From assembly GCA_014729505.1 (NCBI GenBank), contig WJJS01000001.1, forward strand, positions 12,938 through 76,937: a DNA stretch of 64,000 nt. The letters run 5' to 3'. Both the position numbers and the translations under genes were made by a program. Shown one piece after another: positions 1 to 64,000 of this stretch. This stretch comes from Candidatus Woesearchaeota archaeon. GTDB lineage: Archaea; Nanobdellota; Nanobdellia; Woesearchaeales; ARS49. How positions within the stretch are numbered: position 1 is the first letter of the stretch; the number at the start of each line of letters is the position of its first letter. A model generated the notes under the pieces. The model had not been told where the DNA came from. It made no database searches and saw only the letters and a program-made list of their open reading frames with translations.

Positions 1-2013
1 AATAACAAGACGACCAGTGCATTTATTTTCCATAACCTTCTCAGCCCGTAGTAACAATTTCTCAGCAAACAACGGACAATCAATAACAAGACTTTCAAAC
101 TCCCCGCCCTCGCCAGCAACATTAAGACCTCTCTTTTCATGTAACCGCTGCAACTGTTTCACATCATCTCTGGTAATACTCCTGCCAAGCCACGACTCAT
201 CAAGACCATCACCAGCAATAGCAGTAAACCACAACACAAAACCATGATCGAGCAATTCGCGCATCTGCACCTCTTGAGGCTTATGCCACAAAGGAGAAAA
301 CATCTTGAGACCGAGCTCGTCACAAATACGCTCGATACGATCGCGCTGATATGTAGAAAACAAGGCCCCCGTTACGATACCTTGAATACCATACTGCTCT
401 TTTGCCGCACGAATAGTATGTTGCAGATCCAACAATTCCTTTTCCTTTTCACCAATAGTATTACCAATAACAAGAGGCAGACCCATTGATTGAGCCTGAA
501 GTGTTGTCAAATCAATAGTTGGCGTATGAAACATGAACGAATCAGGATTAGATGATTTCATCGTTATCAAACACGTCAACTCATAATTCTGCCTTTTCAT
601 AACATAAGCGGCATACGTACTGTCTTTACCTCCGCTAAATAGAACACCAAGCTTAACATTATGAGAAGGATAGAACTGAAGAAGATATTGTGACTTTAAG
701 AGTCCCTGTCGTTTTGCAAGTTTACCAATCGCATGATCAATTTTTGAACCGTACTGAGCAGCAATTTTCTTACGAGAAGCAAACTCCTCGGGAACACCCC
801 ATTCGCGAGCAATATCTCTTAACAATAACTTAGTAAGATCTCCAGAAATCTTATACTCGCCAGGAACACGCAACACATACTCGACAAGCGAACGATCAAG
901 AAAAGGAAGACGCAATTCAAGATGCAAAGCCATCGTAATAACATCATCACGATATAAATCACGCTCATACATCTTCAACAAACCCCACACACATTCCTTG
1001 TTCACATCCAGAGCCTTTTTATGACGTTCATACCCTGCAAAAATCTCCTCACTACCAAGACCAGAAAAAACAACCTTGCAACCATCCTCTTTAGCCAATT
1101 CACAAGCAAGAAAAAAAGTCAGTGCAACACCAACCTTCACCACATTAGAATCCTCAATAAGAGGAACAATACGAGACAAATACTGTGGAATATCATCTCT
1201 AGCAAGCTCGCGGACTTTAAGAGGTACGTCAAGAGCACGGGCAGCCCTTATAGCAGCATCAAGATCCTTAGCATTCGCATCTTTGATAGCCGCAGTGTAC
1301 AACGTGACTTCATGTCCATGATCCTTGAAATATTTAGCAAGAACAGTGCTATCCAAGCCACCACTAAACAACAATCCAATTTTTTGATGAGGAATTCGCT
1401 TTTTAATAGCCTCATCGAGCAAAGCTGCAGTTCTTGATTTAATACACTCATACGATTCAGTATGTTCGGGAAGATGCGTGACAAAAGAACGTTGTTGCCA
1501 AGAAACCGTATGAGAAGACACCTCAAAGAAAAGCAGTTGGCGAGGAATGAGTTCCTGCACATTTTCATACCCGAGATTCTCGAGCACTTTTTTTTCAGAA
1601 GCAAACGCAAAGACCTCGGTCGTATACACATACCACAATGGTTTGACACCAAACAAATCACGAGCAAGTAATAGTTGACCATCCCTTAGATACGCAAACG
1701 CAAAGACGCCGTCAAGAGAGGAGAGACACTCCTGACCGGACTCGTCGAGTACTCTGAGAAGAGCCTCCGCGTCATTTGCAGCATCAAGAACCAGTTCTTT
1801 CCAATTATAAATCTCACAATTAGCGACAAGCGTTCCACGACCAGACAAGGGCTGAGCAACATGATCAACAACAGCATGCAACGTATGACCAAGACAGCCG
1901 CCAGGCACCGGCTTCAATGCCTGTCCATCACGACCCCTCTCTTTAAGCAAACAAAGCGCTCTGCGTACCTGGGACTCTGCAGACGGGCCAAAAATACCTA
2001 CAATACCACACAT
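1..2013 (-). CDS. Fusion protein, 3' end off-window: glutamine-dependent asparagine synthase-like (GATase-II + PP-loop) followed by a Dph6/MJ0570-like PP-loop ATPase domain
   Basis: Hand translation of the minus strand; the ORF is absent from the track because it runs off the left edge. ATG at 2013 gives MCGIVGIFGP (Ntn Cys2). Further motifs: NCEIYNW, SGGLDS (1348-1365), LELRLPFLD. It continues in frame with no stop into LGVLFSGGKDS (619-636), SFMFHTP, FSPLWHK, GEGGEFESLVIDCP. Confidence 0.8.
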   Translation of the reverse strand, partial: MCGIVGIFGPSAESQVRRALCLLKERGRDGQALKPVPGGCLGHTLHAVVDHVAQPLSGRGTLVANCEIYNWKELVLDAANDAEALLRVLDESGQECLSSLDGVFAFAYLRDGQLLLARDLFGVKPLWYVYTTEVFAFASEKKVLENLGYENVQELIPRQLLFFEVSSHTVSWQQRSFVTHLPEHTESYECIKSRTAALLDEAIKKRIPHQKIGLLFSGGLDSTVLAKYFKDHGHEVTLYTAAIKDANAKDLDAAIRAARALDVPLKVRELARDDIPQYLSRIVPLIEDSNVVKVGVALTFFLACELAKEDGCKVVFSGLGSEEIFAGYERHKKALDVNKECVWGLLKMYERDLYRDDVITMALHLELRLPFLDRSLVEYVLRVPGEYKISGDLTKLLLRDIAREWGVPEEFASRKKIAAQYGSKIDHAIGKLAKRQGLLKSQYLLQFYPSHNVKLGVLFSGGKDSTYAAYVMKRQNYELTCLITMKSSNPDSFMFHTPTIDLTTLQAQSMGLPLVIGNTIGEKEKELLDLQHTIRAAKEQYGIQGIVTGALFSTYQRDRIERICDELGLKMFSPLWHKPQEVQMRELLDHGFVLWFTAIAGDGLDESWLGRSITRDDVKQLQRLHEKRGLNVAGEGGEFESLVIDCPLFAEKLLLRAEKVMENKCTGRLVI

Positions 2014-2054
2014 ACCACAAGAACAGAAAAAACGGTTTAAAAAACCTCTGACAA

Positions 2055-3866
2055 TTATAGATTACTGCGCTCAAGAGCAAGATTATGCGCTTTGATATAA
2101 TTCTCAACAAAATGCTTCCAATCCGCAGTCTCGGCGAGCTTTTTTGCACTAATGCGGTTCTCTGTACGTTCATGCTTTGACAAATGAGCAAAATCGTACA
2201 TGACATCAGTGAGTTTTTGAATCGCCAACTCCTCAGATTGTTTACGAGGAATCACAAAAATACCAGGAAAACGACCCTTAGCCTTGTCCTGCACGTACGA
2301 GCCAAAACCGGCCACGTCAGTAGTAACCGCGCTTACCCCAAGAGCACTAGTCTCAAGAGGAGTATAGCCCCAGGGTTCATAAAATGAGGGAAAGATACCG
2401 AGATTTCCGGCATTCAATGATTCTCGATACGTCAAATCCAACAAACCATCCGCACCCGTCAGATAAATCGGGTAGAACACGACCTTTACAGGATCATCCT
2501 CGTCATTAGCAAGACCTTCTTGACCAAGCATTGATAGAATAGGATCGGACTCTTCATGGTACAAATCATGAGTAGCCACCGGCGGTTTTCCCGACTGTTT
2601 TAGGCGACGAATCTTCACTTTCAAATCCTGCAACAAATCCTTATCAAAAATATTCTCCTTAGAAATTTGCTTTCCAGACACCAGCAAGTACGTTAAAGTA
2701 TTGCGTAACTCCTCGCCGAGATCATCAATATCATCCTTAATATCAAAAAAGTGAGAACGATTCTCCAACAATTCTGATTTAATGCTCTTCATACCGGCAG
2801 GAACCCAAAAGAACGTGATGATTGTCTTATTGGTTTTTTCCTTTTTGAGCCTCTCATTAAGACGGCTCAAGGACTTAATCAGCACATCAATACCCTTATC
2901 ATGAAACTCGTACCTTCCAGCGATAAAATAAATCAGCGTGTTTTCCAAATCAAACTCGTAATAAGGAAAAAAATAGTACATAAGAAACGTATGAATGCGT
3001 TGCTTAAAGATACGATGACGCACAGCAGATTCATCAAGAGTGGGAAACTTCGCAAAATCAAGACCATTTGTCACAATCACGTCGGGTTTTCTACCCAAAA
3101 ACTTCTCAGCCTCGGCACCAGTAATCGCACTAACAGTCGTAAACACATCAGCCTCACGAGCACAAATACGCTCCATCTGCACCTTTGCCCACAAGCCAGG
3201 ACCATGACGCTGCGCTTCACTTGGAGAAATAGAATCAAGCTGGTAAATATCCACTTTATTTGTTGCAAGAGTCCTGCCAAGCATAGTAGCATGAGTGGTG
3301 AATACGGATCCAAGAGGGACATTTCTGTCTTTACAATAGAGTAAAGCCGCACCAGACATCCATTCATGAGTATGCAACACTGTTTTTTTGTTGAAGATAC
3401 CGGTCAATTCCTCAACAACACGACCAACCGCCCAGGCCCACACGACAGGCTCATCAAAATCGTGATACTGCGTCGACAAAGAATCAAGCTTGAAACGCTC
3501 CCATAACAAGGTTTTTATCTCATTATTCTTATACTGGAAATCAGTATAATCAACAAGCATAACCTTAGGGGTGCCCTTAATCAACCATTGACCAGTATGC
3601 ACTTCAATGCCGACTTGTTTTAACCGTTCAAAGCAATCTTTGCACTGTTCGGGTACGGGGGTCTCCTCAAAAATACCGCGCAATTTATCAGGAAAATACG
3701 GTCCGATAAGGTAATAATTCTCATAATTCTCCTGCATAGAAGGAGCTTTAGACGTGACAACAGTGTAGATACCGCCAACTTTATTGCACACTTCCCACGA
3801 CACTTCAAAGAGAAGATCAGCACGAGGATCCATACGCTCATTCACGACTGCCGCGTATATAAACAT
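2055..3866 (-). CDS. Glycogen synthase, GT3 (eukaryote-like) family
   Basis: 603-aa ORF. The N-terminal LLFEVSWEVCNKVGGIYTVV is the hallmark of GT3 glycogen synthases. An alternative start at M12 (3833) is possible. Confidence 0.75.
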   Translation of the reverse strand: MFIYAAVVNERMDPRADLLFEVSWEVCNKVGGIYTVVTSKAPSMQENYENYYLIGPYFPDKLRGIFEETPVPEQCKDCFERLKQVGIEVHTGQWLIKGTPKVMLVDYTDFQYKNNEIKTLLWERFKLDSLSTQYHDFDEPVVWAWAVGRVVEELTGIFNKKTVLHTHEWMSGAALLYCKDRNVPLGSVFTTHATMLGRTLATNKVDIYQLDSISPSEAQRHGPGLWAKVQMERICAREADVFTTVSAITGAEAEKFLGRKPDVIVTNGLDFAKFPTLDESAVRHRIFKQRIHTFLMYYFFPYYEFDLENTLIYFIAGRYEFHDKGIDVLIKSLSRLNERLKKEKTNKTIITFFWVPAGMKSIKSELLENRSHFFDIKDDIDDLGEELRNTLTYLLVSGKQISKENIFDKDLLQDLKVKIRRLKQSGKPPVATHDLYHEESDPILSMLGQEGLANDEDDPVKVVFYPIYLTGADGLLDLTYRESLNAGNLGIFPSFYEPWGYTPLETSALGVSAVTTDVAGFGSYVQDKAKGRFPGIFVIPRKQSEELAIQKLTDVMYDFAHLSKHERTENRISAKKLAETADWKHFVENYIKAHNLALERSNL

Positions 3867-3928
3867 TTAACACTCTTTATGAGTAATAAAATATTTCTGA
3901 ACATCTTTTTGTTCATCCAAGCATCTGT

Positions 3929-6550
3929 TCAGTATTTCCTGAACAGCTTCACGATTTCGCCGAAAATCAAAACACTGGACGCTACAGCAGCAGCAATCAT
4001 CCAATCCATAAATGAAAGCGGAATCGTCTCAAAAAGAGTATTGAAAATACCAAGATGCACACTTGCAATTTGCAAACCAAAACTGAGCAACACCGCACCA
4101 ATCAACCATTTGTTAGACCATAACCCTACCGTAAAAATTGATTTCGTCTCAGAACGCTGATTAAGCACGTTAAACAACTGGAAAAGAACCAAGGTAGTAA
4201 AAGCCATCGTTTGCGCATATGTTTTATTCACCTCAGGCTCGTACCATTCAAACACAAAAAGAGTGCCAGCCATCATCAAAAGGCCAATAAACAACATAAG
4301 ACCTGCCCTGCTCTTGTTAACAATCTTTTCATCAATATCGCGAGGCTTTCGCTCCATAACTCCCGGTTCTTTAGGATCAACACTTAAACTCGTCGCAGGC
4401 AATAAATCAGTGGCAAGATTAATCCACAAAATCTGTCTTGCAGTTAACGGATCAATAAGGCCGAGAAGCGTTGCCACAAAAATAGTCAAAATCTCGCCGA
4501 CATTGCTTGATAACAAGTATATGACAAACTTCTTGATGTTATCATAAATAACGCGACCTTCTTCAACTGCACGAACAATAGTTGCAAAATTATCATCGGC
4601 AAGAATCATATCGCTGGCCTGACGAGAAACATCAGTACCAGTGATACCCATTGCAATGCCAAGATCAGCCTTCTTTAAAGCAGGAGCATCATTAGCACCG
4701 TCACCCGTCATAGCAACAATATGCCTGTTCTTACGCAGTGCATCGACAATATGCAGTTTATCCTCTGGATTAACACGGGCATAAATACTAATCTTTTCAA
4801 CATCACGCGAAAGATTGATAGACTCAAGCTCTACACCCTCAATAGCCCTGCCCTCAAGACCAATCTGTTTACCAATCGCTTTAGCAGTACCGAGATGATC
4901 GCCAGTAATCATCACCACCTTGATACCTGCAGCATTGCACGTCTTAATTGCTTTTTTAACCTCCTCTCGAGGAGGGTCAATCATGCCCTGCAACCCAATA
5001 AAGATCATGCTCTTTTCAATATCATCATGACTCAATTCATCCTTGAACTCCTTATAACAAAAACCAAGAACGCGCAAAGCCTGACTGGTAAATTCATCAT
5101 TTGTTTCAAGAATATGATCCCGATCCTCTTTAGTCAGCCGACGAACCTTTCCATCAACCAACATATGAGTACAAAAACCAAGCACCACTTCAGGAGCGCC
5201 CTTCGTATACGCCGTCTTCTTACCTTCAAAAGTGGAATGAATCGTCGTCATACACTTGCGTTCAGAACTAAAATCGATTTCATCAACGCGCGTATTATCA
5301 GAACGCACCTTGTCAAGATCAATACCTGACTTTGCTGCACTGACCAATAAAGCACCTTCAGTAGGGTCACCGACAATACTATGACGGCCCTGCTCCACAT
5401 CAAGCTGGGCATTATTGTTCAACACTCCTGCACGCAATAACGTATCAAGAGAGGATGTCTCTTTGGAAAAATCACCCTTTGGTTCATAACCAGAACCAGT
5501 TACCTGAACCACCTGTCCATCAACATACAGTTTTTTAACAGTCATCTCGTTATGCGTCAGCGTACCCGTTTTATCGGTACAAATCACCGTACACGCGCCC
5601 AGCGTTTCAACACTTGGAAGCTTGCGCATCAACGCCTTCTTCTTAGCCATGCGCTGCACGCCAAGAGCAAAAGCAATAGTAACCACTGCAGGCAAACCCT
5701 CAGGAATAGCAGCGACTGCAAGGGCAACAGCCTTTTCAAACACTTCAAGAAGATTTTTACCCAACAACACATCAACGCCAATCATCACCATAGCGATCAA
5801 GACCACCGCAGCAGTAAGCTGATATGCCAGTTTCTTGAGATCCTTTTGTATCGGCGTGGGCTCGCTTTTTGTCTTTTTGAGCATAGTTGCAATCTTACCG
5901 ATCTCAGTACGCATGCCAGTAGAAGTGACAACCGCCTTGCCGTGACCGGCAGTAACTGTCGTGCCAGAAAACACCATATTCTTCTGATCACCAATAGACA
6001 AACGATCAGCAATTCTCTTCACATCCTTTTTAACAGGAACAGATTCCCCGGTCAAAGCCGCTTCCTGCGTTTGCACATTCACCGCATCAATAAGACGAGC
6101 ATCTGCAGGCACAATATTACCTGTCTCCAGCACAATAATATCGCCCTTCACCACTTCTTCAGCAGGAATTTCGCGCCGACGACCATCACGAATAACAATG
6201 GCCTTAGGACTCACCATCTTACGCAATGCTTCAATAGATTCCTCGGCCTTATACTCCTGCCAAAAACCAAACAACGCATTAGCAATAACAACAATTGTAA
6301 TAACGTAAAAATCAATAAACTCTTGTAAAAACAAAGAAATACCCATCGCTGCCAAGAGAATCCAGACAAGAGGACTTGTAAACTGATGCAAGAAGATCAC
6401 AAACGGACTTATCTTCTTTTCACGCTCAAGAGCATTTTTACCAAACTTTTGCAAACGCTCCTTAGCCTGAGATTGTGATAATCCTTCCTTAGAAGAAGCA
6501 ACCTTATCAAATACCTTCTCCAAAGGCAGTTGATACCACTCTTTTTCCAT
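3929..6550 (-). CDS. P-type cation-transporting ATPase, type IIA (Ca2+ pump, PacL/SERCA-like)
   Basis: 873-aa ORF with ALTGESVPV (TGES), [10 protein letters not shown] phosphorylation site, MITGDH and [20 protein letters not shown]. Confidence 0.9.
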
Positions 6551-6648
6551 ATCCTGATGTACGCGCTAATAATTATATAATAGTTTCTATACCTGCTCTG
6601 GCAGACGACAAAAAATTTATATGCGTTGCACGTAACCGTCTAATAAAA

Positions 6649-7491
6649 ATGGTGAATGCAAGCGACCTGCTCACAACAACATACGTAACCTGTGATGTAA
6701 ACGACAGAATCTCCTCATTATTAGGAAAAATGAAACGAGCACAGGAAGGAGCTGCAGTCGTAACAAAAAAAGGAAACTATCTTGGCATTGTACATCGCAG
6801 TGCATTTCTCGTCTCGCGAGCGCATGCCAGCGATACAAAAGTAGCAAATATTTACCAACGCCGAAGCAAAGCAAAATCAAACTTTTTTGTACCAACATTA
6901 TCACGCACTTCTTCACTGCCAGTCATGTGCAAACGCATGCTGCAAAGCAATTCACGCATGCTGCCCGTCATGGAAAAAGACCGACTAATAGGAGTAGTTA
7001 AAGATATGGAGTTACTTAAGGCGATAGCTCCAGATTTCTCATCAATACCTGCATTTGAACTGGCAAGCACAGATTCAATAACGGTGAGAGAAAACAACGT
7101 TATTTATGCGGCCATGACTGCTATGAAAAAACACAAGATCGGACACATTCCTGTAGTGGATAAGAACGGAAAACTGTTAGGAATCCTCAGCGGTTATGAT
7201 TATCTGGAAATGCACTTACACTCACGATCACGAATGCATCAGTCACGCAAAGGAACACATTCTGACTACAAAAACCGAGGATTTGATACGGGCGAAAAAA
7301 TAAGTCTTGGAGACTTACCAGTACGAGATTTTATGAGCGAAAAAGTAATCACTGCAACGCCGCGCACAACAATCGCACAATGCATACAACTCATGATAGA
7401 CAATAATGCGCACAGCATTGTTCTCACACGATACGACAAGCCAGTAGGAGTACTTACCTGTCACGATATATTTATTCACGCCGCTCAATAG
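6649..7491 (+). CDS. CBS-domain protein (tandem CBS pairs)
   Basis: 280-aa ORF with repeated CBS-like strands: IGHIPVVDKNGKLLGILSGYD, MLPVMEKDRLIGVV, SIVLTRYDKPVGVLTCHDI. Confidence 0.7.
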   Translation: MVNASDLLTTTYVTCDVNDRISSLLGKMKRAQEGAAVVTKKGNYLGIVHRSAFLVSRAHASDTKVANIYQRRSKAKSNFFVPTLSRTSSLPVMCKRMLQSNSRMLPVMEKDRLIGVVKDMELLKAIAPDFSSIPAFELASTDSITVRENNVIYAAMTAMKKHKIGHIPVVDKNGKLLGILSGYDYLEMHLHSRSRMHQSRKGTHSDYKNRGFDTGEKISLGDLPVRDFMSEKVITATPRTTIAQCIQLMIDNNAHSIVLTRYDKPVGVLTCHDIFIHAAQ

Positions 7492-8320
7492 AAACGCCGG
7501 GAGTAAGAAGTTCCCGCGTAGATAAAGGACAGACAAACGAGGGCAACACTGGTTCTCCAGTACTTCGATTTTCAATTGTCGCGTCATGTCGTGATTGATC
7601 TCTTGAAAGAATGGCTCCGCGTGTTGCACGAAAATGAGTATACAAACGCGCAGCAAGTTCTTGCTCTGTAGGACCAACAATAGTATATTGTTGTCCATTG
7701 GACAATAAATGAACCTGCAACGGCATCTTATACGGCAAAACCAGTTCAGGACCATGAGCACTATTATCAAGATCCTGAGCAGACGCTGCAGAACCATTAG
7801 GATGCGAATGCCAGGTCAGTACATACTCGTGATTCGTTTGAGGACGACCATACGTGTGAGGCAAAATATGTTGACGAGCAACATGTTCAAGAACCTTACA
7901 ATCATCATCACTCCATTCATTTTTTGAAAGCAAAGGACGCGCTTTATCAATCGCTTCTACAACGCCAGTATTACCGGTACGCACGTGCACCCGGCGGGCG
8001 CGAGCAAACAGGCTCTTCATATTGTCAAGATGCTGTGCAGAACCCTCACGTAATTCATTGACATACTCGATCAAGTCAAGAAATTCATTACGCAAAGGAA
8101 CAACAATATAGCGTCCGTTACTCTCGCGGACAATACCGCCAGTTTCATACCCTTGTGTCAACTCGTGATTAGTCTGACTAAGCAAATCACTGCGTGTTTG
8201 ACTGTCCTCAAGCATTTGCATAACGCGAGGACGAATCTCGTCAAGAGAAATGGTGTGCTCGGGCGCGGTACAACCCGCAAGACCGGCCAGTACTATTGTT
8301 GCTAAACGTCGTCCACTCAT
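7472..8320 (-). CDS. Predicted lipoprotein with a JAB/MPN-like metalloprotease motif
   Basis: N-terminus MSGRRLATIVLAGLAGC contains a lipobox (LAGC). YETGGIV and WHSHPNGSAASAQDLD resemble the E...HxHx(6-7)SxxD JAMM signature, with spacing one residue short. It lies 24 nt downstream of lgt. Confidence 0.45.
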   Translation of the reverse strand: MSGRRLATIVLAGLAGCTAPEHTISLDEIRPRVMQMLEDSQTRSDLLSQTNHELTQGYETGGIVRESNGRYIVVPLRNEFLDLIEYVNELREGSAQHLDNMKSLFARARRVHVRTGNTGVVEAIDKARPLLSKNEWSDDDCKVLEHVARQHILPHTYGRPQTNHEYVLTWHSHPNGSAASAQDLDNSAHGPELVLPYKMPLQVHLLSNGQQYTIVGPTEQELAARLYTHFRATRGAILSRDQSRHDATIENRSTGEPVLPSFVCPLSTRELLTPGVSIERRE

Positions 8321-8344
8321 AAAATATATATTGGGAAATATATG

Positions 8345-9133
8345 TTATAAAGGTTTCGGTGATTGGCGATACTGATAATAGAGTATTGCGCTGCCCGCGA
8401 TACACATAACGATATTGAACACCTGACCCAAGGTCAAACCAAGCAGACTTGGTTCGCCCACACGCAAAAACTCAGTACAAAAGCGAAACACTGCATATAA
8501 AATGAGCCAGATCGCAAGAAGACTTCCCGGACGAAGACCGCGATCACGCAAAAGCCACAGCACTACAAAAATAACAACATTATACGCGACTTCATACAAC
8601 TGGTTTGGATGACGAAACACCAATTGACCAAAAGCGTCAGTTTCACCACCAAAATTAACACCCCAGGGAAGCGACGTGACACGACCAAACAGTTCGCCAT
8701 TAATGAAATTACCCATCCTGCCAAAGGCTTGCCCAAGGGAAAGCGGCACAATCAAAAGATCGCCAAGCGAGAGCAACGATAAGCCAAAACGACGAGCAAG
8801 AATATACGCAGTAATAATCATCGCTACAAGAGAACCATGAAAACTAAGACCACCCTTCCAAATAGCAAGAATTTCAACAGGATGAGCAAAATAATAACCG
8901 GGCTGCCAAAACAGAACCTCAAACAGCCGCGCTCCAATAATCAACGCAACAACAAGCCAGACCATGAGCGAGTCCAACTGCTCAAGAGTAAGCGCAGTCT
9001 TTTCTTGACGAATACGACGACGAACATACCAGTACGCAAACAAAAAGGCCAAGACGTACATCACGCCATACCAATGAATCCTCAAAGGGCCAATACTAAT
9101 GAGGACCGGATCAATCGTGTGAATCCATACCAT
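8345..9133 (-). CDS. lgt: Prolipoprotein diacylglyceryl transferase
   Basis: 262-aa polytopic ORF. IDPVLISIGPLRIHWYGVMY, WKGGLSFHG, GRMGNFINGELFGR and HPNQLYE align along the whole length with bacterial Lgt. Confidence 0.9.
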   Translation of the reverse strand: MVWIHTIDPVLISIGPLRIHWYGVMYVLAFLFAYWYVRRRIRQEKTALTLEQLDSLMVWLVVALIIGARLFEVLFWQPGYYFAHPVEILAIWKGGLSFHGSLVAMIITAYILARRFGLSLLSLGDLLIVPLSLGQAFGRMGNFINGELFGRVTSLPWGVNFGGETDAFGQLVFRHPNQLYEVAYNVVIFVVLWLLRDRGLRPGSLLAIWLILYAVFRFCTEFLRVGEPSLLGLTLGQVFNIVMCIAGSAILYYQYRQSPKPL

Positions 9134-9893
9134 ATGTAGCTAATGAAAAAAGACGAATAAATGATAAGAGCGGAAACAGCGCAAGACCAACAACAAATCC
9201 TGCAAAAGGACTTAACAGATTGACGCTATAGATAATGACCTGAGCGAAAGCAAGACTGCCGGCAATCACGACCATCATAGGAACAAAGAGTTTCCAACGT
9301 CGAAGCCCGAGACGAAACGCGTAACGCACATTCAAGGAACCATACGAAATAAGAGCGAAATACACAAGAGCGACAAGCAAGATATAGAACGGAATAAAAG
9401 GCCATACAGGTTTTGTCGTCGAAGTAAGCGATGCAATAAGAGTGTAGCGCAAATCAACATAGAGCAAAGCAAAAAACAACACAAGACCGGAGATAAACCA
9501 TGGCAGATTTACCAAAAAGAAACGAAGAAAAAACCTCTTGACTTCATACATAAGCAAGCGTCTAGACAAATGCCACGCCAAACCCTGAAGAACACCATAC
9601 ACGACGTAAGCAATCAAACCCGCAAGCAGCGTATATAGCACAAACCGCAGTACAAGAGGTTGCAAAGTGCTATGAGACACTAACGTCCACACACTAAACG
9701 AGTCAAGCTGTTGCAACACTTGACCGATACCAGTAGTCAGCGTAAAGGACAATTCCAGTAAACGATCAACAACAGGAGCAGTAGCAAAACCTAGCACAAA
9801 AAGAAAAGAGACATCAATAAGACCAAGAGCAAGCACCACTAACACATTGTTTTTCATCACTCGTGCAGTATAGTAAATACTCTTTTGTAACAT
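9111..9893 (-). CDS. Polytopic membrane protein, unknown function
   Basis: 260-aa ORF with about 7 hydrophobic segments. Its 3' end overlaps the lgt start by 23 nt, and it starts 2 nt after the TPR gene stop. Confidence 0.6.
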   Translation of the reverse strand: MLQKSIYYTARVMKNNVLVVLALGLIDVSFLFVLGFATAPVVDRLLELSFTLTTGIGQVLQQLDSFSVWTLVSHSTLQPLVLRFVLYTLLAGLIAYVVYGVLQGLAWHLSRRLLMYEVKRFFLRFFLVNLPWFISGLVLFFALLYVDLRYTLIASLTSTTKPVWPFIPFYILLVALVYFALISYGSLNVRYAFRLGLRRWKLFVPMMVVIAGSLAFAQVIIYSVNLLSPFAGFVVGLALFPLLSFIRLFSLATYGMDSHD

Positions 9894-9894
9894 A

Positions 9895-11898
9895 TTATTT
9901 CGAACTTTTGAGATACCAATTCCTCAAACGGACAACCTTATCAACAACAGAAGGATACATATAGAACTGACCATATTTTTTTGCAGTTTTACTCAGCAAC
10001 TTATCAAGCTCAAGCATTTTGTACATCACCTGAATAGCGTCCTTTTTGCGATCGTATCTAAACAATAATTTGACAAGTTCGACGCCATCATCAGGATGTT
10101 TGGTCAACTTGTAAAAAATCTCCGCGTGAGAAACAGCCTTATCAGGATCGCCCTTTTGCGCATACAGTATAGAGATTGCTCGATGATACTGGGCAATCCA
10201 GGGCTTCTTTTTATGAAACTCATCGAGCAACTGCATTGCCTCGTCTATTCTACCCTGCGCATGAAGAATCTCTGAGTGCGCATGAACAAGATCAAACTCG
10301 CGAGTCCAAGAAGGTGCTTTATCAAGCAAAGACAGTCCCTTTTTTGGTTTTCCAACAAACGCGAGCAACACTGCTTCCCACAAAAGAAGAAACTCATTAT
10401 GAGGCGCCCTCTTACGAGCTTGTTGTACCACTCGAAGAGCGCGATCGTGATTACCGACGTGACTTAACGCGTTTATCACATGCTCTTCATATTGAAGATC
10501 CTTCTTGTGATATGGCAATCCCCTCTCAAGATACGCCAAAGCCTTTTTTGCTTTACCGTCACTGCGAGCAATACGACTGCCAGTAAGATAGCCAGTCTGA
10601 TCCTTAGGATACCACTTGATAATTTTGTCAGCTATCGGATACGCTTTGCCAGGCTTACCGAAATGATCGAAATCTTCGAGAAGAACATACAATGCGCGAA
10701 AGTTTCTGGGAAACTTCATAAGGACTTTTTTTGCCAGATCGTAATACGAGGTCCAGTCATTGCATTTTCGCAGACACTCAAGAGCAGAAAGCCAATTATC
10801 CAGGGTAGGAGGTAAGGAAAGAAACACCTTAGCAGCTTCGCGAAACCGGCCGAGCTCACGCAAGCAGGTAGCCTTTGTTTCAAGCAACACTATTGAAGAA
10901 TACTGCTTTAACTTTTTGTTTATCTCCCGCAATTTCTCCCGTTCATTGCCCTGCGTAAACAAGACATGAGGGTACAATGATGGAAGTTTGTCAATCTCAG
11001 AAGCTCTCTTCGCATATTCATGCGCCTTTTTATTCTTGCCGATGGAGAAATACAACGCAGTCAATCGGTTACACACATCAGAATTTTCAGGTTGCAAGAC
11101 TGCAAGTTTTTCATAGTCAGCAATAGCTTTCTTGACTTGATCTGTTACCATAAACAAATCAGCTCGGGCAGTGAGAATGCCTTCATCAGGACCCATCAGA
11201 GATATTGCATGTGTAAGAAACTTCTCCGCTTCACTGAATTTTCCTTCGGCTTTAAGAGAATCCACATACACCACGTAATCATATTCTGCAAATGAAAAAT
11301 TCTCTGCAAACGCTTGAGCAAAAAACTTGTTGGCCTTTTTATGCTCATGATTGTCAAAATACCGGCGTGCAAGATCAAGAAGACTGCGTGCAAGACCAAA
11401 CTTACGATGAATTAACTTCAAGGTCTGCTTATACTTCTTGTCATTTCGAGCATAATAATACAGGTGAGCGAGATCTTCATAATGAGACACTTTAAATGGT
11501 TCGAGCTTGATGACTTTCTTCATCGCGCTAAGAGCTTTAGAACTGTTTGTTTCCCTAAACAACCAATACACACGAAGAGGCCAATACACATTATTTGGTT
11601 GCCTCCTCATATACCTACGCAAAAGCCTTTCTTCACCAACAGCGTCGTGAAGCTCCCTATAGACATCAACTTTACTTTGCATAACATCAATTTCTTCAAG
11701 ACCGCACTCTCTTGCTTTGTCAAGGATTGCCAAAGCCTCCTTTTTCTTTTTGAGCTTAGAGAGTAACTCTGCTTTTCTCTGCAAATACAAAGGATGGCGA
11801 GGATTCTTTTCCAAAGCTCTATTGACGATGCGAAGCTGTTGACTAGTTGGTAAGTACGGATTAACAAACGGGAACACGGAATAGGTACAAGTCTTCAT
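9895..11898 (-). CDS. TPR-repeat protein
   Basis: Long helical-repeat ORF with many 34-aa A/Y/L periodic repeats. I trimmed the start to the ATG at 11898 (MKTCTYS...) because the track's 5' extension overlaps a better small gene on the plus strand. Confidence 0.65.
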   Translation of the reverse strand: MKTCTYSVFPFVNPYLPTSQQLRIVNRALEKNPRHPLYLQRKAELLSKLKKKKEALAILDKARECGLEEIDVMQSKVDVYRELHDAVGEERLLRRYMRRQPNNVYWPLRVYWLFRETNSSKALSAMKKVIKLEPFKVSHYEDLAHLYYYARNDKKYKQTLKLIHRKFGLARSLLDLARRYFDNHEHKKANKFFAQAFAENFSFAEYDYVVYVDSLKAEGKFSEAEKFLTHAISLMGPDEGILTARADLFMVTDQVKKAIADYEKLAVLQPENSDVCNRLTALYFSIGKNKKAHEYAKRASEIDKLPSLYPHVLFTQGNEREKLREINKKLKQYSSIVLLETKATCLRELGRFREAAKVFLSLPPTLDNWLSALECLRKCNDWTSYYDLAKKVLMKFPRNFRALYVLLEDFDHFGKPGKAYPIADKIIKWYPKDQTGYLTGSRIARSDGKAKKALAYLERGLPYHKKDLQYEEHVINALSHVGNHDRALRVVQQARKRAPHNEFLLLWEAVLLAFVGKPKKGLSLLDKAPSWTREFDLVHAHSEILHAQGRIDEAMQLLDEFHKKKPWIAQYHRAISILYAQKGDPDKAVSHAEIFYKLTKHPDDGVELVKLLFRYDRKKDAIQVMYKMLELDKLLSKTAKKYGQFYMYPSVVDKVVRLRNWYLKSSK

Positions 11899-11953
11899 AG
11901 AGTAACACCTAAGTCGAGAAAAGTTTAAATAGTATAAAAACCATACTGTTTTC

Positions 11954-12124
11954 ATGGCCAAATTGACACTACGATGCACTTCATGCAACTGGAAATTCCG
12001 CAGAGTATACGAACCAAAACTGTGTCCTAATTGTGGCAAAGCCACCGTAGAAAAAGACAAACGTCAAGGCGCTTCTGACATTCTGCGAGAACTCGACGAG
12101 ATGCAGTCGGGTTTTGATCGCTAA
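11954..12124 (+). CDS. Small zinc-ribbon protein (56 aa)
   Basis: Hand-translated; it is below the track's length cutoff. MAKLTLRCTSCNWKFRRVYEPKLCPNCGKATVEK... has a CxxC-x13-CxxC knuckle pair. Confidence 0.5.
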   Translation: MAKLTLRCTSCNWKFRRVYEPKLCPNCGKATVEKDKRQGASDILRELDEMQSGFDR

Positions 12125-12159
12125 CTACATTCTTGTCTATTCTTTTTCAGAACACTATT

Positions 12160-13257
12160 CTACGACACTTCGTGAGTTTTGTACACCACATTAAGCGCAT
12201 CAAGATTGCGCAGCACATACATGCCATCATTTTCTACAGTGCCAAGATCACTCCATGTCGCCTGAATACCCTGATAGTACTGAGCCTCTTTATTGAACAA
12301 CACTGTTGGCGTAACGTTAATAGCATATCTTGACATCAAACGCTGACCATCAGGACTGGACACATCATAGGACACCTGACTCAAGAACACCATACCAAAA
12401 TTATCCTCAAAAATGGAAGTTACTGCGGAAGTATCAGAACAGGTCTCACACGTTTCATCAGTAAGAATAATCATAGTCGCTAATCCTCTCACGGTCTTTT
12501 CTTCACGATCAACATAGGGAGCAGGAGTATCACGAAGCACGTATTTACCATCTGACTCCACAGAACCAATACTCTGCCAGCCAGCACGAATAAACTCATA
12601 CTCAGAAGCATCATTTGAAAGAATAAGAGAAGGCGTTCTTGTAATATTATAATGATCAAGAAGACGCTGACCGTCAGCACTGGATGATTCAATCGTTTCA
12701 ATAGCTGAAAAGACCATCCCATTCAGTTCCAACTGCGAAAGCAAACGCTGAGTATCAAAACATTCAGGACAATTCTCATCCTCAAGAACAAGAGCAGTCA
12801 CCAAACCAAATACTTCGCCATCAAGATTAGAATACGGAACAAGAGAGTCAGACAAGACATAACCACTATCACTTTTTACAAACAAAGGAATCTGATCAAG
12901 ACGAGGATCAGCACCCTCAATAACAATAGCCGGCAATTTTTCAATAGAGAACTCCTCAATCAAAGATACTGCCTGGGCTTGCGTCTTATACTCCACTTCT
13001 TCAAAGACAAGACCTGCAAGTTCCAAAGCCTGAACAATCTCAGACGCGTTTACACACTGATCACAAAACGGTTGAATAACAGTTGCACGCAGTGAGGATG
13101 ATTCACTAGGCACAATGTCAATAACCGGTTCCTCGCCAGCGCGAGAAACGTAAAAAGACAAGATCACATTAGCCAACGTTGCAATAACAATCAAAACAAC
13201 GAGCAATACATGCAGCGTCGTCCACGGTGATTGCATCTTTTTTGCTGACATAGACAA
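12160..13257 (-). CDS. Membrane-anchored protein with three tandem thioredoxin-fold-like repeats (CxxC + cis-Pro loop)
   Basis: N-terminal TM helix, then three repeats of about 100 aa. Each has CxxC (CDQC, CPEC, CETC) and, in repeats 2 and 3, a TP(S/T) loop (ITRTPSL, NVTPTVL). Confidence 0.6.
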   Translation of the reverse strand: MSMSAKKMQSPWTTLHVLLVVLIVIATLANVILSFYVSRAGEEPVIDIVPSESSSLRATVIQPFCDQCVNASEIVQALELAGLVFEEVEYKTQAQAVSLIEEFSIEKLPAIVIEGADPRLDQIPLFVKSDSGYVLSDSLVPYSNLDGEVFGLVTALVLEDENCPECFDTQRLLSQLELNGMVFSAIETIESSSADGQRLLDHYNITRTPSLILSNDASEYEFIRAGWQSIGSVESDGKYVLRDTPAPYVDREEKTVRGLATMIILTDETCETCSDTSAVTSIFEDNFGMVFLSQVSYDVSSPDGQRLMSRYAINVTPTVLFNKEAQYYQGIQATWSDLGTVENDGMYVLRNLDALNVVYKTHEVS

Positions 13258-13367
13258 AAACCATTAGAGGAGATATTTAAGTATTATCGTACTGCAGGCA
13301 CACTTTGCAATACCTATAAACAACCTGTATTGAAACATTTAAATAATCTGACGGACGAGAGACTCAT

Positions 13368-15044
13368 ATGGACCTGACAGATCTCATACGGGAACTGGCA
13401 CTGCGCAATGCCGCAAAATTTGGCAAAGCAAACGCTAACGCTGTACTGGGATCAGTACTCAAAGCACGACCAGAACAAAAACAACACATCAACCTTATCA
13501 AACAACACGTACAAGGCATTGTCAATGAAATCAACACTCTTGACAGCAAGACATTACAACAAGCAATCGCCGCGTTACCAGAAAAAGAAAAAGAAACGCC
13601 AAAAGAAAAAACACTCAAAGACCTGCCAAACGTCAGTAATAGTGTCATCATGCGCTTTGCACCATCACCCTCAGGACCGCTGCACATAGCACACGCTTAT
13701 GGACTCAGTCTGAATTATCATTATGCAAAGCGATACCATGGCACATTCCTCTTTCGCATAGAAGACACGAACCCAGAAAACATCTATGCGCCTGCATATG
13801 ATATGATGGTCGAAGATGCACAATGGCTTACGAATAACGGCATAGATCATGTCATCATACAATCAGACCGGTTAGGCCGGTATTATGACATTGCAGAACA
13901 ACTAGTCGACAAAGAGAAGGCATACGTTTGTACATGCAACAGCGATGAATTTCGCACACTTCTCTTCAAAAAAACAGCCTGTCCATGCCGCACGGCAGGA
14001 GTCAAAGAGCACCTTAAACGCTACGCAGCAATGTTTTCAAGCTACAAACCAGGAGAAGCCGTCTTACGAAGCAAAACAGATATCACACACAAAAATCCGG
14101 CCATGAGAGATTTTCCACTCATGAGAATAAACGAGCATCCACATCCGCGCACAGGCACAGAACACCGCGTTTGGCCACTCATGAATCTTGCAGTATTTGT
14201 CGACGACATGGATTACCACGTCACACACATCATTCGAGCAAAAGAACACCGTGATAATGCAGCACGACAAGAATTTCTCTACAACGCGTTTGACCATCCA
14301 GTACCAGTAACGCTCTTTGTTGGACGCATCAATTTTACTGATATGAAAGTTAGCTGTAGTGCAACAAAAGCAGCAATAGAAGAAGGAAAATATACGGGAT
14401 GGGAAGATATACGATTACCTTTTCTACGACCATTACGACGACGAGGATACCAACAAGAAGCATTTATGAAATACGCCATAGAGATAGGCATCAGTCAAGC
14501 AGACAAAACAGTCAAAAAAGAAGAATACTTCAAAACACTCAATGCATTCAACAAAGATATTATCGATGCACATGCGAACCGCTACTTTTTCTTGCACGAT
14601 CCCGTACCGGTACACATTACCGACGTGGAACAAAAAACAATAACAATAGCTCTACATCCCGATGTCAAAGACCGAGGACTGCGAACCTTTAAGATTAACG
14701 GACACTTTTTACTAGAACGAAAAGATGTAGAACAATTACCAGACGGATTGCACAGGCTCATGGACTGCCTGAACTTTATCAAAAAAGGACAACAATTCAC
14801 CTTTCATTCATTTGCCTATGACGTGTTCAAACAAGAAGGACAACACATACTCCACTGGCTACCAGCACAAGACACACAACAAGTAATTGTACACCAGCCC
14901 GACGGAAAACAATTACAGGGAGTTGGAGAAACAACATTACAGGAAGTAGAAATCGGATCACTCATACAGTTTGAACGATTCGGATTTGCACGACTGGACG
15001 CTCACACAAGACAAGCACTAGAATTCTGGTATGCTCACAGATAA
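13368..15044 (+). CDS. gltX: Glutamate--tRNA ligase (archaeal type)
   Basis: 558-aa ORF with RFAPSPSGPLHIAHA (HIGH), RIEDTNPE, a KMSKS-like MKVSCS, and the usual archaeal N-terminal helical extension. Confidence 0.9.
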   Translation: MDLTDLIRELALRNAAKFGKANANAVLGSVLKARPEQKQHINLIKQHVQGIVNEINTLDSKTLQQAIAALPEKEKETPKEKTLKDLPNVSNSVIMRFAPSPSGPLHIAHAYGLSLNYHYAKRYHGTFLFRIEDTNPENIYAPAYDMMVEDAQWLTNNGIDHVIIQSDRLGRYYDIAEQLVDKEKAYVCTCNSDEFRTLLFKKTACPCRTAGVKEHLKRYAAMFSSYKPGEAVLRSKTDITHKNPAMRDFPLMRINEHPHPRTGTEHRVWPLMNLAVFVDDMDYHVTHIIRAKEHRDNAARQEFLYNAFDHPVPVTLFVGRINFTDMKVSCSATKAAIEEGKYTGWEDIRLPFLRPLRRRGYQQEAFMKYAIEIGISQADKTVKKEEYFKTLNAFNKDIIDAHANRYFFLHDPVPVHITDVEQKTITIALHPDVKDRGLRTFKINGHFLLERKDVEQLPDGLHRLMDCLNFIKKGQQFTFHSFAYDVFKQEGQHILHWLPAQDTQQVIVHQPDGKQLQGVGETTLQEVEIGSLIQFERFGFARLDAHTRQALEFWYAHR

Positions 15045-15565
15045 GATTCTTCCAATTCCTTTATTTTATCCTTTAACAACTTAATATGCTTAGCAATATC
15101 TTTCATATCCTGAGCAGAATGCTCACCGGATTTTCTCTCTTCCTTATACTGTTTTTCCAACATCTCCAAACCTTCCTTAAGCTTGACCACTTCATACTTT
15201 TTAGGTTGAGTAACGGAGAAAATCTTTTCCTCAAGTTTTTTCAAACGCTTCTCACGATTCTCGCGCGTATCAAGATATCGAGACAATTTCTCCTGCAATT
15301 TATCAATCTTCATTAACAATTCATTATGTTCGCGTTCCTCCTGCATCTGGCGCGAAAGAATCTTCTTTTCATTCTCCAACGCTTCAGAAACAGTCGCTTC
15401 AAGCTGATGAATATCCTTTTCAAAAGTTTCAGGAGAAATAGTCTTCAGACGATTAATAGCCATACGAACCTTCTCACGAGAACGCTCGCGCTCTTCAAGA
15501 CGTTTATTGGATTGTCCTAAATAATACAAAAGCGTGCGAACCTTAGAAACATCAAATGCCAACAT
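15035..15565 (-). CDS. Coiled-coil protein, unknown function
   Basis: 176-aa E/K/L-rich heptad sequence; last gene of a four-gene same-strand cluster. Confidence 0.5.
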   Translation of the reverse strand: MLAFDVSKVRTLLYYLGQSNKRLEERERSREKVRMAINRLKTISPETFEKDIHQLEATVSEALENEKKILSRQMQEEREHNELLMKIDKLQEKLSRYLDTRENREKRLKKLEEKIFSVTQPKKYEVVKLKEGLEMLEKQYKEERKSGEHSAQDMKDIAKHIKLLKDKIKELEESYL

Positions 15566-15566
15566 A

Positions 15567-15989
15567 TCACTTAGGAGGGGGAGGAGGAATATCGTTAGTC
15601 GTTACTTCAGGTTCTGGAGGTAGCGATCCAGACATGCCACCCTGCGTAATCGACTCATGAATATCAGTCAACGTAGGAGCAATCACTTCTTGAAGTACAT
15701 CAGTCATAGCACCAACCTGCTTTTCCAATCGATCAATACGATTAACCACTGGTTTAATCTTGTCAGCGAACAATAATCCACCCTCTTCAATATGAATTTC
15801 GCGCAACGCCTCTTCAAAAATGTTCAACAATTTCTCAATATTTCGATTCAACTCCACAATAGAAATATGCAATCGCTTTGTTGGCGTGATATCCATCTCT
15901 TTTAGCGATTCCAACTCTTTTTTGAGATCTGCAATTTCCTGGTGTGGAAGAAGTTCATAATGTTCGGTATCCTTAGCCATAACAGTCAC
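15567..15989 (-). CDS. Coiled-coil protein with Pro-rich C-terminus, unknown function
   Basis: 140-aa ORF with helical heptads, ending in IPPPPPK; 1 nt from the next gene. Confidence 0.5.
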   Translation of the reverse strand: MTVMAKDTEHYELLPHQEIADLKKELESLKEMDITPTKRLHISIVELNRNIEKLLNIFEEALREIHIEEGGLLFADKIKPVVNRIDRLEKQVGAMTDVLQEVIAPTLTDIHESITQGGMSGSLPPEPEVTTNDIPPPPPK

Positions 15990-16036
15990 CCTTTTTTTCC
16001 TTAATCAGGGGTAAACGCTATATAAACGTTTCGTCC

Positions 16037-16831
16037 CTATTTTCGCGTTGATTTCCTGCTTTTTTTCTTCGTTGCCTTCTTCTTTTTACGCGAAACAGAT
16101 TTTTTTGCGGTTTTCTTTACAGGTTTTTTTGCTTCTTTAGACCTGCCCGTTGATTTTTTAACATTTTTTTTACGCGCCTTGATCGAAGGAATAACCGGTT
16201 CTTCAGGTTCCACAAGAGGAGACTTACTGCGACGACGAGAACGCCAAGCGCCTACCATGATCATGATAAACACTCCAATGAGTACAATCATAAGAGCAGA
16301 AAAGAACGTCACGCCGGAGACTCCCTGAATGATGCCAGTAAAAAAATACCCTGTCCATGCAAGAGCAAACAGCACGTACAGTACCACCGCAATCGTCGCT
16401 ACCGCCTTGACCAAGAAGTCAGCAATCCTGCTTGACGGAAACATAAGCAAGATAGGCAACAATACCAAAACAAATGCGATAATAAGAAGAAAAAGCGATA
16501 CAATAAGAGCGACAACAAGGAAAAAAGACGTAACAGTCACATACGACCATGCAATAAGATGCTGCATATATGAAGCTTGAGCGCCAACAACGAGCGTTGT
16601 CACATACGTATATGCCGCAGCAAGAACCACACCAATAACACAGTATGACCAGCGAACTACAGCACGCGCAACAGGATGGGCAACGTCACGAAGACCTGCC
16701 TTAACAAAAGAAAACAACAACGCAGCAACAGCAATAATAATAGCGGATTCCCACAATACCGTAGAACTCACCGTTTGAGCGATATCATGAGGCCTCCACA
16801 ATAAGGAGAGAAAAGCATACCAGTCGATCAT
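16037..16831 (-). CDS. Polytopic membrane protein with Lys-rich (H1-like) C-terminal tail
   Basis: 264-aa ORF with about 6 TM segments, then KARKKNVKKSTGRSKEAKKPVKKTAKKSVSRKKKKATKKKSRKSTRK. Confidence 0.55.
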   Translation of the reverse strand: MIDWYAFLSLLWRPHDIAQTVSSTVLWESAIIIAVAALLFSFVKAGLRDVAHPVARAVVRWSYCVIGVVLAAAYTYVTTLVVGAQASYMQHLIAWSYVTVTSFFLVVALIVSLFLLIIAFVLVLLPILLMFPSSRIADFLVKAVATIAVVLYVLFALAWTGYFFTGIIQGVSGVTFFSALMIVLIGVFIMIMVGAWRSRRRSKSPLVEPEEPVIPSIKARKKNVKKSTGRSKEAKKPVKKTAKKSVSRKKKKATKKKSRKSTRK

Positions 16832-17517
16832 TTTTTATTCCTCTTTCTTACTTTACGAGTCCTGGTAGTATAAGTTTCTTTCGCTGCTGTCGCTCTACGA
16901 AAAAAACCAGAACCTCGCTCAAGAAGACGACCCCACACGCCACGAGCAGAACCGATCAGTGCTGCACCGATTACTGCAAACAATACAACAGCTGCAGAGG
17001 AAAAGCGACTGATCTCGTTTGCATGAGCAACAGAAGTAATATGAACGATCAAACCAAAAAGGAAGGAAACAAACGAAAAGATCCACGTACAAATGACGAT
17101 CCATCCAATTATTGAAGGCATTTTATCATTTTTAACTACTCCTCGATTTTCGAAGAATACATACGTCCTAAGAAACAGAAAGTAAAGACCTGCAAGGAGA
17201 ATACCATACACCCCGATAATCACTGTAACAGTCAACATTACATAGAGCAAAAAAGCCACATTGATCTGAAAATCCACCACGCCACTAAAAAGAGCGCTTG
17301 CCAGAGTGATATATACCCAGTATCCTAGAAGAAACGCTGCAGTAGCAGCAAAACGTACCGCCCTGGTCTTCAAAGAAATAAGGACTTCATGTTTGCGTTT
17401 TCCGCTGCCAAGCGCTGCAAGAGCGAGCAGAATCACCACACCAATAGAAATGGTGATGCCCTCAATAAAATGTGCGGGCGGCACAGCCACTGAAATGATA
17501 AAATCACTGAATGTCAT
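16828..17517 (-). CDS. Polytopic membrane protein with basic C-terminal tail
   Basis: 229-aa ORF with about 6 TM segments, ending TRTRKVRKRNKK. It overlaps the next gene by 4 nt and has a similar layout to 16037-16831. Confidence 0.55.
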   Translation of the reverse strand: MTFSDFIISVAVPPAHFIEGITISIGVVILLALAALGSGKRKHEVLISLKTRAVRFAATAAFLLGYWVYITLASALFSGVVDFQINVAFLLYVMLTVTVIIGVYGILLAGLYFLFLRTYVFFENRGVVKNDKMPSIIGWIVICTWIFSFVSFLFGLIVHITSVAHANEISRFSSAAVVLFAVIGAALIGSARGVWGRLLERGSGFFRRATAAKETYTTRTRKVRKRNKK

Positions 17518-17605
17518 AGTCTCTTTTTTATTGCAGGAAAAAGTTCAAAGTTATAAACTTTTCAGCGACAATTTTTTAAAGAATCCGATGAAAAAGCATC
17601 CGTAC

Positions 17606-17700
17606 GGGCCGGTAGCTCAACCTGGTAGAGTGCTCCGTTGCGATGCTTTCGCCCATCGACAGCGAGGTCCGATCTCACTTGCGTGAGATCCGACAGTTTT
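17606..17700 (+). ncRNA. Truncated tRNA-Ala 5' copy (35 nt, positions 1-34) fused to a conserved two-hairpin element, then a T4 run
   Basis: 17606-17640 is identical to 17730-17764. 17641-17696 holds CGATG-N8-CATCG and GTCCGATCTCAC-TTGC-GTGAGATCCGAC. The element recurs at 20047-20108 and partly at 22438-22462. An A/T-rich TATA-like box lies at 17573-17580. Confidence 0.6.
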
Positions 17701-17729
17701 ATGAATAGGTGTTTTTAGTATACGTTTAT

Positions 17730-17803
17730 GGGCCGGTAGCTCAACCTGGTAGAGTGCTCCGTTGGCTTCGGAGAGGCTGCGGGTTCAAATCCCGCTCGGT
17801 CCA
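17730..17803 (+). tRNA. tRNA-Ala (anticodon GGC), no intron
   Basis: Hand-folded cloverleaf: acceptor GGGCCGG/TCGGTCC with G3:U70, D arm GCTC..GAGT, anticodon arm CTCCG-TTGGCTT-CGGAG, T arm GCGGG-TTCAAAT-CCCGC, discriminator A. Confidence 0.85.
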
Positions 17804-17804
17804 T

Positions 17805-17828
17805 GGGTGGCCTTGACGCCCTTTTTTT
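17805..17828 (+). terminator. Hairpin plus T7 run downstream of tRNA-Ala
   Basis: GGGTG..CGCCC stem followed by TTTTTTT (17822-17828). Confidence 0.4.
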
Positions 17829-17857
17829 GATCAAACTTTTTGTAAAAGTTTGCGGTT

Positions 17858-17879
17858 AGAGGCTGCGGGTTCAAATCCC
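17858..17879 (+). repeat. Orphan internal tRNA-Ala fragment (positions about 42-63)
   Basis: AGAGGCTGCGGGTTCAAATCCC is identical to 17772-17793 of the intact gene, and the flanks differ. It is followed by the hairpin GAAACTGC-TCGC-GCAGTTTC and a T6 run. Confidence 0.7.
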
Positions 17880-18127
17880 TTCAGGCTCATCTTGAAACTG
17901 CTCGCGCAGTTTCGTGTTTTTTCACCTGCGATGAAATGCGGCACTCAACCAACTGCTGAAACCCCTCTCACACCATTCTTCAGACCAGTTCTCGACCACA
18001 CCATGGCCCGAACGGTGCGCTTGCTGCCTATAGTCGTCAACAACACGGTAGTTTTACCGGATCTTATCCTTCTTGTTTTACGATTTGTCCACAAGGTTTA
18101 TCAATGAGAGCGTGACAACACCATATT

Positions 18128-18754
18128 ATGGGGGCGTTACTCTTTGACTTTTGGGGAACATTGCTAGATCACGGCACGTACAGTCCTATTCGACAAACAT
18201 ACAAGATCATGCGACCACGCATGAGATTTGGTGATTTTGTTCCTCGATTCGAACAAGCTTTTATGACCGCCACATTCGAATCACAAGAACAGGCGTTTAA
18301 GGCGGCAGCAGAAGAACTCCACGTACGGCTCAAACCATTCATGGTTGACAAACTTATAGGTTTATGGAACAAAAGCCGTCTTCTCGCACAACCATACCCA
18401 GAAACATTTACTGTTCTTGAAGATCTCAAAAAAGAACACAAACTCGTCCTCTTGTCCAATACAGATTGTTTTGTAGAATCAGTGCTTAATAAATTTGAGA
18501 TAGAAAAATACTTCGATCTTATAGCACTATCATACCAAACCGGACTACTCAAGCAAGACGCGAAATCATTTGCATTAGTAGCAAAAAAACTGAAAATGAA
18601 AAAAAATGATCTCATCATGATTGGTGACAGCATGGAAACAGACATAAACGGAGCGGAACGCGCAGGAGTGCGAGCGATACTTGTAGATCGACGTGATCGA
18701 CGAGCACACGATCCAAAGATTGCAGATCTGACAGGACTCAAGGAGGTACTGTAA
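18128..18754 (+). CDS. HAD-superfamily hydrolase
   Basis: 208-aa ORF with LLFDFWGTLL (DxDxT-type motif I variant), LLSNTD and IGDSMETDINGAERAG. Confidence 0.75.
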   Translation: MGALLFDFWGTLLDHGTYSPIRQTYKIMRPRMRFGDFVPRFEQAFMTATFESQEQAFKAAAEELHVRLKPFMVDKLIGLWNKSRLLAQPYPETFTVLEDLKKEHKLVLLSNTDCFVESVLNKFEIEKYFDLIALSYQTGLLKQDAKSFALVAKKLKMKKNDLIMIGDSMETDINGAERAGVRAILVDRRDRRAHDPKIADLTGLKEVL

Positions 18755-19161
18755 TGGACTGTTTGTTTTGCAAGATCGCGAAAAAAGAAATGCCAAGCGA
18801 AGTCCTCTACGAAGACGACGATATTTTTTGCTTCTTAGACATTAGGCCAATCAACAAAGGACACGCACTTATCATACCAAAACAACACCACGAAAACCTC
18901 TTTGATACGCCAGACGACTTGCTCAGCAAACTGATCATTACCGCCAAAAAACTAGGAAAGGTCATCCTGAACACCGTACAAGCTGACGGTCTTAATCTGG
19001 GCATGAACAACAAGCCAGCAGCAGGACAAGTAATTTTTCACACACACTTACATGTCATGCCGCGATTTGAAGATGACGGACATACACACTGGAAAGGAAA
19101 AGAAACAACAAAAACAGAGCGCGAAGCAGTAGCAGAAAAAATCAAAGAACAACTGCACTAG
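18754..19161 (+). CDS. HIT-family nucleotide hydrolase (HinT-like)
   Basis: 135-aa ORF with MDCLFCKI, NKGHALIIPK and histidine triad HTHLHVMPR. Confidence 0.85.
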   Translation: MDCLFCKIAKKEMPSEVLYEDDDIFCFLDIRPINKGHALIIPKQHHENLFDTPDDLLSKLIITAKKLGKVILNTVQADGLNLGMNNKPAAGQVIFHTHLHVMPRFEDDGHTHWKGKETTKTEREAVAEKIKEQLH

Positions 19162-19257
19162 CAAGAGCGCTATACTCCACATATTTCTTAAGTATACCTG
19201 CAGCTAAATGATAAAAATAGTCTGTGCGTTCTTTTTACTTCCATTCTTTTAAAAGAG

Positions 19258-19936
19258 GTGTTAATCGTGTCCCAAAAACAATTTACAACAGTATCGATCA
19301 TAGTCTTTCTCGTTTTGCTGAGCAGTACAGTACTCGCTATCTGCGATCAAACAATTGGAACATCAACAACGCTCAGTAGCGATATCGTGAACTGCAGCAC
19401 AACAAATGGGGTAACCATAAACTCGTCAAACGTCGTGCTGGATTGTGCAGGTCACACGATAATGAGCAATGGGACAGGTCTGCTCAATATTTACGGTGTG
19501 GAAGTAGAACCGGGATTAACAAATGTGACTATACAAAACTGAAACATAAACGGATACTGCAGAACTACGCATTAATGGAGGAATTGTCAATATTAGACAA
19601 GGACGAAGCGTTAACGTAGATCTTGACAATGATAATAAAGCCGATCTGGTCATAACGACAACTAGCGTAGAGTACAGCACACTTGGAGTGACACTGAAAA
19701 AGTACGAAAAACCAGAACCGGTCATTACAGGAGAAGCCACGACAGAGGAACCAACAACAGAACCAGAACCTGAGCCGGTTGACGAACCAGTTGTGCAACC
19801 ACAGCCCGAACCTGAAAGCGACGAGCAAGCAGAGCCCGAACCAGAACCGCAACGTTCTGTTTTGCTTTACATCGTCATTGCAGGAGTAGGTTTAGTAGGC
19901 ATTGGCATTGTGGTGTGGTACTTATTCAAAAAATAG
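19258..19936 (+). pseudogene. Probable remnant of a surface protein: signal peptide + beta-helix start, then a broken middle, then a Pro/Glu-rich stalk + C-terminal TM anchor
   Basis: ORF 19258-19542 has a signal peptide and beta-helix-like NSSNVVLDCAGHTI/NVTIQN repeats. Positions 19543-19687 have stops in all three forward frames. ORF 19688-19936 is a PEPEP linker plus a TM helix. Confidence 0.4.
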
Positions 19937-20032
19937 AAGGCAGGAAAACCCCTGCTCATTTTTACTTTCTTTTTTCTCAAGAGTACAAAAACCTTTAAAA
20001 AAGACTTGTCTTCTCGAATATTCCAGAAGTAT

Positions 20033-20108
20033 GGTGGCGGAGTGGCATATTCCGATGTTTTCCGCCATCGACACGGAGGTCCGATCTCGCTTGCGCGAGA
20101 TCCGACGG
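20033..20108 (+). ncRNA. Truncated tRNA-Met 5' copy (14 nt) fused to the conserved two-hairpin element
   Basis: GGTGGCGGAGTGGC (20033-20046) repeats 20133-20146. The element at 20047-20108 has hairpins CGATG-N8-CATCG and GTCCGATCTCGC-TTGC-GCGAGATCCGAC. Confidence 0.6.
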
Positions 20109-20135
20109 TAGTCAAGTAACACGAGTATCATTGGT

Positions 20136-20253
20136 GGCGGAGTGGCTTAGCCTGGTTAGAGCACCGCGCTCATAGGTCATACCTTTGAGCACTGAGCTTT
20201 CGAGCTATGACGAAGAAACGCGGGGGTCACGAGTTCAAATCTCGTCTCCGCCA
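20136..20253 (+). tRNA. tRNA-Met/Ile2-type (anticodon CAT) with a 43-nt canonical intron (37/38)
   Basis: Acceptor GGCGGAG/CTCCGCC, anticodon arm CCGCG-CTCATA[intron]A-CGCGG, T arm ACGAG-TTCAAAT-CTCGT, discriminator A, T6 run after. G1:C72 argues against an initiator. Confidence 0.8.
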
Positions 20254-20396
20254 CTTTTTTATGGTGGGTGAGTGTAAGCGAACCCTCCTTTTTTTTCACA
20301 TTTTTCTCAAAAATTTGGTTTATTTTTTTGTCTTTGCCACTTTTTTTGTGCTGTTGAGCGTTAGCGAGGCGCACTTGTCATTTCACAGTACCATGC

Positions 20397-20759
20397 TCAA
20401 TCCTCAAAGGGATGAGAAAAAAGACGAAGATGCTGCTCAAGTTGGTGAGGATCCCAGATTTCAAGATGCGTAGAAAAAGGAATTATTTGACAGCGATTTG
20501 TCCACGGCCATGTTTCAGGATCGGGGAATCGCAGGTACGGATTGCAGACGACTTCATAGCGTTGCAGCACATCAAGATCAGGTGTTTGTTCAATGAGGTA
20601 TTCTTGATCTTTAGTAACAAGCAAGCCCATAACGAAAGCATCTTCAAGTACGCGGCATAACGTGTTGCGACCGTACCATCGACTGCATTCTTGAGGAAGC
20701 GCCAATTTATTATTACGATACGTGATAATGGGAGATAAGGGTATTGAGCGTCTTCGCAT
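20397..20759 (-). CDS. Hypothetical protein
   Basis: 120-aa ORF with no family I recognise. Confidence 0.35.
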   Translation of the reverse strand: MRRRSIPLSPIITYRNNKLALPQECSRWYGRNTLCRVLEDAFVMGLLVTKDQEYLIEQTPDLDVLQRYEVVCNPYLRFPDPETWPWTNRCQIIPFSTHLEIWDPHQLEQHLRLFSHPFED

Positions 20760-20866
20760 GACAATACAGACAAAAAAACGATTTATAAATGCCGCGATAA
20801 AAGGCCATTACAACCTAAACGTTTAAATAGAAAATTTGCCTAATTGGCAAAAAAGGAGGTGAATTC

Positions 20867-21232
20867 ATGGCAAAAAAACCATCAATGTGGAAGCAAGTAG
20901 GTAATTGGGCCTTTATAGGCGGTGTTATCCTTGCAGTAGTGATTGGACTATTTTCTAGTCAAGTCGGCAATCTTGGACCTACACTCACGACAGTACTCGT
21001 CATTTTAGGATTGATCGTAGGATTGCTCAATGTCCAACCAGACGAAGCACTACACTTTTTGGCAGCTGCAGTCTCAATTGTTGTCGTCGCAGAATTTGGC
21101 GGTGCAGGATTTGAGCAAGTACAAACAGTAGGACCTGCTCTATCAGGACTATTTATGTCGCTTAAGACGTTTGTCGTTCCGGCAACAGTCGTTGTGGCAT
21201 TAGCAGCACTCTTTAGTGTAGCACGAGACTAA
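20867..21232 (+). CDS. Small membrane protein (about 4 TM)
   Basis: 121-aa hydrophobic ORF preceded by GGAGGTG 6 nt upstream of the ATG. Confidence 0.55.
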   Translation: MAKKPSMWKQVGNWAFIGGVILAVVIGLFSSQVGNLGPTLTTVLVILGLIVGLLNVQPDEALHFLAAAVSIVVVAEFGGAGFEQVQTVGPALSGLFMSLKTFVVPATVVVALAALFSVARD

Positions 21233-21293
21233 GTCTCGTCTTTTTCTTTTTCTTTTCATAACATTTTTAAGGAGTATATTTGACTTGCAGATC

Positions 21294-22355
21294 ATGGTTT
21301 ATTCGCTAGTCAGACCGCTGCTTTTTCGCATGGACGCAGAAAAAGTACATCATCGCCTCGTCAGGTTAGGAACGATGCTCCAACAAGTTCCCCTCGTCTT
21401 GCCGGTGCTTCGCAGTATCTTCACGTATCAGCATCCCGCACTACACGTACAAGTGGACGGCGTAGCGTATGAAAACCCGATAGGGTTAGCAGCAGGTTTT
21501 GACAAAAACGGCGAAATACCTCGATTTATGAGCAGTTTTGGTTTTGGACACGTAGAAATAGGCTCTGTGACAAGTAAACAACACACAGGCAATCCAAAAC
21601 CGCGAGTGCATCGCGTAATAGAAGAACAAGCATTAGTTATCAATTATGGACTAGCAAATCACGGTGCTGCAACAGTAAAACGACGAATAGCAGCGTATGA
21701 TGAAAAGATGCCTATTGGAATTAGCATCGCAAAGACACCCCGCGTAGGAGGAGAACAAGGGATACGCGATTACGCACAATCATTTAGAGATCTATCCATG
21801 CATGGAACGTATACGACGATAAACATCAGTTGTCCAAATGTGGCAGACGGAGAAACGTATGGAGAGAATCCCCGATTATTGCGATCTTTATTGCAAACAC
21901 TCTCAAAAGAAAAAATCGTCTCACCCGTATATCTCAAACTCAAACCAGATTATTCGCACAAACAAATCGATGACATACTCGAGGTTATCAATTCGTTTCC
22001 GTTTGTAAAAGGAGTAATCATCGGCAATCTCACAAAAGAACGAAAAGGGGCAGTCGCGAAAAGAACAGAGTCGGGCGGTATCAGCGGAAAACCAACTAGA
22101 AACAAAAGCACAGCATTAATACGATACGTCTACAAGAAAACAAATGGTCAACTCACCATTATTGGGTGCGGCGGTATCTTTACTGCCCAAGACGCGTATG
22201 ACAAAATAACATCCGGAGCAAGCATGTTACAACTCATAACGGGCATGATCTATTTAGGACCTAGCACCATAAGAAACATCAATAAAGGGCTTGTTACACT
22301 GCTCGAACAAGACGGATTTAAAAGCATCACCGAAGCAACAGGTTCGCGAGCGTGA
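21294..22355 (+). CDS. pyrD: Dihydroorotate dehydrogenase (class-2-like architecture)
   Basis: NPIGLAAGFDKNGE, GFGHVEIGSVT, GNPKPRVHR, INISCPN and IIGCGGI. I use the ATG at 21294 rather than the TTG at 21285. Confidence 0.85.
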   Translation: MVYSLVRPLLFRMDAEKVHHRLVRLGTMLQQVPLVLPVLRSIFTYQHPALHVQVDGVAYENPIGLAAGFDKNGEIPRFMSSFGFGHVEIGSVTSKQHTGNPKPRVHRVIEEQALVINYGLANHGAATVKRRIAAYDEKMPIGISIAKTPRVGGEQGIRDYAQSFRDLSMHGTYTTINISCPNVADGETYGENPRLLRSLLQTLSKEKIVSPVYLKLKPDYSHKQIDDILEVINSFPFVKGVIIGNLTKERKGAVAKRTESGGISGKPTRNKSTALIRYVYKKTNGQLTIIGCGGIFTAQDAYDKITSGASMLQLITGMIYLGPSTIRNINKGLVTLLEQDGFKSITEATGSRA

Positions 22356-22413
22356 AAGAAAACCACGTTCAAATCCGTAAACTTCTTAACTGGGGCATTT
22401 TATGTGCATATAT

Positions 22414-22462
22414 GCCGACGTCGCATACTCTGCGTATCGATGTTTTCCGCCATCGACACGGA
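22414..22462 (+). repeat. Truncated tRNA-Ser 5' copy (14 nt) followed by a partial copy of the conserved element
   Basis: GCCGACGTCGCATA matches the first 14 nt of the tRNA-Ser at 22756. 22438-22462 (CGATGTTTTCCGCCATCGACACGGA) is identical to 20053-20077. The second hairpin is absent. Confidence 0.6.
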
Positions 22463-22539
22463 CGCGCGGCATTCGCTATTGCTCAGCCCCGCAAGACACA
22501 AATCTTAAAAGGCAGTTCCTTTGTTACTCACTTATTCTT

Positions 22540-22718
22540 GCCGACGTCGCATAATCTGGTACGCTAAAAAACGCATTAGCGTTTTTGGCGCGCCGAAAAG
22601 CTTTGCTTTTCTCGCGTTGCGCCGGTCTTGAAAACCGGTTCCCTTGGGTGCTCGAAAATCTGCGATTTTCGGCACGTACAAAAGCTGACGCTTTTGTCCG
22701 TATCCCGTTTCAAATCCG
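22540..22718 (+). pseudogene. tRNA-Ser(TGA)-like copy with two large insertions/introns and no 3' acceptor strand
   Basis: Matches 22756-22818 except for a 55-nt insertion in the D loop (22562-22616) and a 52-nt insertion at the variable-arm/T-stem junction (22650-22701). The T arm is degenerate (CCCGT) and the sequence diverges after AAATCCG. Confidence 0.55.
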
Positions 22719-22755
22719 TAAACTTCTTAACTAGTGGCATTTCATGCGCATATAT

Positions 22756-22837
22756 GCCGACGTCGCATAATCTGGTATTGCGCCGGTCTTGAAAACCGGT
22801 TCCCTTGGGTATCCCGGTTCAAATCCGGGCGTCGGCG
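22756..22837 (+). tRNA. tRNA-Ser (anticodon TGA), no intron
   Basis: Acceptor GCCGACG/CGTCGGC, anticodon arm CCGGT-CTTGAAA-ACCGG, long variable arm TTCCCTTGGGTAT, T arm CCCGG-TTCAAAT-CCGGG, discriminator G. Confidence 0.85.
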
Positions 22838-22891
22838 TTTCTATGACGCGAAAGCGTCATCCCATTTTTGAAGTAGTGATTTGAACCGGGG
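22833..22891. repeat. 59-nt direct repeat, left copy (starts in the last 5 nt of tRNA-Ser)
   Basis: CGGCGTTTCTATGACGCGAAAGCGTCATCCCATTTTTGAAGTAGTGATTTGAACCGGGG is identical to 23751-23809. Confidence 0.9.
22843..22869 (+). terminator. Hairpin ATGACGC-GAAA-GCGTCAT plus T5 run after tRNA-Ser
   Basis: Perfect 7-bp stem and T-run. It lies inside the 59-nt direct repeat, so it recurs at 23761-23787. Confidence 0.5.
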
Positions 22892-23068
22892 CCAGTCAAG
22901 CTTTGCTTGACGTTGTCCTGGTTTCAAATCCGGGCGTCGGCGTTGTGGGCGCGTTAGCGCTCTTTTTTGTTGTTGTGATTTGAACCGGGGCCAGTCAAGC
23001 TTTGCTTGACGTTGTCCTGGTTTCAAATCCGGGTGTCGGCGTTGTGGGCGCGTTAGCGCTCTTTTTTT
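22876..23068 (+). repeat. Two tandem 99-nt units, each holding an inverted T-arm copy, a hairpin, a tRNA-Ser 3'-end-like segment and a hairpin + T-run
   Basis: Units start at 22876 and 22975, with one mismatch in about 90 nt. Each contains GATTTGAACCGGGG (reverse complement of the T arm) and CCTGGTTTCAAATCCGGG(C/T)GTCGGCG. Confidence 0.85.
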
Positions 23069-23135
23069 GATTGCTGCATCATTTCGAATCTAAACCATAA
23101 CCTTTATAAACTATGGCCACTATAGTAACTATAGT

Positions 23136-23336
23136 ATGCCAACAACTATCCAACTCAGCAAAGAAACCAAGAAGCTAATAAGCACGTTTGGTTCCAAAGA
23201 AGATACTTACGACACGATAATTAGAAGACTGTACAAATTAGCTGTTAAGGAGCAACTGAAAGAATTCTTGCTCTCATCAGAAGGAACAATGCCGATAGAT
23301 GAGGCGATTAAGAAAGCCAAGAAAAAATGGCAATAG
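23136..23336 (+). CDS. Putative type II antitoxin (archaeal VapB/DUF217-like)
   Basis: 66-aa ORF. TIQLSKETKKLISTFGSKEDTYDTIIRRL matches the short archaeal antitoxin pattern. It overlaps the downstream gene by 10 nt. Confidence 0.5.
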   Translation: MPTTIQLSKETKKLISTFGSKEDTYDTIIRRLYKLAVKEQLKEFLLSSEGTMPIDEAIKKAKKKWQ

Positions 23337-23668
23337 TAGAGATTACGAAAACACTCTATGAACAGATAGATCGAAAATTCAAAGGAAAAAGTGTCAAAGT
23401 ATTACAACATTTGAAATCATTAGAAGAATCGCCAAAGAAAGGAAAACTCCTAGGAACCATAGGAGGAATAGTGATTAAAGAAGTAAAGTATGAAGGTTTC
23501 AGATTTTATTTCATCACCGACGGATTCAAACTCAAATATACCTCCTCTGAAGATCTTACCGACTTACTTTTGCGGGTTGTAAGAATGTCAGATAAGAAAC
23601 ATCAGCAACAGACTATCGACGAGATCAAACAGATTCTACTAACCATCGGTGTTGAAGGTTTGACTTGA
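23327..23668 (+). CDS. Putative RelE/ParE-fold toxin
   Basis: 113-aa ORF. LKSLEESPKKGKLLGTIGGIVIKEVKYEGFRFYFITDG fits the RelE-like core pattern, and the gene is coupled to the upstream small gene. Confidence 0.45.
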   Translation: MAIVEITKTLYEQIDRKFKGKSVKVLQHLKSLEESPKKGKLLGTIGGIVIKEVKYEGFRFYFITDGFKLKYTSSEDLTDLLLRVVRMSDKKHQQQTIDEIKQILLTIGVEGLT

Positions 23669-23750
23669 TAGCCTTCCTTGGCTTGATGTAATGCAAACCG
23701 CATGCACAGGTAAAAAATAACTCAAAAGAAGCCCAGAACCAACCATACAC

Positions 23751-23809
23751 CGGCGTTTCTATGACGCGAAAGCGTCATCCCATTTTTGAAGTAGTGATTT
23801 GAACCGGGG
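23751..23809. repeat. 59-nt direct repeat, right copy
   Basis: Identical to 22833-22891. Confidence 0.9.
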
Positions 23810-23854
23810 ATCTTTGCTTGGCAGTATGCTGATGAAAATACGGCGTTTCAAGAA

Positions 23855-24286
23855 TTATATCAAACCAGTAATTGCTGCAGAGACAAAGAAAATGATGAGG
23901 AAAAAACCAAGCATAATCACATTTGCAGCGATCATGAACCCGAGCCAGACAAGACCGACAAGAGCGCCCTTACCGTAATCAACATGCAACATCCACGAAG
24001 GCAAAAGCAAATACAACGCGAGCTGTACGATCATACCAATAGCACTGATAATGATACTTGCAAACGAGCCCACATTCATAGCAAGCAATCCTATAAGAGC
24101 ACTGAACACGCCAAGAATCAGCGCAGGCCACAACGATTGCACATACGTTCGCGGCACATGAAAAATCTTCGCACTCAACCACAACAGCAAGGCACTAAGA
24201 GGAGTAAAGATAACAAAAACAACAAGAGAGACAATAAGTGTTCCAAGAAAACTCAGGTATGGCAGCTGAGGCTCAACGATCGTCAT
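23855..24286 (-). CDS. Small membrane protein (4 TM)
   Basis: 143-aa hydrophobic ORF. Confidence 0.5.
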   Translation of the reverse strand: MTIVEPQLPYLSFLGTLIVSLVVFVIFTPLSALLLWLSAKIFHVPRTYVQSLWPALILGVFSALIGLLAMNVGSFASIIISAIGMIVQLALYLLLPSWMLHVDYGKGALVGLVWLGFMIAANVIMLGFFLIIFFVSAAITGLI

Positions 24287-24382
24287 AGTAGTGGAAAGCA
24301 GACGTCACATAAAAACTTTGCTAGAGAACATTCTAGATCTATAACTATTGTACACTGCTCGAAAAACAATGAAGATCACGTT

Positions 24383-24625
24383 TCACTCGATATCCTCATC
24401 AGCTAACAACGCTGGTTCAGTAAAACCCTGCAGCATATCAAGAATCTGAATAATATAATCCTCGTCCACCTCAGTAAACTCATTACCCTGCATACTGTCA
24501 AGAAAATCCTGAAATAATTTAAAAATCTGAGCCTTTTTCATACCTTTCTCAGACAAATCAAGAACTACTTGCTGCAAAGCTTGCAGAGGGTCAGCAGAAC
24601 GAAGAGCGTTTTTTATTTGTCGCAT
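24383..24625 (-). CDS. Small acidic protein, unknown function
   Basis: 80-aa ORF whose ATG overlaps the S10 stop codon (TAATG), indicating translational coupling. Confidence 0.45.
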   Translation of the reverse strand: MRQIKNALRSADPLQALQQVVLDLSEKGMKKAQIFKLFQDFLDSMQGNEFTEVDEDYIIQILDMLQGFTEPALLADEDIE

Positions 24626-24948
24626 TAGACATCAATCATTTCGATTTCAATCTTTACAGATTCTGCGGGAATTTGAATACGCATAACGAGTCGCAAAGCG
24701 CGCTCATCAAGACCAAGATCGATTAATCGCTTGAAAATACGCATTTCATAGCGTTCCCACGTCGCAGTACCATCACCAGAAGTTGCCTTACGGGTAGTCA
24801 GACGAAGTTTCTTAGTAGGAAGAGGTACGGGCCCGCGCATTTCTGCACCGGTTTTTTCAGCTATATCAGAGATTGCCTTGCAGATATCGTTCAACTTGTC
24901 GATATCGATACTGGTTAGTTTTATTCGGGCCTTTTGCATGGTAAACAA
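24625..24948 (-). CDS. rps10: 30S ribosomal protein S10 (uS10)
   Basis: ARIKLTS...MRGPVPLPTKKLRLTTRK...TWERYEMRIFKRLIDL. Confidence 0.9.
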   Translation of the reverse strand: MFTMQKARIKLTSIDIDKLNDICKAISDIAEKTGAEMRGPVPLPTKKLRLTTRKATSGDGTATWERYEMRIFKRLIDLGLDERALRLVMRIQIPAESVKIEIEMIDV

Positions 24949-24965
24949 AAAAATAAAAGGGCTAT

Positions 24966-26255
24966 TTAAGCCTTTTTAACAAGATCAACACAGACGCCAG
25001 CAGCGACTGTCTTACCACTGTCACGAACAGCAAAGCGGGACAATTTTGGATTGTCCTTTTGCGTCTCAATGACCAACGCTTGTACCGGCTTGAACTTGAT
25101 GATCGCAATGTCTCCATTCTTGACAAAATCAGGCTTTTCCTGAAGCGTCTCACCAGTAGCAGGGTTTAGTGTCTTTACGATCTCTGTTACTCTACACGCG
25201 ACCTGAGCCGTGTGAATGTGGAACACAGGTGTGTAGCCGATAGTGATCACAGATGGGTGATCCATTACCACTACTTGACCGGTAAACTCCGTAGCAACTG
25301 TAGGCGGATTGTCTGTATGTCCTAGCACATCTCCACGAGCGATATCCTTAATACCAATACCACGAACGGAGAATCCAACATTATCGCCGGGCAGAGCCTT
25401 TTGCATTTGCTGGTGGTGCATCTCAATGGACTTACACTCTCCAGTCACTCCCTTACCTTCACGACCAGGAGTTACAATAACCTTATCACCGACCTTCATT
25501 ACTCCAGTCTCAACTTTACCAACGGGAACAACGCCAATACCCTTGATGTTATACACGTCTTGCAAAGGCAAGCGGAGAGGAAGATCCGTAGGTTTTTCAG
25601 GAACATTCAAACTGTTCAATGCGTCAAGCAGTGTCTTACCCTGGTACCAAGGCATCTTGTCAGATTTCTTGACAACATTATCGCCTTTTAGAGAAGCAAT
25701 AGCAACAAATTGTACGTCGTCAACCTTCCAACCGGCTGTCGTTAGAGTCTTCTTGACATCTTCAACAACCTTCTTGAACTTGTCTTCAGAGTACTCAACT
25801 CCGCTGATATCCATTTTGTTAACAGCAACGATAAGCTGGCTAACGCCAAGGATCTTTGACAATCGGGAATGCTCAATCGTTTGAGCATTAACACCGTCAT
25901 TAGCAGCGACAACAAGCACGGCAGCATCCGCTTGAGATGTTCCCGTAATCATGTTTTTGACAAAATCCCTGTGTCCAGGAGCGTCAATGATCGTAAAATA
26001 GAACTTGTCTGATTTGAATTCTTTGTGCGCAAGATCGATAGTTACACCGCGCTCCTGCTCTTCCTTTAATCCATCCATAACAAAAGCAAACTCAAAACCG
26101 CCCTTACCGAGCTGTTCAGCTTTCTCTTTGAGTTTACGCATTGCTTGCTCATCAATGTTTCCACTATCGAAAAGCAATCGTCCAACCGTCGTGGACTTTC
26201 CGTGGTCAACGTGTCCAATGAACACGAGATTCATGTGTGGTTTATCTTCAGCCAT
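24966..26255 (-). CDS. tuf: Translation elongation factor EF-1alpha
   Basis: 429-aa ORF with [27 protein letters not shown] and the archaeal/eukaryal EF-1alpha C-terminal domains. Confidence 0.95.
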
Positions 26256-26346
26256 TGTAAGTTACCCCCTCTTCTCTTGAGTATACCTGAAAAGATTTTA
26301 TGACCCTATATAAATGTTACTGTTAATGTGAGATGCTCTTCTCGTC

Positions 26347-28515
26347 CTATTGCGCGTCGGTCAAACCCTTTCTCTCACGGATTTGTTTGACAACCTTGTC
26401 CTGCAATTCTCCTGGGAGCCGTTCAAAGACCTGATCGACGAGAGAACTGTTTCCACGACCGCCAGTCGCACTACGCAATTCTGAACTCCATCCAAACATC
26501 TCGGCGACAGGAAGCTTTGCACGAATCATCACCATAATATTCTCCTGATTCATATCAAGCAATTGTCCGCGTTTGTTACTGATCAATTTACTGACATCGC
26601 CCATATGCTCGACGGGAGCATCGATTTGGTGAATTTGCTTAGGTTCGTAAAGCACAGGAGTTGCCGCCATGATAGCCTGACGAATACCGTCGCGAACAGC
26701 AGGATACATCTGCGCAGGACCGCGGTGGATCGCATCCTCGTGAAGCTTTGCATCCATCAAAGAAACCTTCACTTTAACACAAGGCTCTCGCGCAACAGGA
26801 CCTGCATTCATAACATCTTCAAACATGTCAAGAACCATTTCCATAATCTCGTTAATCTGCACAATTCCTCTCGTCAAATCAAGAAAGACACAACCGTTAT
26901 GGATATCCTTAACACTCAATGCAACCTTGTTATCCCAACCGCAAGCAACAAGCACGTCACGCATTTCCAGATCTTTCTTTTTAACGCGACCTTCACTAAT
27001 CTTACCTTCTCTGATAGCATCAATAACTTCTTGTTCGAGAGGTTCAACCTTGAAGTACAACTTGTTGTGCTTATTAGGAGATTTTCCTTCAAAAGTATCA
27101 GATTCTCTTGTAACATTTTCACGATACACGACGATAGGAGGACTAGTTTTTACCTCAACACCCTTCTCAGACTTAATACGATTCTCAATAATTTCAAGAT
27201 GCAATTCTCCCATGCCGTGAATCAAGTGTTCGCCTGTCTCCTCATTGATCTCGACTTTAAGCGTAGGATCCTCCTTGACAACCATTCTCAACACTTCAAT
27301 AAGTTTTGGAAGATCGCTAGGTTTTTTTGCCTCAATAGCTTTAGAGACAACAGGCTCAAAAATGTGTGTGATCTCTTCAAAAGGCTCGGTAGGTTCTGTA
27401 GTAATCGTCTCACCAGGAAACGCTTTGACGCCAGCCAAACCAATAACATTACCAGCAGGACTACTCGGCACAATATCACGCTTTGCACCATTAAAGACAA
27501 AAACCTGCTGAATACGACTGGGCATCTTGGCGCGATTCAAATATACACTATCGCCTTTACTAATAGTGCCGGAAAAAATGCGACCACAGGAAATCTCACC
27601 AGCCTGAGGATCGACGACAACCTTAGTGATACAAATAAAAGTAGGCCCTTTTGGATTTGCTGCAAGAAGAGACTTGCCCTCCTCACTTTCAAGATCTCCC
27701 TTCCACAATTTAGGAATGCGATATTTTTGAGCCTGCGTAGGACTTGGATGATGTCGAATACACATGTTAAGAATCACTTCATGAATAGGTGCTTTTTTCT
27801 GCAAGACCTTATACGCTTCACCGCCCTGTTCATATGCATCAATAATATCCTTAAACCCAATATTATTTCTTTGCATATACGGAACTGAAAGTGCCCAATT
27901 ATGAAATGCACTGCCAAAAGCAACAGTACCATTTTGTACATCAACCTGCCACTCCTTCTTATATTCTGCAGGAGCAATGTTTGCGATAAGCTTATTCACT
28001 TCACCAATCACCTTCAAAAAACGCTCCTGCATTTTGTCAGGGGCAAGCTGCAATTCCTTTATCAAACGATCAACCTTATTGATGAACAAAACAGGCTTAA
28101 CACGCTCTTTTAGAGCCTGACGCAAAACCGTCTCGGTTTGAGGCATAATACCCTCAACAGCACACACAAGAACAATCGCACCGTCAATAGCGCGCATAGC
28201 ACGCGTTACGTCACCGCCAAAATCAACGTGACCCGGCGTATCAATAAGATTAATCAAATATTCCTTGCCATCAAACTGATGCACCATTGACACTGCAGCA
28301 CTATCAATAGTAATACCACGAGCCTTTTCATCCTCATGAAAATCAAGAGCGCAAGCCTTACCAGCGAGTAACTCACTCATCATGCCAGCTCCCGCTAAGA
28401 GATTATCAGAAAATGTAGTCTTACCGTGATCAATGTGAGCACAAGTACAAATATTACGGATTTGATCGGGCTTGCTAGAAATTTCTGCAACCCTTTCTGA
28501 CATCTTTTTAGCCAT
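26347..28515 (-). CDS. fusA: Translation elongation factor EF-2
   Basis: 722-aa ORF with AHIDHGKTT, DTPGHVDF, NKVDR and a diphthamide-loop region HEDAIHRGPAQ. Confidence 0.95.
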   Translation of the reverse strand: MAKKMSERVAEISSKPDQIRNICTCAHIDHGKTTFSDNLLAGAGMMSELLAGKACALDFHEDEKARGITIDSAAVSMVHQFDGKEYLINLIDTPGHVDFGGDVTRAMRAIDGAIVLVCAVEGIMPQTETVLRQALKERVKPVLFINKVDRLIKELQLAPDKMQERFLKVIGEVNKLIANIAPAEYKKEWQVDVQNGTVAFGSAFHNWALSVPYMQRNNIGFKDIIDAYEQGGEAYKVLQKKAPIHEVILNMCIRHHPSPTQAQKYRIPKLWKGDLESEEGKSLLAANPKGPTFICITKVVVDPQAGEISCGRIFSGTISKGDSVYLNRAKMPSRIQQVFVFNGAKRDIVPSSPAGNVIGLAGVKAFPGETITTEPTEPFEEITHIFEPVVSKAIEAKKPSDLPKLIEVLRMVVKEDPTLKVEINEETGEHLIHGMGELHLEIIENRIKSEKGVEVKTSPPIVVYRENVTRESDTFEGKSPNKHNKLYFKVEPLEQEVIDAIREGKISEGRVKKKDLEMRDVLVACGWDNKVALSVKDIHNGCVFLDLTRGIVQINEIMEMVLDMFEDVMNAGPVAREPCVKVKVSLMDAKLHEDAIHRGPAQMYPAVRDGIRQAIMAATPVLYEPKQIHQIDAPVEHMGDVSKLISNKRGQLLDMNQENIMVMIRAKLPVAEMFGWSSELRSATGGRGNSSLVDQVFERLPGELQDKVVKQIRERKGLTDAQ

Positions 28516-28527
28516 AGTCTATCACCT

Positions 28528-28713
28528 TTACTTAGACGGTTTAAGCTTACGAGCTTCTGCCGTCCATTTAACATTACGAGGTTTGCGCTTGAGTTTTACA
28601 TGACTCTTCTCACACTTCCTTTTACAAAAGTGCAATTCCTTGCCATCGTTTTTTACAAACAACATGCCCGTTCCCGGAGGAATGGACATCCCACAAAAAG
28701 CACACGTAGCCAT
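28528..28713 (-). CDS. rpl24e: 50S ribosomal protein L24e
   Basis: 61-aa ORF: CAFCGMSIPPGTGMLFVKNDGKELHFCKRKC...VKWT. Confidence 0.9.
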   Translation of the reverse strand: MATCAFCGMSIPPGTGMLFVKNDGKELHFCKRKCEKSHVKLKRKPRNVKWTAEARKLKPSK

Positions 28714-28995
28714 CTACTTCCTCCCCCGACCGCCACGAGACAACGGACGAGCCTCAAGTTCAGTTTCACGAAGCATCAAAATATCATCGATTTGCACAGG
28801 ACCGCGCACATTACGACGAAGAACCTTATCCTTATCACGACCATCAAGGACACGACAACGTACTTGAATAGCCTCCCCACGAGTGCCTGTACGACCAATC
28901 ACTTCTTCAACACGTGCAGGAACAGCAGGGCTGAAGCGAACGCCGCCTTTTTTCTCTTCCTTTTGATCCTTACGCACTGGTTTTTTTGCTGCCAT
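28714..28995 (-). CDS. rps28e: 30S ribosomal protein S28e
   Basis: [41 protein letters not shown]. Confidence 0.9.
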
Positions 28996-28996
28996 T

Positions 28997-29329
28997 TTAC
29001 GCTGCCTTTAGATTTTGTTGGATTTCTTGAATAACCTTCTTAGCATCGCCCTCGGCGATAATTGCTACTGCCGCTGTAGACACCGGAAGACCGGCAGCAG
29101 TGCCAAGATCTTCCTTATTATCAATCTCGACACAAACAATATTCTTCTCCTTAGCAAGAAGAGGCAAATGCATCACAATTTCAGGTGGCGACACATTCTT
29201 TGCAAACGCTACAAGTTTAGCCGTACCACGCTCAAGAGCTTTTGTAACCTCATTTGAACCCTTCTTGAGTTTTCCTGTATTTTTTGCGATCTCAATCGCT
29301 TCCAAGACTTTATCGGTAAGTTCACTCAT
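28997..29329 (-). CDS. rpl7ae: 50S ribosomal protein L7Ae
   Basis: [34 protein letters not shown]. The start is trimmed to the ATG at 29329 (MSELTD). Confidence 0.9.
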
Positions 29330-29463
29330 GATACCCCTCCGGAGATTAGAAACCTCCTCGGCCAAAGGCCTCATTGGATACCAATTTGAGCAAGACGGTG
29401 GTATATAAAAGTATCGTCTATAATCGAGAAGTATATAAACCAATTTTGTTTCATAAGGAACAC

Positions 29464-29703
29464 ATGGCAAAAAAGAGATGGAAAACAGTACTCATATACG
29501 TAGCATTCATATTTTTGGGACTATTGTGGGGAGTGATAGAAGAATTCTACATGGAACCAAGCAATGAAGAAAAACTCGACGAGTATATCTCTTGCGGTCT
29601 TGAAATGAACTGGTGCATAAACGACTGCTACGGAAACTTTGCATGCAAAGAAGACTGCATACAACAAAGAATTATTTGTGACAAAGAGACACTTGATCAA
29701 TGA
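29464..29703 (+). CDS. Small TM-anchored Cys6 protein (paralog 1)
   Basis: 79 aa from the ATG at 29464: a TM helix, then C-x6-C-x3-C-x5-C-x3-C-x6-C. Confidence 0.5.
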   Translation: MAKKRWKTVLIYVAFIFLGLLWGVIEEFYMEPSNEEKLDEYISCGLEMNWCINDCYGNFACKEDCIQQRIICDKETLDQ

Positions 29704-29963
29704 AAAAAAATATCATATTCATAGCTAGCGGATTGCTTCTTTTGTTACTATTTTTTATTGGCGCAAGCATATGGGCAACACATTATTTCGCCCAGAACAT
29801 TGAAAAAGAACTCGAAGGAGCCCGAGGATGTCGCACAAGTTTTGAACGATGCTACAACGAATGCACAGACTATATGCGAGAACAATGTGTACATACTTGT
29901 TTAAGTAACAGATATTTGTGTGAAGAAAGAACATTGGGTTGGGAAGCGCCGACGCCAGGGTAA
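29700..29963 (+). CDS. Small TM-anchored Cys6 protein (paralog 2)
   Basis: 87 aa: a TM helix, then C-x6-C-x3-C-x7-C-x3-C-x6-C. ATGA overlap with paralog 1. Confidence 0.5.
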   Translation: MKKNIIFIASGLLLLLLFFIGASIWATHYFAQNIEKELEGARGCRTSFERCYNECTDYMREQCVHTCLSNRYLCEERTLGWEAPTPG

Positions 29964-29999
29964 TATTTAAATACTGACACAAGACGTTCAAAGAATTAC

Positions 30000-30107
30000 G
30001 CGCAGATAGTACAATGGCTAGTATAGCGGCCTTCCACTGCACGGCAGAAGCAAGCCGTTGATCCGGGTTCGAAAATGAATCTTTCATCGAATGTCCCGGT
30101 CTGCGCA
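30000..30107 (+). tRNA. tRNA-Gly (anticodon TCC) with two introns: 16 nt at 37/38 and 20 nt in the T loop (about 59/60)
   Basis: Acceptor GCGCAGA/TCTGCGC, anticodon arm GCGGC-CTTCCA[16]A-GCCGT, T arm CCGGG-TTCGAA[20]T-CCCGG, discriminator A, T6 run. Exons sum to 72 nt. Confidence 0.8.
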
Positions 30108-30111
30108 TTTT

Positions 30112-30614
30112 TTACTTTTTACAACGAGCATTGTTTTGTCTCCAAACGCAATATGCTGCATATTTTTCCTTCTTTATGTGGTGATTAAAACCGATGAGTT
30201 GGAAAAGTAAATAGTCTTTAGCTGGAATTCGTAGAGTAAAACAATGCTTGTGTTTTGGATTGGTCGAATATCTTGTGTGCCACGTAGAACTTATGCCTTC
30301 TGCAAGAAGCATTTGTTGAACTTGACGTCTTGCATCCTCGTTGGGATTATAGGCAATGATGCTACTTCTATAAACGGCACCCTCATCATCGAAGAACGCT
30401 CTTAACCCGTCCGCCTTAGAATTTTATCTTTTGTGATTTCTTTCGAGATTGTCCAAGGGCGATCAAGAGTATATCCAAGTTCACATATCTTCTCAAAAAG
30501 AAGTCGATTAGCTACTTGAAGGCGATGTTTATTCCTTCCAAAATAGATGTAGATTCCCGGCAAAACTTTTCGAACTGCCGCGGCTGCAGAACAGTTGAAC
30601 ATAGGAGCAGACAC
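30112..30614 (-). pseudogene. Frameshifted LAGLIDADG-type homing endonuclease remnant
   Basis: Hand translation of 30312-30420 gives KADGLRAFFDDEGAVYRSSIIAYNP..., a LAGLIDADG-like motif continuous with track ORF 30112-30312. The upstream part (ORF 30402-30614) is in another frame, and no first LAGLIDADG motif was found. Confidence 0.45.
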
Positions 30615-30889
30615 GGGCTACTACAAGGACTATATTGCAGAACCTGAAAATGTACGAAAGAAACTTGAAAAAGAAGCCGCAGAAAGGGTCTTACTGTTTC
30701 AAATCGCGTCTGAAGATGGAGCGGACATGAACCGGATAGATGGCGGAAAAATTGTACGTTTATATCCGGAAAAACCATCTCAAGAACAAGGATTTTTCTC
30801 GCGAGTATTGCACGATGCAAACACATTAAAGCCCAAAGCTTTATATAATAATTGATAATTTATACCTTATAATATAGGGGGGGAATAAT

Positions 30890-31126
30890 ATGCCATACGA
30901 TAAAAGTCTTGATAAACAGCTCTTTAGTGAGTCAGTAGAATTTGAAACCACGAGACTAACAGTTAGTGTATTCTCGTACAACGACGGAACACCAAAAATC
31001 CAGATCGCCAGAGAAAATAAGAACCGCGACGGAGAATGGCAGTTTGCAAAGCTTGGCCGCATGGTCAAAGCAGAAGCTGAAGCCGTCTTACCACTACTCA
31101 AGAAAGCGGTAGAATCACTCGATTAG
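30890..31126 (+). CDS. PC4/YdbC-like ssDNA-binding protein
   Basis: 78-aa ORF. RLTVSVFSYNDGTPKIQIARENKNRDGEWQFAKLGRMVKAEAEAVLPLL follows the YdbC/PC4 pattern. Confidence 0.5.
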   Translation: MPYDKSLDKQLFSESVEFETTRLTVSVFSYNDGTPKIQIARENKNRDGEWQFAKLGRMVKAEAEAVLPLLKKAVESLD

Positions 31127-31470
31127 CGCGATAAGTGCACTTCAGTAGCATTGTCGCCAGATCCTATAACGACATAAACATCAGTACGTTCTTGATCGAA
31201 AAACACGGTGTACGGCAACGTTCCCCCATCAGATTGAAGAGCAGTCGTCGCGTAGCACATCGATTTATTCTTATATGCTGTCATACCCTGAATAACGGTT
31301 TTCACACCATCTTCAGTCGTTAATTCTCCTGCTTTACACCACTCCGTGGAAGGAGCGGATGGTGCAGTTATGACTCCAGCATTCTTGGAACTCGTCGTTT
31401 TCAGCGTTTGCTGACAAGCGCTCATCAACAATAAAGACACTAGGATCATCACTACACACAATCGTTTCAT
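31123..31470 (-). CDS. Predicted secreted lipoprotein
   Basis: MKRLCVVMILVSLLLMSAC is a signal peptide with a lipobox-like MSAC. Confidence 0.5.
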   Translation of the reverse strand: MKRLCVVMILVSLLLMSACQQTLKTTSSKNAGVITAPSAPSTEWCKAGELTTEDGVKTVIQGMTAYKNKSMCYATTALQSDGGTLPYTVFFDQERTDVYVVIGSGDNATEVHLSR

Positions 31471-31505
31471 GAACGAGCACCTGTATTTTCCAGTATATAA
31501 GTTTA

Positions 31506-32186
31506 ATGGCTTTGCTCATAAGGTATATAAGGGAAAGACACATCACTATAGCAAAAGAGATGGCCTTAGAAACATTTCACCACTATCAGCACCTGTATGA
31601 AGAATTCTTCAGTGTTCGATTCAAACCAATACCCATAGTTGATATTGTCGAAGACTACGACCTCGTCGCAGGAAGCGTGCGCATCCACGAAAACGCATCA
31701 CGATGGTACTTCTTCATCCCAGAACGACTCACCGAATGGGAACTCTTTGTACTGCTTGAAACAAAACAATGGCTCAGTCCCAACACAGAAAAAGTTGTTA
31801 TACGAAACAAGATAAAAGAATTGACAACAAGAAAAGGAATAGCTGAAGCGAGGGCACAACATTTGTACGACTTATTCATGCAAGTCACCTGTGGATATGG
31901 ATTACTCGAAGTATTGCTTGGCGATGCGAAACTCAAAGCCATACGCATTCACACACTCAACAAGGTAAGCACGGTAAAAGTTGACATTGAACACTACGGG
32001 GAATGTAACACGAACCTTCTATTTACCAAAGAATTTATTGACACACTCTCAAAAAAATTACGACACGAGCGATGCGCAGGACTCGAACCATGCTCTATTC
32101 GCATAGGCGATATCCCGGTTAGCGCGCACGTCAAAGACGAAGCAGGACAACACCTGCACTCAAGGACTATTAAAATAAAGAAATAG
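31506..32186 (+). CDS. Protein resembling only the N-terminal domain of FlaI/VirB11-type secretion ATPases (no P-loop)
   Basis: 226-aa ORF. GYGLLEVLLGDAKLKAIRI resembles the GYGPLEPLL.D motif preceding the ATPase core, but no Walker A follows. Confidence 0.35.
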   Translation: MALLIRYIRERHITIAKEMALETFHHYQHLYEEFFSVRFKPIPIVDIVEDYDLVAGSVRIHENASRWYFFIPERLTEWELFVLLETKQWLSPNTEKVVIRNKIKELTTRKGIAEARAQHLYDLFMQVTCGYGLLEVLLGDAKLKAIRIHTLNKVSTVKVDIEHYGECNTNLLFTKEFIDTLSKKLRHERCAGLEPCSIRIGDIPVSAHVKDEAGQHLHSRTIKIKK

Positions 32187-32199
32187 CAATGCTCAGCAA

Positions 32200-33807
32200 T
32201 CAGGACTCTGGCGGCATATTATGCTCGGTTTCTTGACCTGAAGCAATCACGTCATCAATGCGAAGAATCATCTGTGCCACTTCTGAAGCAGCTGTAATCG
32301 CCTGAGTCTTAATGCGCAGGGGCTCGATTACGCCAGCATCAAAACTGTTTACGATTTTACCCGCATGCACATCAATGCCAGCCTTTTTACTGCCAGCATC
32401 ATGAGCCGCTTTTAATTCGGTCAACACATCAATAGGATCAAGACCTGCATTTTCCGCAAGCGTCCGAGGAATGATTTCCAGTGATTGAGCAAAAGCCTGC
32501 ACAGCCAACTGTTCACGACCACTCAACGTTTCTGCATACACACGAAGACCTCGAGCAAGTTCTATCTCTGTAGCACCGGCACCAGTAACCACTTTACCAA
32601 GCTTGAGCGCAGCAGCAATATCACCAATAGCATCAGTCAACGCGCGTTTAGCCTCGTCAGCGATATGATCAGTTCCTCCGCGCACAAGAATAGAAACAGA
32701 CTTAGGATTAGTGCATTCAGTAACAAAAATCATCTCCTCACCAGCAATACGACGTTCAGTCACCTGGCCAGCAGCACCCAAATCCTCAGCACTCAAATCT
32801 TCAAGATTAGACACGACACGACCGCTAGTTGCAAGCGCCAACGATTCCATATCACTTTTCTTTACACGACGACAAGCAAGAATACCCTCCTTAGCAAGAA
32901 AATGCTGCGCAATATCATCAATACCCTTTTGACAAAACAACACCGACGCGCCAGTAGCCTTCACTTTAGAAACCATAGCACGGAGCATTTTCTCTTCTTG
33001 ATCAATAAACGCCTGCATCTGTGACGGATCAGTAATGGAGATCTTTGCATCGATCTCAGTATTTCGAATCTCAAAAGCTGCATCAACAAGAGCAACCTTC
33101 GCATTCTTAACAATTCTTGGCATCGACGGATGAACAGCTTCCTTTTCAATAATAATGCCTTCAATAAGTTCGCTGTCTTCAACACCGCCACCAGCCTTTT
33201 TCTCGATCTTTACATGATCATCATCAAACTCAAAAACGCCGTCTTTTTGTTCAGCAACACGAAGCACTGCACGAACGGCGATTGTAGAAAGTTTTTCCTG
33301 AGCAGATTCTGCACCCTTACCATTAATTGCAGTCATTCCAATCTTAATAAGCGTATCAGTATCATCTCGAGCAATATCATCAGCAAACTCTGCGAGCAAC
33401 TCATGAGCCTTAACCGTAGCCATGCGATAGCCACGAGCAATCACTGTTGGATGAATATCCTGATCAAGCAAATTCTCAGACTGTTTGAGCAGTTCACCAG
33501 CAATAACAACAGCAGTTGTGGTACCATCACCGATCTCCTCCTCTTGAGTTCTCGACACCTCTACAAGCATCTTCGCAGCAGGATGATTAACCTGCATCTC
33601 TTCTAGAATAGTCACACCATCATTAGTGATCGTAATCTCGCCCATACTGTCAACGAGCATCTTATCCATACCCTTAGGACCGAGTGTTGTACGAACAGCC
33701 TCAGCAAGCGCTTTAGCCGCAAGAATATTATTACGTTGTGCAGATCGTCCAGTCACACGCTGCGATCCTTCAGGCAAAATAAATATAGGTTGCATTTCTT
33801 TTGACAT
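32200..33807 (-). CDS. ths: Thermosome subunit (group II chaperonin)
   Basis: 535-aa ORF with [37 protein letters not shown] and VTGAGATE. Confidence 0.95.
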
Positions 33808-33917
33808 ACTAATCCCCCGTGTATACCATCACTATCACTTTCTTTTAAACGTTTCGTCTGCCCATGCAATGCAAAGACAATAATAAAGTTTATAGCAAAC
33901 GTCATGTTCTTACCAGT

Positions 33918-35107
33918 ATGCGCGTTTTTGAAAGAGGGGAACTGAGACTCTTATGGCCGTTTTATGCCGATTATCTACTATCACAACTACTCTTTTTTGC
34001 ACCAGCGTTTTACATCGTGTATTTTCTGGATATTGGCCTGTCCTTGTTTCAGTTAGGACTTGTTATGGCTGCAGCACCACTGGCAGGTCTGCTCTTTGAG
34101 ATTCCAACAGGAGCCGTAGCAGATCTGTACGGGAGAAAATTTTCAGTCCTGCTAAGCTTTCTACTGGTAGCAGCAGGTTATTTGCTTCTCTTCTTCTTTA
34201 CAAGTATCCCAGCACTTATTGCCATTTTTGCGTTAATCGGATTTGCAGGAACATTCTGGTCGGGAGCAAAAGATGCGTGGGTTGTTGATCTTATAGGAAA
34301 AAGAAAAACATTACTCCAAATTATTTTGCAAAAGCAGATTTTCTCAGCAGTCTTGGACTAGTCATATCAGGCATCCTTGGAGCGTTCATTGTTGAAGTCA
34401 TTGGCCTACGATCCATATGGTTATTTGCTGCAGGTGCGTACGCGATATCATTTGTAGTTCTACTCACAGCCCCTGAACGTTATCGCAGACGACACACTTC
34501 ATTTAGTCGAGCTCTTAAAACTGTAACACAACAAAGCGGGGATGCGTTACGATACTGTCGAATGCACCACATACTTTACGCATTTTTCATTGCAAGCGCT
34601 CTTTGGCTTATCGCAGGAGCAATAGGAGGAGTCATGGCATGGACACCCTTTCTTATCGAACTTGGTTTTGCAGAACAACACTTTGGCTACTTGTGGAGTG
34701 CGATGGCCGTAGTACAAATGATGGGACTTGCCATCTCACAATTCGCTCTAAAAACGATCTCGTCTCGAAAAGTGATCATTGTTGCCCAGTCATTGTTTGC
34801 TGCAACTCTCCTTGCCGTGTATTGGGTATCTTCACTGCCGTTTGCGTTGTTACTGGTACTGTTTAGCATCTTATTTGCCTCAGCAAAAGCACCTTCATTA
34901 AACGTGTTCTTTCATCGGTTTACTCCTTCATACATGAGAGCAACCATCGGTTCAGTCAAGGCAACACTCGGCGCAGCTATAGCCATACTCATGATGCCGA
35001 TTTCAGGACATTTTATTGACACTATAGGTGCTCAAAACGCATTATTTAGCGCGGGACTTGCATTACTGCCTGCAGTAGGGATATACCTGCTAATGAAAGA
35101 ACACTAA
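33918..35107 (+). pseudogene. MFS transporter interrupted by a frameshift near 34298-34321 (or a sequencing error)
   Basis: ORF 33864-34361 (TM1-4, ADLYGRKF) and ORF 34562-35107 (TM7-12) join if the reading frame shifts in the A5-G-A5 tract. The other frame then reads KNITPNYFAKADFLSSLGLVISGILG and continues. Confidence 0.6.
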
Positions 35108-35148
35108 ATCTTTAAATAGTTCCTTTCACTGATTTGACCAAAAAGAGA

Positions 35149-36117
35149 ATGTATGATATCATTACTATAGGATCCGGTACTGTCGACGTATTTGTAGAAA
35201 CAGAAGACAAGCAAATAGTGCCGCACAACAATCATCAAGACGTTTGCTATCACATCGGGGACAAAGTACTCATCAAACGATTGCAGCACAGCACCGGTGG
35301 CGGAGGAACAAACAGTGCTGTAGGATTCTCGCGTATGGGACTCAACACTGGCTGGATAGGTCAAGTAGGCCAAGACGCGAATATGCACTATATTATGGAA
35401 ACGCTGCAACAAGAACGCGTCACCTTTCTTGGCAACTGTTCAAAGGGTATGAGCGGTTACAGCGTTATACTCGTCGGACTGCGAAAAGACAGAACGATAC
35501 TTACCTACAAAGGAATCAACAATATGCTTGCCGTAAAGGACAAGGATCTCAAACAATTGAAAACGAAATGGTTCTATTTCTCATCAATGATGGACAAAAG
35601 CTTACGCACGCAAAAAAAGATAGCACAACACGCTAAGAAAAAAGGCATACGATATGCGTACAATCCGAGCTGTTACCTCGCAGAAAAAGGAATGAGAGTG
35701 CTCGGACCCATTGTACGAGGAGCCACAGTGCTTGTAATGAACGCACAAGAAGCAGCATACTTGCTTGACACTTCGCCACAACAAAAAGCAGAGAATGCCA
35801 GAGCACTCACCAAGTACGGCCAGTACGGTATTGTCACCGACGGGCCGCGGGAAGGCTATGCAAGCGACGGTACTCATCTGTACGTGTGGAAACCACGAAA
35901 AGCAAAAATCGTCGAAACAACAGGAGCAGGAGACAGTTTTGCTGTTGGAGTTGTCACAGGCATTATCAAAGGCATGACCCTAGCACAATCACTACAATTA
36001 GGCTATGCAAATGCAGTTTCAGTACTCGGAGAGATCGGTGCAAAAAACAACTTGCTCACATATCGTAATGCTCGACGAGAACTAAGGGAACATCCAGTGA
36101 GGGTAAAACGAATATGA
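35149..36117 (+). CDS. PfkB-family sugar/sugar-phosphate kinase
   Basis: MYDIITIGSGTVDVF, GGGGTNSAVG and TTGAGDSFAVGVV. Confidence 0.8.
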   Translation: MYDIITIGSGTVDVFVETEDKQIVPHNNHQDVCYHIGDKVLIKRLQHSTGGGGTNSAVGFSRMGLNTGWIGQVGQDANMHYIMETLQQERVTFLGNCSKGMSGYSVILVGLRKDRTILTYKGINNMLAVKDKDLKQLKTKWFYFSSMMDKSLRTQKKIAQHAKKKGIRYAYNPSCYLAEKGMRVLGPIVRGATVLVMNAQEAAYLLDTSPQQKAENARALTKYGQYGIVTDGPREGYASDGTHLYVWKPRKAKIVETTGAGDSFAVGVVTGIIKGMTLAQSLQLGYANAVSVLGEIGAKNNLLTYRNARRELREHPVRVKRI

Positions 36118-37028
36118 TTATATCACTCAAACGTATGCTTGCACAAGCGAACAAGAAAAACTACGCTGTTGGCGCGTACAACATCAATAACATGGAATTT
36201 GTCCAAGCAGTTGTCAGCGCAAGCGAAAAAATGAACAGTCCAGCAATAATCTCGACAACAGAGGGAGCAATACGTTACGCAGGCATGCCATACCTGAAAA
36301 CGCTCGTCTACACGGCAGCAGCACACACAAAAATACCTATCACGTTTCATCTCGATCACGGAAGAGATTTTACGGTGATCAAACAAGCGATAAAAGCGGG
36401 ATACTCCTCAATAATGTATGACGGCAGTCATCTGCCTTTCAAAGAAAATGTTCGCAACACTGCAAAAGTCGTGCGATGGGCGCACAAAAAAGGAGTCAGC
36501 GTTGAAGGAGAACTAGGAACTATAGGTGGTGCAGAAGATCTCGTCAGTTCAAGAGAAATTATCTATACCGATCCAGACACTGCAAAAGAGTTCGTCGAAA
36601 AAACAGGAGTTGATGCACTCGCAATTGCTATTGGGACCAGTCACGGCGCGTACAAATTTTCAAGCACACCAACACTTGATATTGCGCGCCTCAAAACAAT
36701 AAAAAAACTCACTAAACTACCGCTCGTACTGCACGGCGCAAGTGAAGTACCACAATATCTGGTACGACAAGCGAACCGCTATGGAGCAACACTTGGCAAA
36801 GCTCGAGGAGTGCCAGACGCACAAATACGACAAGCAGTCAAGCACGGCATCAATAAAGTCAACGAGGATACGGACTTGCGCTTAGCATTTCTAGCCTCAA
36901 CTAGAAAAACACTCGTAAAACAACCAAGCGTATTTGATCCGCGAAAAATCCTTGGACCCGCACGAGATTACGTACAAAAAATCGTCGAGGATCGCATCAA
37001 ACTTTTAGGGAGTAAAGGTAAAGCATGA
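36114..37028 (+). CDS. fba: Class II fructose/tagatose-bisphosphate aldolase
   Basis: YAVGAYNINNMEF, FHLDHG, SVEGELGTIGG and LVLHGAS. Confidence 0.85.
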   Translation: MIISLKRMLAQANKKNYAVGAYNINNMEFVQAVVSASEKMNSPAIISTTEGAIRYAGMPYLKTLVYTAAAHTKIPITFHLDHGRDFTVIKQAIKAGYSSIMYDGSHLPFKENVRNTAKVVRWAHKKGVSVEGELGTIGGAEDLVSSREIIYTDPDTAKEFVEKTGVDALAIAIGTSHGAYKFSSTPTLDIARLKTIKKLTKLPLVLHGASEVPQYLVRQANRYGATLGKARGVPDAQIRQAVKHGINKVNEDTDLRLAFLASTRKTLVKQPSVFDPRKILGPARDYVQKIVEDRIKLLGSKGKA

Positions 37029-37465
37029 AGGTTATACTAGGAGCAGATCATGCAGGATTCGCACTCAAAGAACACCTAAAAAAATACTTGAGCGCAAAAG
37101 GATACGACGTAATTGATCTTGGTGCAACAGTTCTCAAACCACGCGATGATTACCCAGACTATGCTGCTCGAGTTGCAAAACGCGTCGTAAAGCATAACGA
37201 ACCAGGCATTCTGGTGTGCGGCAGTTCTGAAGGCGTCTGCATTGCAGCAAACAAATTCAAAGGCATACGAGCAGTCTCGGCATGGTCAAAAAAAGTAGCA
37301 AAACTATCAAGAGAGCACGATAATGCAAACATACTCTGCTTATCAGGGTGGTTGCTCAGTAAAGAAAAGGCAAGCGGTATAGCTGACACGTTCTTAAGCA
37401 CGGCTTTTTCTAAGGAACCACGGCATGTCCGCCGTCTCAAAAAGATCGAAAAACTAGAACAATGA
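37025..37465 (+). CDS. rpiB: Ribose-5-phosphate isomerase B
   Basis: MKVILGADHAGFALKEHL and GILVCGSSEGVCIAANKFKGIRA. Confidence 0.85.
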   Translation: MKVILGADHAGFALKEHLKKYLSAKGYDVIDLGATVLKPRDDYPDYAARVAKRVVKHNEPGILVCGSSEGVCIAANKFKGIRAVSAWSKKVAKLSREHDNANILCLSGWLLSKEKASGIADTFLSTAFSKEPRHVRRLKKIEKLEQ

Positions 37466-38088
37466 TACGCGTCATCCCCGCAGTCAATGCCACAACAATG
37501 CTGGCTTTACGAAAAAACATCTCAATCGCAGAAACACTCAGTCCACTTATTGACGTCGATATTTGTGATGGAAGATTCGTCGCGCGAAAAACGGTTTCCT
37601 TAACTCAATTACGAGGTCTGACAACAAAAAAGTTGAGCATTGATTATATGGGTCAACATCCAGCACGTGCGTTTGTTCGACTGCCAAAAAACACGTATCG
37701 TTTTGTGTTCCACGTCGAGGTAGCCAATGATATCGATGCTCTTATACGACGCTGTAAAGCACATAAGATCATTGCATCAATAGGATTGAATCCCGAGACT
37801 CCTGTTTCGAGTATCGCAAAGTATCTGGGTAAAGGAGTGCAGGTTCATCTCCTCACAGTACATCCAGGAAAAAGCGGACAAGAACTCATCCCTTCAGTAT
37901 TGCAAAAGGTGCGAAAGATCAAAAAGATACGGGAAGACACAAGGATTGGTATTGACGGAGGAGTAAACCTCAAGACCGCGAAACTGATCAAACGATATCC
38001 GCTCAACTATGTCTCAGCAACGTCAGCAATCTTTGGCGCAAAAGACCCAAAGAACGCGTTTAGGGAACTTAAGAAGGCGCTCAACTAG
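37462..38088 (+). CDS. rpe: Ribulose-phosphate 3-epimerase-like protein (divergent)
   Basis: DVDICDGRFV, HVEV, LLTVHPGKSGQE and IGIDGGVN are in the order expected for Rpe. Confidence 0.6.
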   Translation: MIRVIPAVNATTMLALRKNISIAETLSPLIDVDICDGRFVARKTVSLTQLRGLTTKKLSIDYMGQHPARAFVRLPKNTYRFVFHVEVANDIDALIRRCKAHKIIASIGLNPETPVSSIAKYLGKGVQVHLLTVHPGKSGQELIPSVLQKVRKIKKIREDTRIGIDGGVNLKTAKLIKRYPLNYVSATSAIFGAKDPKNAFRELKKALN

Positions 38089-38089
38089 A

Positions 38090-38131
38090 TTTTTTTTCCT
38101 TTTTCGTATATGTGAATGCAATTAACAGGAC
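38090..38131. repeat. 42-nt direct repeat: decayed extra copy of the ferredoxin gene 3' end
   Basis: TTTTTTTTCCTTTTTCGTATATGTGAATGCAATTAACAGGAC is identical to 38218-38259. The adjacent sequence is related but carries a 1-nt indel. Confidence 0.85.
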
Positions 38132-38209
38132 GAGCATTCTGCCGCTGTTTTTGCCCAGCGGTTGCAATGCGTGACGCTCGGCTTTGCCTCGATCACGCAG
38201 TTAGAATTT

Positions 38210-38467
38210 CTAGATTCTTTTTTTTCCTTTTTCGTATATGTGAATGCAATTAACAGGACAACACTCTGCGGCGTCCATATTATCTTTGAGATCATCGAGT
38301 TCGAGATGTTCTTCAAGACCGACCTTTTTGGCTCCCTTCAAATCAACTTTGCCATCATCACTTATCGTCCAAAATTCTTCAGCAATAGCAGTACAACTAC
38401 CACAACCAATACATTCAGAACGCTCATGAACAATCCTGAACTTTTTATCTTTGTTTTTCTCAGGCAT
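38210..38467 (-). CDS. Small ferredoxin (single Fe-S cluster type)
   Basis: 85-aa ORF with CIGCGSC...CP(V)NCI. Confidence 0.75.
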   Translation of the reverse strand: MPEKNKDKKFRIVHERSECIGCGSCTAIAEEFWTISDDGKVDLKGAKKVGLEEHLELDDLKDNMDAAECCPVNCIHIYEKGKKRI

Positions 38468-38492
38468 AGCAACACTCCCGAAATATTACTTT

Positions 38493-38732
38493 TTAATTGT
38501 TTCGCCAGACATGAGTAATGGCGCCAAGCGTATTGAGCAACAGCACAAGACTAGAGAGAAACAGCAATGCAAGAGCGATCATCAAAAACATCTCATCATC
38601 GACGTACAACCCCTGAAGAACTAAGGTTCCTTTCTTGAGCAAAAAAATAACTGCTGATGCTACTAAGGAAAGAATGCCGAGAATAAGCGAGAGTACCTCT
38701 CTAAAAATGCTGCTGTTCTGTAACAAGGTCAT
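38493..38732 (-). CDS. Small membrane protein (2 TM)
   Basis: 79-aa hydrophobic ORF. Confidence 0.4.
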   Translation of the reverse strand: MTLLQNSSIFREVLSLILGILSLVASAVIFLLKKGTLVLQGLYVDDEMFLMIALALLFLSSLVLLLNTLGAITHVWRNN

Positions 38733-38826
38733 AAGACTGAGAAGACAAGGACAACATATAAATTTTGCTTATCCTTATTGAGTAATCAACAGCAAGATTA
38801 AATACTATTATCCCATCGCGGTACGC

Positions 38827-39483
38827 ATGTGTGGCCGCTACGCAATAGTCCAACAAAAAAACGATCTTGAAACATTCTATGACGCCAACATGAAAGCAGC
38901 ATGGAAACCGCGATACAACGCAGCACCCACACAAGAATTACCACTAGTGCTTGACGCAGATCCTGCGCATATCGTAGTCGCTCGATGGGGACTTATTCCT
39001 TTTTGGGCAAAAGACGACAAGATAGGAGCACGACTCATCAACGCACGAAGCGAAACTGTGGCAGAAAAACCGACTTTTCGAACATCGTTTAAGAAACGAC
39101 GATGCCTCATTCCCGCTACACATTTTTACGAATGGAAGAAAACAACAAGCATCAAGAAACCATTTGCAATTCATCTGAAGTCAAAAGAGTTGTTTTCATT
39201 TGCAGGACTGTGGGATGAATGGAAGAGTTCTAAAGGAGAATTGATTCGCACGTTTACAATATTGACGTGCGGTCCTAACAGTGTAATGAAAAAGATCCAT
39301 GATCGCATGCCGGTCATACTCAAAAAATCTGACGAAGAGGCGTGGATGAATCCTACGAGCTCAGAGACTGCACTGCAGAAGTTGTTGAAACCTTTTTCAT
39401 CGTCGCAACTCGTCGCGTACGAGATCAGCACGCTTGTCAACTTGCCGACAAACGACAACCCTGCAGTAGTACAACCAGTCTAA
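38827..39483 (+). CDS. SRAP-domain abasic-site processing protein (YedK/HMCES family)
   Basis: 218-aa ORF. MCGRYA (Cys2), YNAAPTQ, RWGLIPFWAKD, LINARSETVAEKPTFR, RCLIPATHFYEWKK and HDRMPVIL are collinear with E. coli YedK. Confidence 0.9.
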   Translation: MCGRYAIVQQKNDLETFYDANMKAAWKPRYNAAPTQELPLVLDADPAHIVVARWGLIPFWAKDDKIGARLINARSETVAEKPTFRTSFKKRRCLIPATHFYEWKKTTSIKKPFAIHLKSKELFSFAGLWDEWKSSKGELIRTFTILTCGPNSVMKKIHDRMPVILKKSDEEAWMNPTSSETALQKLLKPFSSSQLVAYEISTLVNLPTNDNPAVVQPV

Positions 39484-39535
39484 TCTCTACATTCTTTCTC
39501 ACAAGTCACAAGACACGACTTCGCAGCGCTTTTTA

Positions 39536-40006
39536 GTGACTACGCTTTTGTTTTTTGTCATGGGGTTATTAGGGGTGCGAGGAGAACAACGTATCATCAA
39601 TGATCATATTCTCTACTATGCCGTTTATCACACGCCGTGTTTATTGATCGACGCAGCAAACTGTGCAAACCCACACAAACTATATCCTCTGGCACGTGAA
39701 GAACAACTCTACAACATCCACGTTATTGAAGTCGAACTACTCTACGTTTTTCGCGACGTCCTACTGCGCTGTCACCGCTTTGCACAACAACGAGCAGTGC
39801 GCCACATACTCCTCACGACATTCAACCAACTCTTTCACTATCAAGACGCCAAAGAAAACGACAACATCCACGAACATGCATGGGAATTGCTGCGCACACT
39901 AGGACAACGCTATGACGTACGCGTCGGCATACATCACCGTCACGAAGCGCGCGCAAGACGATTTTGTGACGCGATCATTACGCAGCACTCTCTGGCGGGA
40001 TATTGA
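39536..40006 (+). CDS. Hypothetical protein; possibly a degenerate RecA/RadB-like fold (speculative)
   Basis: 156-aa ORF (GTG start; ATG at codon 9). GLLGVRGEQ and the hhhhD strand CLLID weakly recall Walker A/B. It lies 52 nt after the SRAP gene. Confidence 0.4.
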   Translation: MTTLLFFVMGLLGVRGEQRIINDHILYYAVYHTPCLLIDAANCANPHKLYPLAREEQLYNIHVIEVELLYVFRDVLLRCHRFAQQRAVRHILLTTFNQLFHYQDAKENDNIHEHAWELLRTLGQRYDVRVGIHHRHEARARRFCDAIITQHSLAGY

Positions 40007-40009
40007 ATT

Positions 40010-40324
40010 ATGGGACATACCGTATGGAGCCAACGGATGAATGCAGAGCGCATCATCACAGAACTACTTCGTTACAAGAAAGCATTGCGAAGCGAACAAC
40101 AAGCACTGTTTGACGAATTACTGAAACGATCCATGAATCATCTCGGTACCATAAGTTACGCAAACAGCATGCACACCTGGGCATTACTGCTCTTATCAAT
40201 ACTACTAGAACAAGAACAACGCATAAAGAAACTAGAACATGTGGTTAATAGATACCTATCAAAAAAAGAACAAGATCGTCGTGTGGCTGAAAACGAAAAC
40301 GACGAATATGCATCGAACCTATGA
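40010..40324 (+). CDS. Hypothetical helical protein
   Basis: 104-aa ORF, 3 nt after the previous gene. Its last 86 nt overlap the polymerase start in another frame. Confidence 0.4.
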   Translation: MGHTVWSQRMNAERIITELLRYKKALRSEQQALFDELLKRSMNHLGTISYANSMHTWALLLLSILLEQEQRIKKLEHVVNRYLSKKEQDRRVAENENDEYASNL

Positions 40325-42794
40325 GTACTCTGTCACACTCTACGCACACGAAGATGCACGAGAATTCCTTACAACGAACAAGATTGCTTTTACAGAACAA
40401 CTCAAAAAAGATCCTTTTCGCAACAAGAAACATGTTCTTGCCATAACGTTATCATGCGAACGACTCGCACCATTTGTAAGATGGTTTGAACTCGGCACCA
40501 AACACCGCATACCGCTTTACAATGCAGATATCACGCCGGAACAACGCTTTCTTTACGAGAACAAGCTAGTACCGTGCAGCAACGTGCGAGACGTTGATGG
40601 GAGACTTGTACACGTCAACGAATCCGCACCACCGCTAAGCACTGTTCATTTGCGATGCGCCACACAAGGACCTATTACACGATTAGAATACCAGGATCAC
40701 ACTATCGTAGGCGAGGAACGAGAAGTACTCGCGCATTTTACGCAACGCTTCAGACAGGACGATCCAGATGTACTACTTATGCGACGAGCATACAAAGCAG
40801 TACCACATCTCTTTGAACGGTTACGTGCGAACGGATTGCACGTGCCTTTTCATCGATGGGATGAGATACCGCTGCGCCACCGCGGCGGCAAGACACACTT
40901 CAGTTACGGAAGAGTATATTATCAAGATCACTCGTTTCAACTGCGAGGACGATTACTCGTTGACACGGCAAGCAGTGTAGGATCAACATGCTCTGTACCT
41001 GCAATCATCGAACTTGCACAGCTCACAGGCACTCGATTCCAACGCGTAGCAGCACGCAGTTTCGGTGCCTCATTTCAACTTCAACTCGTCAAAGAACTGC
41101 TCGCCCAAGATCTGCTTGTGCCATACAAGGAAAAACCCTTTGATGAACCGCTGCGCATGACAGAGTTATTCGACGCAGACAGAGCAGGACATACCTTTGA
41201 TCCTCAACTAGGATTTCACAATGATGTTGTAGCAATAGACTTCTCAAGCATGTATCCATGGATCATCCACAACTACAACATCAGCGCAGATACCATACTC
41301 ACAAAAAAAGGAAAGAAGACCAAGATTCCTGCAGTACCAATTGATGTAACCACACAATATCAAGGAGTGATACCAAAAGCAATCAAACCATTGTTAGATC
41401 GACGCATGTACTACAAAAAACATCCGACGCCGGAAAACAAACGACGAGCAATAGGACTAAAAACACTGCTCGTGACCTGTTATGGTTATCTGCGATTTCG
41501 CGAATTTAAAATGGGACTTGCCACATCACACATGGCAATTTGTTCATACGCGCGAGAACTCCTCCTACAATCAGCAACGCTTGCAGAAGAACAAGGCTTT
41601 CGCGTCATTCACGGCATCATCGATTCACTCTACATATCAAAAAAAGACATTACCACAACAGAAGTCGAAACATTTCGAAAAGAACTAGAACACATGAGCG
41701 GTATACCCGTTGCCTGCGATGGCATCTTCAAATGGATCGTGTTTCTTTCACGACGACATGACAACACTGTCGGAGTGCCGGCCCGTTATTTTGGCGCATA
41801 TAAAAATGGTGGCATTAAAGCAAGAGGTATTGAAGTACGACAATCGAGTGCGCCGCTACTTATACGACGATTCCAACAAAACGTGTTAGAAGAGCTCGCA
41901 GCGTTTTCAACGAAAAGAGCGATACAGGATCACTTGCCACAAGTCATGAAACGCGCACGAGCAGTCCTGCACGATCTGCCTGCGACGCCACGAGAAGAAC
42001 TGTGTTGCAGAATACGCATCAGTAAGACCACGTATTCTCGAAACATTCCACAACGGCAAGTGATACGCTTGTTAACACAACAAGGGAGAGACATTATCGC
42101 TGGACAGGTCATACGGTTCTGGTACAGTGCGAATGGACCGTTACTAGTCGATATGACTGGAAGGCCAGACTACAAAAAATATCGCGATTTGTTATTACGC
42201 GCAATACACTCAGTGTACCAGCCTTTCGGTTATACTACCAAACAACTACAACACCTCCTATTAGACGAATATCAAAGCGTTCTGCAAGATTTTGCGCGAC
42301 AACAGATCCGCTACGAATACGTGCCTATGAAAAAACACTATGCACAAAAACGAGGACTGTCAGAGAGAATCCTGCGACAACGACTGGAACGACAAGGATG
42401 GACGGTGTGGCGCGGCGGCAGCATACATATTACTCGTTATGAAGAACTGTATCCCAACGTACGACGAAAGTACGAATTACTCATCCGTCTGCTTGACGAT
42501 CATAAGCCAGACACAAAAGAAATACTGCAATATTATTGCATGATACAGCACGGCATGCCAGATTTTCTCTGCTACAAAAATGGACGATTCAAATTTGTTG
42601 AATGCAAATTGCAATACGAGCAATTAAGTCATCGACAAAAACGCTGCATTATGAAGCTACAAGACCTGGGATTTGATGTGGAAGTTCACAAACTCGTTGA
42701 CAAACGCACAAAAATGAGAGAGGCACTAGTTGACATGTTTACCAATTGCAAAATAGTACGAGAACGACAACTAGCCCTACTCTCAACATGGTGA
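40239..42794 (+). CDS. Family-B DNA polymerase lacking recognisable exonuclease motifs, fused to a C-terminal VRR-NUC nuclease domain
   Basis: 851-aa ORF. Pol motifs: A VAIDFSSMYPW (D334), B KTLLVTCYGYL (K408), C HGIIDSLY (D462). No DxE, NxxxFD or YxxxD at the expected sites. The C-terminus (from about aa 700) reads ERQGWTVWR...GMPDFLCYKNGRFKFVECKLQYEQLSHRQKRCIMKLQDLGFDVEVH. Confidence 0.85.
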   Translation: MWLIDTYQKKNKIVVWLKTKTTNMHRTYEYSVTLYAHEDAREFLTTNKIAFTEQLKKDPFRNKKHVLAITLSCERLAPFVRWFELGTKHRIPLYNADITPEQRFLYENKLVPCSNVRDVDGRLVHVNESAPPLSTVHLRCATQGPITRLEYQDHTIVGEEREVLAHFTQRFRQDDPDVLLMRRAYKAVPHLFERLRANGLHVPFHRWDEIPLRHRGGKTHFSYGRVYYQDHSFQLRGRLLVDTASSVGSTCSVPAIIELAQLTGTRFQRVAARSFGASFQLQLVKELLAQDLLVPYKEKPFDEPLRMTELFDADRAGHTFDPQLGFHNDVVAIDFSSMYPWIIHNYNISADTILTKKGKKTKIPAVPIDVTTQYQGVIPKAIKPLLDRRMYYKKHPTPENKRRAIGLKTLLVTCYGYLRFREFKMGLATSHMAICSYARELLLQSATLAEEQGFRVIHGIIDSLYISKKDITTTEVETFRKELEHMSGIPVACDGIFKWIVFLSRRHDNTVGVPARYFGAYKNGGIKARGIEVRQSSAPLLIRRFQQNVLEELAAFSTKRAIQDHLPQVMKRARAVLHDLPATPREELCCRIRISKTTYSRNIPQRQVIRLLTQQGRDIIAGQVIRFWYSANGPLLVDMTGRPDYKKYRDLLLRAIHSVYQPFGYTTKQLQHLLLDEYQSVLQDFARQQIRYEYVPMKKHYAQKRGLSERILRQRLERQGWTVWRGGSIHITRYEELYPNVRRKYELLIRLLDDHKPDTKEILQYYCMIQHGMPDFLCYKNGRFKFVECKLQYEQLSHRQKRCIMKLQDLGFDVEVHKLVDKRTKMREALVDMFTNCKIVRERQLALLSTW

Positions 42795-42882
42795 TTTTTA
42801 TCACCGAACGGTGTCGGCCTACTCGTGTCTTTCTTACGAATTCTTTTTATAGAAAGAATGATTTAGATACGGTGGGGGTATA

Positions 42883-43659
42883 ATGCACAAAGCATTAACG
42901 ATAGTATTGCTAGGAATTCTTCTAGTTGGATGCTCAACAACACTAGACACGTCGTCGACAAATCCGCCAACAGCGCCGCACTCAACTTCAAGTCCTCCAA
43001 CAACACAACACCCCGCAACAGAGAACAATTCACAACACACCACAACACAAAATGATTCACAATATCCGACAACGCAGAACGATTCACAACACACGGCAAC
43101 CAATGACTACGTTGCGGGACGAGAACTCTTCAAACTACAACGGGATTCAGACAGTGCACTGGGACAACGAGTAACAGACTTTTTCCCACTTCCTGCAGGA
43201 GCAGTTCTTGTCGAGACAAGACATTTTGGAGCGCAACAATTCAAAGCAAATCTTGTATCAAAAACAGGAGACATATTTCCTTTAGTCAATGATGAAGGAT
43301 ACATTCTTACCACTACGCTGCACTCTTTTGCGGCAGGCCAGTACCTGCTAGACATGATCATCAATGGCGAAGTTACCTTTATCATACGAACACCGGACAT
43401 AGAAGAAGCAACATCATGGAGCGGAGCCGGCAAGAAGTTCACCCCCTTCTTTACACTTTCAGGAACCAACACCTTTGAGATGTCGTTTCAAGGAAATGGA
43501 TTATACATCGTGTCACTATACAATCAAGCAGGAGAACGCATCGCCGTACTTGCACAAGGCGACACCACAGAAAAAACAAACACTGACGTAACCGTACCAC
43601 AAGGACTCTATCTGTTAGGTATAGAATCAACAGGAGTCTGGGACATACAACTCAAATAA
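42883..43659 (+). CDS. Predicted lipoprotein with low-complexity T/Q/N stalk
   Basis: MHKALTIVLLGILLVGC contains a lipobox (LVGC), followed by TTQNDSQ(H/Y) repeats. Confidence 0.55.
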   Translation: MHKALTIVLLGILLVGCSTTLDTSSTNPPTAPHSTSSPPTTQHPATENNSQHTTTQNDSQYPTTQNDSQHTATNDYVAGRELFKLQRDSDSALGQRVTDFFPLPAGAVLVETRHFGAQQFKANLVSKTGDIFPLVNDEGYILTTTLHSFAAGQYLLDMIINGEVTFIIRTPDIEEATSWSGAGKKFTPFFTLSGTNTFEMSFQGNGLYIVSLYNQAGERIAVLAQGDTTEKTNTDVTVPQGLYLLGIESTGVWDIQLK

Positions 43660-43671
43660 TTCCAACTACTT

Positions 43672-44157
43672 CTAATTAAGAGCGACAATCGCCGTATTAA
43701 GAAGAGTGGCAAACAAAACCCAGAACGCATAAGGAAGCAACAACCACAACGTGACCTTATTCACACGATAAAATGCGCTTATCATACCAACAATCGCGCC
43801 GTTGAGCAGAATAATGTCAACCAGCGCCGCCAAAGGATTCTGCAAACCAAAAAATAAGATACTCCATAACATATTAAGAACCCAATGAGCTGCAAACCAG
43901 TACGACGCGTTCTTATCAGGCCAGACAAGATAGAGTGCAATACCAATAAGCGTGAATAAGGTAAGCCACACCGGGCCAAACAACCATGAAGGAGGTTGAA
44001 ATGCGGGAAAGGTCAATGTCAAATACCACGTTCTCACACTACTCGCGGTAAAAAAACTTCCAATAAATCCCGCTGCATGGGAGATAAGCAAGCACAGAGC
44101 AAGAGTACGCCATCGCATACGTATAAGAAAGCTCCAGAGTTTTTTAAGATTATGCAA
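43672..44157 (-). CDS. tspO: TspO/MBR family tryptophan-rich membrane protein
   Basis: 161-aa, 5-TM ORF with PSWLFGPVWLTLF and WVLNMLWSILFF. Confidence 0.8.
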   Translation of the reverse strand: MHNLKKLWSFLIRMRWRTLALCLLISHAAGFIGSFFTASSVRTWYLTLTFPAFQPPSWLFGPVWLTLFTLIGIALYLVWPDKNASYWFAAHWVLNMLWSILFFGLQNPLAALVDIILLNGAIVGMISAFYRVNKVTLWLLLPYAFWVLFATLLNTAIVALN

Positions 44158-44209
44158 CAGTAGATTTTTATGTACAAAGACGCTTTACCACCAAAAAAAA
44201 GAGGAAGTC

Positions 44210-44617
44210 ATGGCGTACAACATTATTTACAGAGGATCCCCATCGTTTCGAGGATACCTCGTCTGGTTTATCGTAGCGTTCTCGCTCATTGCGCTAGGCT
44301 ATGTCGTACACCCGTTACTCATACTCTTATCCCTGCCCTTCTTCATGATACCCCTCATCGACAAATTACGACACACCTACATCATTGCCACAAACGAAAT
44401 AGTGCAACGCACAGGCATAATCCGCACGGTTACACAATCAGCAACATTTAAACACATTACAGGCTTAACAGTACACCAAGGAATAGCGGGAAAAATACTT
44501 GGTTATGCAACAATAACGATCGACACTTCAGGCGGAGCAACAAACAAAGAATTCAGCTGGAAATTCGTAAGAAAAGCACACGATATCAGCATGATGATAC
44601 GCAAAAAAATACAATAA
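44210..44617 (+). CDS. Membrane protein with bacterial PH (YdbS/YdbT-like) domain
   Basis: Two TM helices, then YIIATNEIVQRTGIIRTVTQSATFKHITGLTVHQGIAGKILGYATITIDT. Confidence 0.6.
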   Translation: MAYNIIYRGSPSFRGYLVWFIVAFSLIALGYVVHPLLILLSLPFFMIPLIDKLRHTYIIATNEIVQRTGIIRTVTQSATFKHITGLTVHQGIAGKILGYATITIDTSGGATNKEFSWKFVRKAHDISMMIRKKIQ

Positions 44618-44659
44618 TATTTTATACTGAGACAGTACCAAAAATTTTGAGGTGATACC

Positions 44660-44854
44660 GTGTTAGAAAACCATGTCTATAATCTAATGCAGCAACTCGT
44701 TGAAGAACACAAAAGTCTGTGGCGCATCAAGAAATTCTACACCAAAGATGCGGGAAAGTGCAAAGATTGCAAAGCGTTTTGGGCAAAAATGAAAAAAGAC
44801 AAAGAAGACCATATCAAAGAACTGCGAGGCCTTATAAAGAAACACCTGAAATGA
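44660..44854 (+). CDS. Small helical protein, unknown function
   Basis: 64-aa ORF with ATGA overlap to the next gene. Confidence 0.4.
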   Translation: MLENHVYNLMQQLVEEHKSLWRIKKFYTKDAGKCKDCKAFWAKMKKDKEDHIKELRGLIKKHLK

Positions 44855-45369
44855 TTGATTTTTCGCGAGTACCGGATCTGGCACGAGATCCATCGTACTC
44901 CTTTTTACTTCTCACGACACAACAGTCATCACTGCAACTTCCAAAACAACGTACCGCATATCTAGGACTACTCATTCCAGTAACAGGAAATGCCATACGC
45001 GTTGAAGAAACACTCGTCGGTATTTTATACCTGGGGCCAGAAGACGTGCGCATCAAAAAACTCTTACCATCAAACGAAAAAGAAGAACAACAACTGCAGG
45101 AAATAACACACGCCATAGAAGAAACACTAAACGAAAACAAGACGTTAACTATACCACAGGACCTGCTGCTTTTTCTCACAACACAAGAAGCACAAGCAGG
45201 ATATCCTATGAACCGAGTAGGAGAAGAACTACAGTACGAAGGGACGTTTCCTACGAGATTATGGTACGTGGCAAAAGAAGAAAAAAATCCGCCAGTATAC
45301 ATAGCCATACAAAGCACCATTGGTGGAGAATACGTAGGAATATTTATTGCAACGCGACCACGAACCTAG
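44851..45369 (+). CDS. Hypothetical protein
   Basis: 172 aa from the ATG at 44851. The track's longer version overlaps the preceding small gene. Confidence 0.4.
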   Translation: MIDFSRVPDLARDPSYSFLLLTTQQSSLQLPKQRTAYLGLLIPVTGNAIRVEETLVGILYLGPEDVRIKKLLPSNEKEEQQLQEITHAIEETLNENKTLTIPQDLLLFLTTQEAQAGYPMNRVGEELQYEGTFPTRLWYVAKEEKNPPVYIAIQSTIGGEYVGIFIATRPRT

Positions 45370-45794
45370 AGAAAACGCGTAATACGATCAATCAAACGCT
45401 TCATAACCTTCTCAGAAAGAACACGATTACTCTCCTTAGGCAAACCCTTGAACTGTTCATCAACAAAAGATTCACCTTCAAAAGACACTTCATTCTTATA
45501 GCGAGGAATAATATGAAAATGAAAATGACGCACACTATTGTTAGTCTGCATGTAATTAAACCAATCAGGATGAAACGCTTGTTGTAACGCAGATTCAATC
45601 CTTTTAAGAATGCGAAACGCTTCAATCAGCTCTTCTTCACAAAGAGAAGTGAACCCTTCCTTATGCTCCTTATGAACCAAAACACTAGCCCCGGGAAGAA
45701 ACTGACTAAGATTTAAACGAAACACCCAATTACCAAAATCCTTGACAAAAGTAATATCTTGCTTGTTTCTCAATTGACAAAAGATGCAGGTCAT
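45366..45794 (-). CDS. HIT-family protein
   Basis: MTCIFCQL and histidine triad HFHFHIIPRY. Start set at the ATG at 45794. Confidence 0.8.
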   Translation of the reverse strand: MTCIFCQLRNKQDITFVKDFGNWVFRLNLSQFLPGASVLVHKEHKEGFTSLCEEELIEAFRILKRIESALQQAFHPDWFNYMQTNNSVRHFHFHIIPRYKNEVSFEGESFVDEQFKGLPKESNRVLSEKVMKRLIDRITRFL

Positions 45795-46024
45795 GGGATA
45801 GTAGAAAGAGAAAAACAATAAATAAGTTTTGAATTCATTTTAGCGCAGTAGTACCTATGAGATCTACTTCCATATACAATTCTTCCTGTCTACCGATTAC
45901 AGAAATCGTCTTTTTCTCTATACTACTCATTTTGCTACAGTACTGCCAATGCAGGACTACTTTCGAAAGCCCAAGGTATGTTCAACGGGATTGCAGTACT
46001 AACGTTATTATCGTTGAATAAGAA

Positions 46025-46106
46025 TCCCCGCCCCCGGACTCAGCGTTAACCTGCGGTTAACTGGCTGCAGAAAACACTTCGTGTTTTTGCAGTGAACCAG
46101 GAACCT
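46025..46106 (-). repeat. Partial second copy of the tRNA-Tyr 3' portion (variable loop to 3' end) with a 52-nt insertion in the T loop
   Basis: Minus strand reads AGGTTCCTGGTTCA[52 nt, two hairpins]AGTCCGGGGGCGGGGA. It is preceded by TGAACCAGG, the reverse complement of the T arm. Confidence 0.65.
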
Positions 46107-46145
46107 GGTTCAAGCCTTGTAAGATATTGTTTCCAAAAAGAAAAG

Positions 46146-46269
46146 TCCCCGCCCCCGGACTTGAACCAGGAACCTCGCGGTGACGGCTGACTCGCCTTCA
46201 CGTCTCGAGCGTTGCTCGGAATCAGTTGAGTTTCTACAGCCGCGCGCTCTACCATTGAGCTAGGCGGGG
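46146..46269 (-). tRNA. tRNA-Tyr (anticodon GTA) with a 52-nt canonical intron
   Basis: Acceptor CCCCGCC/GGCGGGG (the C1:G72 archaeal Tyr identity pair), anticodon arm CGCGG-CTGTAG[52]A-CCGCG, T arm CCTGG-TTCAAGT-CCGGG, discriminator A. Confidence 0.85.
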
Positions 46270-46346
46270 ATAGACGAGAAAAAAAACTACGGGGTTTAAA
46301 AGGGTTTTGGACGAAAAGACATAAATATCCCTTGCTTTGAGCCTTT

Positions 46347-46664
46347 TTGATCATGACACCTCTCGATTATCTGGCAGTCTTTGAAGAACTTCGACGATAC
46401 GACGATGATCTTCCTAATAGAGAATTTGATGACTGGCATCCGTCATGGCCCAAACTGAAAGGCAGAGGCAATTCAATAGTGGGGTTACTACTCTATTTGC
46501 ATTTAGGACAAAGGCAGGGTTTGTTTGGAGATGAAGTAGAAGGTTGCCTTAGGCACGAATGGAGTGTGAAATCAGGACGTTATACGACGCCAGAAGAGAT
46601 AAAGTTGATCAACAGAACCTTAGACTATGTTATAGAGTATCTGCGAGAAACTACTTCACGATAA
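46347..46664 (+). CDS. Hypothetical protein
   Basis: 105-aa ORF (TTG start; ATG at 46353). Confidence 0.4.
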   Translation: MIMTPLDYLAVFEELRRYDDDLPNREFDDWHPSWPKLKGRGNSIVGLLLYLHLGQRQGLFGDEVEGCLRHEWSVKSGRYTTPEEIKLINRTLDYVIEYLRETTSR

Positions 46665-48057
46665 ACTGCGCTTTATTTGACTGTACAGAGCCCTTCTTGT
46701 CACCAGCACTGAAATGAACAATGATAGGATCGAGCGTGATTGTTCCAATCATTTGCACACGACTGCGAATCTTATACGTGACAAAGACTTCTTGACGACC
46801 TTCAACATTTTTGAATTCCCACTTAATACGAGTGCCAAGCGTGTCATGAGTGGACTTACTCTTCAAGGTCGCAACAGCAGAGGGTTTAACATGTCCAGGA
46901 CCGAATTCGCTTAGCACTTCAAAGACCTTTGGCACTTTTTCCACCAAGGAAATATCAACAGGAGAACGCGATCTATTGCGCACCTGTACATGAATAGAGA
47001 GCTCCTTACCACCATGATGGCGACGAATATTCTTCTTGACGACAACAGGAGCGCGAAACATATAATACGCTCCAAGCGCCAGTAACGCGATAATAATGAA
47101 AATAAGAATAGGCCAGTAATTTTTTGAGACCACAATAGTCTTGGATTCTTCAGGATCTAACTGAACAGTCCACACATACACACCGTCTTCTCGCTCAACT
47201 GAAGGCTCAGTCGATGAAAATAAGTTATCAAACCAGCTAACATCAAAACGATACGTATGACGCTTCACATCATTACCATTGTTTGTAAGCGTCACCACAT
47301 CGCGTGTTCGCAAAAATGATGAAGAGGATTGCAACTCTTCGGCTACCTCGCCGTATTCTGCCACTCTAAAAGCAACAGGCGAAGCTTCCATGCGAATCGT
47401 ACGATTCTCGTGTTCAGTAACCAGTGTTGCGCGCAGTTCATCCTCTTGAGGACGAAGGTCAGGATCGAGATCTGCAGTAAACGTGACTGTTTTTGTCTCG
47501 TCAGGACCCAACGTTACCGCGTGCTGGGCATTAATCAAATTACTGCGCACGTACAAGGTCATTTCAGTGATGTTACGTGGGTTCAAGTTTTCCATTTCAA
47601 GAGAATATGTTATGGGTTGTCGAGGATCAACAGACTCGGCAATATGTACTGTGGAACGCACTGAAGGCGTATACAAACGAGGAGTATCCACTAGCGGTTT
47701 CAAACCGACTAGAGGAGTCTCTTTTTTGACAACGCCAAATTGTCGGGCACTAAACGTGATAGGAATAAGATAAAATGCAGGATCATCAACATGCACTTGA
47801 CGAATACGCAATTTTGTAGTTAAACCCTGCGGCGGAACCCGAAGAACGTCTTTTGTAGAGACATCCCAGCGAATGTCAAGGGTGTACATAGTAATATAGA
47901 CCGTTTCACTCGAGTCATGAGTAATAGTCATATCAAATTCTGCAGTTTCATTCATGCGGATCGAGCGTTCATCAGGAGAAATCTGCACATCAAAAGAAAA
48001 CGCAGCAACACCAAACGCGCACAACAACAAGATGACCAATACAGTAATTCGTTTCAC
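46651..48057 (-). CDS. Secreted/membrane protein, unknown function
   Basis: 468-aa ORF with a signal peptide (MKRITVLVILLLCAFGVAA), a beta-rich ectodomain, one TM helix (ILIFIIIALLALGAYYMF) and a C-terminal beta-rich domain. Confidence 0.55.
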   Translation of the reverse strand: MKRITVLVILLLCAFGVAAFSFDVQISPDERSIRMNETAEFDMTITHDSSETVYITMYTLDIRWDVSTKDVLRVPPQGLTTKLRIRQVHVDDPAFYLIPITFSARQFGVVKKETPLVGLKPLVDTPRLYTPSVRSTVHIAESVDPRQPITYSLEMENLNPRNITEMTLYVRSNLINAQHAVTLGPDETKTVTFTADLDPDLRPQEDELRATLVTEHENRTIRMEASPVAFRVAEYGEVAEELQSSSSFLRTRDVVTLTNNGNDVKRHTYRFDVSWFDNLFSSTEPSVEREDGVYVWTVQLDPEESKTIVVSKNYWPILIFIIIALLALGAYYMFRAPVVVKKNIRRHHGGKELSIHVQVRNRSRSPVDISLVEKVPKVFEVLSEFGPGHVKPSAVATLKSKSTHDTLGTRIKWEFKNVEGRQEVFVTYKIRSRVQMIGTITLDPIIVHFSAGDKKGSVQSNKAQFIVK

Positions 48058-48106
48058 AAGACTACCTCTTTACTGTTAGGTACATGATTCATTTATATAA
48101 ACATTT

Positions 48107-50149
48107 CTACTGTAAGCGACTGACATTCTCATATTTCGAGATGGACACTACATGATCTGCAAAACTCTCAATCTTTCGCTCATGACTTACAATAATTACT
48201 TGGTCAAGCTCAAGAGAGTCAAGGACCTCGCGCAAACGATCAAGCTGCTGGGACGAAAAACCATCGGTGGGCTCGTCAAGAATCAGCACATCCCTCGTCT
48301 TAATAGTAGTAATCAAGTTATTAATGACCTTAGTTAGCGCAAGACGATACGCGAGCGCACAAGCGGTACGCTCACCGCCACTCAAATTATCAATCGTTGT
48401 CTCATAACCATTTTGCTCAATAATAGGTGTGAACTCATCATCAAGACGTGCAGAAAACAAATCATCATCAACAAGAGCCGCAAACCACTCGGCAAACAAA
48501 TCATTAAAATTGTGATAAATACGCGCTAACACCTGCTTTTCAATATCCTGCATGAGCGGAATAAAATAACGCGACAACCAGTCACGCGTTTGAGAAACAT
48601 AACGCATCTTCTTTTGAGCCTTCACCTTTTCCTCGATCTCCTTATCAAGCGAATCAATTGTTTGAGAGAGAAGATCAGCTCGCTGAGCAAGCGCCGCAAC
48701 ACGCGCATGCAATTCCTGAAACGCACTAAGAGCAGTATCAAGACGTTTTTTCACCTCCTGCATCGCTTCAGGAACACCAGGAGTAATACGTTGACGCAAA
48801 AGTGCCAGTTCGTTCTTATGATCTTTTTCCAAGGTCATGAACTTCTCCAAGCGGGACTTCAATGTGAGAAGTTCCTTTTCTTGCTCTTGGCGCTGCGCAA
48901 CCTTTGCACGAACTTGCGCTTGAGCCTTTTCCTTTTCAAACATTTCTTGCAGCGCGGACCGAATATCCGAACACCTTTTTTCCAACTGTTCTTTTTGCTC
49001 CTTTTGCGACAATATCTTATCCTGCATACGCTGCAATTTTTGAGACTCCCGCTCAGCAATATTTTGCTTATGCTCTACAGACACGTTCTGCAAACAAGTC
49101 GGGCACTGAGACAAATTATTAATCGCCTGCTTCAACTCCTCGCTCTGCGAGATATGAGTACTACACACGGTGAGTCGCTCACGCACAGATGTTAATTCCT
49201 GCTCGACACTCTTTTGCTCCTCTTCGATCTTTTTGCGCTGCTCAGCAAGCTTCTCCTCGGTCAAGTGAGGCTCCAAAGGCACAGACACTGCCTGTGTCAA
49301 CACCGCGATACGAGAACGAAGATCCTCAGAAAATTGCGAAGTCTGAACGCATTTCTCTTCGAGAAGACGAATTTTTGTAATAAGTTCTTGTTGTTCTTTT
49401 GCAACGCGTTCCCTTTCTGCCACTTCCTTTTTTATCGTCTCAACCACTTGAAACGCAGAATCCTTTTGCGCCTTGACATCACGAAGCGATGCGATAGTGT
49501 GCGCATGATCCTTCTTCTTTTCTTGGAGTCCTTGTTGTTTTACAACAATATCCTTTGTAAACCCTTCAAGGTTGCGCTGCTTGTCACGAAGCGTGCGCAG
49601 GTAAGGCTGCGCATTATCACAAATACGCTTATACTTGTCAATATCAAAGATCTTTCGAAGCACATTAATCCTTGTCTCAGCACTCTCAGTCAAAATCCGC
49701 TTCATCTGCTCTTGAGGAGTATAAACCGTATACCGGTAAATCAACGTTTTACTCTTTGTCAGCATATCTTGAGGGTAGCCAAGCAAGTCAAGAATGCGCA
49801 CCTTGAGTTCAGTAGGAGTCAAATTATGCACGACACCATCAATAATAAGCACGCCTTCATCTTGATCAACAGTTCCTCGAGACGCTTTTAGAGATCGCTT
49901 GATAAACACATGCTGACCGTTCACGTTGAACTCGAGCGTCACAGATCCCTTTTTTGTACCATGACGAAGCAAAGCATTACCTGATAACATACCCCGAAGA
50001 ATGCCAAACAATGAAAACTCAATTGCGAGAAGAACCGTAGATTTGCCAGCACCAATATCGCCCTGCAACAATACCTTTCCTTGAGAAAATGATAACTTCT
50101 CATTAACATAAGAACGGATATTTTCCAGTTGTAAAGAGAGCAATCGCAT
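48107..50149 (-). CDS. rad50: Rad50-like SMC ATPase with CxxC zinc hook
   Basis: MRLLSLQLENIRSY, Walker A GDIGAGKST, hook SQCPTCLQ in the middle of the coiled coil, signature LSGGERTACALAYRLAL, Walker B VLILDEPTDGF. Start trimmed to the ATG at 50149. Confidence 0.85.
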   Translation of the reverse strand: MRLLSLQLENIRSYVNEKLSFSQGKVLLQGDIGAGKSTVLLAIEFSLFGILRGMLSGNALLRHGTKKGSVTLEFNVNGQHVFIKRSLKASRGTVDQDEGVLIIDGVVHNLTPTELKVRILDLLGYPQDMLTKSKTLIYRYTVYTPQEQMKRILTESAETRINVLRKIFDIDKYKRICDNAQPYLRTLRDKQRNLEGFTKDIVVKQQGLQEKKKDHAHTIASLRDVKAQKDSAFQVVETIKKEVAERERVAKEQQELITKIRLLEEKCVQTSQFSEDLRSRIAVLTQAVSVPLEPHLTEEKLAEQRKKIEEEQKSVEQELTSVRERLTVCSTHISQSEELKQAINNLSQCPTCLQNVSVEHKQNIAERESQKLQRMQDKILSQKEQKEQLEKRCSDIRSALQEMFEKEKAQAQVRAKVAQRQEQEKELLTLKSRLEKFMTLEKDHKNELALLRQRITPGVPEAMQEVKKRLDTALSAFQELHARVAALAQRADLLSQTIDSLDKEIEEKVKAQKKMRYVSQTRDWLSRYFIPLMQDIEKQVLARIYHNFNDLFAEWFAALVDDDLFSARLDDEFTPIIEQNGYETTIDNLSGGERTACALAYRLALTKVINNLITTIKTRDVLILDEPTDGFSSQQLDRLREVLDSLELDQVIIVSHERKIESFADHVVSISKYENVSRLQ

Positions 50150-50195
50150 AGTAAGAGGAAGAGGCAAAAGAGTATATAAGCACTGTTGGCGAGAA

Positions 50196-51122
50196 CTATA
50201 TATCTTTTGGCACCACAAACTGTCTATGGTGTTCAAGAGCAGTAATGAAGCGTTTTATTCTGTCAATACTAAGGTCTGATTGTCCAAACTGTCGACGAAG
50301 AGTCACCGACAAGACCGTGCCGCGCTCGTAACGACAGGTACTAGTATCAGTGAAAAAATAGTACTTGCCGTTAATCTTTTTTAGAGCGATAAGATGATGA
50401 TGTGCGCCATCCTTACAAAGCCATATCGGTCTTTTATGATTAAGATCAGAATACCACTGCGTAATTGAATCAACAACAACGTCGAGCTTCACTTTTTGAA
50501 CCTGTTGCAGGGTCTTAAAGAATTTTGGAGCGTGCTTTCTAATAGCTGCACGATTTCTTGTGTTCATGGCCCTAGAAAGAGCACAGGCAGCAGAACAAGG
50601 AGTGTGAGAGATAAAAGGAAATTTTCTCATCAGTTTCTCACGACGGGAAAAATACTCGTAATACGAATATTTCTTTTCAAGATACTTCTCTTCTTGCTCA
50701 CGAATAAACTCCCGAACACAACAAGCAGGATACCCATACAGTTTGCCAGCAATTTTATGAGCTGCTGTTTGACGGCCGCGCTTTATTTCAGACAAATAGT
50801 TCTCAAAAAGCTTTTTCTGCTTTTTTGAAGAAAAAACGTCAAAACCGTACCACGTACCTGCCATTTCCCACTCAATAATATTCTTATGAATACGCGCAAT
50901 CTGTTCAAACGATTTAGGATGGCTCACAGAGAAAAGACAGTTATTTTCCTGCAGATGAAACTGGAAATGCCTGCGCTCATCCAAAGTTGTGGGCGTGATA
51001 CGAAACTGAAGATAGGTAGCAGGCTTTAAACCTGCGGCAAAAAGAAGCAAACGCATACGCGCAGCAGTATCAAGGGCAGGCGTATCCTCTGCAAAGTCAA
51101 GAAACCTCCTCTTTTTATCCAT
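50196..51122 (-). CDS. Cys-motif protein (GYPACC...HTPCSAAC; resembles the archaeal DUF483-type domain)
   Basis: 308-aa ORF ending 46 nt upstream of the rad50 start on the same strand. The family assignment is from memory of the GYPxCC motif only. Confidence 0.4.
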   Translation of the reverse strand: MDKKRRFLDFAEDTPALDTAARMRLLLFAAGLKPATYLQFRITPTTLDERRHFQFHLQENNCLFSVSHPKSFEQIARIHKNIIEWEMAGTWYGFDVFSSKKQKKLFENYLSEIKRGRQTAAHKIAGKLYGYPACCVREFIREQEEKYLEKKYSYYEYFSRREKLMRKFPFISHTPCSAACALSRAMNTRNRAAIRKHAPKFFKTLQQVQKVKLDVVVDSITQWYSDLNHKRPIWLCKDGAHHHLIALKKINGKYYFFTDTSTCRYERGTVLSVTLRRQFGQSDLSIDRIKRFITALEHHRQFVVPKDI

Positions 51123-51199
51123 GATCAGTGGTACGACAACGCAGTATATATTTGTTTTGGACCAAAAAGTTTAAGAATCCATTAAAAATCAATTGTCAC

Positions 51200-52063
51200 A
51201 TGAAATTTCTCGCCATCGGTGATCTGCACGGCGCCATACCAAAGATTCACTTCAAGAATTTTCAGGCGGTTATTGCGCCAGGAGACTTTTGTTCAGATGC
51301 ACCACGACAATACATGTTTCAAGCATTACAATATAATTTGTCACATCCCACAAAAAAAGAAAAACAATGGTATGATATTGTAGGCAAACGCAAAGCAAAA
51401 GCAATGATTGAACAAAGCCTTGCAGACGGCAGAGTCATAGTAGAACGACTCAACGCTCTGAACGTACCTGTATATGTCGTACCAGGAAACTGGGACTGGA
51501 CACCAAAAGATGACAGCGATTGGCATTATTACAGAAAGCATCACTGGACAGCACTTCTTGAAGGATTAGAAAATATAATCGATTGCCATCATCGCCTCGT
51601 CGATGCAGGAACATTTGATATCATAGGACACGGCATTATTTCAGGACCGGAATATCCGCAACACAAAAAAGATCAACAACAACTCACTGCAAAACAACGA
51701 AAAGAAAAACGACGCGAGTACGACAGACAATATCGCAAACTGGACCGTTTATTTCAGCAATCACAAAAACCAGTACTTTTTATTTCTCACAATGTGCCTT
51801 ATGGCACGCCATTTGACAAGATCAACAATCCGTCCTCGCCACGAGACGGAGAACACGTAGGGTCAGTACTTGCAAGAAGAATGAGTCTCAAATATTCGCC
51901 GCTGCTAGGCATCGCAGGACACATGCACGAATATTTTGGCAAGTGCAGACTTGGAAAAACAACGTGGATTGATACCGGTTTTGGCTCAGATGTCAATGTA
52001 GCAATTGACGCAGCACCGCGAAAAATCCGTAAGATAGTTTTCAAAGGGAACACTGCAGTATAA
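51200..52063 (+). CDS. Calcineurin-like metallophosphoesterase
   Basis: AIGDLHG, APGDFCSD, VVPGNWDW, GHGII and IAGHMHEY. It is divergent from the rad50 operon and lacks the Mre11-specific GNHD motif. Confidence 0.65.
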   Translation: MKFLAIGDLHGAIPKIHFKNFQAVIAPGDFCSDAPRQYMFQALQYNLSHPTKKEKQWYDIVGKRKAKAMIEQSLADGRVIVERLNALNVPVYVVPGNWDWTPKDDSDWHYYRKHHWTALLEGLENIIDCHHRLVDAGTFDIIGHGIISGPEYPQHKKDQQQLTAKQRKEKRREYDRQYRKLDRLFQQSQKPVLFISHNVPYGTPFDKINNPSSPRDGEHVGSVLARRMSLKYSPLLGIAGHMHEYFGKCRLGKTTWIDTGFGSDVNVAIDAAPRKIRKIVFKGNTAV

Positions 52064-52132
52064 AACGCCCCAACTTTTTTATAGATCCAGACCTCCAAAG
52101 AAAAATAAGATAAAAAAACACAGGTGAAGCTA

Positions 52133-52525
52133 ATGAAACTCGATAAGAAACACGAAATTGCACTTCAAGAAGTCGCAGACGCGCATTTTGCTCTTCAACA
52201 GCGATTAAACGAAATCGTCTTTTTAGAAGGTGCAAAACTCTTTGAACCAATAAAAGACATGAGTCTTGATCCGGGCGACATCGTCAAGATTGAAAACCAA
52301 CTCTTTAAACTCCTCGAACAGTACCCTGAATTCAACGGATACCTTGATGCAAGAAAAAAAGCACTGCCCGCCATGCTCGATTTAATGACTAAAATGAAAA
52401 AGGCAAAAAAAGACGATTGGAAACAACTTGTCGAGACAGAACTGGGATTGGAGATTTCTAAAGGAGTACGACTCATGGCAAGCAAAATGGGCATCTCCTA
52501 CGGTTCAAAAGTGTACATCCAGTGA
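52133..52525 (+). CDS. Hypothetical helical protein
   Basis: ORF 52124-52525 (GTG start); the first ATG is at 52133. Confidence 0.4.
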   Translation: MKLDKKHEIALQEVADAHFALQQRLNEIVFLEGAKLFEPIKDMSLDPGDIVKIENQLFKLLEQYPEFNGYLDARKKALPAMLDLMTKMKKAKKDDWKQLVETELGLEISKGVRLMASKMGISYGSKVYIQ

Positions 52526-53574
52526 AACGAATCGTAGTTGTTGGCGGCGGATTTGCAGGAGCATATATCTGCAAAAAACTCGAAAACGCATTCGATGTCA
52601 CACTCATCGATACAAAAAACTATTTCGAATTTACGCCTTCCATTCTGCGATGTTTAGTTGAACCAGACCATCTACGAAAAATACAAGCACTGCACAGAGA
52701 GTATCTTGCAAAAACCACTGTATTGCAGGACACGGTTATTTCCATACCTCAACTGGAATGCAAAAAAAACCGTGAAGTACGTACAAACTCACAAACGTAC
52801 GGTTACGATTATCTCGTACTCTGCACAGGATCATCGTATAGTCTGCCAATAAAAGACCGAGAAGTCATAGCGGCAACGAGAGCAGAAGAACTAACACGTT
52901 ATCATCGCAGGCTTGAAAAATCAAAAAGTGTTCTTGTCATTGGAGGAGGACTTGCAGGTGTTGAAATGGCAGCAGAACTCTGCACTGTCTTTGCAGATAA
53001 AGCAATTATTCTGGCAGACTCCCATAACGTCCTAATGAGTCGCGCACCAAAAAAAGCACAACAATACGCACAACGATTTTTAGAAAAATACGACGTAGAA
53101 CTTATCTTTGGAGAACGAGTAAAGGAACACAAAAAAGGAGCATTCATCTGTGAGAGCGGCCGCCGCATTAGCGCAGACTTTGCCATACTCTGTACAGGCA
53201 TCAAGCCAAACTTTGATTATCTAAAAGAACACAAAAAAGTGCTGAGCAAACGAAAATATGTCAACGTCAAAGACACACTACAAATCAAAGGACACCCATG
53301 TATTTTTGCAGCAGGCGATATTACGGCAATAAAAGAAGAAAAAACAGCACAAAACGCAGAAGAACACGCAAAAATTGTGGTCAAAAATATTATGAACCTG
53401 GAAAAAGGCGAAACATTACAGCACTACGAGTCCAAGAAGCGCACAATGGTCATCAGTCTTGGAAAACATAATGGAATACTGATCAAGAAAAAATGCGTCT
53501 GGACAGGACTACTGCCAGGACTTCTCAAACGAGCAATAGAGAAAAAAACAATGTGGCGTTATCGATATTTGTAG
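52522..53574 (+). CDS. FAD/NAD(P)-dependent oxidoreductase (NDH-2/AIF-like)
   Basis: RIVVVGGGFAGAY, VLVIGGGLAGVEMAAEL and FAAGDITAI. Confidence 0.75.
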   Translation: MKRIVVVGGGFAGAYICKKLENAFDVTLIDTKNYFEFTPSILRCLVEPDHLRKIQALHREYLAKTTVLQDTVISIPQLECKKNREVRTNSQTYGYDYLVLCTGSSYSLPIKDREVIAATRAEELTRYHRRLEKSKSVLVIGGGLAGVEMAAELCTVFADKAIILADSHNVLMSRAPKKAQQYAQRFLEKYDVELIFGERVKEHKKGAFICESGRRISADFAILCTGIKPNFDYLKEHKKVLSKRKYVNVKDTLQIKGHPCIFAAGDITAIKEEKTAQNAEEHAKIVVKNIMNLEKGETLQHYESKKRTMVISLGKHNGILIKKKCVWTGLLPGLLKRAIEKKTMWRYRYL

Positions 53575-53901
53575 TAACAGTAGTTTTTTTTTTCGAGAAT
53601 ACAGGTTGTTGCGTTACAGGTTATACCTCAAGCCAGTACCAGAATTTTCTACCGTAGCGCTTATCGCAGCCCTGATGGTAGTTGTTGGAGGTTTCTTGAT
53701 AGTAAGGCGGCAAGCTTAAGGATTTTGGCCTAATCCGCTCAATTTTGGCCCGTTATCACCAACTAGGCCTTAAAAAGGGTAAGATTTATAAACCCCCTCA
53801 AGTTTTTTTGGAAAAAATGGCGGGTAGACATAATTCTCACTGAACTGCAAACTATGTGAGTGAGACGTCTATCACACGTGAGGAGTCATAATGACCCTTG
53901 C

Positions 53902-54025
53902 GCCCTGGTAGTGTAGTGGCCTATCATGAAGCCCTGTCGAGACGAAAACCGTCGCATAAAGGCTTCGACCCGGGTTCAAAGACGGCGTCGGGTTAACCGA
54001 TCCGCTGAAATTCCCGGCCAGGGCG
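53902..54025 (+). tRNA. tRNA-Asp (anticodon GTC) with two introns: 20 nt at 37/38 and 31 nt in the T loop (about 59/60)
   Basis: Acceptor GCCCTGG/CCAGGGC, anticodon arm AAGCC-CTGTCG[20]A-GGCTT, T arm CCGGG-TTCAAA[31]T-CCCGG, discriminator G. Exons sum to 73 nt. Confidence 0.8.
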
Positions 54026-54063
54026 TGTGCTCAGCATCCAGCATGCTGGGAGTATACAACAAA

Positions 54064-54179
54064 GGGCCGGTAGCTCAGCCTGGTAGAGCACCTGACTTTT
54101 ATGAAAGTCAAGGACATCAGGTGGTCGCGAGTTCAAAACGATCCCGCGTATGCGGTTCGTGAACGTCTCGTCCGGCCCA
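54064..54179 (+). tRNA. tRNA-Lys (anticodon TTT) with two introns: 14 nt at 37/38 and 28 nt in the T loop (about 59/60)
   Basis: Acceptor GGGCCGG/CCGGCCC, anticodon arm CCTGA-CTTTTA[14]A-TCAGG, T arm GCGAG-TTCAAA[28]T-CTCGT, discriminator A. Exons sum to 74 nt. Confidence 0.8.
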
Positions 54180-54187
54180 TTTTTACT

Positions 54188-54433
54188 ATGGCAAAAACAA
54201 CCTTCGACGTATCCAAACACGTGCTTGTACCAAAGCACAAAAAGGTGAGTGAAAAGGAGAAAAAAGAATTACAAGAGCGATACTCCCCCTCACTAAAAGA
54301 ACTGCCGCGCATCCTACAAAACGATCCTGCAATACAACATCTCGACATCAAAGAGAACGACGTTATCAAGATCGAACGCAAAAGCATGACTGCAGGAACG
54401 ATCACTTTCTATCGGAGGGTATCGAATGGTTGA
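54188..54433 (+). CDS. rpoH: DNA-directed RNA polymerase subunit H (Rpo5)
   Basis: HVLVPKHKKVSEKEKKELQERY, LPRILQNDPAIQHL and DVIKIERKS. Start trimmed to the ATG at 54188. Confidence 0.85.
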   Translation: MAKTTFDVSKHVLVPKHKKVSEKEKKELQERYSPSLKELPRILQNDPAIQHLDIKENDVIKIERKSMTAGTITFYRRVSNG

Positions 54434-55910
54434 TCAAACACGACTCATTTTACAAAAATTCTTTGAAGAACACAGCTTTGTAGAAAGCGATATTGAATCA
54501 TTCAACCAATTCGTTGACCAACAATTACAGGAAATCATTGACGAAAACAGAGTAATTGAACCTGCGATTATCCCACCGAACGTTGAAAGCTTCAAAATAC
54601 GACTCGACAAAGTATGGGTAACAAAACCAGAAATTACCGAAGCAGACGGCTCGAAACGAATGGTTTATCCGCAAGAAGCAAGACTTCGAAAACTCAGTTA
54701 CGCAGCACCCATCTATCTGGAGATAAGTTCTCACATCAATGACGTACAACGAGAAACGTTTACGACACAAATAGGCAACCTGCCCATTATGCTCAAGAGC
54801 AATTACTGCCACCTCAATAGGTTAAACAGAGACGAACTCTTTGCCAAAGGAGAAGATCCTGATGATCCTGGCGGATACTTCATTATCAACGGTACAGAAA
54901 GAGTACTCGTCAATATTGAAGACCTGGGAGCAAACCGTTTTCTCGTCGAGCGTACGGGAGGAGTATCAAAATACACCGGCAAACTATTCAGTGAAGCGGG
55001 ATCGTACAAAATACCTCACATGATCGAAAGACTCAAAGACGGCATCTTCTACCTCTCATTTACACGAGTAAAACGCATACCGCTGATACTCGTACTCAAA
55101 GCTCTTGGTTTGACAAAAGATGAAGATATCGTACGAACAGTCTCAGACAAAAAACAATACGATGAAGTCCTCATTAACATTTTCGAATACGTCGGTGTAA
55201 AAAATGCAGAAGACGCAATCGATACAATGGCCAAAAAAATTGGCATCACACAAACAAAGGACATACGATTACAACGCATGAGCGAAATCATCGATCGATT
55301 CCTCTTGCCACACCTAGGAACAGAAAAAAGCGACCGCATCAAAAAAGCACATAACTTATGCAAAATGGTGCGCAAGTTTATCGATGTATCAAATGGCAAA
55401 ATGCGAACAGATGACAAAGATCATTATCTCAATAAACGAGTAAAAATGAGCGGCGATCTCCTGGCAGATCTATTGCGCACAAACATCAAAGTACTCATCA
55501 GCGATCTGCTTTACAACTTTCAGCGCATCGTCAAAAGAGGAAAATTTCCAAGCATCAAAGTAATCATCAGAGACCAACTACTCACCATGAGAATATACGG
55601 AGCGATGGCTACAGGAAACTGGGTTGGGGGACGAAAAGGAATAAGCCAACGAATACAACGAACAAACCATCTCAACACCATCAGCTATCTTCAAAAGGTA
55701 GTATCACCACTTTCAACATCACAGGAAAACTTCCTAGCACGTGAACTTCATGCTACACATTTAGGACGACTCTGTCCAAGTGAAACGCCGGAAGGAACAA
55801 ACATCGGGCTACGAAAGAATCTAGCACTACTTGCTTCTGTAAGTAAAGAAGGCAATGAAGAAGAAGTGCACAAAGCATTGCAAGGATTAGGGCTGCGAGG
55901 TTTTGAGTAA
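54426..55910 (+). CDS. rpoB2: DNA-directed RNA polymerase subunit B'' (N-terminal half of Rpo2)
   Basis: 494-aa ORF with GYFIINGTERVLV and LCPSETPEGTNIGL. Confidence 0.95.
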   Translation: MVDQTRLILQKFFEEHSFVESDIESFNQFVDQQLQEIIDENRVIEPAIIPPNVESFKIRLDKVWVTKPEITEADGSKRMVYPQEARLRKLSYAAPIYLEISSHINDVQRETFTTQIGNLPIMLKSNYCHLNRLNRDELFAKGEDPDDPGGYFIINGTERVLVNIEDLGANRFLVERTGGVSKYTGKLFSEAGSYKIPHMIERLKDGIFYLSFTRVKRIPLILVLKALGLTKDEDIVRTVSDKKQYDEVLINIFEYVGVKNAEDAIDTMAKKIGITQTKDIRLQRMSEIIDRFLLPHLGTEKSDRIKKAHNLCKMVRKFIDVSNGKMRTDDKDHYLNKRVKMSGDLLADLLRTNIKVLISDLLYNFQRIVKRGKFPSIKVIIRDQLLTMRIYGAMATGNWVGGRKGISQRIQRTNHLNTISYLQKVVSPLSTSQENFLARELHATHLGRLCPSETPEGTNIGLRKNLALLASVSKEGNEEEVHKALQGLGLRGFE

Positions 55911-57716
55911 ATGGCAACAGAAGTATTTCTCAACGGAAAATATGTCGGTACCGTCGACAATCACAGGGATTTTTTAGACTCGCTCAAGACAGAACGACGA
56001 CGAGGAGCAATCAGTAACAACGTCAATGTACAATACGAAGAACACCTTGATCGCATCCATGTGGAAACCACCAGAGGTCGAACGAGACGACCACTCATCG
56101 TTGTACAAGACGGAAAAAGTCTTATCACCGATGAGATAATCCAACAACTGCAAAAAGGAGAACTCACCTGGAATAATCTAGTGGAGAAAGGTATTATCGA
56201 ATACCTTGATGCAGCAGAAGAAGAAAACGCACTCGTAGCGTTTTACGAAAGAGAACTCACACCATCACACACCCACCTGGAAGTCTCACCATTAGCAATG
56301 TTTGGACTTGTCACATCAATGGTTCCCTACGGCAATTTCAGTCAATCAGCACGATTACTCATTGGAGCAAAAAATCAAAAATACGGAATAGGACTGTACA
56401 CGGCAAACTATCTTCACCGTCTAGATATGGATGTCAATATTCTTCACTACCCGCAAATGCCCATAGTACAATCACTCACACATGGCATATCACGAAATGA
56501 AAAACACCCTGCAGGGCAAAACGTTGTCGTCGCAGTCATGAGCTACAAAGGATACAACATTGAAGACGCAATAATCATCAACAAAGGCAGTGTCGATTTC
56601 GGCTTTGCACGATCTACCTATTTTCGACCGGCAGTTGCAGAAGAACTACGCTACAGCGGAGGACTCACAGACCAGGTCAGTGTGCCGGACAAAGAAGTCA
56701 AAGGCTACAAGTCAGAACGCGATTATCGACATTTAGAAGATGATGGAATAGTATATCCAGAAGCGGTTGTCGGACCAGAAGATGTCATTATCGGAAAAAC
56801 AAGTCCGCCACGATTCCTTTCCTCGCTCGACGAGTACAGCCTTGCAGGAAACATACGACGTGAAAGCTCAGTAGGTCTTAAACACGGAGAAAACGGCGTG
56901 GTCGACTTTGTTGTGCTTACAGAAAACGGAGAAGGAAACAAACTCGTACAAGTCAGACTGCGCGATCAACGATTGCCAGAAATCGGTGACAAATTCACAA
57001 GCCGCGCAGGACAAAAAGGAATAGTCGGACTCATTGTTCCAGAAGCGGATCTTCCTTTCACATCAAACGGTATGACGCCAGACATTATCTTCAGTCCACA
57101 CTCCATACCCGGACGTATGACCGTATCACACTTACTGGAAATGCTCGGCGGAAAAACAGGAGCTCTTGGAGCGCGAAAAGTTGATGCAACATCCTTTAGT
57201 CCAGAACCGGAAGAGCGCATACGACAAGAACTGCTCAGTTTAGGATTCCGTGAAGACGGCACAGAAACACTCTACAATGGTCAGACAGGAGAACGCATAC
57301 AAGCAAAAATCTATGTCGGCTCCATGTACTACCTAAAACTACGACACCTCGTCGCAAACAGAATACAATCACGTGCAAGAGGACCAATACAACTCCTTAC
57401 AAGACAACCAACAGAAGGACGTGCAAAAGAAGGAGGACTTCGACTGGGAGAAATGGAAAAGGACACGCTTGTTGCTCACGGTGCATCACTACTCCTCAAA
57501 GAACGATTTGACTCTGACCAAACACTTGTACCAGTCTGTGAAAGCTGCGGAGTCATAGCAATTCATGACAGTGTAAAAAACAAACGACATTGCCCAATCT
57601 GCGGAGAAGGAGTCGAAGTCTCAGATATCGAGATAAGCTATGCATTCAAACTCATACTGGACGAATTCAAAAGCCTAGGATTATATCCAAAAATGATATT
57701 GGAGAGTAAATACTAA
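55911..57716 (+). CDS. rpoB1: DNA-directed RNA polymerase subunit B' (C-terminal half of Rpo2)
   Basis: 601-aa ORF with GYNIEDAIIINK, GDKFTSRAGQKG, GGLRLGEMEKD and a C-terminal Cys4 ribbon. Confidence 0.95.
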   Translation: MATEVFLNGKYVGTVDNHRDFLDSLKTERRRGAISNNVNVQYEEHLDRIHVETTRGRTRRPLIVVQDGKSLITDEIIQQLQKGELTWNNLVEKGIIEYLDAAEEENALVAFYERELTPSHTHLEVSPLAMFGLVTSMVPYGNFSQSARLLIGAKNQKYGIGLYTANYLHRLDMDVNILHYPQMPIVQSLTHGISRNEKHPAGQNVVVAVMSYKGYNIEDAIIINKGSVDFGFARSTYFRPAVAEELRYSGGLTDQVSVPDKEVKGYKSERDYRHLEDDGIVYPEAVVGPEDVIIGKTSPPRFLSSLDEYSLAGNIRRESSVGLKHGENGVVDFVVLTENGEGNKLVQVRLRDQRLPEIGDKFTSRAGQKGIVGLIVPEADLPFTSNGMTPDIIFSPHSIPGRMTVSHLLEMLGGKTGALGARKVDATSFSPEPEERIRQELLSLGFREDGTETLYNGQTGERIQAKIYVGSMYYLKLRHLVANRIQSRARGPIQLLTRQPTEGRAKEGGLRLGEMEKDTLVAHGASLLLKERFDSDQTLVPVCESCGVIAIHDSVKNKRHCPICGEGVEVSDIEISYAFKLILDEFKSLGLYPKMILESKY

Positions 57717-60406
57717 TGCCAGAAGAAGTCAAACCGGACGAAGAAGTAAAAACTGAAGACACTGAAGACTCAGAGGTTGATGACGAAGAACAAAAAAACA
57801 TCCTTCGAGAATCACTCTCACGAGAACGAATGGAAGGACTGCAGCGTCACGTCTCAAAGAAAGTTAACAGCATAGTCTTTGGGATACTCAGTCCGAAAAT
57901 GATTCGAAAAATGGCAAGTGTCAAAGTAGTCACACCAGAACTCTACGACAAAGAAGGATATCCTGTCGACGGCGGACTCATGGACGTGCGTTTAGGAGTC
58001 ATTGATCCTGGACTGCGCTGCAAAACCTGCGGCAGCAAACTCAAGGAATGTATCGGACACTTCGGATACATAGAACTGGCACGACCGGTCATACACATCA
58101 GTTACATCAAAATCGTCTATTTACTATTACGAAGCACCTGCGGCGACTGTGGACGAGTCCTCATACCAGAAGATAAGATCCGCAAATACTCGAAATATCT
58201 CGAACGCATCGAACAACAAGAAGGAATCGCTGCAAAACGAAACGCCGTCAAGGAAATCGTCGACACATTCAAAAAAGTCAACAAATGCCCGCACTGCAGT
58301 GCAAAACAAGAAAAAATCGTTTTAGAAAAACCAAGCACATTTATCGAAGGAGAAAAAAGACTCACGCCAATAGATGTACGCAGTCGCTTAGAAAAAATAC
58401 CTGATGAGGATCTGCCACTTTTTGCAATCAACCCTGAAATGGGACGGCCAGAATGGTTAGTACTAACAATACTTGCAATACCTCCAGTAACAGTGCGCCC
58501 GTCAATAACACTGGAGAGCGGGGAGCGAAGCGAAGACGATCTCACACACAAATTAGGAGATATCGTCCGTATAAATCAACGATTATTTGAAAACATCAAT
58601 GCAGGAGCGCCGGAAATCATTATCGAAGACCTATGGGATCTATTACAGTATCACGTGACAACATTCTTTGATAACGGCGTAGCACAACTACCTCCGGCAC
58701 GTCACAGAAACGGACAACCACTCAAAACAATAACGGAGCGTATTAAGAGTAAAGAAGGACGAATACGCCGAAACCTTGCAGGTAAGAGAACTAATTTCTG
58801 TGCAAGAACTGTCATCAGCCCGGATCCAATGCTTAAGATCAACGAAGTAGGAGTGCCAAAAATCATGGCTAAAAAACTCACAGTTCCAGAAGTGATCAAT
58901 GAATGGAACATGGCGTACCTCAAGAAATTCGTTGAAAACGGTCCAGACAAATACCCAGGATCAAACTATATCATCAGACCTGACGGTAAACGAAAAAAGA
59001 TTACAGACGAAACAAAAGAAGCAGCACTAGAAGAATTGCAACCGGGTTACATCGTTGAACGACATCTTCTCGACGGTGATGTTGCGTTATTTAACCGCCA
59101 ACCTTCACTGCACAGAATGTCAATGATGTGCCACAAAATAAAAGTGCTGCCTTACAAAACATTGCGATTAAATCCTGCAGTATGTGCACCATACAACGCA
59201 GACTTCGACGGGGATGAGATGAACCTGCACGTACCACAAACAGAAGAAGCACGAGCCGAAGCAGAAATACTCATGGATGTACAAACACAACTCATCAGTC
59301 CGGGTTATGGACGAAGTGCTGTTGGCTGTATTCATGACGGAATTTCAGGAAACTATGTGCTAACAAAAGATCTGGAATTTGATCGACAAACAGCAATAGA
59401 CATTCTCAGTTCCATTGGATACTTTGACTTTTCAAAATTACCACACAAGAAAAAAATAAGCGGAAAAGAAATATTCAGCGCACTTTTACCAAAAGATTTC
59501 AATTATGTAGGAACAACAAAACAAGGAGAAAAAGTGACGGTACGCGACGGACAAATCATTGAAGGAGTAATGGACATAAAAGCAATCGGCGGAGAAGGAA
59601 ACGGAGATCTTCTGCGACTATTGCACAAACAATATGGTCCGGCAGCAACAGTAGAAATGTTGCACTACATCTTTAAGCTTGGCATCGAAGTACTTCTTCG
59701 CACCGGTCTCACAAGTGCTATCGGCGATGTTGATCTGCCACCATCAGCTCGAAAAGAGATCAATGAACTGCTTACAAAAGCAGAAGAGGAAGTGCAAGGT
59801 TTTATCGACGCATACGAAGCAGGAACACTCGAAGCATTTCCAGGACGAACAGTCAAACAAACACTGGAATTAAAGATCATCCAGGTTCTCAACAAAGCAA
59901 GAAACGGCTGCGGTAATGTAATAAAGAATAATGTGCATGAAAACTTCAACAGTCACGTTCTTATCAATAGCGGAGCTCGAGGAAACATACTCAACGTTGT
60001 ACAAATGTCTGCTTGTGTAGGACAGCAGGCACTGCGAGGAAGCAGAATAGACAAAGGCTACTCGGGACGAACACTGTCGTGCTTTAAAAAAGGAGATCTC
60101 TCGCCGGCAGCAAGAGGTTTTGTACGCACAGGATTCAAAAACGGACTCAACCCAAAGGAATTCTTTTTCCACGCGATTACAGGAAGAGATGCACTGATGG
60201 ATACTGCGCTTAGAACGCCAAAATCCGGATACCTTTATCGACGATTAGCAAATGCCCTGCAAGATCTACGGGTTGAATATGATAATACCGTACGCGATGC
60301 AAACGGCATGATTATCCAATTCGAATACGGTGAAGACGGCATTGACGTTTCGCGAAGCGAAAGCGGAACAATAGATGTTAAACGCATAGTGGAGTTGATC
60401 AAATAA
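57716..60406 (+). CDS. rpoA1: DNA-directed RNA polymerase subunit A'
   Basis: 896-aa ORF with a zinc motif CKTCGS...C.GHFGYIEL, NRQPSLHRMSMM and NADFDGDEMNLH. Confidence 0.95.
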   Translation: MPEEVKPDEEVKTEDTEDSEVDDEEQKNILRESLSRERMEGLQRHVSKKVNSIVFGILSPKMIRKMASVKVVTPELYDKEGYPVDGGLMDVRLGVIDPGLRCKTCGSKLKECIGHFGYIELARPVIHISYIKIVYLLLRSTCGDCGRVLIPEDKIRKYSKYLERIEQQEGIAAKRNAVKEIVDTFKKVNKCPHCSAKQEKIVLEKPSTFIEGEKRLTPIDVRSRLEKIPDEDLPLFAINPEMGRPEWLVLTILAIPPVTVRPSITLESGERSEDDLTHKLGDIVRINQRLFENINAGAPEIIIEDLWDLLQYHVTTFFDNGVAQLPPARHRNGQPLKTITERIKSKEGRIRRNLAGKRTNFCARTVISPDPMLKINEVGVPKIMAKKLTVPEVINEWNMAYLKKFVENGPDKYPGSNYIIRPDGKRKKITDETKEAALEELQPGYIVERHLLDGDVALFNRQPSLHRMSMMCHKIKVLPYKTLRLNPAVCAPYNADFDGDEMNLHVPQTEEARAEAEILMDVQTQLISPGYGRSAVGCIHDGISGNYVLTKDLEFDRQTAIDILSSIGYFDFSKLPHKKKISGKEIFSALLPKDFNYVGTTKQGEKVTVRDGQIIEGVMDIKAIGGEGNGDLLRLLHKQYGPAATVEMLHYIFKLGIEVLLRTGLTSAIGDVDLPPSARKEINELLTKAEEEVQGFIDAYEAGTLEAFPGRTVKQTLELKIIQVLNKARNGCGNVIKNNVHENFNSHVLINSGARGNILNVVQMSACVGQQALRGSRIDKGYSGRTLSCFKKGDLSPAARGFVRTGFKNGLNPKEFFFHAITGRDALMDTALRTPKSGYLYRRLANALQDLRVEYDNTVRDANGMIIQFEYGEDGIDVSRSESGTIDVKRIVELIK

Positions 60407-61533
60407 TGGTACATAAAGATCTCGAAGAATACGCAGGCGTATTACCGCCAAAACTCCTAGAAGAGATTGAAGAACAGGCGCCTGCAAGCAAGCGAAAAAA
60501 AGTCGGACAAATCGTTTACGATGAGTACATGAAAGCGCGAGTAGATGCAGGAGAAAGCGTAGGTCTTATCAGTGCTGAATCAATAGGAGAGCAGGCAACA
60601 CAGATGACGCTTAACACCTTCCACTTTGCAGGAGTCGCAGAAATGAACGTCACCATGGGATTGCCTCGAATCATTGAAATCCTTGACGCGAGAAAAGCAA
60701 TCAAAACACCAAAAATGGAAATTTATCTTAACAGTCCTTACAACAAAGGAAAGGACATCAGACAAATAGCGCTCTCAATCAAAGATACCAGACTGGGAGA
60801 ACTGGTCAGCGAGTATGCAATCAACATCTTTGAATTCGTCATCGACATCCATCTCAATGCAGAAAAGATGCAACTGCTAAGCCTAACACCTGCAAAAATA
60901 AGCAAGCTCCTTGACAAAGCACTGGGAAAAGTCACCAAAATAACAGATGCAGGAGAAAACAAAATTTCACTGCAACTCAAGGCAAAAGAAGACCGCAATC
61001 TCAACACACTCTACAAACTCAAAGAAAAAATAAAGGATGTACACGTAAAAGGAATCAAAGGCATACGACAAGTCCTGCCAGTACGACGACAAGATGAATT
61101 CATCATCATCACCGCAGGAACAAACCTGAAAAAAGTCCTCGCCCTTGAATTTGTTGATCCAACACGAACTATCACCAATGACGTTCACGAATTTGCAAAA
61201 GTGATGGGCATCGAAGCTGCACGACATTTGATCATTGAAGAAGTCTACCGCGTAATCGAAGCACAAGGATTGAGCGTGGATATCCGCCACATCATGCTTG
61301 TTGCAGATACCATGTGCGTGACAGGAGAGATCAAAGGAATAACGCGATACGGTGTTGTAAGCGAAAAATCAAGCGTGCTTGCACGAGCATCCTTTGAAAC
61401 GCCAATAAGACACCTCATCAATGCAGCATTACTCGGAGAAGTCGATAAGCTTAATAGTGTTGTTGAAAATGTCATGCTGAACCAGCCAGTACCCATAGGA
61501 ACTGGACTACCACAACTACGAGTCAAGGAATAA
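60406..61533 (+). CDS. rpoA2: DNA-directed RNA polymerase subunit A''
   Basis: 375-aa ORF with GESVGLISAESIGEQATQMTLNTFHFAGV. Confidence 0.95.
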   Translation: MVHKDLEEYAGVLPPKLLEEIEEQAPASKRKKVGQIVYDEYMKARVDAGESVGLISAESIGEQATQMTLNTFHFAGVAEMNVTMGLPRIIEILDARKAIKTPKMEIYLNSPYNKGKDIRQIALSIKDTRLGELVSEYAINIFEFVIDIHLNAEKMQLLSLTPAKISKLLDKALGKVTKITDAGENKISLQLKAKEDRNLNTLYKLKEKIKDVHVKGIKGIRQVLPVRRQDEFIIITAGTNLKKVLALEFVDPTRTITNDVHEFAKVMGIEAARHLIIEEVYRVIEAQGLSVDIRHIMLVADTMCVTGEIKGITRYGVVSEKSSVLARASFETPIRHLINAALLGEVDKLNSVVENVMLNQPVPIGTGLPQLRVKE

Positions 61534-61793
61534 TGGATAACGAAGAAATACGAAACCTGTTTAAAGACGGCAAACTCGTTATAGGCACTGATAGAGTACT
61601 CAAAGGAGTGCGCGAAGGTACCATAACAAAAGTCATTGCTGCAAAAAACTGTCCAGAAGAAACGCTCAAAGAACTTGCACATTACAAAAAGCTAACTACT
61701 ATCGATATAGAACACTCAGACCTTACAAACGAACAACTTGGCGTACTGTGCAAGAAACGCTTTTCTATAGCTCTTATCGGCGTACTTGCATGA
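61533..61793 (+). CDS. rpl30e: 50S ribosomal protein L30e
   Basis: GKLVIGTDRVLKGVREGTITKVIAAKNCPEE. Confidence 0.85.
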   Translation: MDNEEIRNLFKDGKLVIGTDRVLKGVREGTITKVIAAKNCPEETLKELAHYKKLTTIDIEHSDLTNEQLGVLCKKRFSIALIGVLA

Positions 61794-62227
61794 AACGCAT
61801 ATTCGACACCCAAACCATGCAAGTAATGCGTATGTTTGAACAGATAACACACGCGAATCTCAAAGACTGTTTCACCGAAGACGAGATACAATATTTTATC
61901 GTCGAAGAACACCAAATAGGCAAAGCAGTTGGAAAACAAGGGCGCAACCTCAAAAAATTAGAGAAAGCTTTAAAAAGGAAAGTCAAAATCGTTGAATACA
62001 GTAGCGATCTTGCGACATTTGTTCGCAATCTCTATTATCCTACCAAGATAGAAGATATCGTCGTGGAGGAAGAGACAGTAACCATCATGCCAGCAGATCT
62101 GCAGGCGCGAGGATACCTGATCGGGCGTGGCGCAAACACGCTTAGACGAATCGAACGGATCGTACAACGCTACTTTGATATTAAAGAAATTAAAATCGCA
62201 CCATGGTCAAAAAAGCAAGAGGCTTAA
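61790..62227 (+). CDS. nusA: Archaeal NusA-like protein (two KH domains)
   Basis: [19 protein letters not shown] and [16 protein letters not shown]. The ATG at 61790 overlaps the L30e stop. Confidence 0.85.
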
Positions 62228-62640
62228 ACGCAGGCAGCAAATTACGACAGCGACGAGAACGATTCCGCTGGAGTCAAAAAACATGGGTACGAAAATTTTT
62301 GGACCTGAAACGAAAATCCGACCCTCTGGAAGCTGCACATCAAGCTAAAGGTATTGTTCTTAAAAAAGTGCAAGTAGAAGCAAAACAACCAAACTCAGGT
62401 CTTCGAAAATGTGTCAGAGTACAATTGACGAAAAACAGCCGACAAGTCACTGCAATGCTTCCAGGAGACAAAGCAAAAGATTTTGTTGACGAGCACGACG
62501 AAGTCATCATCCAATGTATTGGAGGAGCAAAAGGTCGGGCAAAAGGAGATCTTGGAGGAGTGCGCTGGGAAGTAACACATGTTAACGGACAAAGCCTCAA
62601 GGATTTGCGCAAAGGAAAGATAGAGAAGGCAAGAAAATAA
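62203..62640 (+). CDS. rps12: 30S ribosomal protein S12 (uS12)
   Basis: [29 protein letters not shown]. Confidence 0.95.
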
Positions 62641-63236
62641 TGGATATACTCGTGTTTGACAAATGGAGTGCAAAAGATCTGGCAGTTGAAGATCCAGGTC
62701 TGCAACGATATATCACACTTGATCCTGCGTATCGAAGCAAGACAGGAGCGCGATACGGCGGCCGACGATTCTACAAATCAAAAATCTTTATTGTAGAACG
62801 CTTAATCAACAAACTCATGGTACCGGGACATCGGGGGAAAAAACACAAAATCACGAGCGGACATGTCACAGGCAAAGCAGCAAATGCACGACGCATCGTC
62901 GAAGAAGCATTCGAACTCGTTGAAAAACGCACAAAAAAGAACCCTGTCGAAGTCTTTGTCAAAGCACTGGAAAACGGAGCTCCACGAGAAGAAATACTCA
63001 CGATCGAGTACGGTGGTGCCAGATATCCAAAAGCAGTAGATGTAGCACCACAACGACGCGTTGATTATGTACTGCGACTCCTCGTCCATGGATCGTTTGA
63101 CCGCTCCTTTAACAAAAAGAAAAGCATGGCACAAGCACTGGCAGACGAAATCGTCGCAGCATATTCTATGAGTGCAGACAGTACTGCTATTTCCAAAAAA
63201 AACGACGTCGAACGACAAGCAGACAGCAGCAGGTAG
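62640..63236 (+). CDS. rps7: 30S ribosomal protein S7 (uS7)
   Basis: 198-aa ORF with ERLINKLMVPG, NPVEVFVKALENGAPREE and the C-terminal tail. Confidence 0.9.
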   Translation: MDILVFDKWSAKDLAVEDPGLQRYITLDPAYRSKTGARYGGRRFYKSKIFIVERLINKLMVPGHRGKKHKITSGHVTGKAANARRIVEEAFELVEKRTKKNPVEVFVKALENGAPREEILTIEYGGARYPKAVDVAPQRRVDYVLRLLVHGSFDRSFNKKKSMAQALADEIVAAYSMSADSTAISKKNDVERQADSSR

Positions 63237-63282
63237 TTGTCCGATCAGTAGTTTTTTATAACACAGAATACTCAATGCACAT

Positions 63283-64000
63283 ATGAAAAGAGGTCTTATA
63301 CTGGTAGTATTGCTCTGCGTTCTCAATATTGTTATAGCCGAGACTACAGGCGGCACTACAGAAACAGGCCACTTCAGTCAATCAGGACAACTCCTCAACA
63401 TCAATGATCAAGATAATGACGGGGTAGTTGATAGCAGCGATCGTTGCCAAAACACGAGAGAAGAATCAGTAACCCTGCAAGGATGCGCAGAAGAACAACT
63501 CCTTGAAGAAGCACGCTTTACCGTTCCCCTCACAGAAGGAGTAAACGAGATCGCACCAGAAGACACCATTGGTACGGTTCCAGAAGATTTCACCGTTATC
63601 ATCATCAAAGAAGGAGACTTCTACACCCTACACGTTGACAGTCTGGACAATGAACCACTACTGCTAGAAGAAGGAAAAACCATACGAGTACACAGTGTCA
63701 CACATACCGTTGCATCCATTGCTGAAAATGCAGTAGAATTTTCATGGGAATACGCGCCGGACTTCACCCCACATTCATTGTGTCAACAAGTGTATCTCAC
63801 CTACTTGCCCATTTCAACAACAGAAGTACTGGCGCATCCCACCTGCTACGTTCAAGATGGAAAGGAACTCATCGTATACACTACAAAAATCACGTGCACG
63901 CACCGCGTTACTGACACGGTTATTCTCAGTGATGATCGGGCATGCGAACTTGCAGGACTAGGAACTGCATGCATGCGAAACGAACAATGCAGTACAGGTT
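63283..64000 (+). CDS. Secreted protein with a thrombospondin-type-3-like Ca-binding motif (partial, runs off window)
   Basis: Hand-translated; it is not in the track because it runs off the right edge. MKRGLILVVLLCVLNIVIA is a signal peptide, DQDNDGVVDSSDRC is the motif, and the frame is open to 64000. Confidence 0.6.
   Translation, partial: MKRGLILVVLLCVLNIVIAETTGGTTETGHFSQSGQLLNINDQDNDGVVDSSDRCQNTREESVTLQGCAEEQLLEEARFTVPLTEGVNEIAPEDTIGTVPEDFTVIIIKEGDFYTLHVDSLDNEPLLLEEGKTIRVHSVTHTVASIAENAVEFSWEYAPDFTPHSLCQQVYLTYLPISTTEVLAHPTCYVQDGKELIVYTTKITCTHRVTDTVILSDDRACELAGLGTACMRNEQCSTG

Follow-up and report, generated by a model that had tools for sequence, protein, structure and literature searches.

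A conserved AsnB-like amidotransferase-Dph6 fusion in DPANN archaea and its predicted role in diphthamide synthesis

Introduction

Fusions between AsnB (COG0367) and DUF71/COG2102 were reported in Methanohalophilus mahii, Methanosalsum zhilinae and 'Ca. Nanosalinarum' (de Crecy-Lagard et al. 2012, Biol Direct 7:32, Fig. 2C; PMC3541065), where they were described as a feature of 'a few Archaea'. From the architecture it was proposed in that study that glutamine hydrolysis gives the NH3 used for diphthine amidation, and our literature searches found no experimental follow-up to this proposal. Yeast YLR143W, the eukaryotic Dph6, also joins a Dph6 domain to domains proposed for ammonia delivery (PMC3541065), but these are two C-terminal RidA/YjgF domains, which have an unrelated fold, are located at the opposite end of the protein and bring no second PP-loop.

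The gene analysed here lies at the start of a 64-kb stretch of woesearchaeal DNA (the window). An earlier note, made from the sequence alone, read it as an asparagine-synthase-like enzyme fused to a Dph6-type domain and professed not to know this architecture. Both the architecture and the ammonia-supply hypothesis have been known since 2012 (PMC3541065). Our analysis is therefore mostly corrective, as the architecture is published and widespread, and no discovery is claimed. What is added here is a distinct AsnB-like subfamily with invariant substitutions, its stand-alone members in DPANN, a canonical Dph6 module and the presence of EF-2 in the same window.

Results

Reading frame and domain layout

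The gene and its domains are located as follows.

1-2013, minus strand: single open reading frame, codons 1-671 of a 680-residue protein with three domains (GAT-II, AsnB-like PP-loop, Dph6), from the stop-free translation and P0001
1489-2013, minus strand: class-II (Ntn) glutamine-amidotransferase domain, residues 1-175, from Pfam GATase_7/GATase_6 and alignments to 6gq3 and 1ct9
673-1461, minus strand: AsnB-type PP-loop (adenylating) domain, residues 185-447, from Pfam Asn_synthase and Foldseek against 1ct9
649-726, minus strand: domain junction, residues 430-455, from homologue conservation and the secondary structure of the model
1-660, minus strand: Dph6 / diphthine--ammonia ligase domain, residues 452-671 in the window (to residue 680 in the full protein), from TIGR03679, PF01902 and Foldseek

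All 671 codons of this frame were observed to be free of stops, while the other two frames of the same strand contain 18 and 70. The NCBI protein P0001 (Candidatus Woesearchaeota, 680 aa) is 100% identical across all 671 residues and supplies the C-terminus that the earlier note wished to see recovered, namely the nine residues TKASLAKKC, whose codons lie together with the stop outside the window, past its start. All the motifs quoted in that note (MCGIVGIF, NCEIYNW, SGGLDS, LELRLPFLD, AAQYGSKIDHAIGKLAKRQG, LFSGGKDS, SFMFHTP, GALFSTYQRDRIE, SPLW and GEGGEFESLVIDCP) were found in the translation, and its assignment of the three domains is in agreement with Pfam and NCBIfam profiles. GATase_7 matches residues 50-145, Asn_synthase matches from residue 196 (E 2.7e-49) and Diphthami_syn_2 (PF01902) matches residues 454-666 (E 1.5e-60, 204.9 bits against a cut-off of 23.2); PH1257 and PF0828 match the Dph6 domain at E about 1e-57. 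The order of GAT-II, Asn_synthase PP-loop and DUF71/Dph6 on one archaeal polypeptide is that of the fusions described in 2012, with which this gene can be placed. Furthermore, the AF2 model of all 680 residues is confident (pLDDT 92, pTM 0.88), which argues for a fixed arrangement of the domains.

The fusion is genuine and prevails in sampled DPANN

This gene is a real single-gene fusion of an AsnB-like amidotransferase with Dph6. Each of the 120 protein clusters that match best, at 56-62% identity and with lengths of 675-740 aa, was found to carry PF13537, PF00733 and PF01902 together, so that the co-occurrence of Asn_synthase and Dph6-like domains is borne out by at least 120 clusters with the three-domain architecture. 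Among species-representative genomes, both modules share one stop-free reading frame at 77 of the 80 best loci. The junction is 24-27 residues long in all 120 homologues, with many positions at least 90% conserved, and the C-terminal helix of the AsnB-like module passes almost straight into the first strand of Dph6. A relative is encoded in at least 583 species genomes. The best loci in our scan of species-genome contigs are filled by DPANN, Iainarchaeota/Diapherotrites also carry the fusion, and when a divergent fused member was the query of a homology search, all the matches carried DPANN labels, with no Methanosarcinales fusion among them. The fusion is thus the prevailing form in the sampled Woesearchaeota, Nanoarchaeota and Iainarchaeota genomes, in contrast to the 'few Archaea' of 2012. 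A few fused representatives (P0140, P0181 and P0222) were observed to lack the N-terminal cysteine and could be gene-call artefacts. Taken with the AF2 model, the number of clusters and loci, the fixed and conserved junction and the occurrence in Iainarchaeota/Diapherotrites suggest that the fusion is under selection.

An apparent fusion would also arise if the stop between adjacent asnB-like and dph6 genes, near 650-760, had been lost through an error in sequencing or assembly, and related archaea do have stand-alone asnB-like genes (for example at locus L070). The single reading frame is kept in independent assemblies, which rules out that a stop or frameshift was overlooked in the junction, and the window itself has no stop there; a stop or frameshift in this region would have overturned the reading of the earlier note. 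Since NCBI holds the identical 680-residue protein, the species loci agree, the junction is conserved in both sequence and length and the AF2 model is confident across it, this explanation is effectively refuted and its probability is negligible.

The C-terminal domain and EF-2

Three features bear on the Dph6 domain and its presumed substrate.

619-636, minus strand: second PP-loop SGGKDS, residues 460-465, from translation and homologue alignment
94-111, minus strand: EGGEFE, residues 635-640, corresponding to Glu183, Glu186 and Glu188 of PF0828, from alignment to 3rjz and invariance
26347-28515, minus strand: archaeal EF-2, the presumed substrate, from Pfam EF-G/EF-2 domains and the diphthamide motif LHEDAIHRGPAQ

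The C-terminal domain is well supported as a canonical diphthine--ammonia ligase by both profiles and the structural model. It scores 256.4 bits with TIGR03679 (Dph6_archaeal), above the equivalog cut-off of 197.3. The Dph6-subfamily signature of PF0828 (S44, Y45, E78, Y103, Q104, A149, E183, E186 and E188), which sets Dph6 apart from the B12-salvage DUF71 subgroup (PMC3541065), is represented here by S492, F493, E526, Y555, Q556, G601, E635, E638 and E640, with identity at seven of the nine positions and conservative changes at the other two (Y45F and A149G). The position of F493 is a tyrosine in most homologues and that of G601 an alanine in at least 90% of them. Foldseek places the domain on PF0828/PH1257 with target-normalised TM-scores of 0.92-0.96 and rmsd of 1.2-2.4 Å. 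The C-terminal 229 residues are 40-46% identical to stand-alone archaeal Dph6 (PF0828/PH1257; 3rjz, 3rk0, 3rk1 and 2d13) at an rmsd of 1.2-1.6 Å and target-normalised TM-scores of 0.94-0.96, with the SGGKDS PP-loop, Y555-Q556 and EGGEFE (fusion numbering) in common; the stand-alone form is a single module of about 225 residues without an amidotransferase, whereas the N-terminus of Dph6 in the fusion is joined to the AsnB-like module. QueC, MnmA, TtuA and the PAB0415/TTX_0299 DUF71 subgroups were also considered, and all fall far under their cut-offs. The Dph6-type assignment of the earlier note, which a better match to another PP-loop family would have overturned, therefore stands. In addition, EF-2 carries the acceptor His597 (encoded at 26725-26727) within LHEDAIHRGPAQ (H.D..HRG), as expected of a diphthamide substrate.

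The amidotransferase domain

Two segments of the glutaminase site are of interest here.

1873-1890, minus strand: GHTLHA motif, residues 42-47, from alignment and homologue invariance
1813-1821, minus strand: N65-C66-E67, oxyanion-hole segment, from alignment to AsnB/ASNS

The domain has the N-terminal cysteine nucleophile (MCGI start) and the class-II GATase fold (Foldseek match) of AsnB. The nucleophile Cys2 and residues Asn65, Glu67 and Asp81 are invariant in 120 homologues, from which the amidotransferase is predicted to be active. [quoted passage not shown] Leu45 of the GHTLHA motif, in which His43 and His46 are also invariant, stands where the arginine that binds the glutamine alpha-carboxylate sits (E. 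coli Arg-49 / human Arg-48), and this leucine is invariant. Cys66 takes the place of the canonical Gly-75 and is likewise invariant among the 120 fused homologues. Because the alpha-carboxylate arginine has been replaced by Leu45, free glutamine is not assured as the amide donor.

The AsnB-like middle domain

Two segments of the middle domain distinguish what is kept from what is lost.

1348-1365, minus strand: first PP-loop SGGLDS, residues 217-222, invariant, from translation and homologue alignment
1045-1065, minus strand: SGLGSEE, residues 317-323, aligned with SGEGSDE of asparagine synthetases, from alignments

The PP-loop (S217-GGLD-S222) and Lys416, the ATP/PPi lysine (Lys-449/466), are invariant as in AsnB, and so are Asp352 and Arg355 (with Lys416, the equivalents of Asp384, Arg387 and Lys449). 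Leu319 occupies the position of the catalytic glutamate (human Glu-364 / E. coli Glu-348). All 120 fused homologues have leucine there, and none of the 150 nearest 50%-identity representatives has a glutamate. Neither E364A nor E364Q of human ASNS shows activity, and NH4Cl does not restore it (PMC6748925). The roles of the human residues are taken from that study; E. coli Glu-348 and Arg-49 are alignment equivalents, on whose roles our literature searches returned nothing. Further changes in the pocket relative to AsnB are a glycine at the Lys-376 equivalent and D367 to E.

The fusion shares with E. coli AsnB (1ct9) and human ASNS (6gq3) the two-domain fold (target-normalised TM-score 0.76-0.80; for 1ct9, 0.80 with rmsd 2.9 Å), the N-terminal cysteine, the glutaminase Asn/Glu/Asp, SGGxDS, the Asp384/Arg387/Lys449 equivalents and E.R.PFLD. 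It differs from them in having only 22-27% identity, in the replacements Glu-348/364 to Leu, Arg-49/48 to Leu, Gly-75 to Cys and Lys-376 to Gly, and in being about 100 residues shorter (447 aa against about 550). The score with TIGR01536 (AsnB) is 265.3 bits, just below the equivalog cut-off of 267.1, and that with PRK09431 is 200.6 against 499. The label 'asparagine-synthase-like' in the earlier note is therefore to be used with reservation, since the catalytic glutamate and the glutamine-pocket arginine are Leu319 and Leu45. Because of these two replacements and the sub-cut-off TIGR01536 score, the N-terminal module is unlikely to be a canonical AsnB.

The alignments set the module apart as a subfamily of its own, in which Leu replaces the catalytic Glu, Leu-His the glutamine-pocket Arg-Leu and, in many members, Cys the oxyanion Gly. 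The comparison of the two leucine replacements covers DPANN members. The same subfamily also occurs free-standing in DPANN. For example, the stand-alone 'asparagine synthetase B' proteins of Woesearchaeota/Nanoarchaeota (P0137, P0280, P0282 and P0350) are 41-51% identical to the N-terminal two thirds of the fusion and share its H.LH, N(C/G)EIYN and SGLGSEE motifs, but stop where the fusion goes on into Dph6. In three contexts of stand-alone genes no dph6 (PF01902) was found within 8 kb, which rules out split fusions beside dph6 in these contexts. As stand-alone members lie away from dph6, the subfamily has, or can have, a role without a covalent link to Dph6.

Genomic surroundings

One element was noted upstream of the gene.

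2036-2044, minus strand: TTTTTTAAA, TATA-box-like element at -31 to -23 relative to the ATG, from the sequence only

A gap of 41 nt, which holds TTTTTTAAA, separates the fusion gene from the upstream glycogen-synthase gene, and this element is a possible promoter of its own for the fusion gene. The neighbours (glycogen synthase, P-type ATPase, CBS protein, Lgt, TPR protein and GluRS) show no operon link to dph or asn genes. Neither a second dph6 nor a second asnB-like gene was found within the 64-kb window, and no dph2 or dph5 in the parts of it that were checked (30 ORFs with Pfam annotation; Dph2 seed search), while dph2 is present at related DPANN loci. EF-2, EF-1alpha, thermosome and split RpoB give the window an archaeal context.

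Discussion

We give about an even chance to the reading that this gene is the diphthamide synthetase (Dph6) in a DPANN archaeon of Woesearchaeota type, in the form of a three-domain enzyme, where the amidotransferase likely supplies ammonia and the AsnB-like middle possibly serves as a conduit or coupling module or in another adenylation. The Dph6 domain would adenylate the diphthine carboxylate on EF-2 His597, and ammonia would displace AMP to give diphthamide. The Ntn amidotransferase with its intact cysteine would most likely be the source of this ammonia, with glutamine as the probable amide donor, and such amide-derived ammonia would render the cell independent of free ammonium. The middle domain appears to be rigidly packed between the other two and to keep its ATP/PPi-binding residues. 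It is probably no asparagine synthetase, because the glutamate for aspartate adenylation is lost, and it may be an ammonia conduit or coupling module, possibly ATP-gated, or may adenylate a different carboxylate. We infer both a transfer of ammonia to the Dph6 site and a loss of asparagine synthesis. The role suggested in the earlier note, delivery of glutamine-derived ammonia to the Dph6 site or coupled amidations, is plausible as a prediction. Several observations weigh against the preferred reading, namely the stand-alone AsnB-like members, the missing glutamine arginine and the cysteine-less P0140, P0181 and P0222. The conduit model in particular is opposed by the ammonia tunnels of AsnB-family enzymes, which to our knowledge end in every characterised case at the cognate synthetase site and not at a third domain. 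In addition, the invariance of the first PP-loop and of Asp352, Arg355 and Lys416 argues for an adenylation activity retained in the middle domain, and a conduit would not need such residues.

These adenylation residues can be accommodated if two amidations take place, where the AsnB-like PP-loop amidates a second, non-aspartate carboxylate with ammonia from GAT-II and Dph6 amidates diphthine. This possibility was raised by a reviewer's question in PMC3541065. The second carboxylate could sit on EF-2, another translation component or a small molecule. All the ATP/PPi residues are kept, whereas the pocket for the acyl substrate has changed (E to L, K to G and D367 to E), and the subfamily is also free-standing. 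AsnB-family enzymes act on varied carboxylates, and the PDB fold matches from Foldseek include beta-lactam synthetase, carbapenam synthetase and TsnB9. However, no candidate second substrate is known, we know of no further amidated residue in archaeal EF-2 and the gene neighbourhoods offer no clue, so that we regard two amidations as rather unlikely.

The fusion could instead be bifunctional, with a divergent but working glutamine-dependent asparagine synthetase and a Dph6 that uses free ammonium, joined for co-expression only. The AsnB fold is complete at the TM-score of 0.80 to 1ct9, Cys1, the PP-loop and the Asp384/Arg387/Lys449 equivalents are invariant, and the TIGR01536 cut-off is barely missed. 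Stand-alone members away from dph6 and the arrival of ammonia at the cognate site in known AsnB enzymes also fit this explanation. It has to contend with an invariant leucine at the Glu-364/Glu-348 position, where the E364A and E364Q replacements kill the human enzyme, and with the loss of the Arg-48/49 and Lys-376 equivalents to Leu and Gly. Furthermore, co-expression alone would not demand that hundreds of DPANN species keep the fusion, together with a junction that is both rigid and conserved, and DPANN genomes are usually without amino-acid biosynthesis. We consider a bifunctional enzyme of this kind to be improbable.

For the N-terminal two thirds we tentatively suggest, with more doubt than confidence, a functionally new AsnB-family subfamily, both fused and free in DPANN, which would be no asparagine synthetase but a partner reserved for Dph6, either for nitrogen delivery or for a second adenylation. 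If this is true, diphthamide synthesis in these organisms would depend on an amide donor and not on ammonium. Database names are misleading here, as the whole 680-residue protein is called 'Diphthine--ammonia ligase' and the free AsnB-like form is listed as 'Asparagine synthetase B' and sometimes as 'diphthine-ammonia ligase'. Since the residue for aspartate activation is absent, taking the gene as evidence for asparagine synthesis in DPANN is probably wrong. In vitro work on the amidation, the last step of diphthamide synthesis, uses ammonium. The amidotransferase-Dph6 fusion is the clearest genomic hint that amide nitrogen is channelled into diphthamide in some organisms, and as a single polypeptide it lends itself to tests of the supply of amide nitrogen to diphthamide.

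Reading frame and domain composition

The minus-strand frame at window 1-2013 was found to run for 671 codons without a stop, in agreement with the earlier note, and the other two minus-strand frames of this stretch contain 18 and 70 stops. All the motifs quoted in that note were found in the translation, and its reading of three modules is borne out by profile searches:

aa 50-145, class-II glutamine amidotransferase (Pfam GATase_7)
asparagine-synthase-type PP-loop domain (Pfam PF00733, E 2.7e-49)
aa 454-666, diphthamide-synthase domain (Pfam PF01902, E 1.5e-60)

The C-terminal module scores 256.4 bits against the archaeal Dph6 equivalog TIGR03679 (NCBIfam; cut-off 197.3), so that its assignment to a different PP-loop family fails. 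The front part scores 265.3 bits against the AsnB equivalog TIGR01536 (NCBIfam), slightly below the cut-off of 267.1. Among proteins of solved structure, aa 455-679 match PH1257 and PF0828 (E about 1e-57), and aa 1-419 match human ASNS and E. coli AsnB (E 1e-22 to 1e-28).

Genuineness and distribution of the fusion

The fusion is genuine. An NCBI protein of 680 aa, P0001, is 100% identical across all 671 window residues and completes the C-terminus with nine further residues, TKASLAKKC; its record is named 'diphthine--ammonia ligase [Candidatus Woesearchaeota archaeon]'. PF13537, PF00733 and PF01902 occur together in every one of the 120 top-ranking protein clusters (56-62% identity, 675-740 aa), and both modules lie in one stop-free ORF at 77 of the 80 best loci from species-representative genomes, the remaining three being two loci truncated at a contig end and one true stand-alone (L070). 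In 120/120 homologues the junction (aa 430-455) measures 24-27 residues, and conservation reaches 90% or more at many of its positions. Because of this identity, these clusters and loci and the conserved junction, a missed stop at 640-760, which would divide the frame into two adjacent genes, is excluded as far as is possible without reads.

Relatives were observed by pattern scan in at least 583 species-representative genomes. The nearest are labelled Woesearchaeota, Nanoarchaeota or Nanoarchaeia and remoter fused forms Iainarchaeum or Diapherotrites, so these are all DPANN. Loci L005, L008, L009, L016 and about 25 others lie on species-representative contigs titled 'uncultured Methanosarcinales archaeon' (TPA_asm) and carry a protein closest to the Woesearchaeota gene; these titles are probably wrong labels and the contigs not real Methanosarcinales. 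In three fused proteins (P0140, P0181 and P0222) the N-terminal Cys is missing along with the first ~60 amidotransferase residues, either through miscalled starts or because these variants may have lost glutaminase activity.

Conserved and replaced residues

The Dph6 module is canonical. Its PP-loop, S460-GGKD-S465, is retained in the alignment to PF0828 (3rjz). Dph6-subgroup-specific residues, placed at the modelled EF-2 interface, were listed by de Crecy-Lagard et al. 2012 (PMC3541065). Identical between PF0828 and the fusion are S44=S492, E78=E526, Y103=Y555, Q104=Q556, E183=E635, E186=E638 and E188=E640, and conservative changes were noticed at Y45=F493 and A149=G601, where most homologues have Y and A.

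The AsnB-like module is non-canonical, as shown by aligning it to E. coli AsnB and human ASNS residue for residue and by column counts over 120 fused homologues. Invariant and retained in these homologues are the Cys nucleophile C2, the glutaminase-site residues Asn65, Glu67 and Asp81, the PP-loop S217-GGxD-S222, Asp352 (E. coli Asp384), Arg355 (E. coli Arg387), E366-x-R368-x-PFLD and Lys416 (E. coli Lys449, human Lys466). Four canonical positions are replaced. In the glutamine-recognition network, the place of E. coli Arg49 (human Arg-48) is taken by an invariant Leu45 with His46 next to it (motif GHTLHA), and Arg at position 45 is absent from all fused representatives. Canonical Gly75 and Lys376 are likewise replaced by invariant Cys66 and Gly344, and E. 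coli Glu348 (human Glu-364) of SGEGSDE by invariant Leu319 (SGLGSEE).

With aa 1-447 as query, HMMER was run exhaustively over 1.84 billion representatives and retrieved 695 proteins at E <= 1e-30. In the top 150 of these, position 319 is never Glu; it is Leu in 90, V, I, T, N or a similar residue in others, and Gln (SGQGADE) in a remoter group. [quoted passage not shown] 2019, PMC6748925). Measured against this, the middle domain, with Leu319 in the place of Glu-364, should be unable to activate aspartate.

Predicted structure

AlphaFold2 (120-sequence alignment) modelled all 680 residues with a mean pLDDT of 92, a pTM of 0.88 and no low-confidence linker, as would be expected of a fixed three-domain assembly and not of beads on a string. 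Among PDB chains, Foldseek paired the first two domains with AsnB and ASNS (target-normalised TM-score 0.76-0.80) and the third with PF0828 and PH1257 (0.92-0.96). No PDB chain spanning all three domains was found by Foldseek, the top query-normalised TM-score being 0.59.

Free-standing relatives

The subfamily with H.LH, N(C/G)EIYN and SGLGSEE also occurs as free proteins of 440-510 aa, which end where the fusion enters Dph6. Free and fused forms are interleaved in a neighbour-joining tree, except for one all-free clade of Woesearchaeota and Nanoarchaeota named 'asparagine synthetase B'. No PF01902 gene was found within 8 kb of the free gene in three genomic contexts; therefore, the AsnB-like module can exist without a covalent link to Dph6. 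In two related DPANN contigs (L081 14915-16128, L082 12961-14267), a half-size Dph2 gene (PF01866, 222-253 aa) immediately followed by a 179-aa DnaJ-domain gene sits 3.5-5.5 kb downstream of the free gene. Dph4 of eukaryotes is a DnaJ protein. The position of the pair near the free gene may be coincidence.

Annotation drift was also noticed, and it runs both ways. JGI calls P0271 and P0272 (468 aa, without PF01902) 'diphthine-ammonia ligase', NCBI calls the whole 680-aa fusion just 'diphthine--ammonia ligase', and the free form is called 'asparagine synthetase B' by NCBI in spite of its missing catalytic Glu.

Genomic surroundings

The window is archaeal, with genes for EF-2, EF-1alpha, a thermosome subunit, split RpoB and RpoA'. 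RNA polymerase subunit B is encoded by two adjoining genes (54426-55910 and 55911-57716, +), a split which occurs in some archaeal lineages. Features discussed here are:

2055-3866 (-), glycogen synthase, 41 nt upstream of the fusion gene (PF05693 Glycogen_syn, E 1e-145, full length)
8345-9133 (-), Lgt, prolipoprotein diacylglyceryl transferase (PF01790, E 1e-70, full length)
26347-28515 (-), EF-2, with diphthamide motif LHEDAIHRGPAQ and acceptor His597
31-23 nt upstream of the fusion gene ATG, TTTTTTAAA element

The TTTTTTAAA element may be the fusion gene's own TATA box. The EF-2 motif and His597 mean that the presumed Dph6 substrate is encoded 24 kb from the fusion gene. The genes next to the fusion gene encode the glycogen synthase, a P-type ATPase, a CBS protein, Lgt, a TPR protein and GluRS, and are unrelated to the diphthamide pathway. 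Neither a further dph6 or AsnB-like gene nor dph2 turned up in the window, dph2 having been looked for by Pfam annotation of 30 ORFs and a Dph2 seed search. PF05693 is the eukaryote-type glycogen synthase family, here in a DPANN archaeon, and Lgt belongs to the bacterial lipoprotein pathway.

Rfam tRNA matches at 20136-20253 (+, 118 nt) and 46146-46269 (-, 124 nt), unreported by ARAGORN in default mode, are probably intron-containing archaeal tRNA genes. An 851-aa ORF at 40239-42794 (+) combines, unusually, a C-terminal VRR-NUC nuclease domain with a weak match to family-B DNA polymerases (E 7e-14). The + strand AT skew is positive in 30/32 2-kb bins, up to 0.35, and GC skew is mostly negative.

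Proposed role and relation to published work

The likeliest reading, to which we give about even chances, is that this protein is the organism's diphthamide synthetase, an amidotransferase-fed Dph6. The Dph6 domain would adenylate diphthine on EF-2 His597 with ammonia provided by the Ntn amidotransferase domain, and the AsnB-type PP-loop domain, without the aspartate-activating Glu, would be a coupling or conduit module or perform a second adenylation of another kind. Against this model stand chiefly the ATP-site residues of the middle domain, which are invariant, the loss of the Arg for the glutamine carboxylate and the existence of free-standing homologues. It is clearly less probable that the middle domain carries out a second amidation, of something other than aspartate, and two independent activities, real Asn synthesis included, are less probable again, given Leu319 in the middle domain. 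That the fusion is an artefact is scarcely credible beside P0001 and its homologues.

The earlier note's observation is correct, and its interpretation, delivery of glutamine-derived ammonia to the Dph6-like site or two coupled amidations, is reasonable but not new. The fusion belongs to a gene family already described and annotated, and common in DPANN archaea. An AsnB domain (GAT-II + Asn_Synthase_B_C) N-terminal to DUF71 was reported in 'a few Archaea', namely Methanohalophilus mahii, Methanosalsum zhilinae and 'Ca. Nanosalinarum' (de Crecy-Lagard 2012, Biol Direct 7:32, PMC3541065). That paper already suggested that the NH3 used in diphthine amidation comes from glutamine hydrolysed by the AsnB domain. 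A reviewer asked there which PP-loop uses ammonia and what the AsnB-like PP-loop does, which was left unanswered, and we found no later paper on this question. A 2018 survey of archaeal dph genes and a 2019 DPANN review treat split Dph2 and Dph5 phylogeny and do not mention the AsnB-Dph6 fusion. Two points are apparently absent from the papers found. One is that the AsnB-like part forms a separate subfamily without residues essential for asparagine synthetase, the other that this subfamily occurs both fused and free.

Follow-up and report, generated by a model that had tools for sequence, protein, structure and literature searches.

Gene content of the lgt locus

We analyzed a 64-kb stretch of DNA, referred to here as the window. 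Its minus strand carries four adjacent ORFs, which encode a TPR-repeat protein, a membrane protein (TM7), a prolipoprotein diacylglyceryl transferase (Lgt), and a lipobox protein, all present as described in the original prediction. These ORFs and the other features considered are as follows.

7472..8320, minus strand: lipobox protein of 282 aa with signal peptide MSGRRLATIVLAG-LAGC and a weak JAB/MPN-like motif HSHPNGSAASAQD (lipobox scan)
8345..8351, minus strand: TATA-like TTTATAA over the lgt stop codon, ~28 nt before the ATG of the lipoprotein gene
8345..9133, minus strand: lgt, prolipoprotein diacylglyceryl transferase, 262 aa (PF01790 and TIGR00544 matches)
9111..9893, minus strand: TM7, conserved Lgt-associated membrane protein of an orphan family, 260 aa (6 predicted TM helices plus amphipathic helices)
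9895..11898, minus strand (ORF extending to a TTG at 12060): TPR-repeat protein (22 TPR-type Pfam families, no signal peptide)
12160..13257, minus strand: membrane-anchored protein with three thioredoxin/glutaredoxin-like repeats (Thioredoxin_2/_3 and Glutaredoxin Pfam matches)
31123..31470, minus strand: second lipobox ORF, 115 aa, ...LLMSAC, MKRLCVVMILVSLLLMSAC (lipobox scan)
42883..43659, plus strand: third lipobox ORF, 258 aa, ...LLVGC, MHKALTIVLLGILLVGC (lipobox scan)

For the TPR gene, the ATG at 11898 is a more likely start than the TTG at 12060, and a TATA-like TTTATA/TATTTAAA lies at 11924-11938, 30-37 nt upstream of that ATG. TM7 starts 1 nt past the stop codon of the TPR gene and shares 23 nt with lgt, and the lipobox protein, with the N-terminus MSGRRLATIVLAGLAGC, starts 24 nt past the lgt stop, as had been predicted. 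The TTTATAA at 8345-8351 may be a separate promoter of the lipoprotein gene, in a genome that is AT-rich. The thioredoxin-like gene lies upstream of the lgt group on the same strand and has a homologue in another lgt locus (L005); in L084 and L091, too, lgt has DsbA-like or Grx genes in its vicinity.

The lipobox scan covered all window ORFs of at least 60 aa and found three lipobox ORFs; one further match was disregarded as an internal alternative start of an ORF running off the left edge of the window. The two ORFs distant from lgt are those whose LLVGC and LLMSAC N-termini had been noted earlier. The lipoprotein next to lgt matched Prok-JAB at E=7.5e-4 and 19.8 bits, under the Pfam cutoff of 25, and its HSHPNGSAASAQD reads HxHx6SxxD, one residue short of the JAMM pattern E...HxHx7Sx2D. 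A word-indexed homologue search with this protein returned only itself, and no PDB match was found. A lipobox ORF was present within 1.5 kb downstream of lgt at 6 of 14 archaeal loci versus 4 of 67 bacterial loci (p=0.0013), and more lipobox ORFs follow directly downstream of lgt in L084 and L089.

The closest syntenic relative, L081, is an independent JGI metagenome contig with the order GltX-TM7-Lgt-CBS-P-type ATPase-glycogen synthase, and its Lgt is ~55% identical to that of the window. L081 lacks the TPR gene, the Trx gene and the gene of the JAB-like lipoprotein. We rejected the TPR and JAB-like genes as parts of a conserved module on this ground and because they gave no tblastn matches in related loci. 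The conserved core is TM7 (9111-9893) and lgt. Of the four-gene operon proposed earlier, the adjacency of the ORFs and the TM7-lgt core stood, whereas the TPR and lipobox genes are not kept in relatives and the lipoprotein gene has its own TATA-like element.

NCBIfam equivalog matches in the window included archaeal GltX, EF-1α, aEF-2, thermosome, and RpoB''/B'/A'/A'' (split RpoB/RpoA), together with a family B DNA polymerase and Rad50. ARAGORN did not call two tRNA matches, 118 and 124 nt long, which presumably represent intron-containing genes. The contig carrying lgt is clearly archaeal, as had been anticipated: archaeal informational genes lie on both sides of lgt, and GC is uniform along the 64 kb (0.40-0.45). 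Bacterial contamination or a chimeric assembly would account for the presence of Lgt, which is otherwise a bacterial hallmark, and mis-binned contigs can occur in MAGs. This possibility is opposed by the flanking archaeal genes and even GC, by the recurrence of the same gene order in independent assemblies, and by the closest Lgt relatives, which are themselves from DPANN and not from bacteria. The same order in an independent contig whose Lgt is so diverged speaks for long vertical residence and against chimeric assembly. We regard contamination as extremely improbable and effectively refuted already.

Lgt and its distribution in DPANN archaea

The Lgt at 8345-9133 matched PF01790 over model positions 1-240 of 240 (Pfam; 238.1 bits, GA 24.9, E=1e-70) and TIGR00544 at 216.8 bits (NCBIfam; cutoff 118.9). 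The motifs HWYG, WKGGLSFHG, GRMGNFINGELFGR, and HPNQLYE were all found in the translation, so the claim of a full-length Lgt with its hallmark segments held. The alignment of the protein to E. coli Lgt 5azb spans both from end to end (E=4e-44; the 5azb_A chain numbering is the native numbering +1). In this alignment, Y22, H99, D125, R139, and N142 of the window's Lgt correspond to E. coli Y26, H103, D129, R143, and N146, and E147, G150, Y213, R217, and E221 correspond to E151, G154, Y235, R239, and E243. We take Y26, N146, E151, G154, and E243 to be required or important positions in the E. coli enzyme. The importance of R143, R239, H103, and Y235 has been reported (PMC12462473). Every E. coli functional residue checked is therefore present, which answers the earlier concern that catalytic residues might be absent in a proper alignment. 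Among 30 DPANN Lgt homologues, Y22, R139, N142, E147, G150, R217, and E221 were invariant, and H99 and Y213 were at least 90% conserved.

A crude hydropathy count gave 4 strong hydrophobic segments in the window's Lgt; since it aligns over its whole length with the sequence of the 7-TM E. coli structure, it probably shares that topology. Compared with E. coli Lgt (PDB 5AZB/5AZC), the protein is homologous over its full length and keeps the checked functional residues, but it has ~23 residues fewer in the part that aligns with the E. coli head domain. Candidate substrates bearing a lipobox are encoded nearby, which is a further likeness to bacterial Lgt. A Woesearchaeota protein in NCBI, deposited there as the Lgt of a Woesearchaeota MAG, is 100% identical. 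Judging from its sequence, this is a genuine bacterial-type Lgt, apparently functional and stably resident in an archaeal genome.

Among the best 120 homologues of this Lgt, the named ones were all from Woesearchaeota, Aenigmarchaeota, Nanoarchaeota or 'archaeon', and more than 100 related database clusters were found. In a rough NJ distance tree, 14 archaeal Lgt sequences were monophyletic and apart from 66 bacterial sequences, a bacterial sample biased by having been drawn from a pattern-limited scan. The window's Lgt thus differs from bacterial Lgt in its archaeal host and its separate DPANN clade, the nearest bacterial sequences being ~40-44% identical. These results suggest a large clade common to Woesearchaeota and related DPANN, which probably goes back to one old transfer. 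Because the tree is distance-based and its bacterial sampling is biased, any donor lineage and the single-transfer claim are provisional. The phylogeny that had been proposed as a check, in this rough form, placed the archaeal sequences in one clade. The idea that a bacterial pathway was acquired, at least its Lgt step, is supported in that the Lgt is genuine and a bacterial origin is the parsimonious reading; a recent gain by this organism is not, given the large DPANN clade.

Lgt has been stated to be absent from archaea (PMC12462473, PMC13251419), in agreement with the background given in the original prediction. The mBio 2026 study concluded this absence from RefSeq genomes as of February 2021 (PMC13251419), and AliA/AliB were identified in Nat Commun 2025 on the premise of no archaeal Lgt (PMC12462473). 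In the archaeon Haloferax volcanii, AliA/AliB (arCOG02177/02178) do the work expected of Lgt, joining lipid to the lipobox cysteine by a thioether bond (PMC12462473). Unlike the true Lgt in the window, they have no detectable homology to Lgt (HHpred 29%, PMC12462473). The distribution of AliA is gappy within DPANN (PMC12462473).

The TM7 family and its pairing with lgt

The unknown membrane protein at 9111-9893 had been described as 7-TM; hydropathy gave 6 TM segments instead. TM7 had no Pfam, NCBIfam or PDB sequence match, and a word-indexed homologue search returned only TM7 itself. Its family was found only through an exhaustive phmmer search. Two other 6-TM proteins in the window, at 16037-17517, are unrelated to TM7 and to one another. 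By analogy with AliA/AliB, TM7 might have been a diverged paralogue of Lgt; an hhalign probability of 0.5% led us to reject this.

TM7 and lgt abut or overlap in 12 contexts, whereas none of the 67 bacterial lgt loci examined showed this coupling to the novel membrane protein (Fisher p=1e-6 for archaeal versus bacterial loci, which are not phylogenetically independent). In the single non-adjacent case, lgt lies 6.4 kb downstream of TM7 on the same strand. The possibility that TM7 is a mere neighbor with an unrelated function, kept beside lgt by the shared ancestry of close genomes, draws on the relatedness of the sampled loci and on the lack of a detectable TM7 in about half of those archaeal lgt loci that are more divergent. 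The pairing, however, was kept while the flanking genes all differed (L081, L084, L088, L089, and L001 compared), and it spans Lgt identities down to ~40-50% and GC from 36% to 56%. The two genes overlap by 4-23 nt across loci, which suggests translational coupling, and in L056 the N-terminal half of a remote TM7 homologue lies upstream of lgt (hhalign probability 93%). We consider it quite unlikely that TM7 is only a neighbor. Judged from these loci, TM7 behaves as a conserved partner of lgt, in line with the suggestion that the membrane protein might be a pathway partner.

A single-sequence AF2 model of TM7 was discarded (pLDDT 57.5), and an alignment-based model was used instead. This model superposes on solved CTL1/PNS1/CysZ members (PDB 7wwb, 9f63, 3tx3/6d9z), and as modeled TM7 has a CTL1/PNS1/CysZ-like bowl fold. 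A Foldseek search of the PDB with the model gave nothing significant, the TM7 profile found nothing among PDB sequences, and 64 TM7 family members did not match Pfam Choline_transpo or EI24/CysZ even at E<=0.1. TM7 is alike in fold to CTL1/SLC44A1, yeast PNS1, and bacterial CysZ, without sequence similarity to them (6-9% identity). It differs from them as a minimal 6-TM version without an extracellular domain, in its archaeal host, and in its genetic link to lgt. What the CTL fold does is itself disputed (PMC13160678).

Polar residues that hardly vary across the TM7 family are D27, S183, Y184, and R/K247, plus Q103 and N129; in its conserved cavity these are joined by W107 and W132. Together with the tight coupling to lgt and the failure to detect LspA locally, the polar residues could point to TM7 as the missing second enzyme, which would be an analogue of signal peptidase II or would modify N termini instead of handling lipids or head groups. 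Only one of the nearly invariant residues is acidic, however, and the His or second Asp that known intramembrane protease classes would lead one to expect is missing, and the fold matches CTL1/PNS1/CysZ and no peptidase. We give an enzymatic role of this kind a low probability.

In L091, a run of genes on one strand begins with a TM7 homologue and includes, next to it, AMP-binding/PP-binding/PlsC-type acyltransferase and ACPS genes, in the same island as lgt; the products of these genes are predicted to carry out acyl-ester lipid remodelling chemistry. The lplT-aas genes of E. coli serve lysophospholipid recycling, which is linked to lipoprotein N-acylation. The L091 run resembles them in its Aas-like acyl-ACP synthetase/acyltransferase and ACPS. 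LplT is an MFS transporter to which TM7 bears no relation, the Aas-like association was seen in one locus only, and no Lnt was identified in this comparison.

Lipid supply and a proposed lipidation pathway

Among the small multi-TM ORFs of the 64-kb window, none matched LspA (PF01252) in Pfam, and the LspA motif pair was absent from the window and from 80 lgt loci. Archaeal membranes normally contain ether lipids with the opposite glycerol stereochemistry. Both points count against the explanation given below. In its favor, Woesearchaeota have been reported without GGGP and DGGGP synthases, and their lipids are probably scavenged (PMC8421398).

Taken as a whole, the explanation that we favor, and consider probable, is that an intact DPANN Lgt derived from one old transfer lipidates the archaeon's own lipobox proteins and works with TM7. 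The gene would most likely have passed once, long ago, from bacteria to archaea and then been inherited within the DPANN lineage. We infer that the enzyme is active, most likely as in bacteria on the outer membrane face, where it would move the lipid moiety of a phosphatidylglycerol-type glycerophospholipid onto the lipobox cysteine of exported proteins to form a thioether anchor. Its substrates would be the lipobox proteins of the archaeon itself, several of which are encoded directly downstream of lgt in many relatives. The gene appears to be translationally coupled to that of TM7, a 6-TM protein of an undescribed family. TM7 may act together with Lgt, and its most plausible part would be to handle the lipid donor or the released glycerol-phosphate head group. 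This role of TM7 is the weakest step of the proposal.

Alternatively, the transferase alone may have been imported and repurposed, using archaeal ether lipids (archaetidylglycerol) to form an archaeol thioether or acting on a non-lipobox substrate. Haloferax lipoproteins do bear thioether-linked archaeol, made through the unrelated AliA/AliB (PMC12462473), and both the lack of an LspA match in the window and loci and the shortened head-domain region of DPANN Lgt would be consistent with such a change. The head-group and catalytic residues are nevertheless all conserved, lipobox ORFs adjoin lgt, and acyl-ester lipid remodelling genes occur in the same island in some relatives. Repurposing is unlikely in our judgment. 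A more specific form of the favored explanation can be held only tentatively, as clearly less likely than not: a DPANN lipidation system of bacterial derivation in which TM7, a minimal prokaryotic CTL/SLC44-PNS1 bowl fold, is obligatory and acts with Lgt on the lipid donor or the released glycerol-phosphate, so that surface proteins would be anchored on host-derived, possibly bacterial-type, lipids.

The Lgt protein had already been deposited and named in NCBI, whereas the TM7 family had not been described before. The window and the related clusters show that a canonical Lgt is present in an entire archaeal lineage, contrary to two recent specialist papers, and archaeal lipoprotein biogenesis would have at least two unrelated routes, AliA/AliB and, in DPANN, Lgt. 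This raises the question of which lipid serves a bacterial-type Lgt in an archaeal cell whose lipids are probably scavenged, a question that bears on the hosts of Woesearchaeota. TM7 is a testable candidate for a new component of the lipoprotein pathway and could offer a way into the function of the CTL/SLC44 fold, which is poorly understood. If TM7 does prove to be obligatory with Lgt, the pairing would be the first genetic clue to a phospholipid-related function of the CTL fold.

Lgt and its gene cluster

The ORF at 8345-9133, originally predicted to encode a full-length Lgt, was matched by PF01790 across the whole model (238 bits) and by the NCBIfam equivalog TIGR00544 (216.8 bits; cutoff 118.9), and its product aligned from end to end with the E. 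coli enzyme (PDB 5azb; E=4e-44), confirming the prediction. Ten residues were mapped to E. coli Lgt through the 5azb alignment, with chain numbering being native +1 (window to E. coli: Y22 to Y26, H99 to H103, D125 to D129, R139 to R143, N142 to N146, E147 to E151, G150 to G154, Y213 to Y235, R217 to R239, E221 to E243). Across 30 aligned DPANN homologues, seven of these (Y22, R139, N142, E147, G150, R217, E221) were invariant and the other three at least 90% conserved. The window Lgt was about 23 residues shorter than E. coli Lgt in the region aligned to the head domain. The assignment is robust.

Four minus-strand ORFs lay in tight succession, preceded by a thioredoxin-like gene.

Lgt cluster and upstream gene
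12160-13257, -, membrane-anchored protein with three thioredoxin/glutaredoxin-like repeats, upstream of the cluster
9895-12060, -, TPR protein, likely ATG start at 11898
9111-9893, -, TM7 membrane protein, 260 aa, start 1 nt past TPR stop
8345-9133, -, Lgt, 262 aa, 23-nt overlap with TM7
7472-8320, -, lipobox/JAB-like protein, 282 aa, start 24 nt past lgt stop, N-terminus MSGRRLATIVLAGLAGC

The TPR protein probably starts at the ATG at 11898, as TTTATA/TATTTAAA was found 30-37 nt upstream. A TATA-like TTTATAA overlaps the lgt stop about 28 nt ahead of the lipoprotein gene ATG, and this gene may be transcribed independently of lgt. Its 3' end overlaps that of a convergent four-CBS-domain gene (6649-7491, +) by 20 nt (7472-7491).

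The contig is archaeal. Archaeal GltX (NCBIfam equivalog) adjoins the cluster, and equivalogs in the window included EF-1α, aEF-2, thermosome, split RpoB''/B' and RpoA'/A'', family B DNA polymerase and Rad50; GC was even at 0.40-0.45. Two Rfam tRNA matches not called by ARAGORN are presumably intron-containing archaeal tRNAs.

20136-20253, +, Rfam tRNA match, 118 nt
46146-46269, -, Rfam tRNA match, 124 nt

Proteins of an NCBI Candidatus Woesearchaeota MAG (79-kb contig) were 100% identical to Lgt, TM7 (GF342_00100) and the lipobox protein (GF342_00090), and the Lgt entry was already named 'prolipoprotein diacylglyceryl transferase'. Elsewhere in the window, adjacent short ORFs at 33864-34361 (+) and 34562-35107 (+), about 200 nt apart, matched the MFS_1 model in its N-terminal and C-terminal parts, respectively, and may represent a disrupted or frameshifted MFS transporter.

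Spread and origin of archaeal Lgt

The best 120 Lgt homologues (47-64% identity) all carried PF01790, and their named sources were only Woesearchaeota, Aenigmarchaeota, Nanoarchaeota or 'archaeon'. Scanning a single genome from each GTDB species yielded 13 archaeal and 67 bacterial lgt loci, the bacterial sample being restricted by the choice of peptide patterns; the nearest bacterial Lgt in this pattern-limited scan came from Nitrospirota, Desulfobacterota and Syntrophaceae (about 40-44% identity). In a neighbour-joining tree, 14/14 archaeal Lgt formed a single clade apart from 66 bacterial sequences. Both the roughness of this tree and the pattern-limited bacterial sampling make a single transfer into archaea, and the donor's identity, provisional. 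The independent JGI metagenome contig L081 shared the window's order (GltX-TM7-Lgt-CBS-P-type ATPase-glycogen synthase) despite only about 55% Lgt identity, which argues for long vertical residence of lgt and against contamination. Records L003, L004 and L012 are titled 'uncultured Methanosarcinales archaeon'; their Lgt and TM7 clustered with Woesearchaeota, and these MAGs are probably mislabelled.

The TPR, Trx-like and JAB-like lipoprotein genes were missing at L081 and gave no tblastn matches in the other loci; the four-gene operon is therefore peculiar to the window's genome. The original interpretation was largely right, with the corrections that lgt is an old, clade-wide feature already annotated in databases, that only TM7-lgt, rather than the operon with its TPR and lipoprotein genes, is conserved, and that the full bacterial pathway is putative.

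The TM7 family and its pairing with lgt

A TM7-family HMM placed the gene immediately upstream of lgt, or overlapping it, in archaeal loci L001-L005, L010 and L081 and in 0/67 bacterial loci (Fisher p=1e-6, for loci that are not independent). On contigs of TM7 homologues at only 25-34% identity, Lgt was the next gene in L084/85, L088, L089 and L090, whose flanks were otherwise unrelated (GC 36% to 56%). TM7 was undetectable in the more divergent archaeal loci L012, L013, L016, L027, L030 and L061; in L056, a 6-TM protein upstream of lgt matched the family profile across its N-terminal half (hhalign probability 93%). TM7-lgt is the only conserved unit around lgt.

One case was non-adjacent: in L091, from another DPANN genome, lgt lay 6.4 kb downstream of the TM7 homologue on the same strand, within an envelope island.

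L091, 10001-18209, in order: TM7 homologue, methyltransferase, Prok-JAB protein, ACPS, AMP-binding/PP-binding/PlsC-type acyltransferase (Aas-like), cupredoxin lipoprotein, further genes, DsbA-like protein, Lgt, glutaredoxin

DsbA-like proteins and cupredoxin lipoproteins surround the intervening genes, and the island implies that an archaeon remodels acyl-ester lipids. Beside lgt, related archaeal loci repeatedly carried small glutaredoxins or DsbA-like proteins (L084 6857-7135; L091 7427-9471, 16470-17150, 17976-18209; L003 4974-5225; L004 8929-9177; L030 6813-7118); with the thioredoxin/glutaredoxin-like repeat protein upstream of the window's cluster, this suggests that lipoprotein biogenesis is accompanied by a thiol-redox theme.

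TM7 had no Pfam, NCBIfam or PDB sequence match, and hhalign (0.5%) ruled it out as an Lgt paralogue. A phmmer search run exhaustively against 1.84 billion cluster representatives yielded 99 relatives. Apart from four shorter fragments and a repetitive 1161-aa protein, these were 205-320 aa long and matched along most of their length. D27, G35, W107, F125, W132, S183 and Y184 were nearly invariant; Q103, N129 and R/K247 were also conserved. An AlphaFold2 model from a 64-sequence alignment was confident (pLDDT 95.8, pTM 0.89). Compared with solved structures, it scored 14.4 with yeast PNS1 (9f63; 229 residues, 3.2 Å), 13.6 with human CTL1/SLC44A1 (7wwb), 10.0 with CysZ (3tx3) and 6.8 with the next match; a Foldseek search gave nothing significant (top, CysZ, E=1). 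Two overlapping genes at 16037-16831 (-) and 16828-17517 (-) encode 6-TM proteins whose C-terminal tails are basic; neither belongs to a Pfam family, and neither is related to TM7 or to the other.

Candidate substrates and proposed role

A lipobox scan of all window ORFs of at least 60 aa found N-termini at 7472-8320 (-), 31123-31470 (-) and 42883-43659 (+), recovering the latter two as predicted; the sole further match, an internal alternative start of an ORF running off the left edge, was disregarded. A TspO/MBR family gene (43672-44157, -; E=3e-41) directly follows the ORF at 42883-43659. Same-strand lipobox ORFs started within 1.5 kb downstream of lgt in 6/14 archaeal versus 4/67 bacterial loci (p=0.0013), and more were found by lgt in L084 (VASC) and L089.

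The window holds an intact Lgt, adjoining candidate substrates and a conserved coupled partner, TM7. We infer that exported proteins of Woesearchaeota would be lipidated by Lgt at their lipobox cysteine. Woesearchaeota are reported to lack GGGP and DGGGP synthases, and their lipids are probably taken from other organisms (PMC8421398); in L091, the presence of genes for acyl-ester remodelling hints at possible handling of bacterial-type lipids. TM7 probably works alongside Lgt, on either the lipid donor or the glycerol phosphate that is released. Its fold and conserved residues fit less well with the alternative that TM7 is the missing signal peptidase.

In the incompletely covered literature we found no paper noting lgt in DPANN/Woesearchaeota, and an earlier mention is possible. 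What is new is the conflict with the stated consensus that archaea lack Lgt (PMC12462473, PMC13251419), together with a TM7 family with a CTL-like fold.

Follow-up and report, generated by a model that had tools for sequence, protein, structure and literature searches.

In the 64 000-nucleotide stretch of a Candidatus Woesearchaeota contig analysed here (the window), the genes for tRNA-Ala, tRNA-Met and tRNA-Ser are each preceded by a displaced copy of their own 5′ end, and each of these copies is followed by the same short element. What is this element, and how did it come to lie between a tRNA fragment and a complete gene?

Three copies beside duplicated tRNA ends

The three loci share one layout (Table 1): a copy of the tRNA 5′ end, a 25 nt core, CGATG(Y)TTTC(SS)CCATCGACA(SS)GA, and then a hairpin. 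The conserved core and second hairpin that the original prediction placed at duplicated tRNA ends are indeed there. The core, CGATGYTTTCSSCCATCGACA, occurs three times in the window and the hairpin 2 consensus twice, each against 0.00 expected. A covariance model of the core run over the window recovers only these three copies, at 38–44 bits, with the next match scoring 10.5 bits.

Table 1. Features of the three element-bearing tRNA loci (window coordinates).
Feature	Position	Strand	Basis or remark
Locus A: displaced tRNA-Ala(GGC) 5′ part, 3 leader nt and first 35 nt of gene	17603..17640	+	97% identity to 17727–17764 over 38 nt
Locus A: 25 nt core variant A CGATGCTTTCGCCCATCGACAGCGA, hairpin 1 CGATG/CATCG	17641..17665	+	Covariance model 44 bits
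Locus A: hairpin 2, type II (8 bp, C:C mismatch, 3 bp, TTGC loop)	17667..17694	+	Followed by T-run
Locus A: intact tRNA-Ala(GGC)	17730..17803	+	Rfam tRNA model 57.5 bits
Locus A: partial internal tRNA-Ala copy, variable loop to T-loop, 22 nt	17858..17879	+	100% identical
Locus B: displaced tRNA-Met 5′ end, leader GGT and nt 1–11	20033..20046	+	Repeat of gene start
Locus B: 25 nt core variant B CGATGTTTTCCGCCATCGACACGGA	20053..20077	+	Covariance model 42.8 bits
Locus B: hairpin 2, type II, one compensatory pair relative to copy A	20079..20106	+	Consensus match and fold
Locus B: intact tRNA-Met(CAU), 44–45 nt anticodon-loop intron unrelated to element	20136..20253	+	Rfam 55 bits
Locus C: older duplicate block (T-loop remnant, promoter, tRNA-Ser nt 1–24)	22365..22437	+	Fragment proper 22414–22437
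Locus C: 25 nt core variant B, identical to locus B copy	22438..22462	+	Covariance model 38.4 bits
Locus C: hairpin 2, common type, ATTCGC-TATT-GCTCAG core	22463..22492	+	Compared with L009, L001, L004
Locus C: second superseded tRNA-Ser copy	22539..22718	+	Repeat analysis
Locus C: intact tRNA-Ser(UGA)	22755..22838	+	Rfam 58.5 bits

At the tRNA-Ala locus the 5′ duplicate lies 124 nt ahead of its counterpart, as predicted, and ends at the first anticodon base. Its core is identical to those of L001 and L006/L010 in other contigs, its hairpin 2 folds at −20.7 kcal/mol (z = −2.4) and T-runs follow. The partial copy downstream is 86 nt from its counterpart in the gene, and the match stops sharply past the T-loop; each window tRNA also has partial 3′ copies downstream. 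The 14 nt tRNA-Met duplicate likewise agreed with expectation, GGTGGCGGAGTGGC standing at 20033–20046 and again, 100 nt on, at 20133–20146, where it spans three leader nucleotides and nucleotides 1–11 of the tRNA.

The tRNA-Ser locus is more complex. Here TGCCGACGTCGCATA is found at 22413, 22539 and 22755 (spacings 126 and 216), so that the repeat and its 126 nt spacing were correctly foreseen, but the duplicate is not 14 nt long. It is of about 24 nt, within a 73 nt block (22365–22437) that differs from 22706–22778 by about 8% and whose match extends upstream through the promoter. The apparent spacer CTCTGCGTAT is a diverged ATCTG-GTAT, a score equalled in two of 2000 shuffles. Nor does this copy stop after 25 nt, as had been thought; it continues as cgcgcggcATTCGCTATTGCTCAgccccgc, the window version of the hairpin 2 type present in most other genomes, for example GTGGATTTCGCTATTGCTCAAGTCCAC in L009. 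The superseded copy that follows carries two intron-like insertions, after nucleotide 23 or thereabouts and before the T-arm; it breaks off in the T-loop, and there the next copy's promoter starts.

The compensatory change proposed between copies A and B (CTCAC/GTGAG versus CTCGC/GCGAG) is present, and the outer stem of hairpin 2 shows compensatory changes at four of its five pairs. Hairpin 2 exists in at least two unrelated types, L003 having no convincing one, and these types and the variants of the 25-mer are reassorted among copies. The suggestion that the fragment and element close into an acceptor-like minihelix holds for copy B, where core nucleotides 8–17 are complementary to GGTGGCGGAG of the attached tRNA-Met fragment (15 bp hairpin, z = −4.1), but not beyond it: copy A offers 4 bp, and by eye no such pairing is found in copy C or in copies from other genomes.

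Three further readings of the core were considered and rejected. An H-type pseudoknot in the 25-mer (loop nucleotides 8–12 with 22–26) is compensatory between A and B (GC/GC versus CG/CG), but support is left weak by a U:C mismatch in the commonest variant. As a coding start, the core would read M-[VLF]-S-[SPA]-I-D-[ST]-E, with all differences synonymous or conservative; however, hairpin 2 loop lengths shift the frame while the nucleotides stay conserved, and no long open reading frame starts at the core at any of the 13 loci described below. A hammerhead-like antisense reading (CGAAAC motifs, GUC) lacks the CUGAUGA half, a third stem and any Rfam match.

Could the units be internally deleted tRNA pseudogenes that share a trailer? 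Variant B contains TCCGCCA, identical to the 3′ end of tRNA-Met, and TCGCCCA of variant A resembles that of tRNA-Ala. Nevertheless, the genuine trailers of the three window tRNAs all lack TCGACA, a tRNA-Ser fragment also carries variant B, and the commonest variant, TCGTCCA, stands unchanged beside many different tRNAs. The module is, moreover, the head of introns elsewhere. Chance similarity is excluded by the counts of core and hairpin 2 given above. We therefore consider this explanation, which the original prediction had listed, highly improbable.

None of the three window copies is a spliceable intron; each precedes a second complete copy of the 5′ exon together with a whole tRNA. A scan for bulge–helix–bulge (BHB) motifs gave only non-productive, chance-level matches in copies A and B and none in C, and a reading in which the upstream fragment is productively spliced to the downstream gene was rejected since no BHB supports it.

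The head of tRNA introns in other genomes

Pattern scans placed the element at 13 loci, corresponding to ten distinct places (six of the loci form three pairs of identical or orthologous ones), in at least eight genomes of 30–62% GC, with one to three copies per genome. The covariance model, applied to related loci (about 250 kb) as well as to the window, added only L003a (one mismatch), L022–L024 and L027, and the matches in L022–L024 and L027 are orthologous copies. Covariation support for hairpin 1, as for the pseudoknot, is nil to weak because there are only three core haplotypes.

In other Woesearchaeota/Nanobdellota contigs the core constitutes the first nucleotides of BHB tRNA introns, located at 37/38 in tRNA-Ser(CGA) and in the T-loop of tRNA-Arg(CCU). 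For the 158 nt element-bearing genes of L009 (2802–2959), L015 (893–1050) and L027 (4180–4337), an end-to-end alignment to the Rfam tRNA model scores 40.4 bits. L006 is a three-intron tRNA-Arg(CCU), assembled by hand. Removal of the introns from these four copies leaves a canonical tRNA. A multi-intron tRNA of the same kind as L006 is also carried by L001.

With a BHB defined by 3 nt bulges, a 4 bp central helix and both splice sites, strict motifs are present in L009/L015/L027 (gccggt-CTCG-aa/c-GATGG ... TGAG-tt/a-accgg, slashes marking the splice sites) and in L006 (TTCA-aa/a-CGATGC ... TGAA-ag/t-ccccc). Our own scan gave H 4/4, h 6 bp and h′ 2 bp for L009/L015 and H 4/4, h 5 bp and h′ 0 bp for L006; in the latter, hairpin 1 would have to act as h′. 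In the sense intron copies the first nucleotide of the 25-mer falls either right at the 5′ splice-site bulge or 1 nt further on, and four nucleotides near the 3′ end of the intron base-pair with the last four of the exon ahead of the 5′ bulge. No flanking duplication accompanies the intron-type copies. More generally, hairpin 1 may provide the outer helix (h′) beside the 5′ bulge for the splicing endonuclease.

We consider it moderately probable that the element is the conserved 5′ module, or head, of a mobile family of archaeal BHB-type tRNA introns. The family has so far been seen only in Woesearchaeota/Nanobdellota. The taxonomic label of the L006 genome is unreliable because its GatE groups with Woesearchaeota/Nanobdellota proteins, and spread across phyla to the Methanosarcinales was rejected for L006, the locus that this test covered.

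The copies as a whole occupy D-loop, anticodon-loop and T-loop positions in both orientations. Outside the window, fragment-type copies on the 5′ side are found in L001 and L004, L003 and L007 have inverted copies next to displaced 3′ fragments of tRNAs, and L002 is a single stand-alone copy with no tRNA fragment and with an A/T-rich box about 20 nt upstream. In L002, L003 and L007 the element is antisense to local transcription. The 25-mer abuts the displaced fragment in eight fragment-type copies at seven loci. At the Ser locus the fragment clearly extends, in diverged form, up to the 25-mer (the two in 2000 shuffles given above); at the remaining loci this is only suggested, as 114–628 of 2000 shuffles score equally.

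This arrangement, sense after 5′ fragments and antisense before 3′ fragments (L003, L007), provides complementary kinds such as would be needed if the fragments were split tRNA halves to be trans-spliced as in Nanoarchaeum, to which the hosts are related as fellow DPANN archaea. As in such split genes, a tRNA 5′ piece here is directly followed by non-tRNA sequence that can fold into a helix beside a splice-site bulge; PMC3218864 and PMC2237900 deal with the split genes of Nanoarchaeum equitans and Caldivirga. In the present case, however, an intact gene for the same tRNA lies beside each fragment, the 5′ (11–35 nt) and 3′ (about 21 nt) fragments do not sum to a tRNA, and different tRNAs share one appended sequence instead of having pair-specific ones. 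The window contains neither a partner half nor an antisense core, and the two genomes with antisense copies show one locus each and no sense copy in an exact-pattern scan, which misses copies diverged at a fixed position. Trans-splicing of halves is accordingly a very unlikely explanation.

The core is identical across genomes of 30–62% GC, with flanks that follow host composition, and among three related genomes the intron varies at four positions, none of them inside the 25-mer. Part of this apparent invariance reflects how copies were selected, the foreign ones having been found by an exact pattern fixed at 20 positions. Strict conservation of the 25-mer points to an additional sequence-specific partner, perhaps a mobility factor or a host protein.

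Such conservation is also what a small functional RNA might show, if its gene were expressed via tRNA units (as an intron, in a 5′ leader or from its own promoter), with the 25-mer as a protein- or RNA-binding core and the fragments as captured promoter-proximal pieces. The form made from introns would be released, probably as a circle. Splicing would place the RNA 5′ end exactly at the 25-mer, the low copy number speaks for this reading, the stand-alone L002 with its A/T-rich box and the invariant 25-mer favour a function of the element's own, and box C/D guide RNAs, encoded in archaeal tRNA-Trp and tRNA-Met introns, offer a precedent for a conserved structured RNA embedded in a tRNA intron. 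On consensus, the element is nevertheless not of that kind. Box C/D guides combine a K-turn with C (RUGAUGA) and D (CUGA) boxes, and H/ACA guides a pseudouridylation pocket with a 3′ ACA; by eye we found no CUGA or UGAUGA, no C, D, C′ or D′ box and no K-turn consensus, and the ACA follows a plain 6 bp hairpin with no pocket. Rfam returned only tRNA matches at the gathering threshold for the window and related loci and nothing relevant at E ≤ 5, in agreement with the earlier view that this is not a known RNA family, and the core sequence had no match in published full text. Antisense placement at three loci, the unrelated hairpin 2 types, a patchy species distribution (absence from L017, L018, L025 and L026) and the contribution of the exact-pattern search to the conservation all weigh against this reading, and the minihelix fold in which it was first proposed is not general. 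A functional RNA thus seems unlikely to us.

Movement of the element and the origin of the window copies

The element moves as DNA, since it is present at no fewer than ten sites, in different tRNAs and genomes and in both orientations, and since orthologous sites are empty or hold another intron. In the syntenic relative L017, tRNA-Met and tRNA-Ser have neither fragment nor element. The orthologous tRNA-Arg of L018 has an unrelated 95 nt intron at the same T-loop site. The comparison of orthologous loci for empty sites, advocated at the outset, supplied them. Among Woesearchaeota the element is patchy; in L025 and L026, relatives of L015 (75% ThrRS identity) which lack it, the tRNA-Ser locus is not syntenic.

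Of the ideas put forward originally, a mobile element that targets tRNA genes comes nearest to this evidence. Its proposed specificity for 5′ regions does not stand: the sites include D-, anticodon- and T-loops in both orientations, and several copies are spliceable introns. The tRNA-segment duplications measure 13, 14, 24, 38 and about 21 nt, some of them diverged, and so are not fixed-length target-site duplications. No terminal inverted repeats were seen by eye; the two insert ends are unrelated and no inverted repeat brackets any window copy. A DNA transposon or MITE was rejected on the absence of inverted repeats and the variable duplication length, and the one to three copies per genome are also unlike typical MITEs. 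In a Pfam scan of the 58 window ORFs that reach 110 aa, no integrase, transposase, reverse transcriptase or Cas1 was found (the family scan covered window ORFs; those at other loci were listed).

Casposons insert at tRNA gene ends with fixed duplications of 14–15 bp that lie mostly outside the tRNA, and have terminal inverted repeats, Cas1 and PolB (PMC6977970). Insertion at tRNA ends and duplications of about 14 bp are points of likeness. A casposon was rejected because the present duplications are of 13–38 nt and inside the tRNA, no inverted repeats were seen by eye and the window has no Cas1. A PolB-like ORF (40239–42794) lies 20 kb away, unlinked to any element copy.

Direct repeats of tRNA segments flank every insert, which suggests that the units might be scars at the junctions of larger integrative elements (plasmids, viruses or gene cassettes) that brought a replacement tRNA segment, the 25-mer being the conserved end of an element most of which was later deleted. 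In support of this, the window tRNA-Ser hosts an integrated cassette, with 60 nt direct repeats (22832–22891 and 23750–23810) around a two-gene module of DUF7557 type, and a DUF7557/ParE pair lies near the element-bearing tRNA-Ser of L027. There is also a precedent in Caldiarchaeum subterraneum, where a 5′ fragment of tRNA-Thr(GGU) lies upstream of the complete gene and inserted DNA brought a new 5′ part, tied to intron gain (Sugahara et al., 2012; PMC3293823). That insert is of 1.8 kb with a putative recombinase; ours are of 86–126 nt, contain no gene and start with an intron head. Neither an adjacent integrase nor a long insert between fragment and tRNA was found at the 13 loci, and the window Pfam scan revealed no recombinase gene. 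An exact-pattern scan of viral contigs for the core gave 0 matches, and blastn against plasmid and phage records with a 70 nt composed query (G-type core and common hairpin 2) gave chance Sphingomonadaceae plasmid matches or nothing. Integrase arm sites are, moreover, not normally invariant over 25 nt in hosts of 30–62% GC, and the same module works as a spliceable intron. Scars of this type appear improbable to us.

Returning to the head of a mobile intron, we suggest that each window copy would represent a tRNA 5′ segment that stayed behind with its element, flanked by the ancestral promoter on one side and a complete copy of the gene on the other. The complete copy may have arisen by duplication of the exon stretch from the insertion point to the gene end, or by replacement of the disrupted copy in situ. 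At the tRNA-Met locus the ancestral promoter lies upstream of the displaced fragment: the block AAAACCTTTAAAA plus CTTCTCG.AT matches L017 at equal spacing, the fragment occupies the former gene start and there is no T-run on the way from the element to the intact gene. The element is therefore now in the tRNA-Met pre-tRNA leader. Fragment and element would be co-transcribed as a 5′ leader of about 100 nt and presumably removed by the host's tRNA 5′-end maturation. The intron of the window tRNA-Met is of a type also present in L017, the two having a CTGA...ATGA block in common.

Relation to transposing introns and intron gain

Transposing BHB introns of tRNA genes were reportedly described in the Thermoproteales by Fujishima et al. 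in 2010 (Mol Biol Evol); PMC4090602 and PMC4033280 review the subject. What is available on the movement of tRNA introns consists mostly of intron similarity in that order and a single Caldiarchaeum locus. The transposing introns resemble our element in that near-identical sequences occur at differing, often non-canonical positions (D-loop, anticodon loop, T-loop) of different tRNAs and that the host splicing endonuclease excises them at a BHB motif. The element differs in its DPANN hosts, in its short invariant 25 nt head placed exactly at the 5′ splice site and in occurring outside introns as well, on displaced exon fragments, in both orientations and once alone. Such copies outside introns could be a direct record of insertion.

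Eukaryotic introners, the transposon-derived introns noted in PMC11782384 and bioRxiv 10.1101/2023.02.21.529479, offer a comparison. With introners, as here, a repeated DNA element creates an intron by insertion and host machinery removes it; introners differ in spliceosomal rather than BHB splicing, in high copy number and in defined target-site duplications that supply splice sites. We raise the tentative possibility of an archaeal counterpart, a small non-autonomous DNA element that inserts in tRNA loops. A sense insertion with a BHB would become a new intron; any other would survive only where an exon segment was duplicated or the gene copy replaced. The window units would then be the first sequence-level footprints of tRNA intron gain, and the 25-mer would either serve a mobility factor as its recognition site or act as a hairpin in single-strand recombination.

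The window units may in this way show how archaeal tRNA introns are gained. Where these introns come from, how they move to non-canonical positions and how they relate to split or fragmented tRNA genes is an old question. Related genomes hold one element in three states, firstly as a working intron, secondly as a module on displaced exon pieces in either orientation and thirdly as orthologous sites that are empty or differently occupied, and this makes the mechanism of intron gain testable.

There is also a practical consequence. Woesearchaeota tRNA loci are patchworks in which pieces of superseded genes remain, and tRNA finders therefore overlook genes there or call them wrongly. ARAGORN found two of the four window tRNAs, called no gene in seven of the 11 loci scanned and missed intron-bearing tRNAs at several of the related loci.

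Duplicated tRNA ends and a common element

Three tRNA loci in the window, Ala(GGC), Met and Ser(UGA), carry a duplicate of the tRNA 5' end joined to a common element (copies A, B and C, respectively), in which a 25-nt core containing hairpin 1 is followed by hairpin 2. This arrangement, put forward in the original prediction, is real and far above chance. In the window the core CGATGYTTTCSSCCATCGACA has three occurrences and the hairpin-2 consensus has two, where 0 would be expected for either, and a covariance model built from the core and run on the window returned only the three copies (38-44 bits; next match 10.5). The predicted compensatory change from A:T to G:C in hairpin 2 between copies A and B is present and, as had been suspected, the element matches no Rfam family. 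There is no occurrence of the core sequence in the literature searched.

Some details required revision. Copy C had been described as keeping only its first 25 nt, whereas its core is directly followed by cgcgcggcATTCGCTATTGCTCAgccccgc, which belongs to the hairpin-2 type commoner in other genomes. The tRNA-Ser fragment, given as 14 nt, extends to about nt 24, the apparent spacer CTCTGCGTAT being a diverged ATCTG-GTAT (2/2000 shuffles), and is part of a 73-nt block, promoter included, that differs by about 8% from the block preceding the intact gene. The proposed acceptor-minihelix pairing is strong only at Met, where fragment and core form a hairpin of 15 bp (z = -4.1). At Ala it is weak, and inspection by eye showed none at Ser or in the copies from other genomes.

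The core of copies B and C (variant B) is set apart from the other variants by C11 and G12. These make nt 8-17 fully complementary (with G:U) to GGTGGCGGAG in the tRNA-Met leader and 5' end, for which the chance is roughly estimated at about 0.004; the same variant also adjoins the tRNA-Ser fragment, without such a partner there.

Coordinates of features in the window and, where stated, in its syntenic relative L017
Feature	Position (strand)	Remarks
Ala duplicate	17603-17640 vs 17727-17764	38 nt, 97%, spacing 124
Partial 3' tRNA copies	17858-17879; 20330-20367	
Partial 3' tRNA copies, L017	1943-1958; ~4170-4255	
Met duplicate	20033 and 20133	GGTGGCGGAGTGGC at both
Met fragment and variant B core	20033-20077 region	
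tRNA-Met intron	20178-20222	
tRNA-Met intron, L017	1790-1830	
T-loop motif before other promoter block	22368	TTCAAATCCG
Ser duplicate	22413, 22539, 22755	TGCCGACGTCGCATA at all three
tRNA-Ser stack, second unit	22539-22718	truncated copy
60-nt direct repeats	22832-22891 and 23750-23810	
Cassette-like region	22832-23810	
Two-ORF module	23136-23336 and 23327-23668	weak DUF7557 match; no family
MFS half-ORFs	33864-34361 and 34562-35107 (+)	adjacent
PolB-like ORF	40239-42794 (+)	851 aa
Second T-arm and 3' end	46025-46108 (-)	
Intron-containing tRNA	46146-46269 (-)	

The element in other genomes

The pattern CGATGNTTTCNNCCATCGACANNGA, with an exact match demanded at 20 positions, was scanned in species-representative genomes and JGI metagenomes. 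This gave 13 archaeal loci, the other matches being chance occurrences in bacterial coding DNA. Three pairs (L002/L014, L006/L010 and L009/L015) are the same or orthologous loci, so that the 13 represent ten distinct places. The contigs L009, L015 and L027 carry the element as an intron of tRNA-Ser(CGA), at position 37/38, the entire 158-nt gene being spanned by the Rfam tRNA model. It forms a strict bulge-helix-bulge (BHB) splice motif (5' gccggt-CTCG-aa/c-GATGG, 3' TGAG-tt/a-accgg; single slashes mark splice sites), the position of which makes C1 of the 25-mer the first nucleotide of the intron. L006 (CAZFEG010000007.1, of which L010 and L022-L024 are further samples) has a tRNA-Arg(CCU) with three introns, and the one in the T-loop is the element, its BHB being TTCA-aa/a-CGATGC ... 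TGAA-ag/t-ccccc. The copy in L008, a short contig, is probably another intron. A short segment near the 3' end of these intron copies can also pair with CGATG (AUCG in L009, UAUC in L006, CAUUG in L008), which suggests that hairpin 1 and the long-range outer helix h' may alternate.

L001 and L004 share the architecture of the window: a displaced, partly diverged 5' fragment, the element, 25-35 nt and a complete multi-intron tRNA. In L003 and L007 the element is inverted and lies downstream of a complete tRNA, abutting a displaced 3' fragment that begins at the T-loop (GTTCG...); in L003 this arrangement is present twice in tandem, as units of about 127 nt. L002 holds a stand-alone copy between the genes for LeuRS and a HAD hydrolase; an A/T-rich box precedes this copy by about 20 nt.

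The hosts are Woesearchaeota/Nanobdellota, and L003 and L007 are labelled as Woesearchaeota. L001, L002 and L006 come from MAGs labelled 'uncultured Methanosarcinales archaeon', which looks like mis-binning or mis-assignment; L001 and L006 have multi-intron tRNAs. Since GatE of L006 groups with Woesearchaeota/Nanobdellota proteins (62% identity to the closest named protein, from Woesearchaeota), as does ThrRS of L015, cross-phylum spread is not claimed. Host GC ranges from 30% to 62% and the post-core sequence tracks host composition. The core is identical across L002, L003, L004, L007, L008 and L009, an invariance that is partly a selection effect of the exact matching in the scan.

Change of site and origin of the copies

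BHB introns that move are already known, as are the tRNA fragments that insertions leave behind. Three aspects are new. Firstly, a DPANN family carries an invariant 25-nt head exactly at the splice site. Secondly, a single element is found as an intron, a leader insert, an inverted downstream insert and a solo copy. Thirdly, these different states offer a chance to read the mechanism of intron gain.

The element changes sites and in some genes forms the head of an intron. It occupies no fewer than ten sites (D-loop, D-arm, anticodon loop, T-loop and one intergenic), in different tRNAs and in both orientations. The proposed empty-site comparison at orthologous loci was provided by L017, the nearest syntenic relative (DHODH 56% identical; order HAD-HIT-tRNA-Met-DHODH-tRNA-Ser shared), in which tRNA-Met and tRNA-Ser have ordinary promoters and neither fragment nor element. 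In L018 (GatE 71% identical) the tRNA-Arg orthologous to that of L006 has no D-loop intron, and the T-loop position that the element occupies in L006 is taken by an unrelated intron of 95 nt. Core variants (G being the commonest elsewhere) and hairpin-2 types are paired as A/type II, A/common, B/type II, B/common, G/common and G/other, a reassortment which implies that copies exchange segments.

The window copies are not spliceable, as each is followed by a complete 5' exon copy and a whole tRNA; a BHB scan of these copies found nothing productive. The tRNA-Met promoter block common to L017 (AAAACCTTTAAAA and CTTCTCG.AT, with identical spacing to the tRNA start) is upstream of the fragment and not of the intact gene, and there is no T-run between the element and that gene. 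This argues that fragment and element would be transcribed as a leader of about 100 nt on pre-tRNA-Met.

Hairpin 1 is CGATG/CATCG, with a sixth G:C pair in the commonest variant, and its invariance makes covariation uninformative. A pseudoknot between loop nt 8-12 and nt 22-26 is weakly indicated, variants A and B being compensatory and the commonest variant mismatched. In the common hairpin 2 the outer stem shows compensatory changes at 4/5 pairs (GTGGG/CCCAC, ATGAG/CTCAT, GTGGA/TCCAC, AGGGG/CCCCT), the internal loop TTTC/TCAAG is invariant and the inner stem has between 1 and 5 bp. Type II, present in copies A and B, is a different hairpin, to which that of L007 seems similar by eye. The main rival explanation regards the module as a small functional RNA expressed through tRNA transcription units; this and mobility are not mutually exclusive.

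Eight fragment-type copies, at seven loci in five genomes, have the 25-mer directly against the displaced fragment, with the opposite end of the element towards the intact gene. As a rule the duplication starts at the insertion point and comes within a few nucleotides of the end of the gene; at Met it may extend about 8 nt past that end, and the Ser repeat with the intact copy also includes the promoter. The length of the duplications is not fixed. We infer that the element would integrate, as DNA, into the loops of tRNAs. Where it lies in the sense orientation and can form a BHB, the insertion would be tolerated as an intron; others would persist only if a complete gene were restored alongside, by exon-segment duplication or copy replacement, leaving the exon/25-mer junction behind. 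The window encodes no integrase, transposase, reverse transcriptase or Cas1, no terminal inverted repeats were seen and element copy number is low. Possibly the copies are scars of larger integrative elements, as in the Caldiarchaeum model (PMC3293823), but no longer element was found. Neither split tRNA halves nor the deleted tRNA pseudogenes with a common trailer suggested earlier fit.

The tRNA-Ser locus is a stack of superseded copies. The first unit comprises a T-loop remnant, promoter, nt 1-24 and element. The second has intron-like insertions of 55 nt (after nt ~23, the position of the element in the upstream fragment) and 51 nt (before the T-arm), and breaks off in the T-loop (TTCAAATCCG), precisely at the point at which the intact gene's promoter block starts; the same motif precedes the other promoter block. 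After the promoter and intact gene come two 99-nt tandem units with tRNA-Ser 3' fragments and a two-gene cassette. The 99-nt units and the two-ORF module are bracketed by 60-nt direct repeats made up of the 3' end of tRNA-Ser, its trailer hairpin, a T-run and part of a T-arm in inverted orientation; the region resembles a small cassette of toxin-antitoxin type that has integrated at the 3' end of tRNA-Ser. L027 has genes for a DUF7557 protein and a ParE toxin at a distance of about 1 kb from its element-bearing tRNA-Ser(CGA).

Other features of the window

The window is core archaeal chromosome, with genes for GluRS, EF1A, EF2, RNA polymerase subunits, ribosomal proteins and a thermosome subunit. 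The dihydroorotate dehydrogenase (DHODH) encoded there has a 100% identical counterpart at NCBI, from a Candidatus Woesearchaeota archaeon. Rfam identifies four tRNAs (two intron-containing) and ARAGORN two.

Partial 3' copies, absent from the original prediction, lie 86-105 nt downstream of every tRNA in the window. Several Woesearchaeota, including the syntenic relative, have such copies 70-115 nt downstream, often followed by their own T-run; that in L004 is about 70 nt past its tRNA. Each matches the tRNA of its own genome rather than the orthologue, which implies recurrent formation or gene conversion.

The tRNA-Met intron has a block, gagcactgagctttcgagc[tg]atga, kept in both distant genomes (window and L017), with CTGA and ATGA motifs. 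A box C/D guide is known from archaeal tRNA-Met introns, and the block resembles this guide; Rfam made no call on it.

Two adjacent ORFs match the N- and C-terminal halves of one MFS transporter: either the gene is split or frameshifted, or the assembly is wrong at this point. A further ORF weakly matches family-B DNA polymerases (E = 7e-14) and has a C-terminal VRR-NUC nuclease domain, with no exonuclease-domain match. It lies 3.4 kb from an intron-containing tRNA and could be a divergent host polymerase or the remnant of a self-replicating mobile element. Downstream of that tRNA is a second copy of the T-arm and 3' end, its T-loop split (ggttca/.../agtccggg) by an insertion of 52 nt that contains two hairpins. 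Here too a superseded 3' piece carries an intron-like insert, in this case unrelated to the 25-mer.
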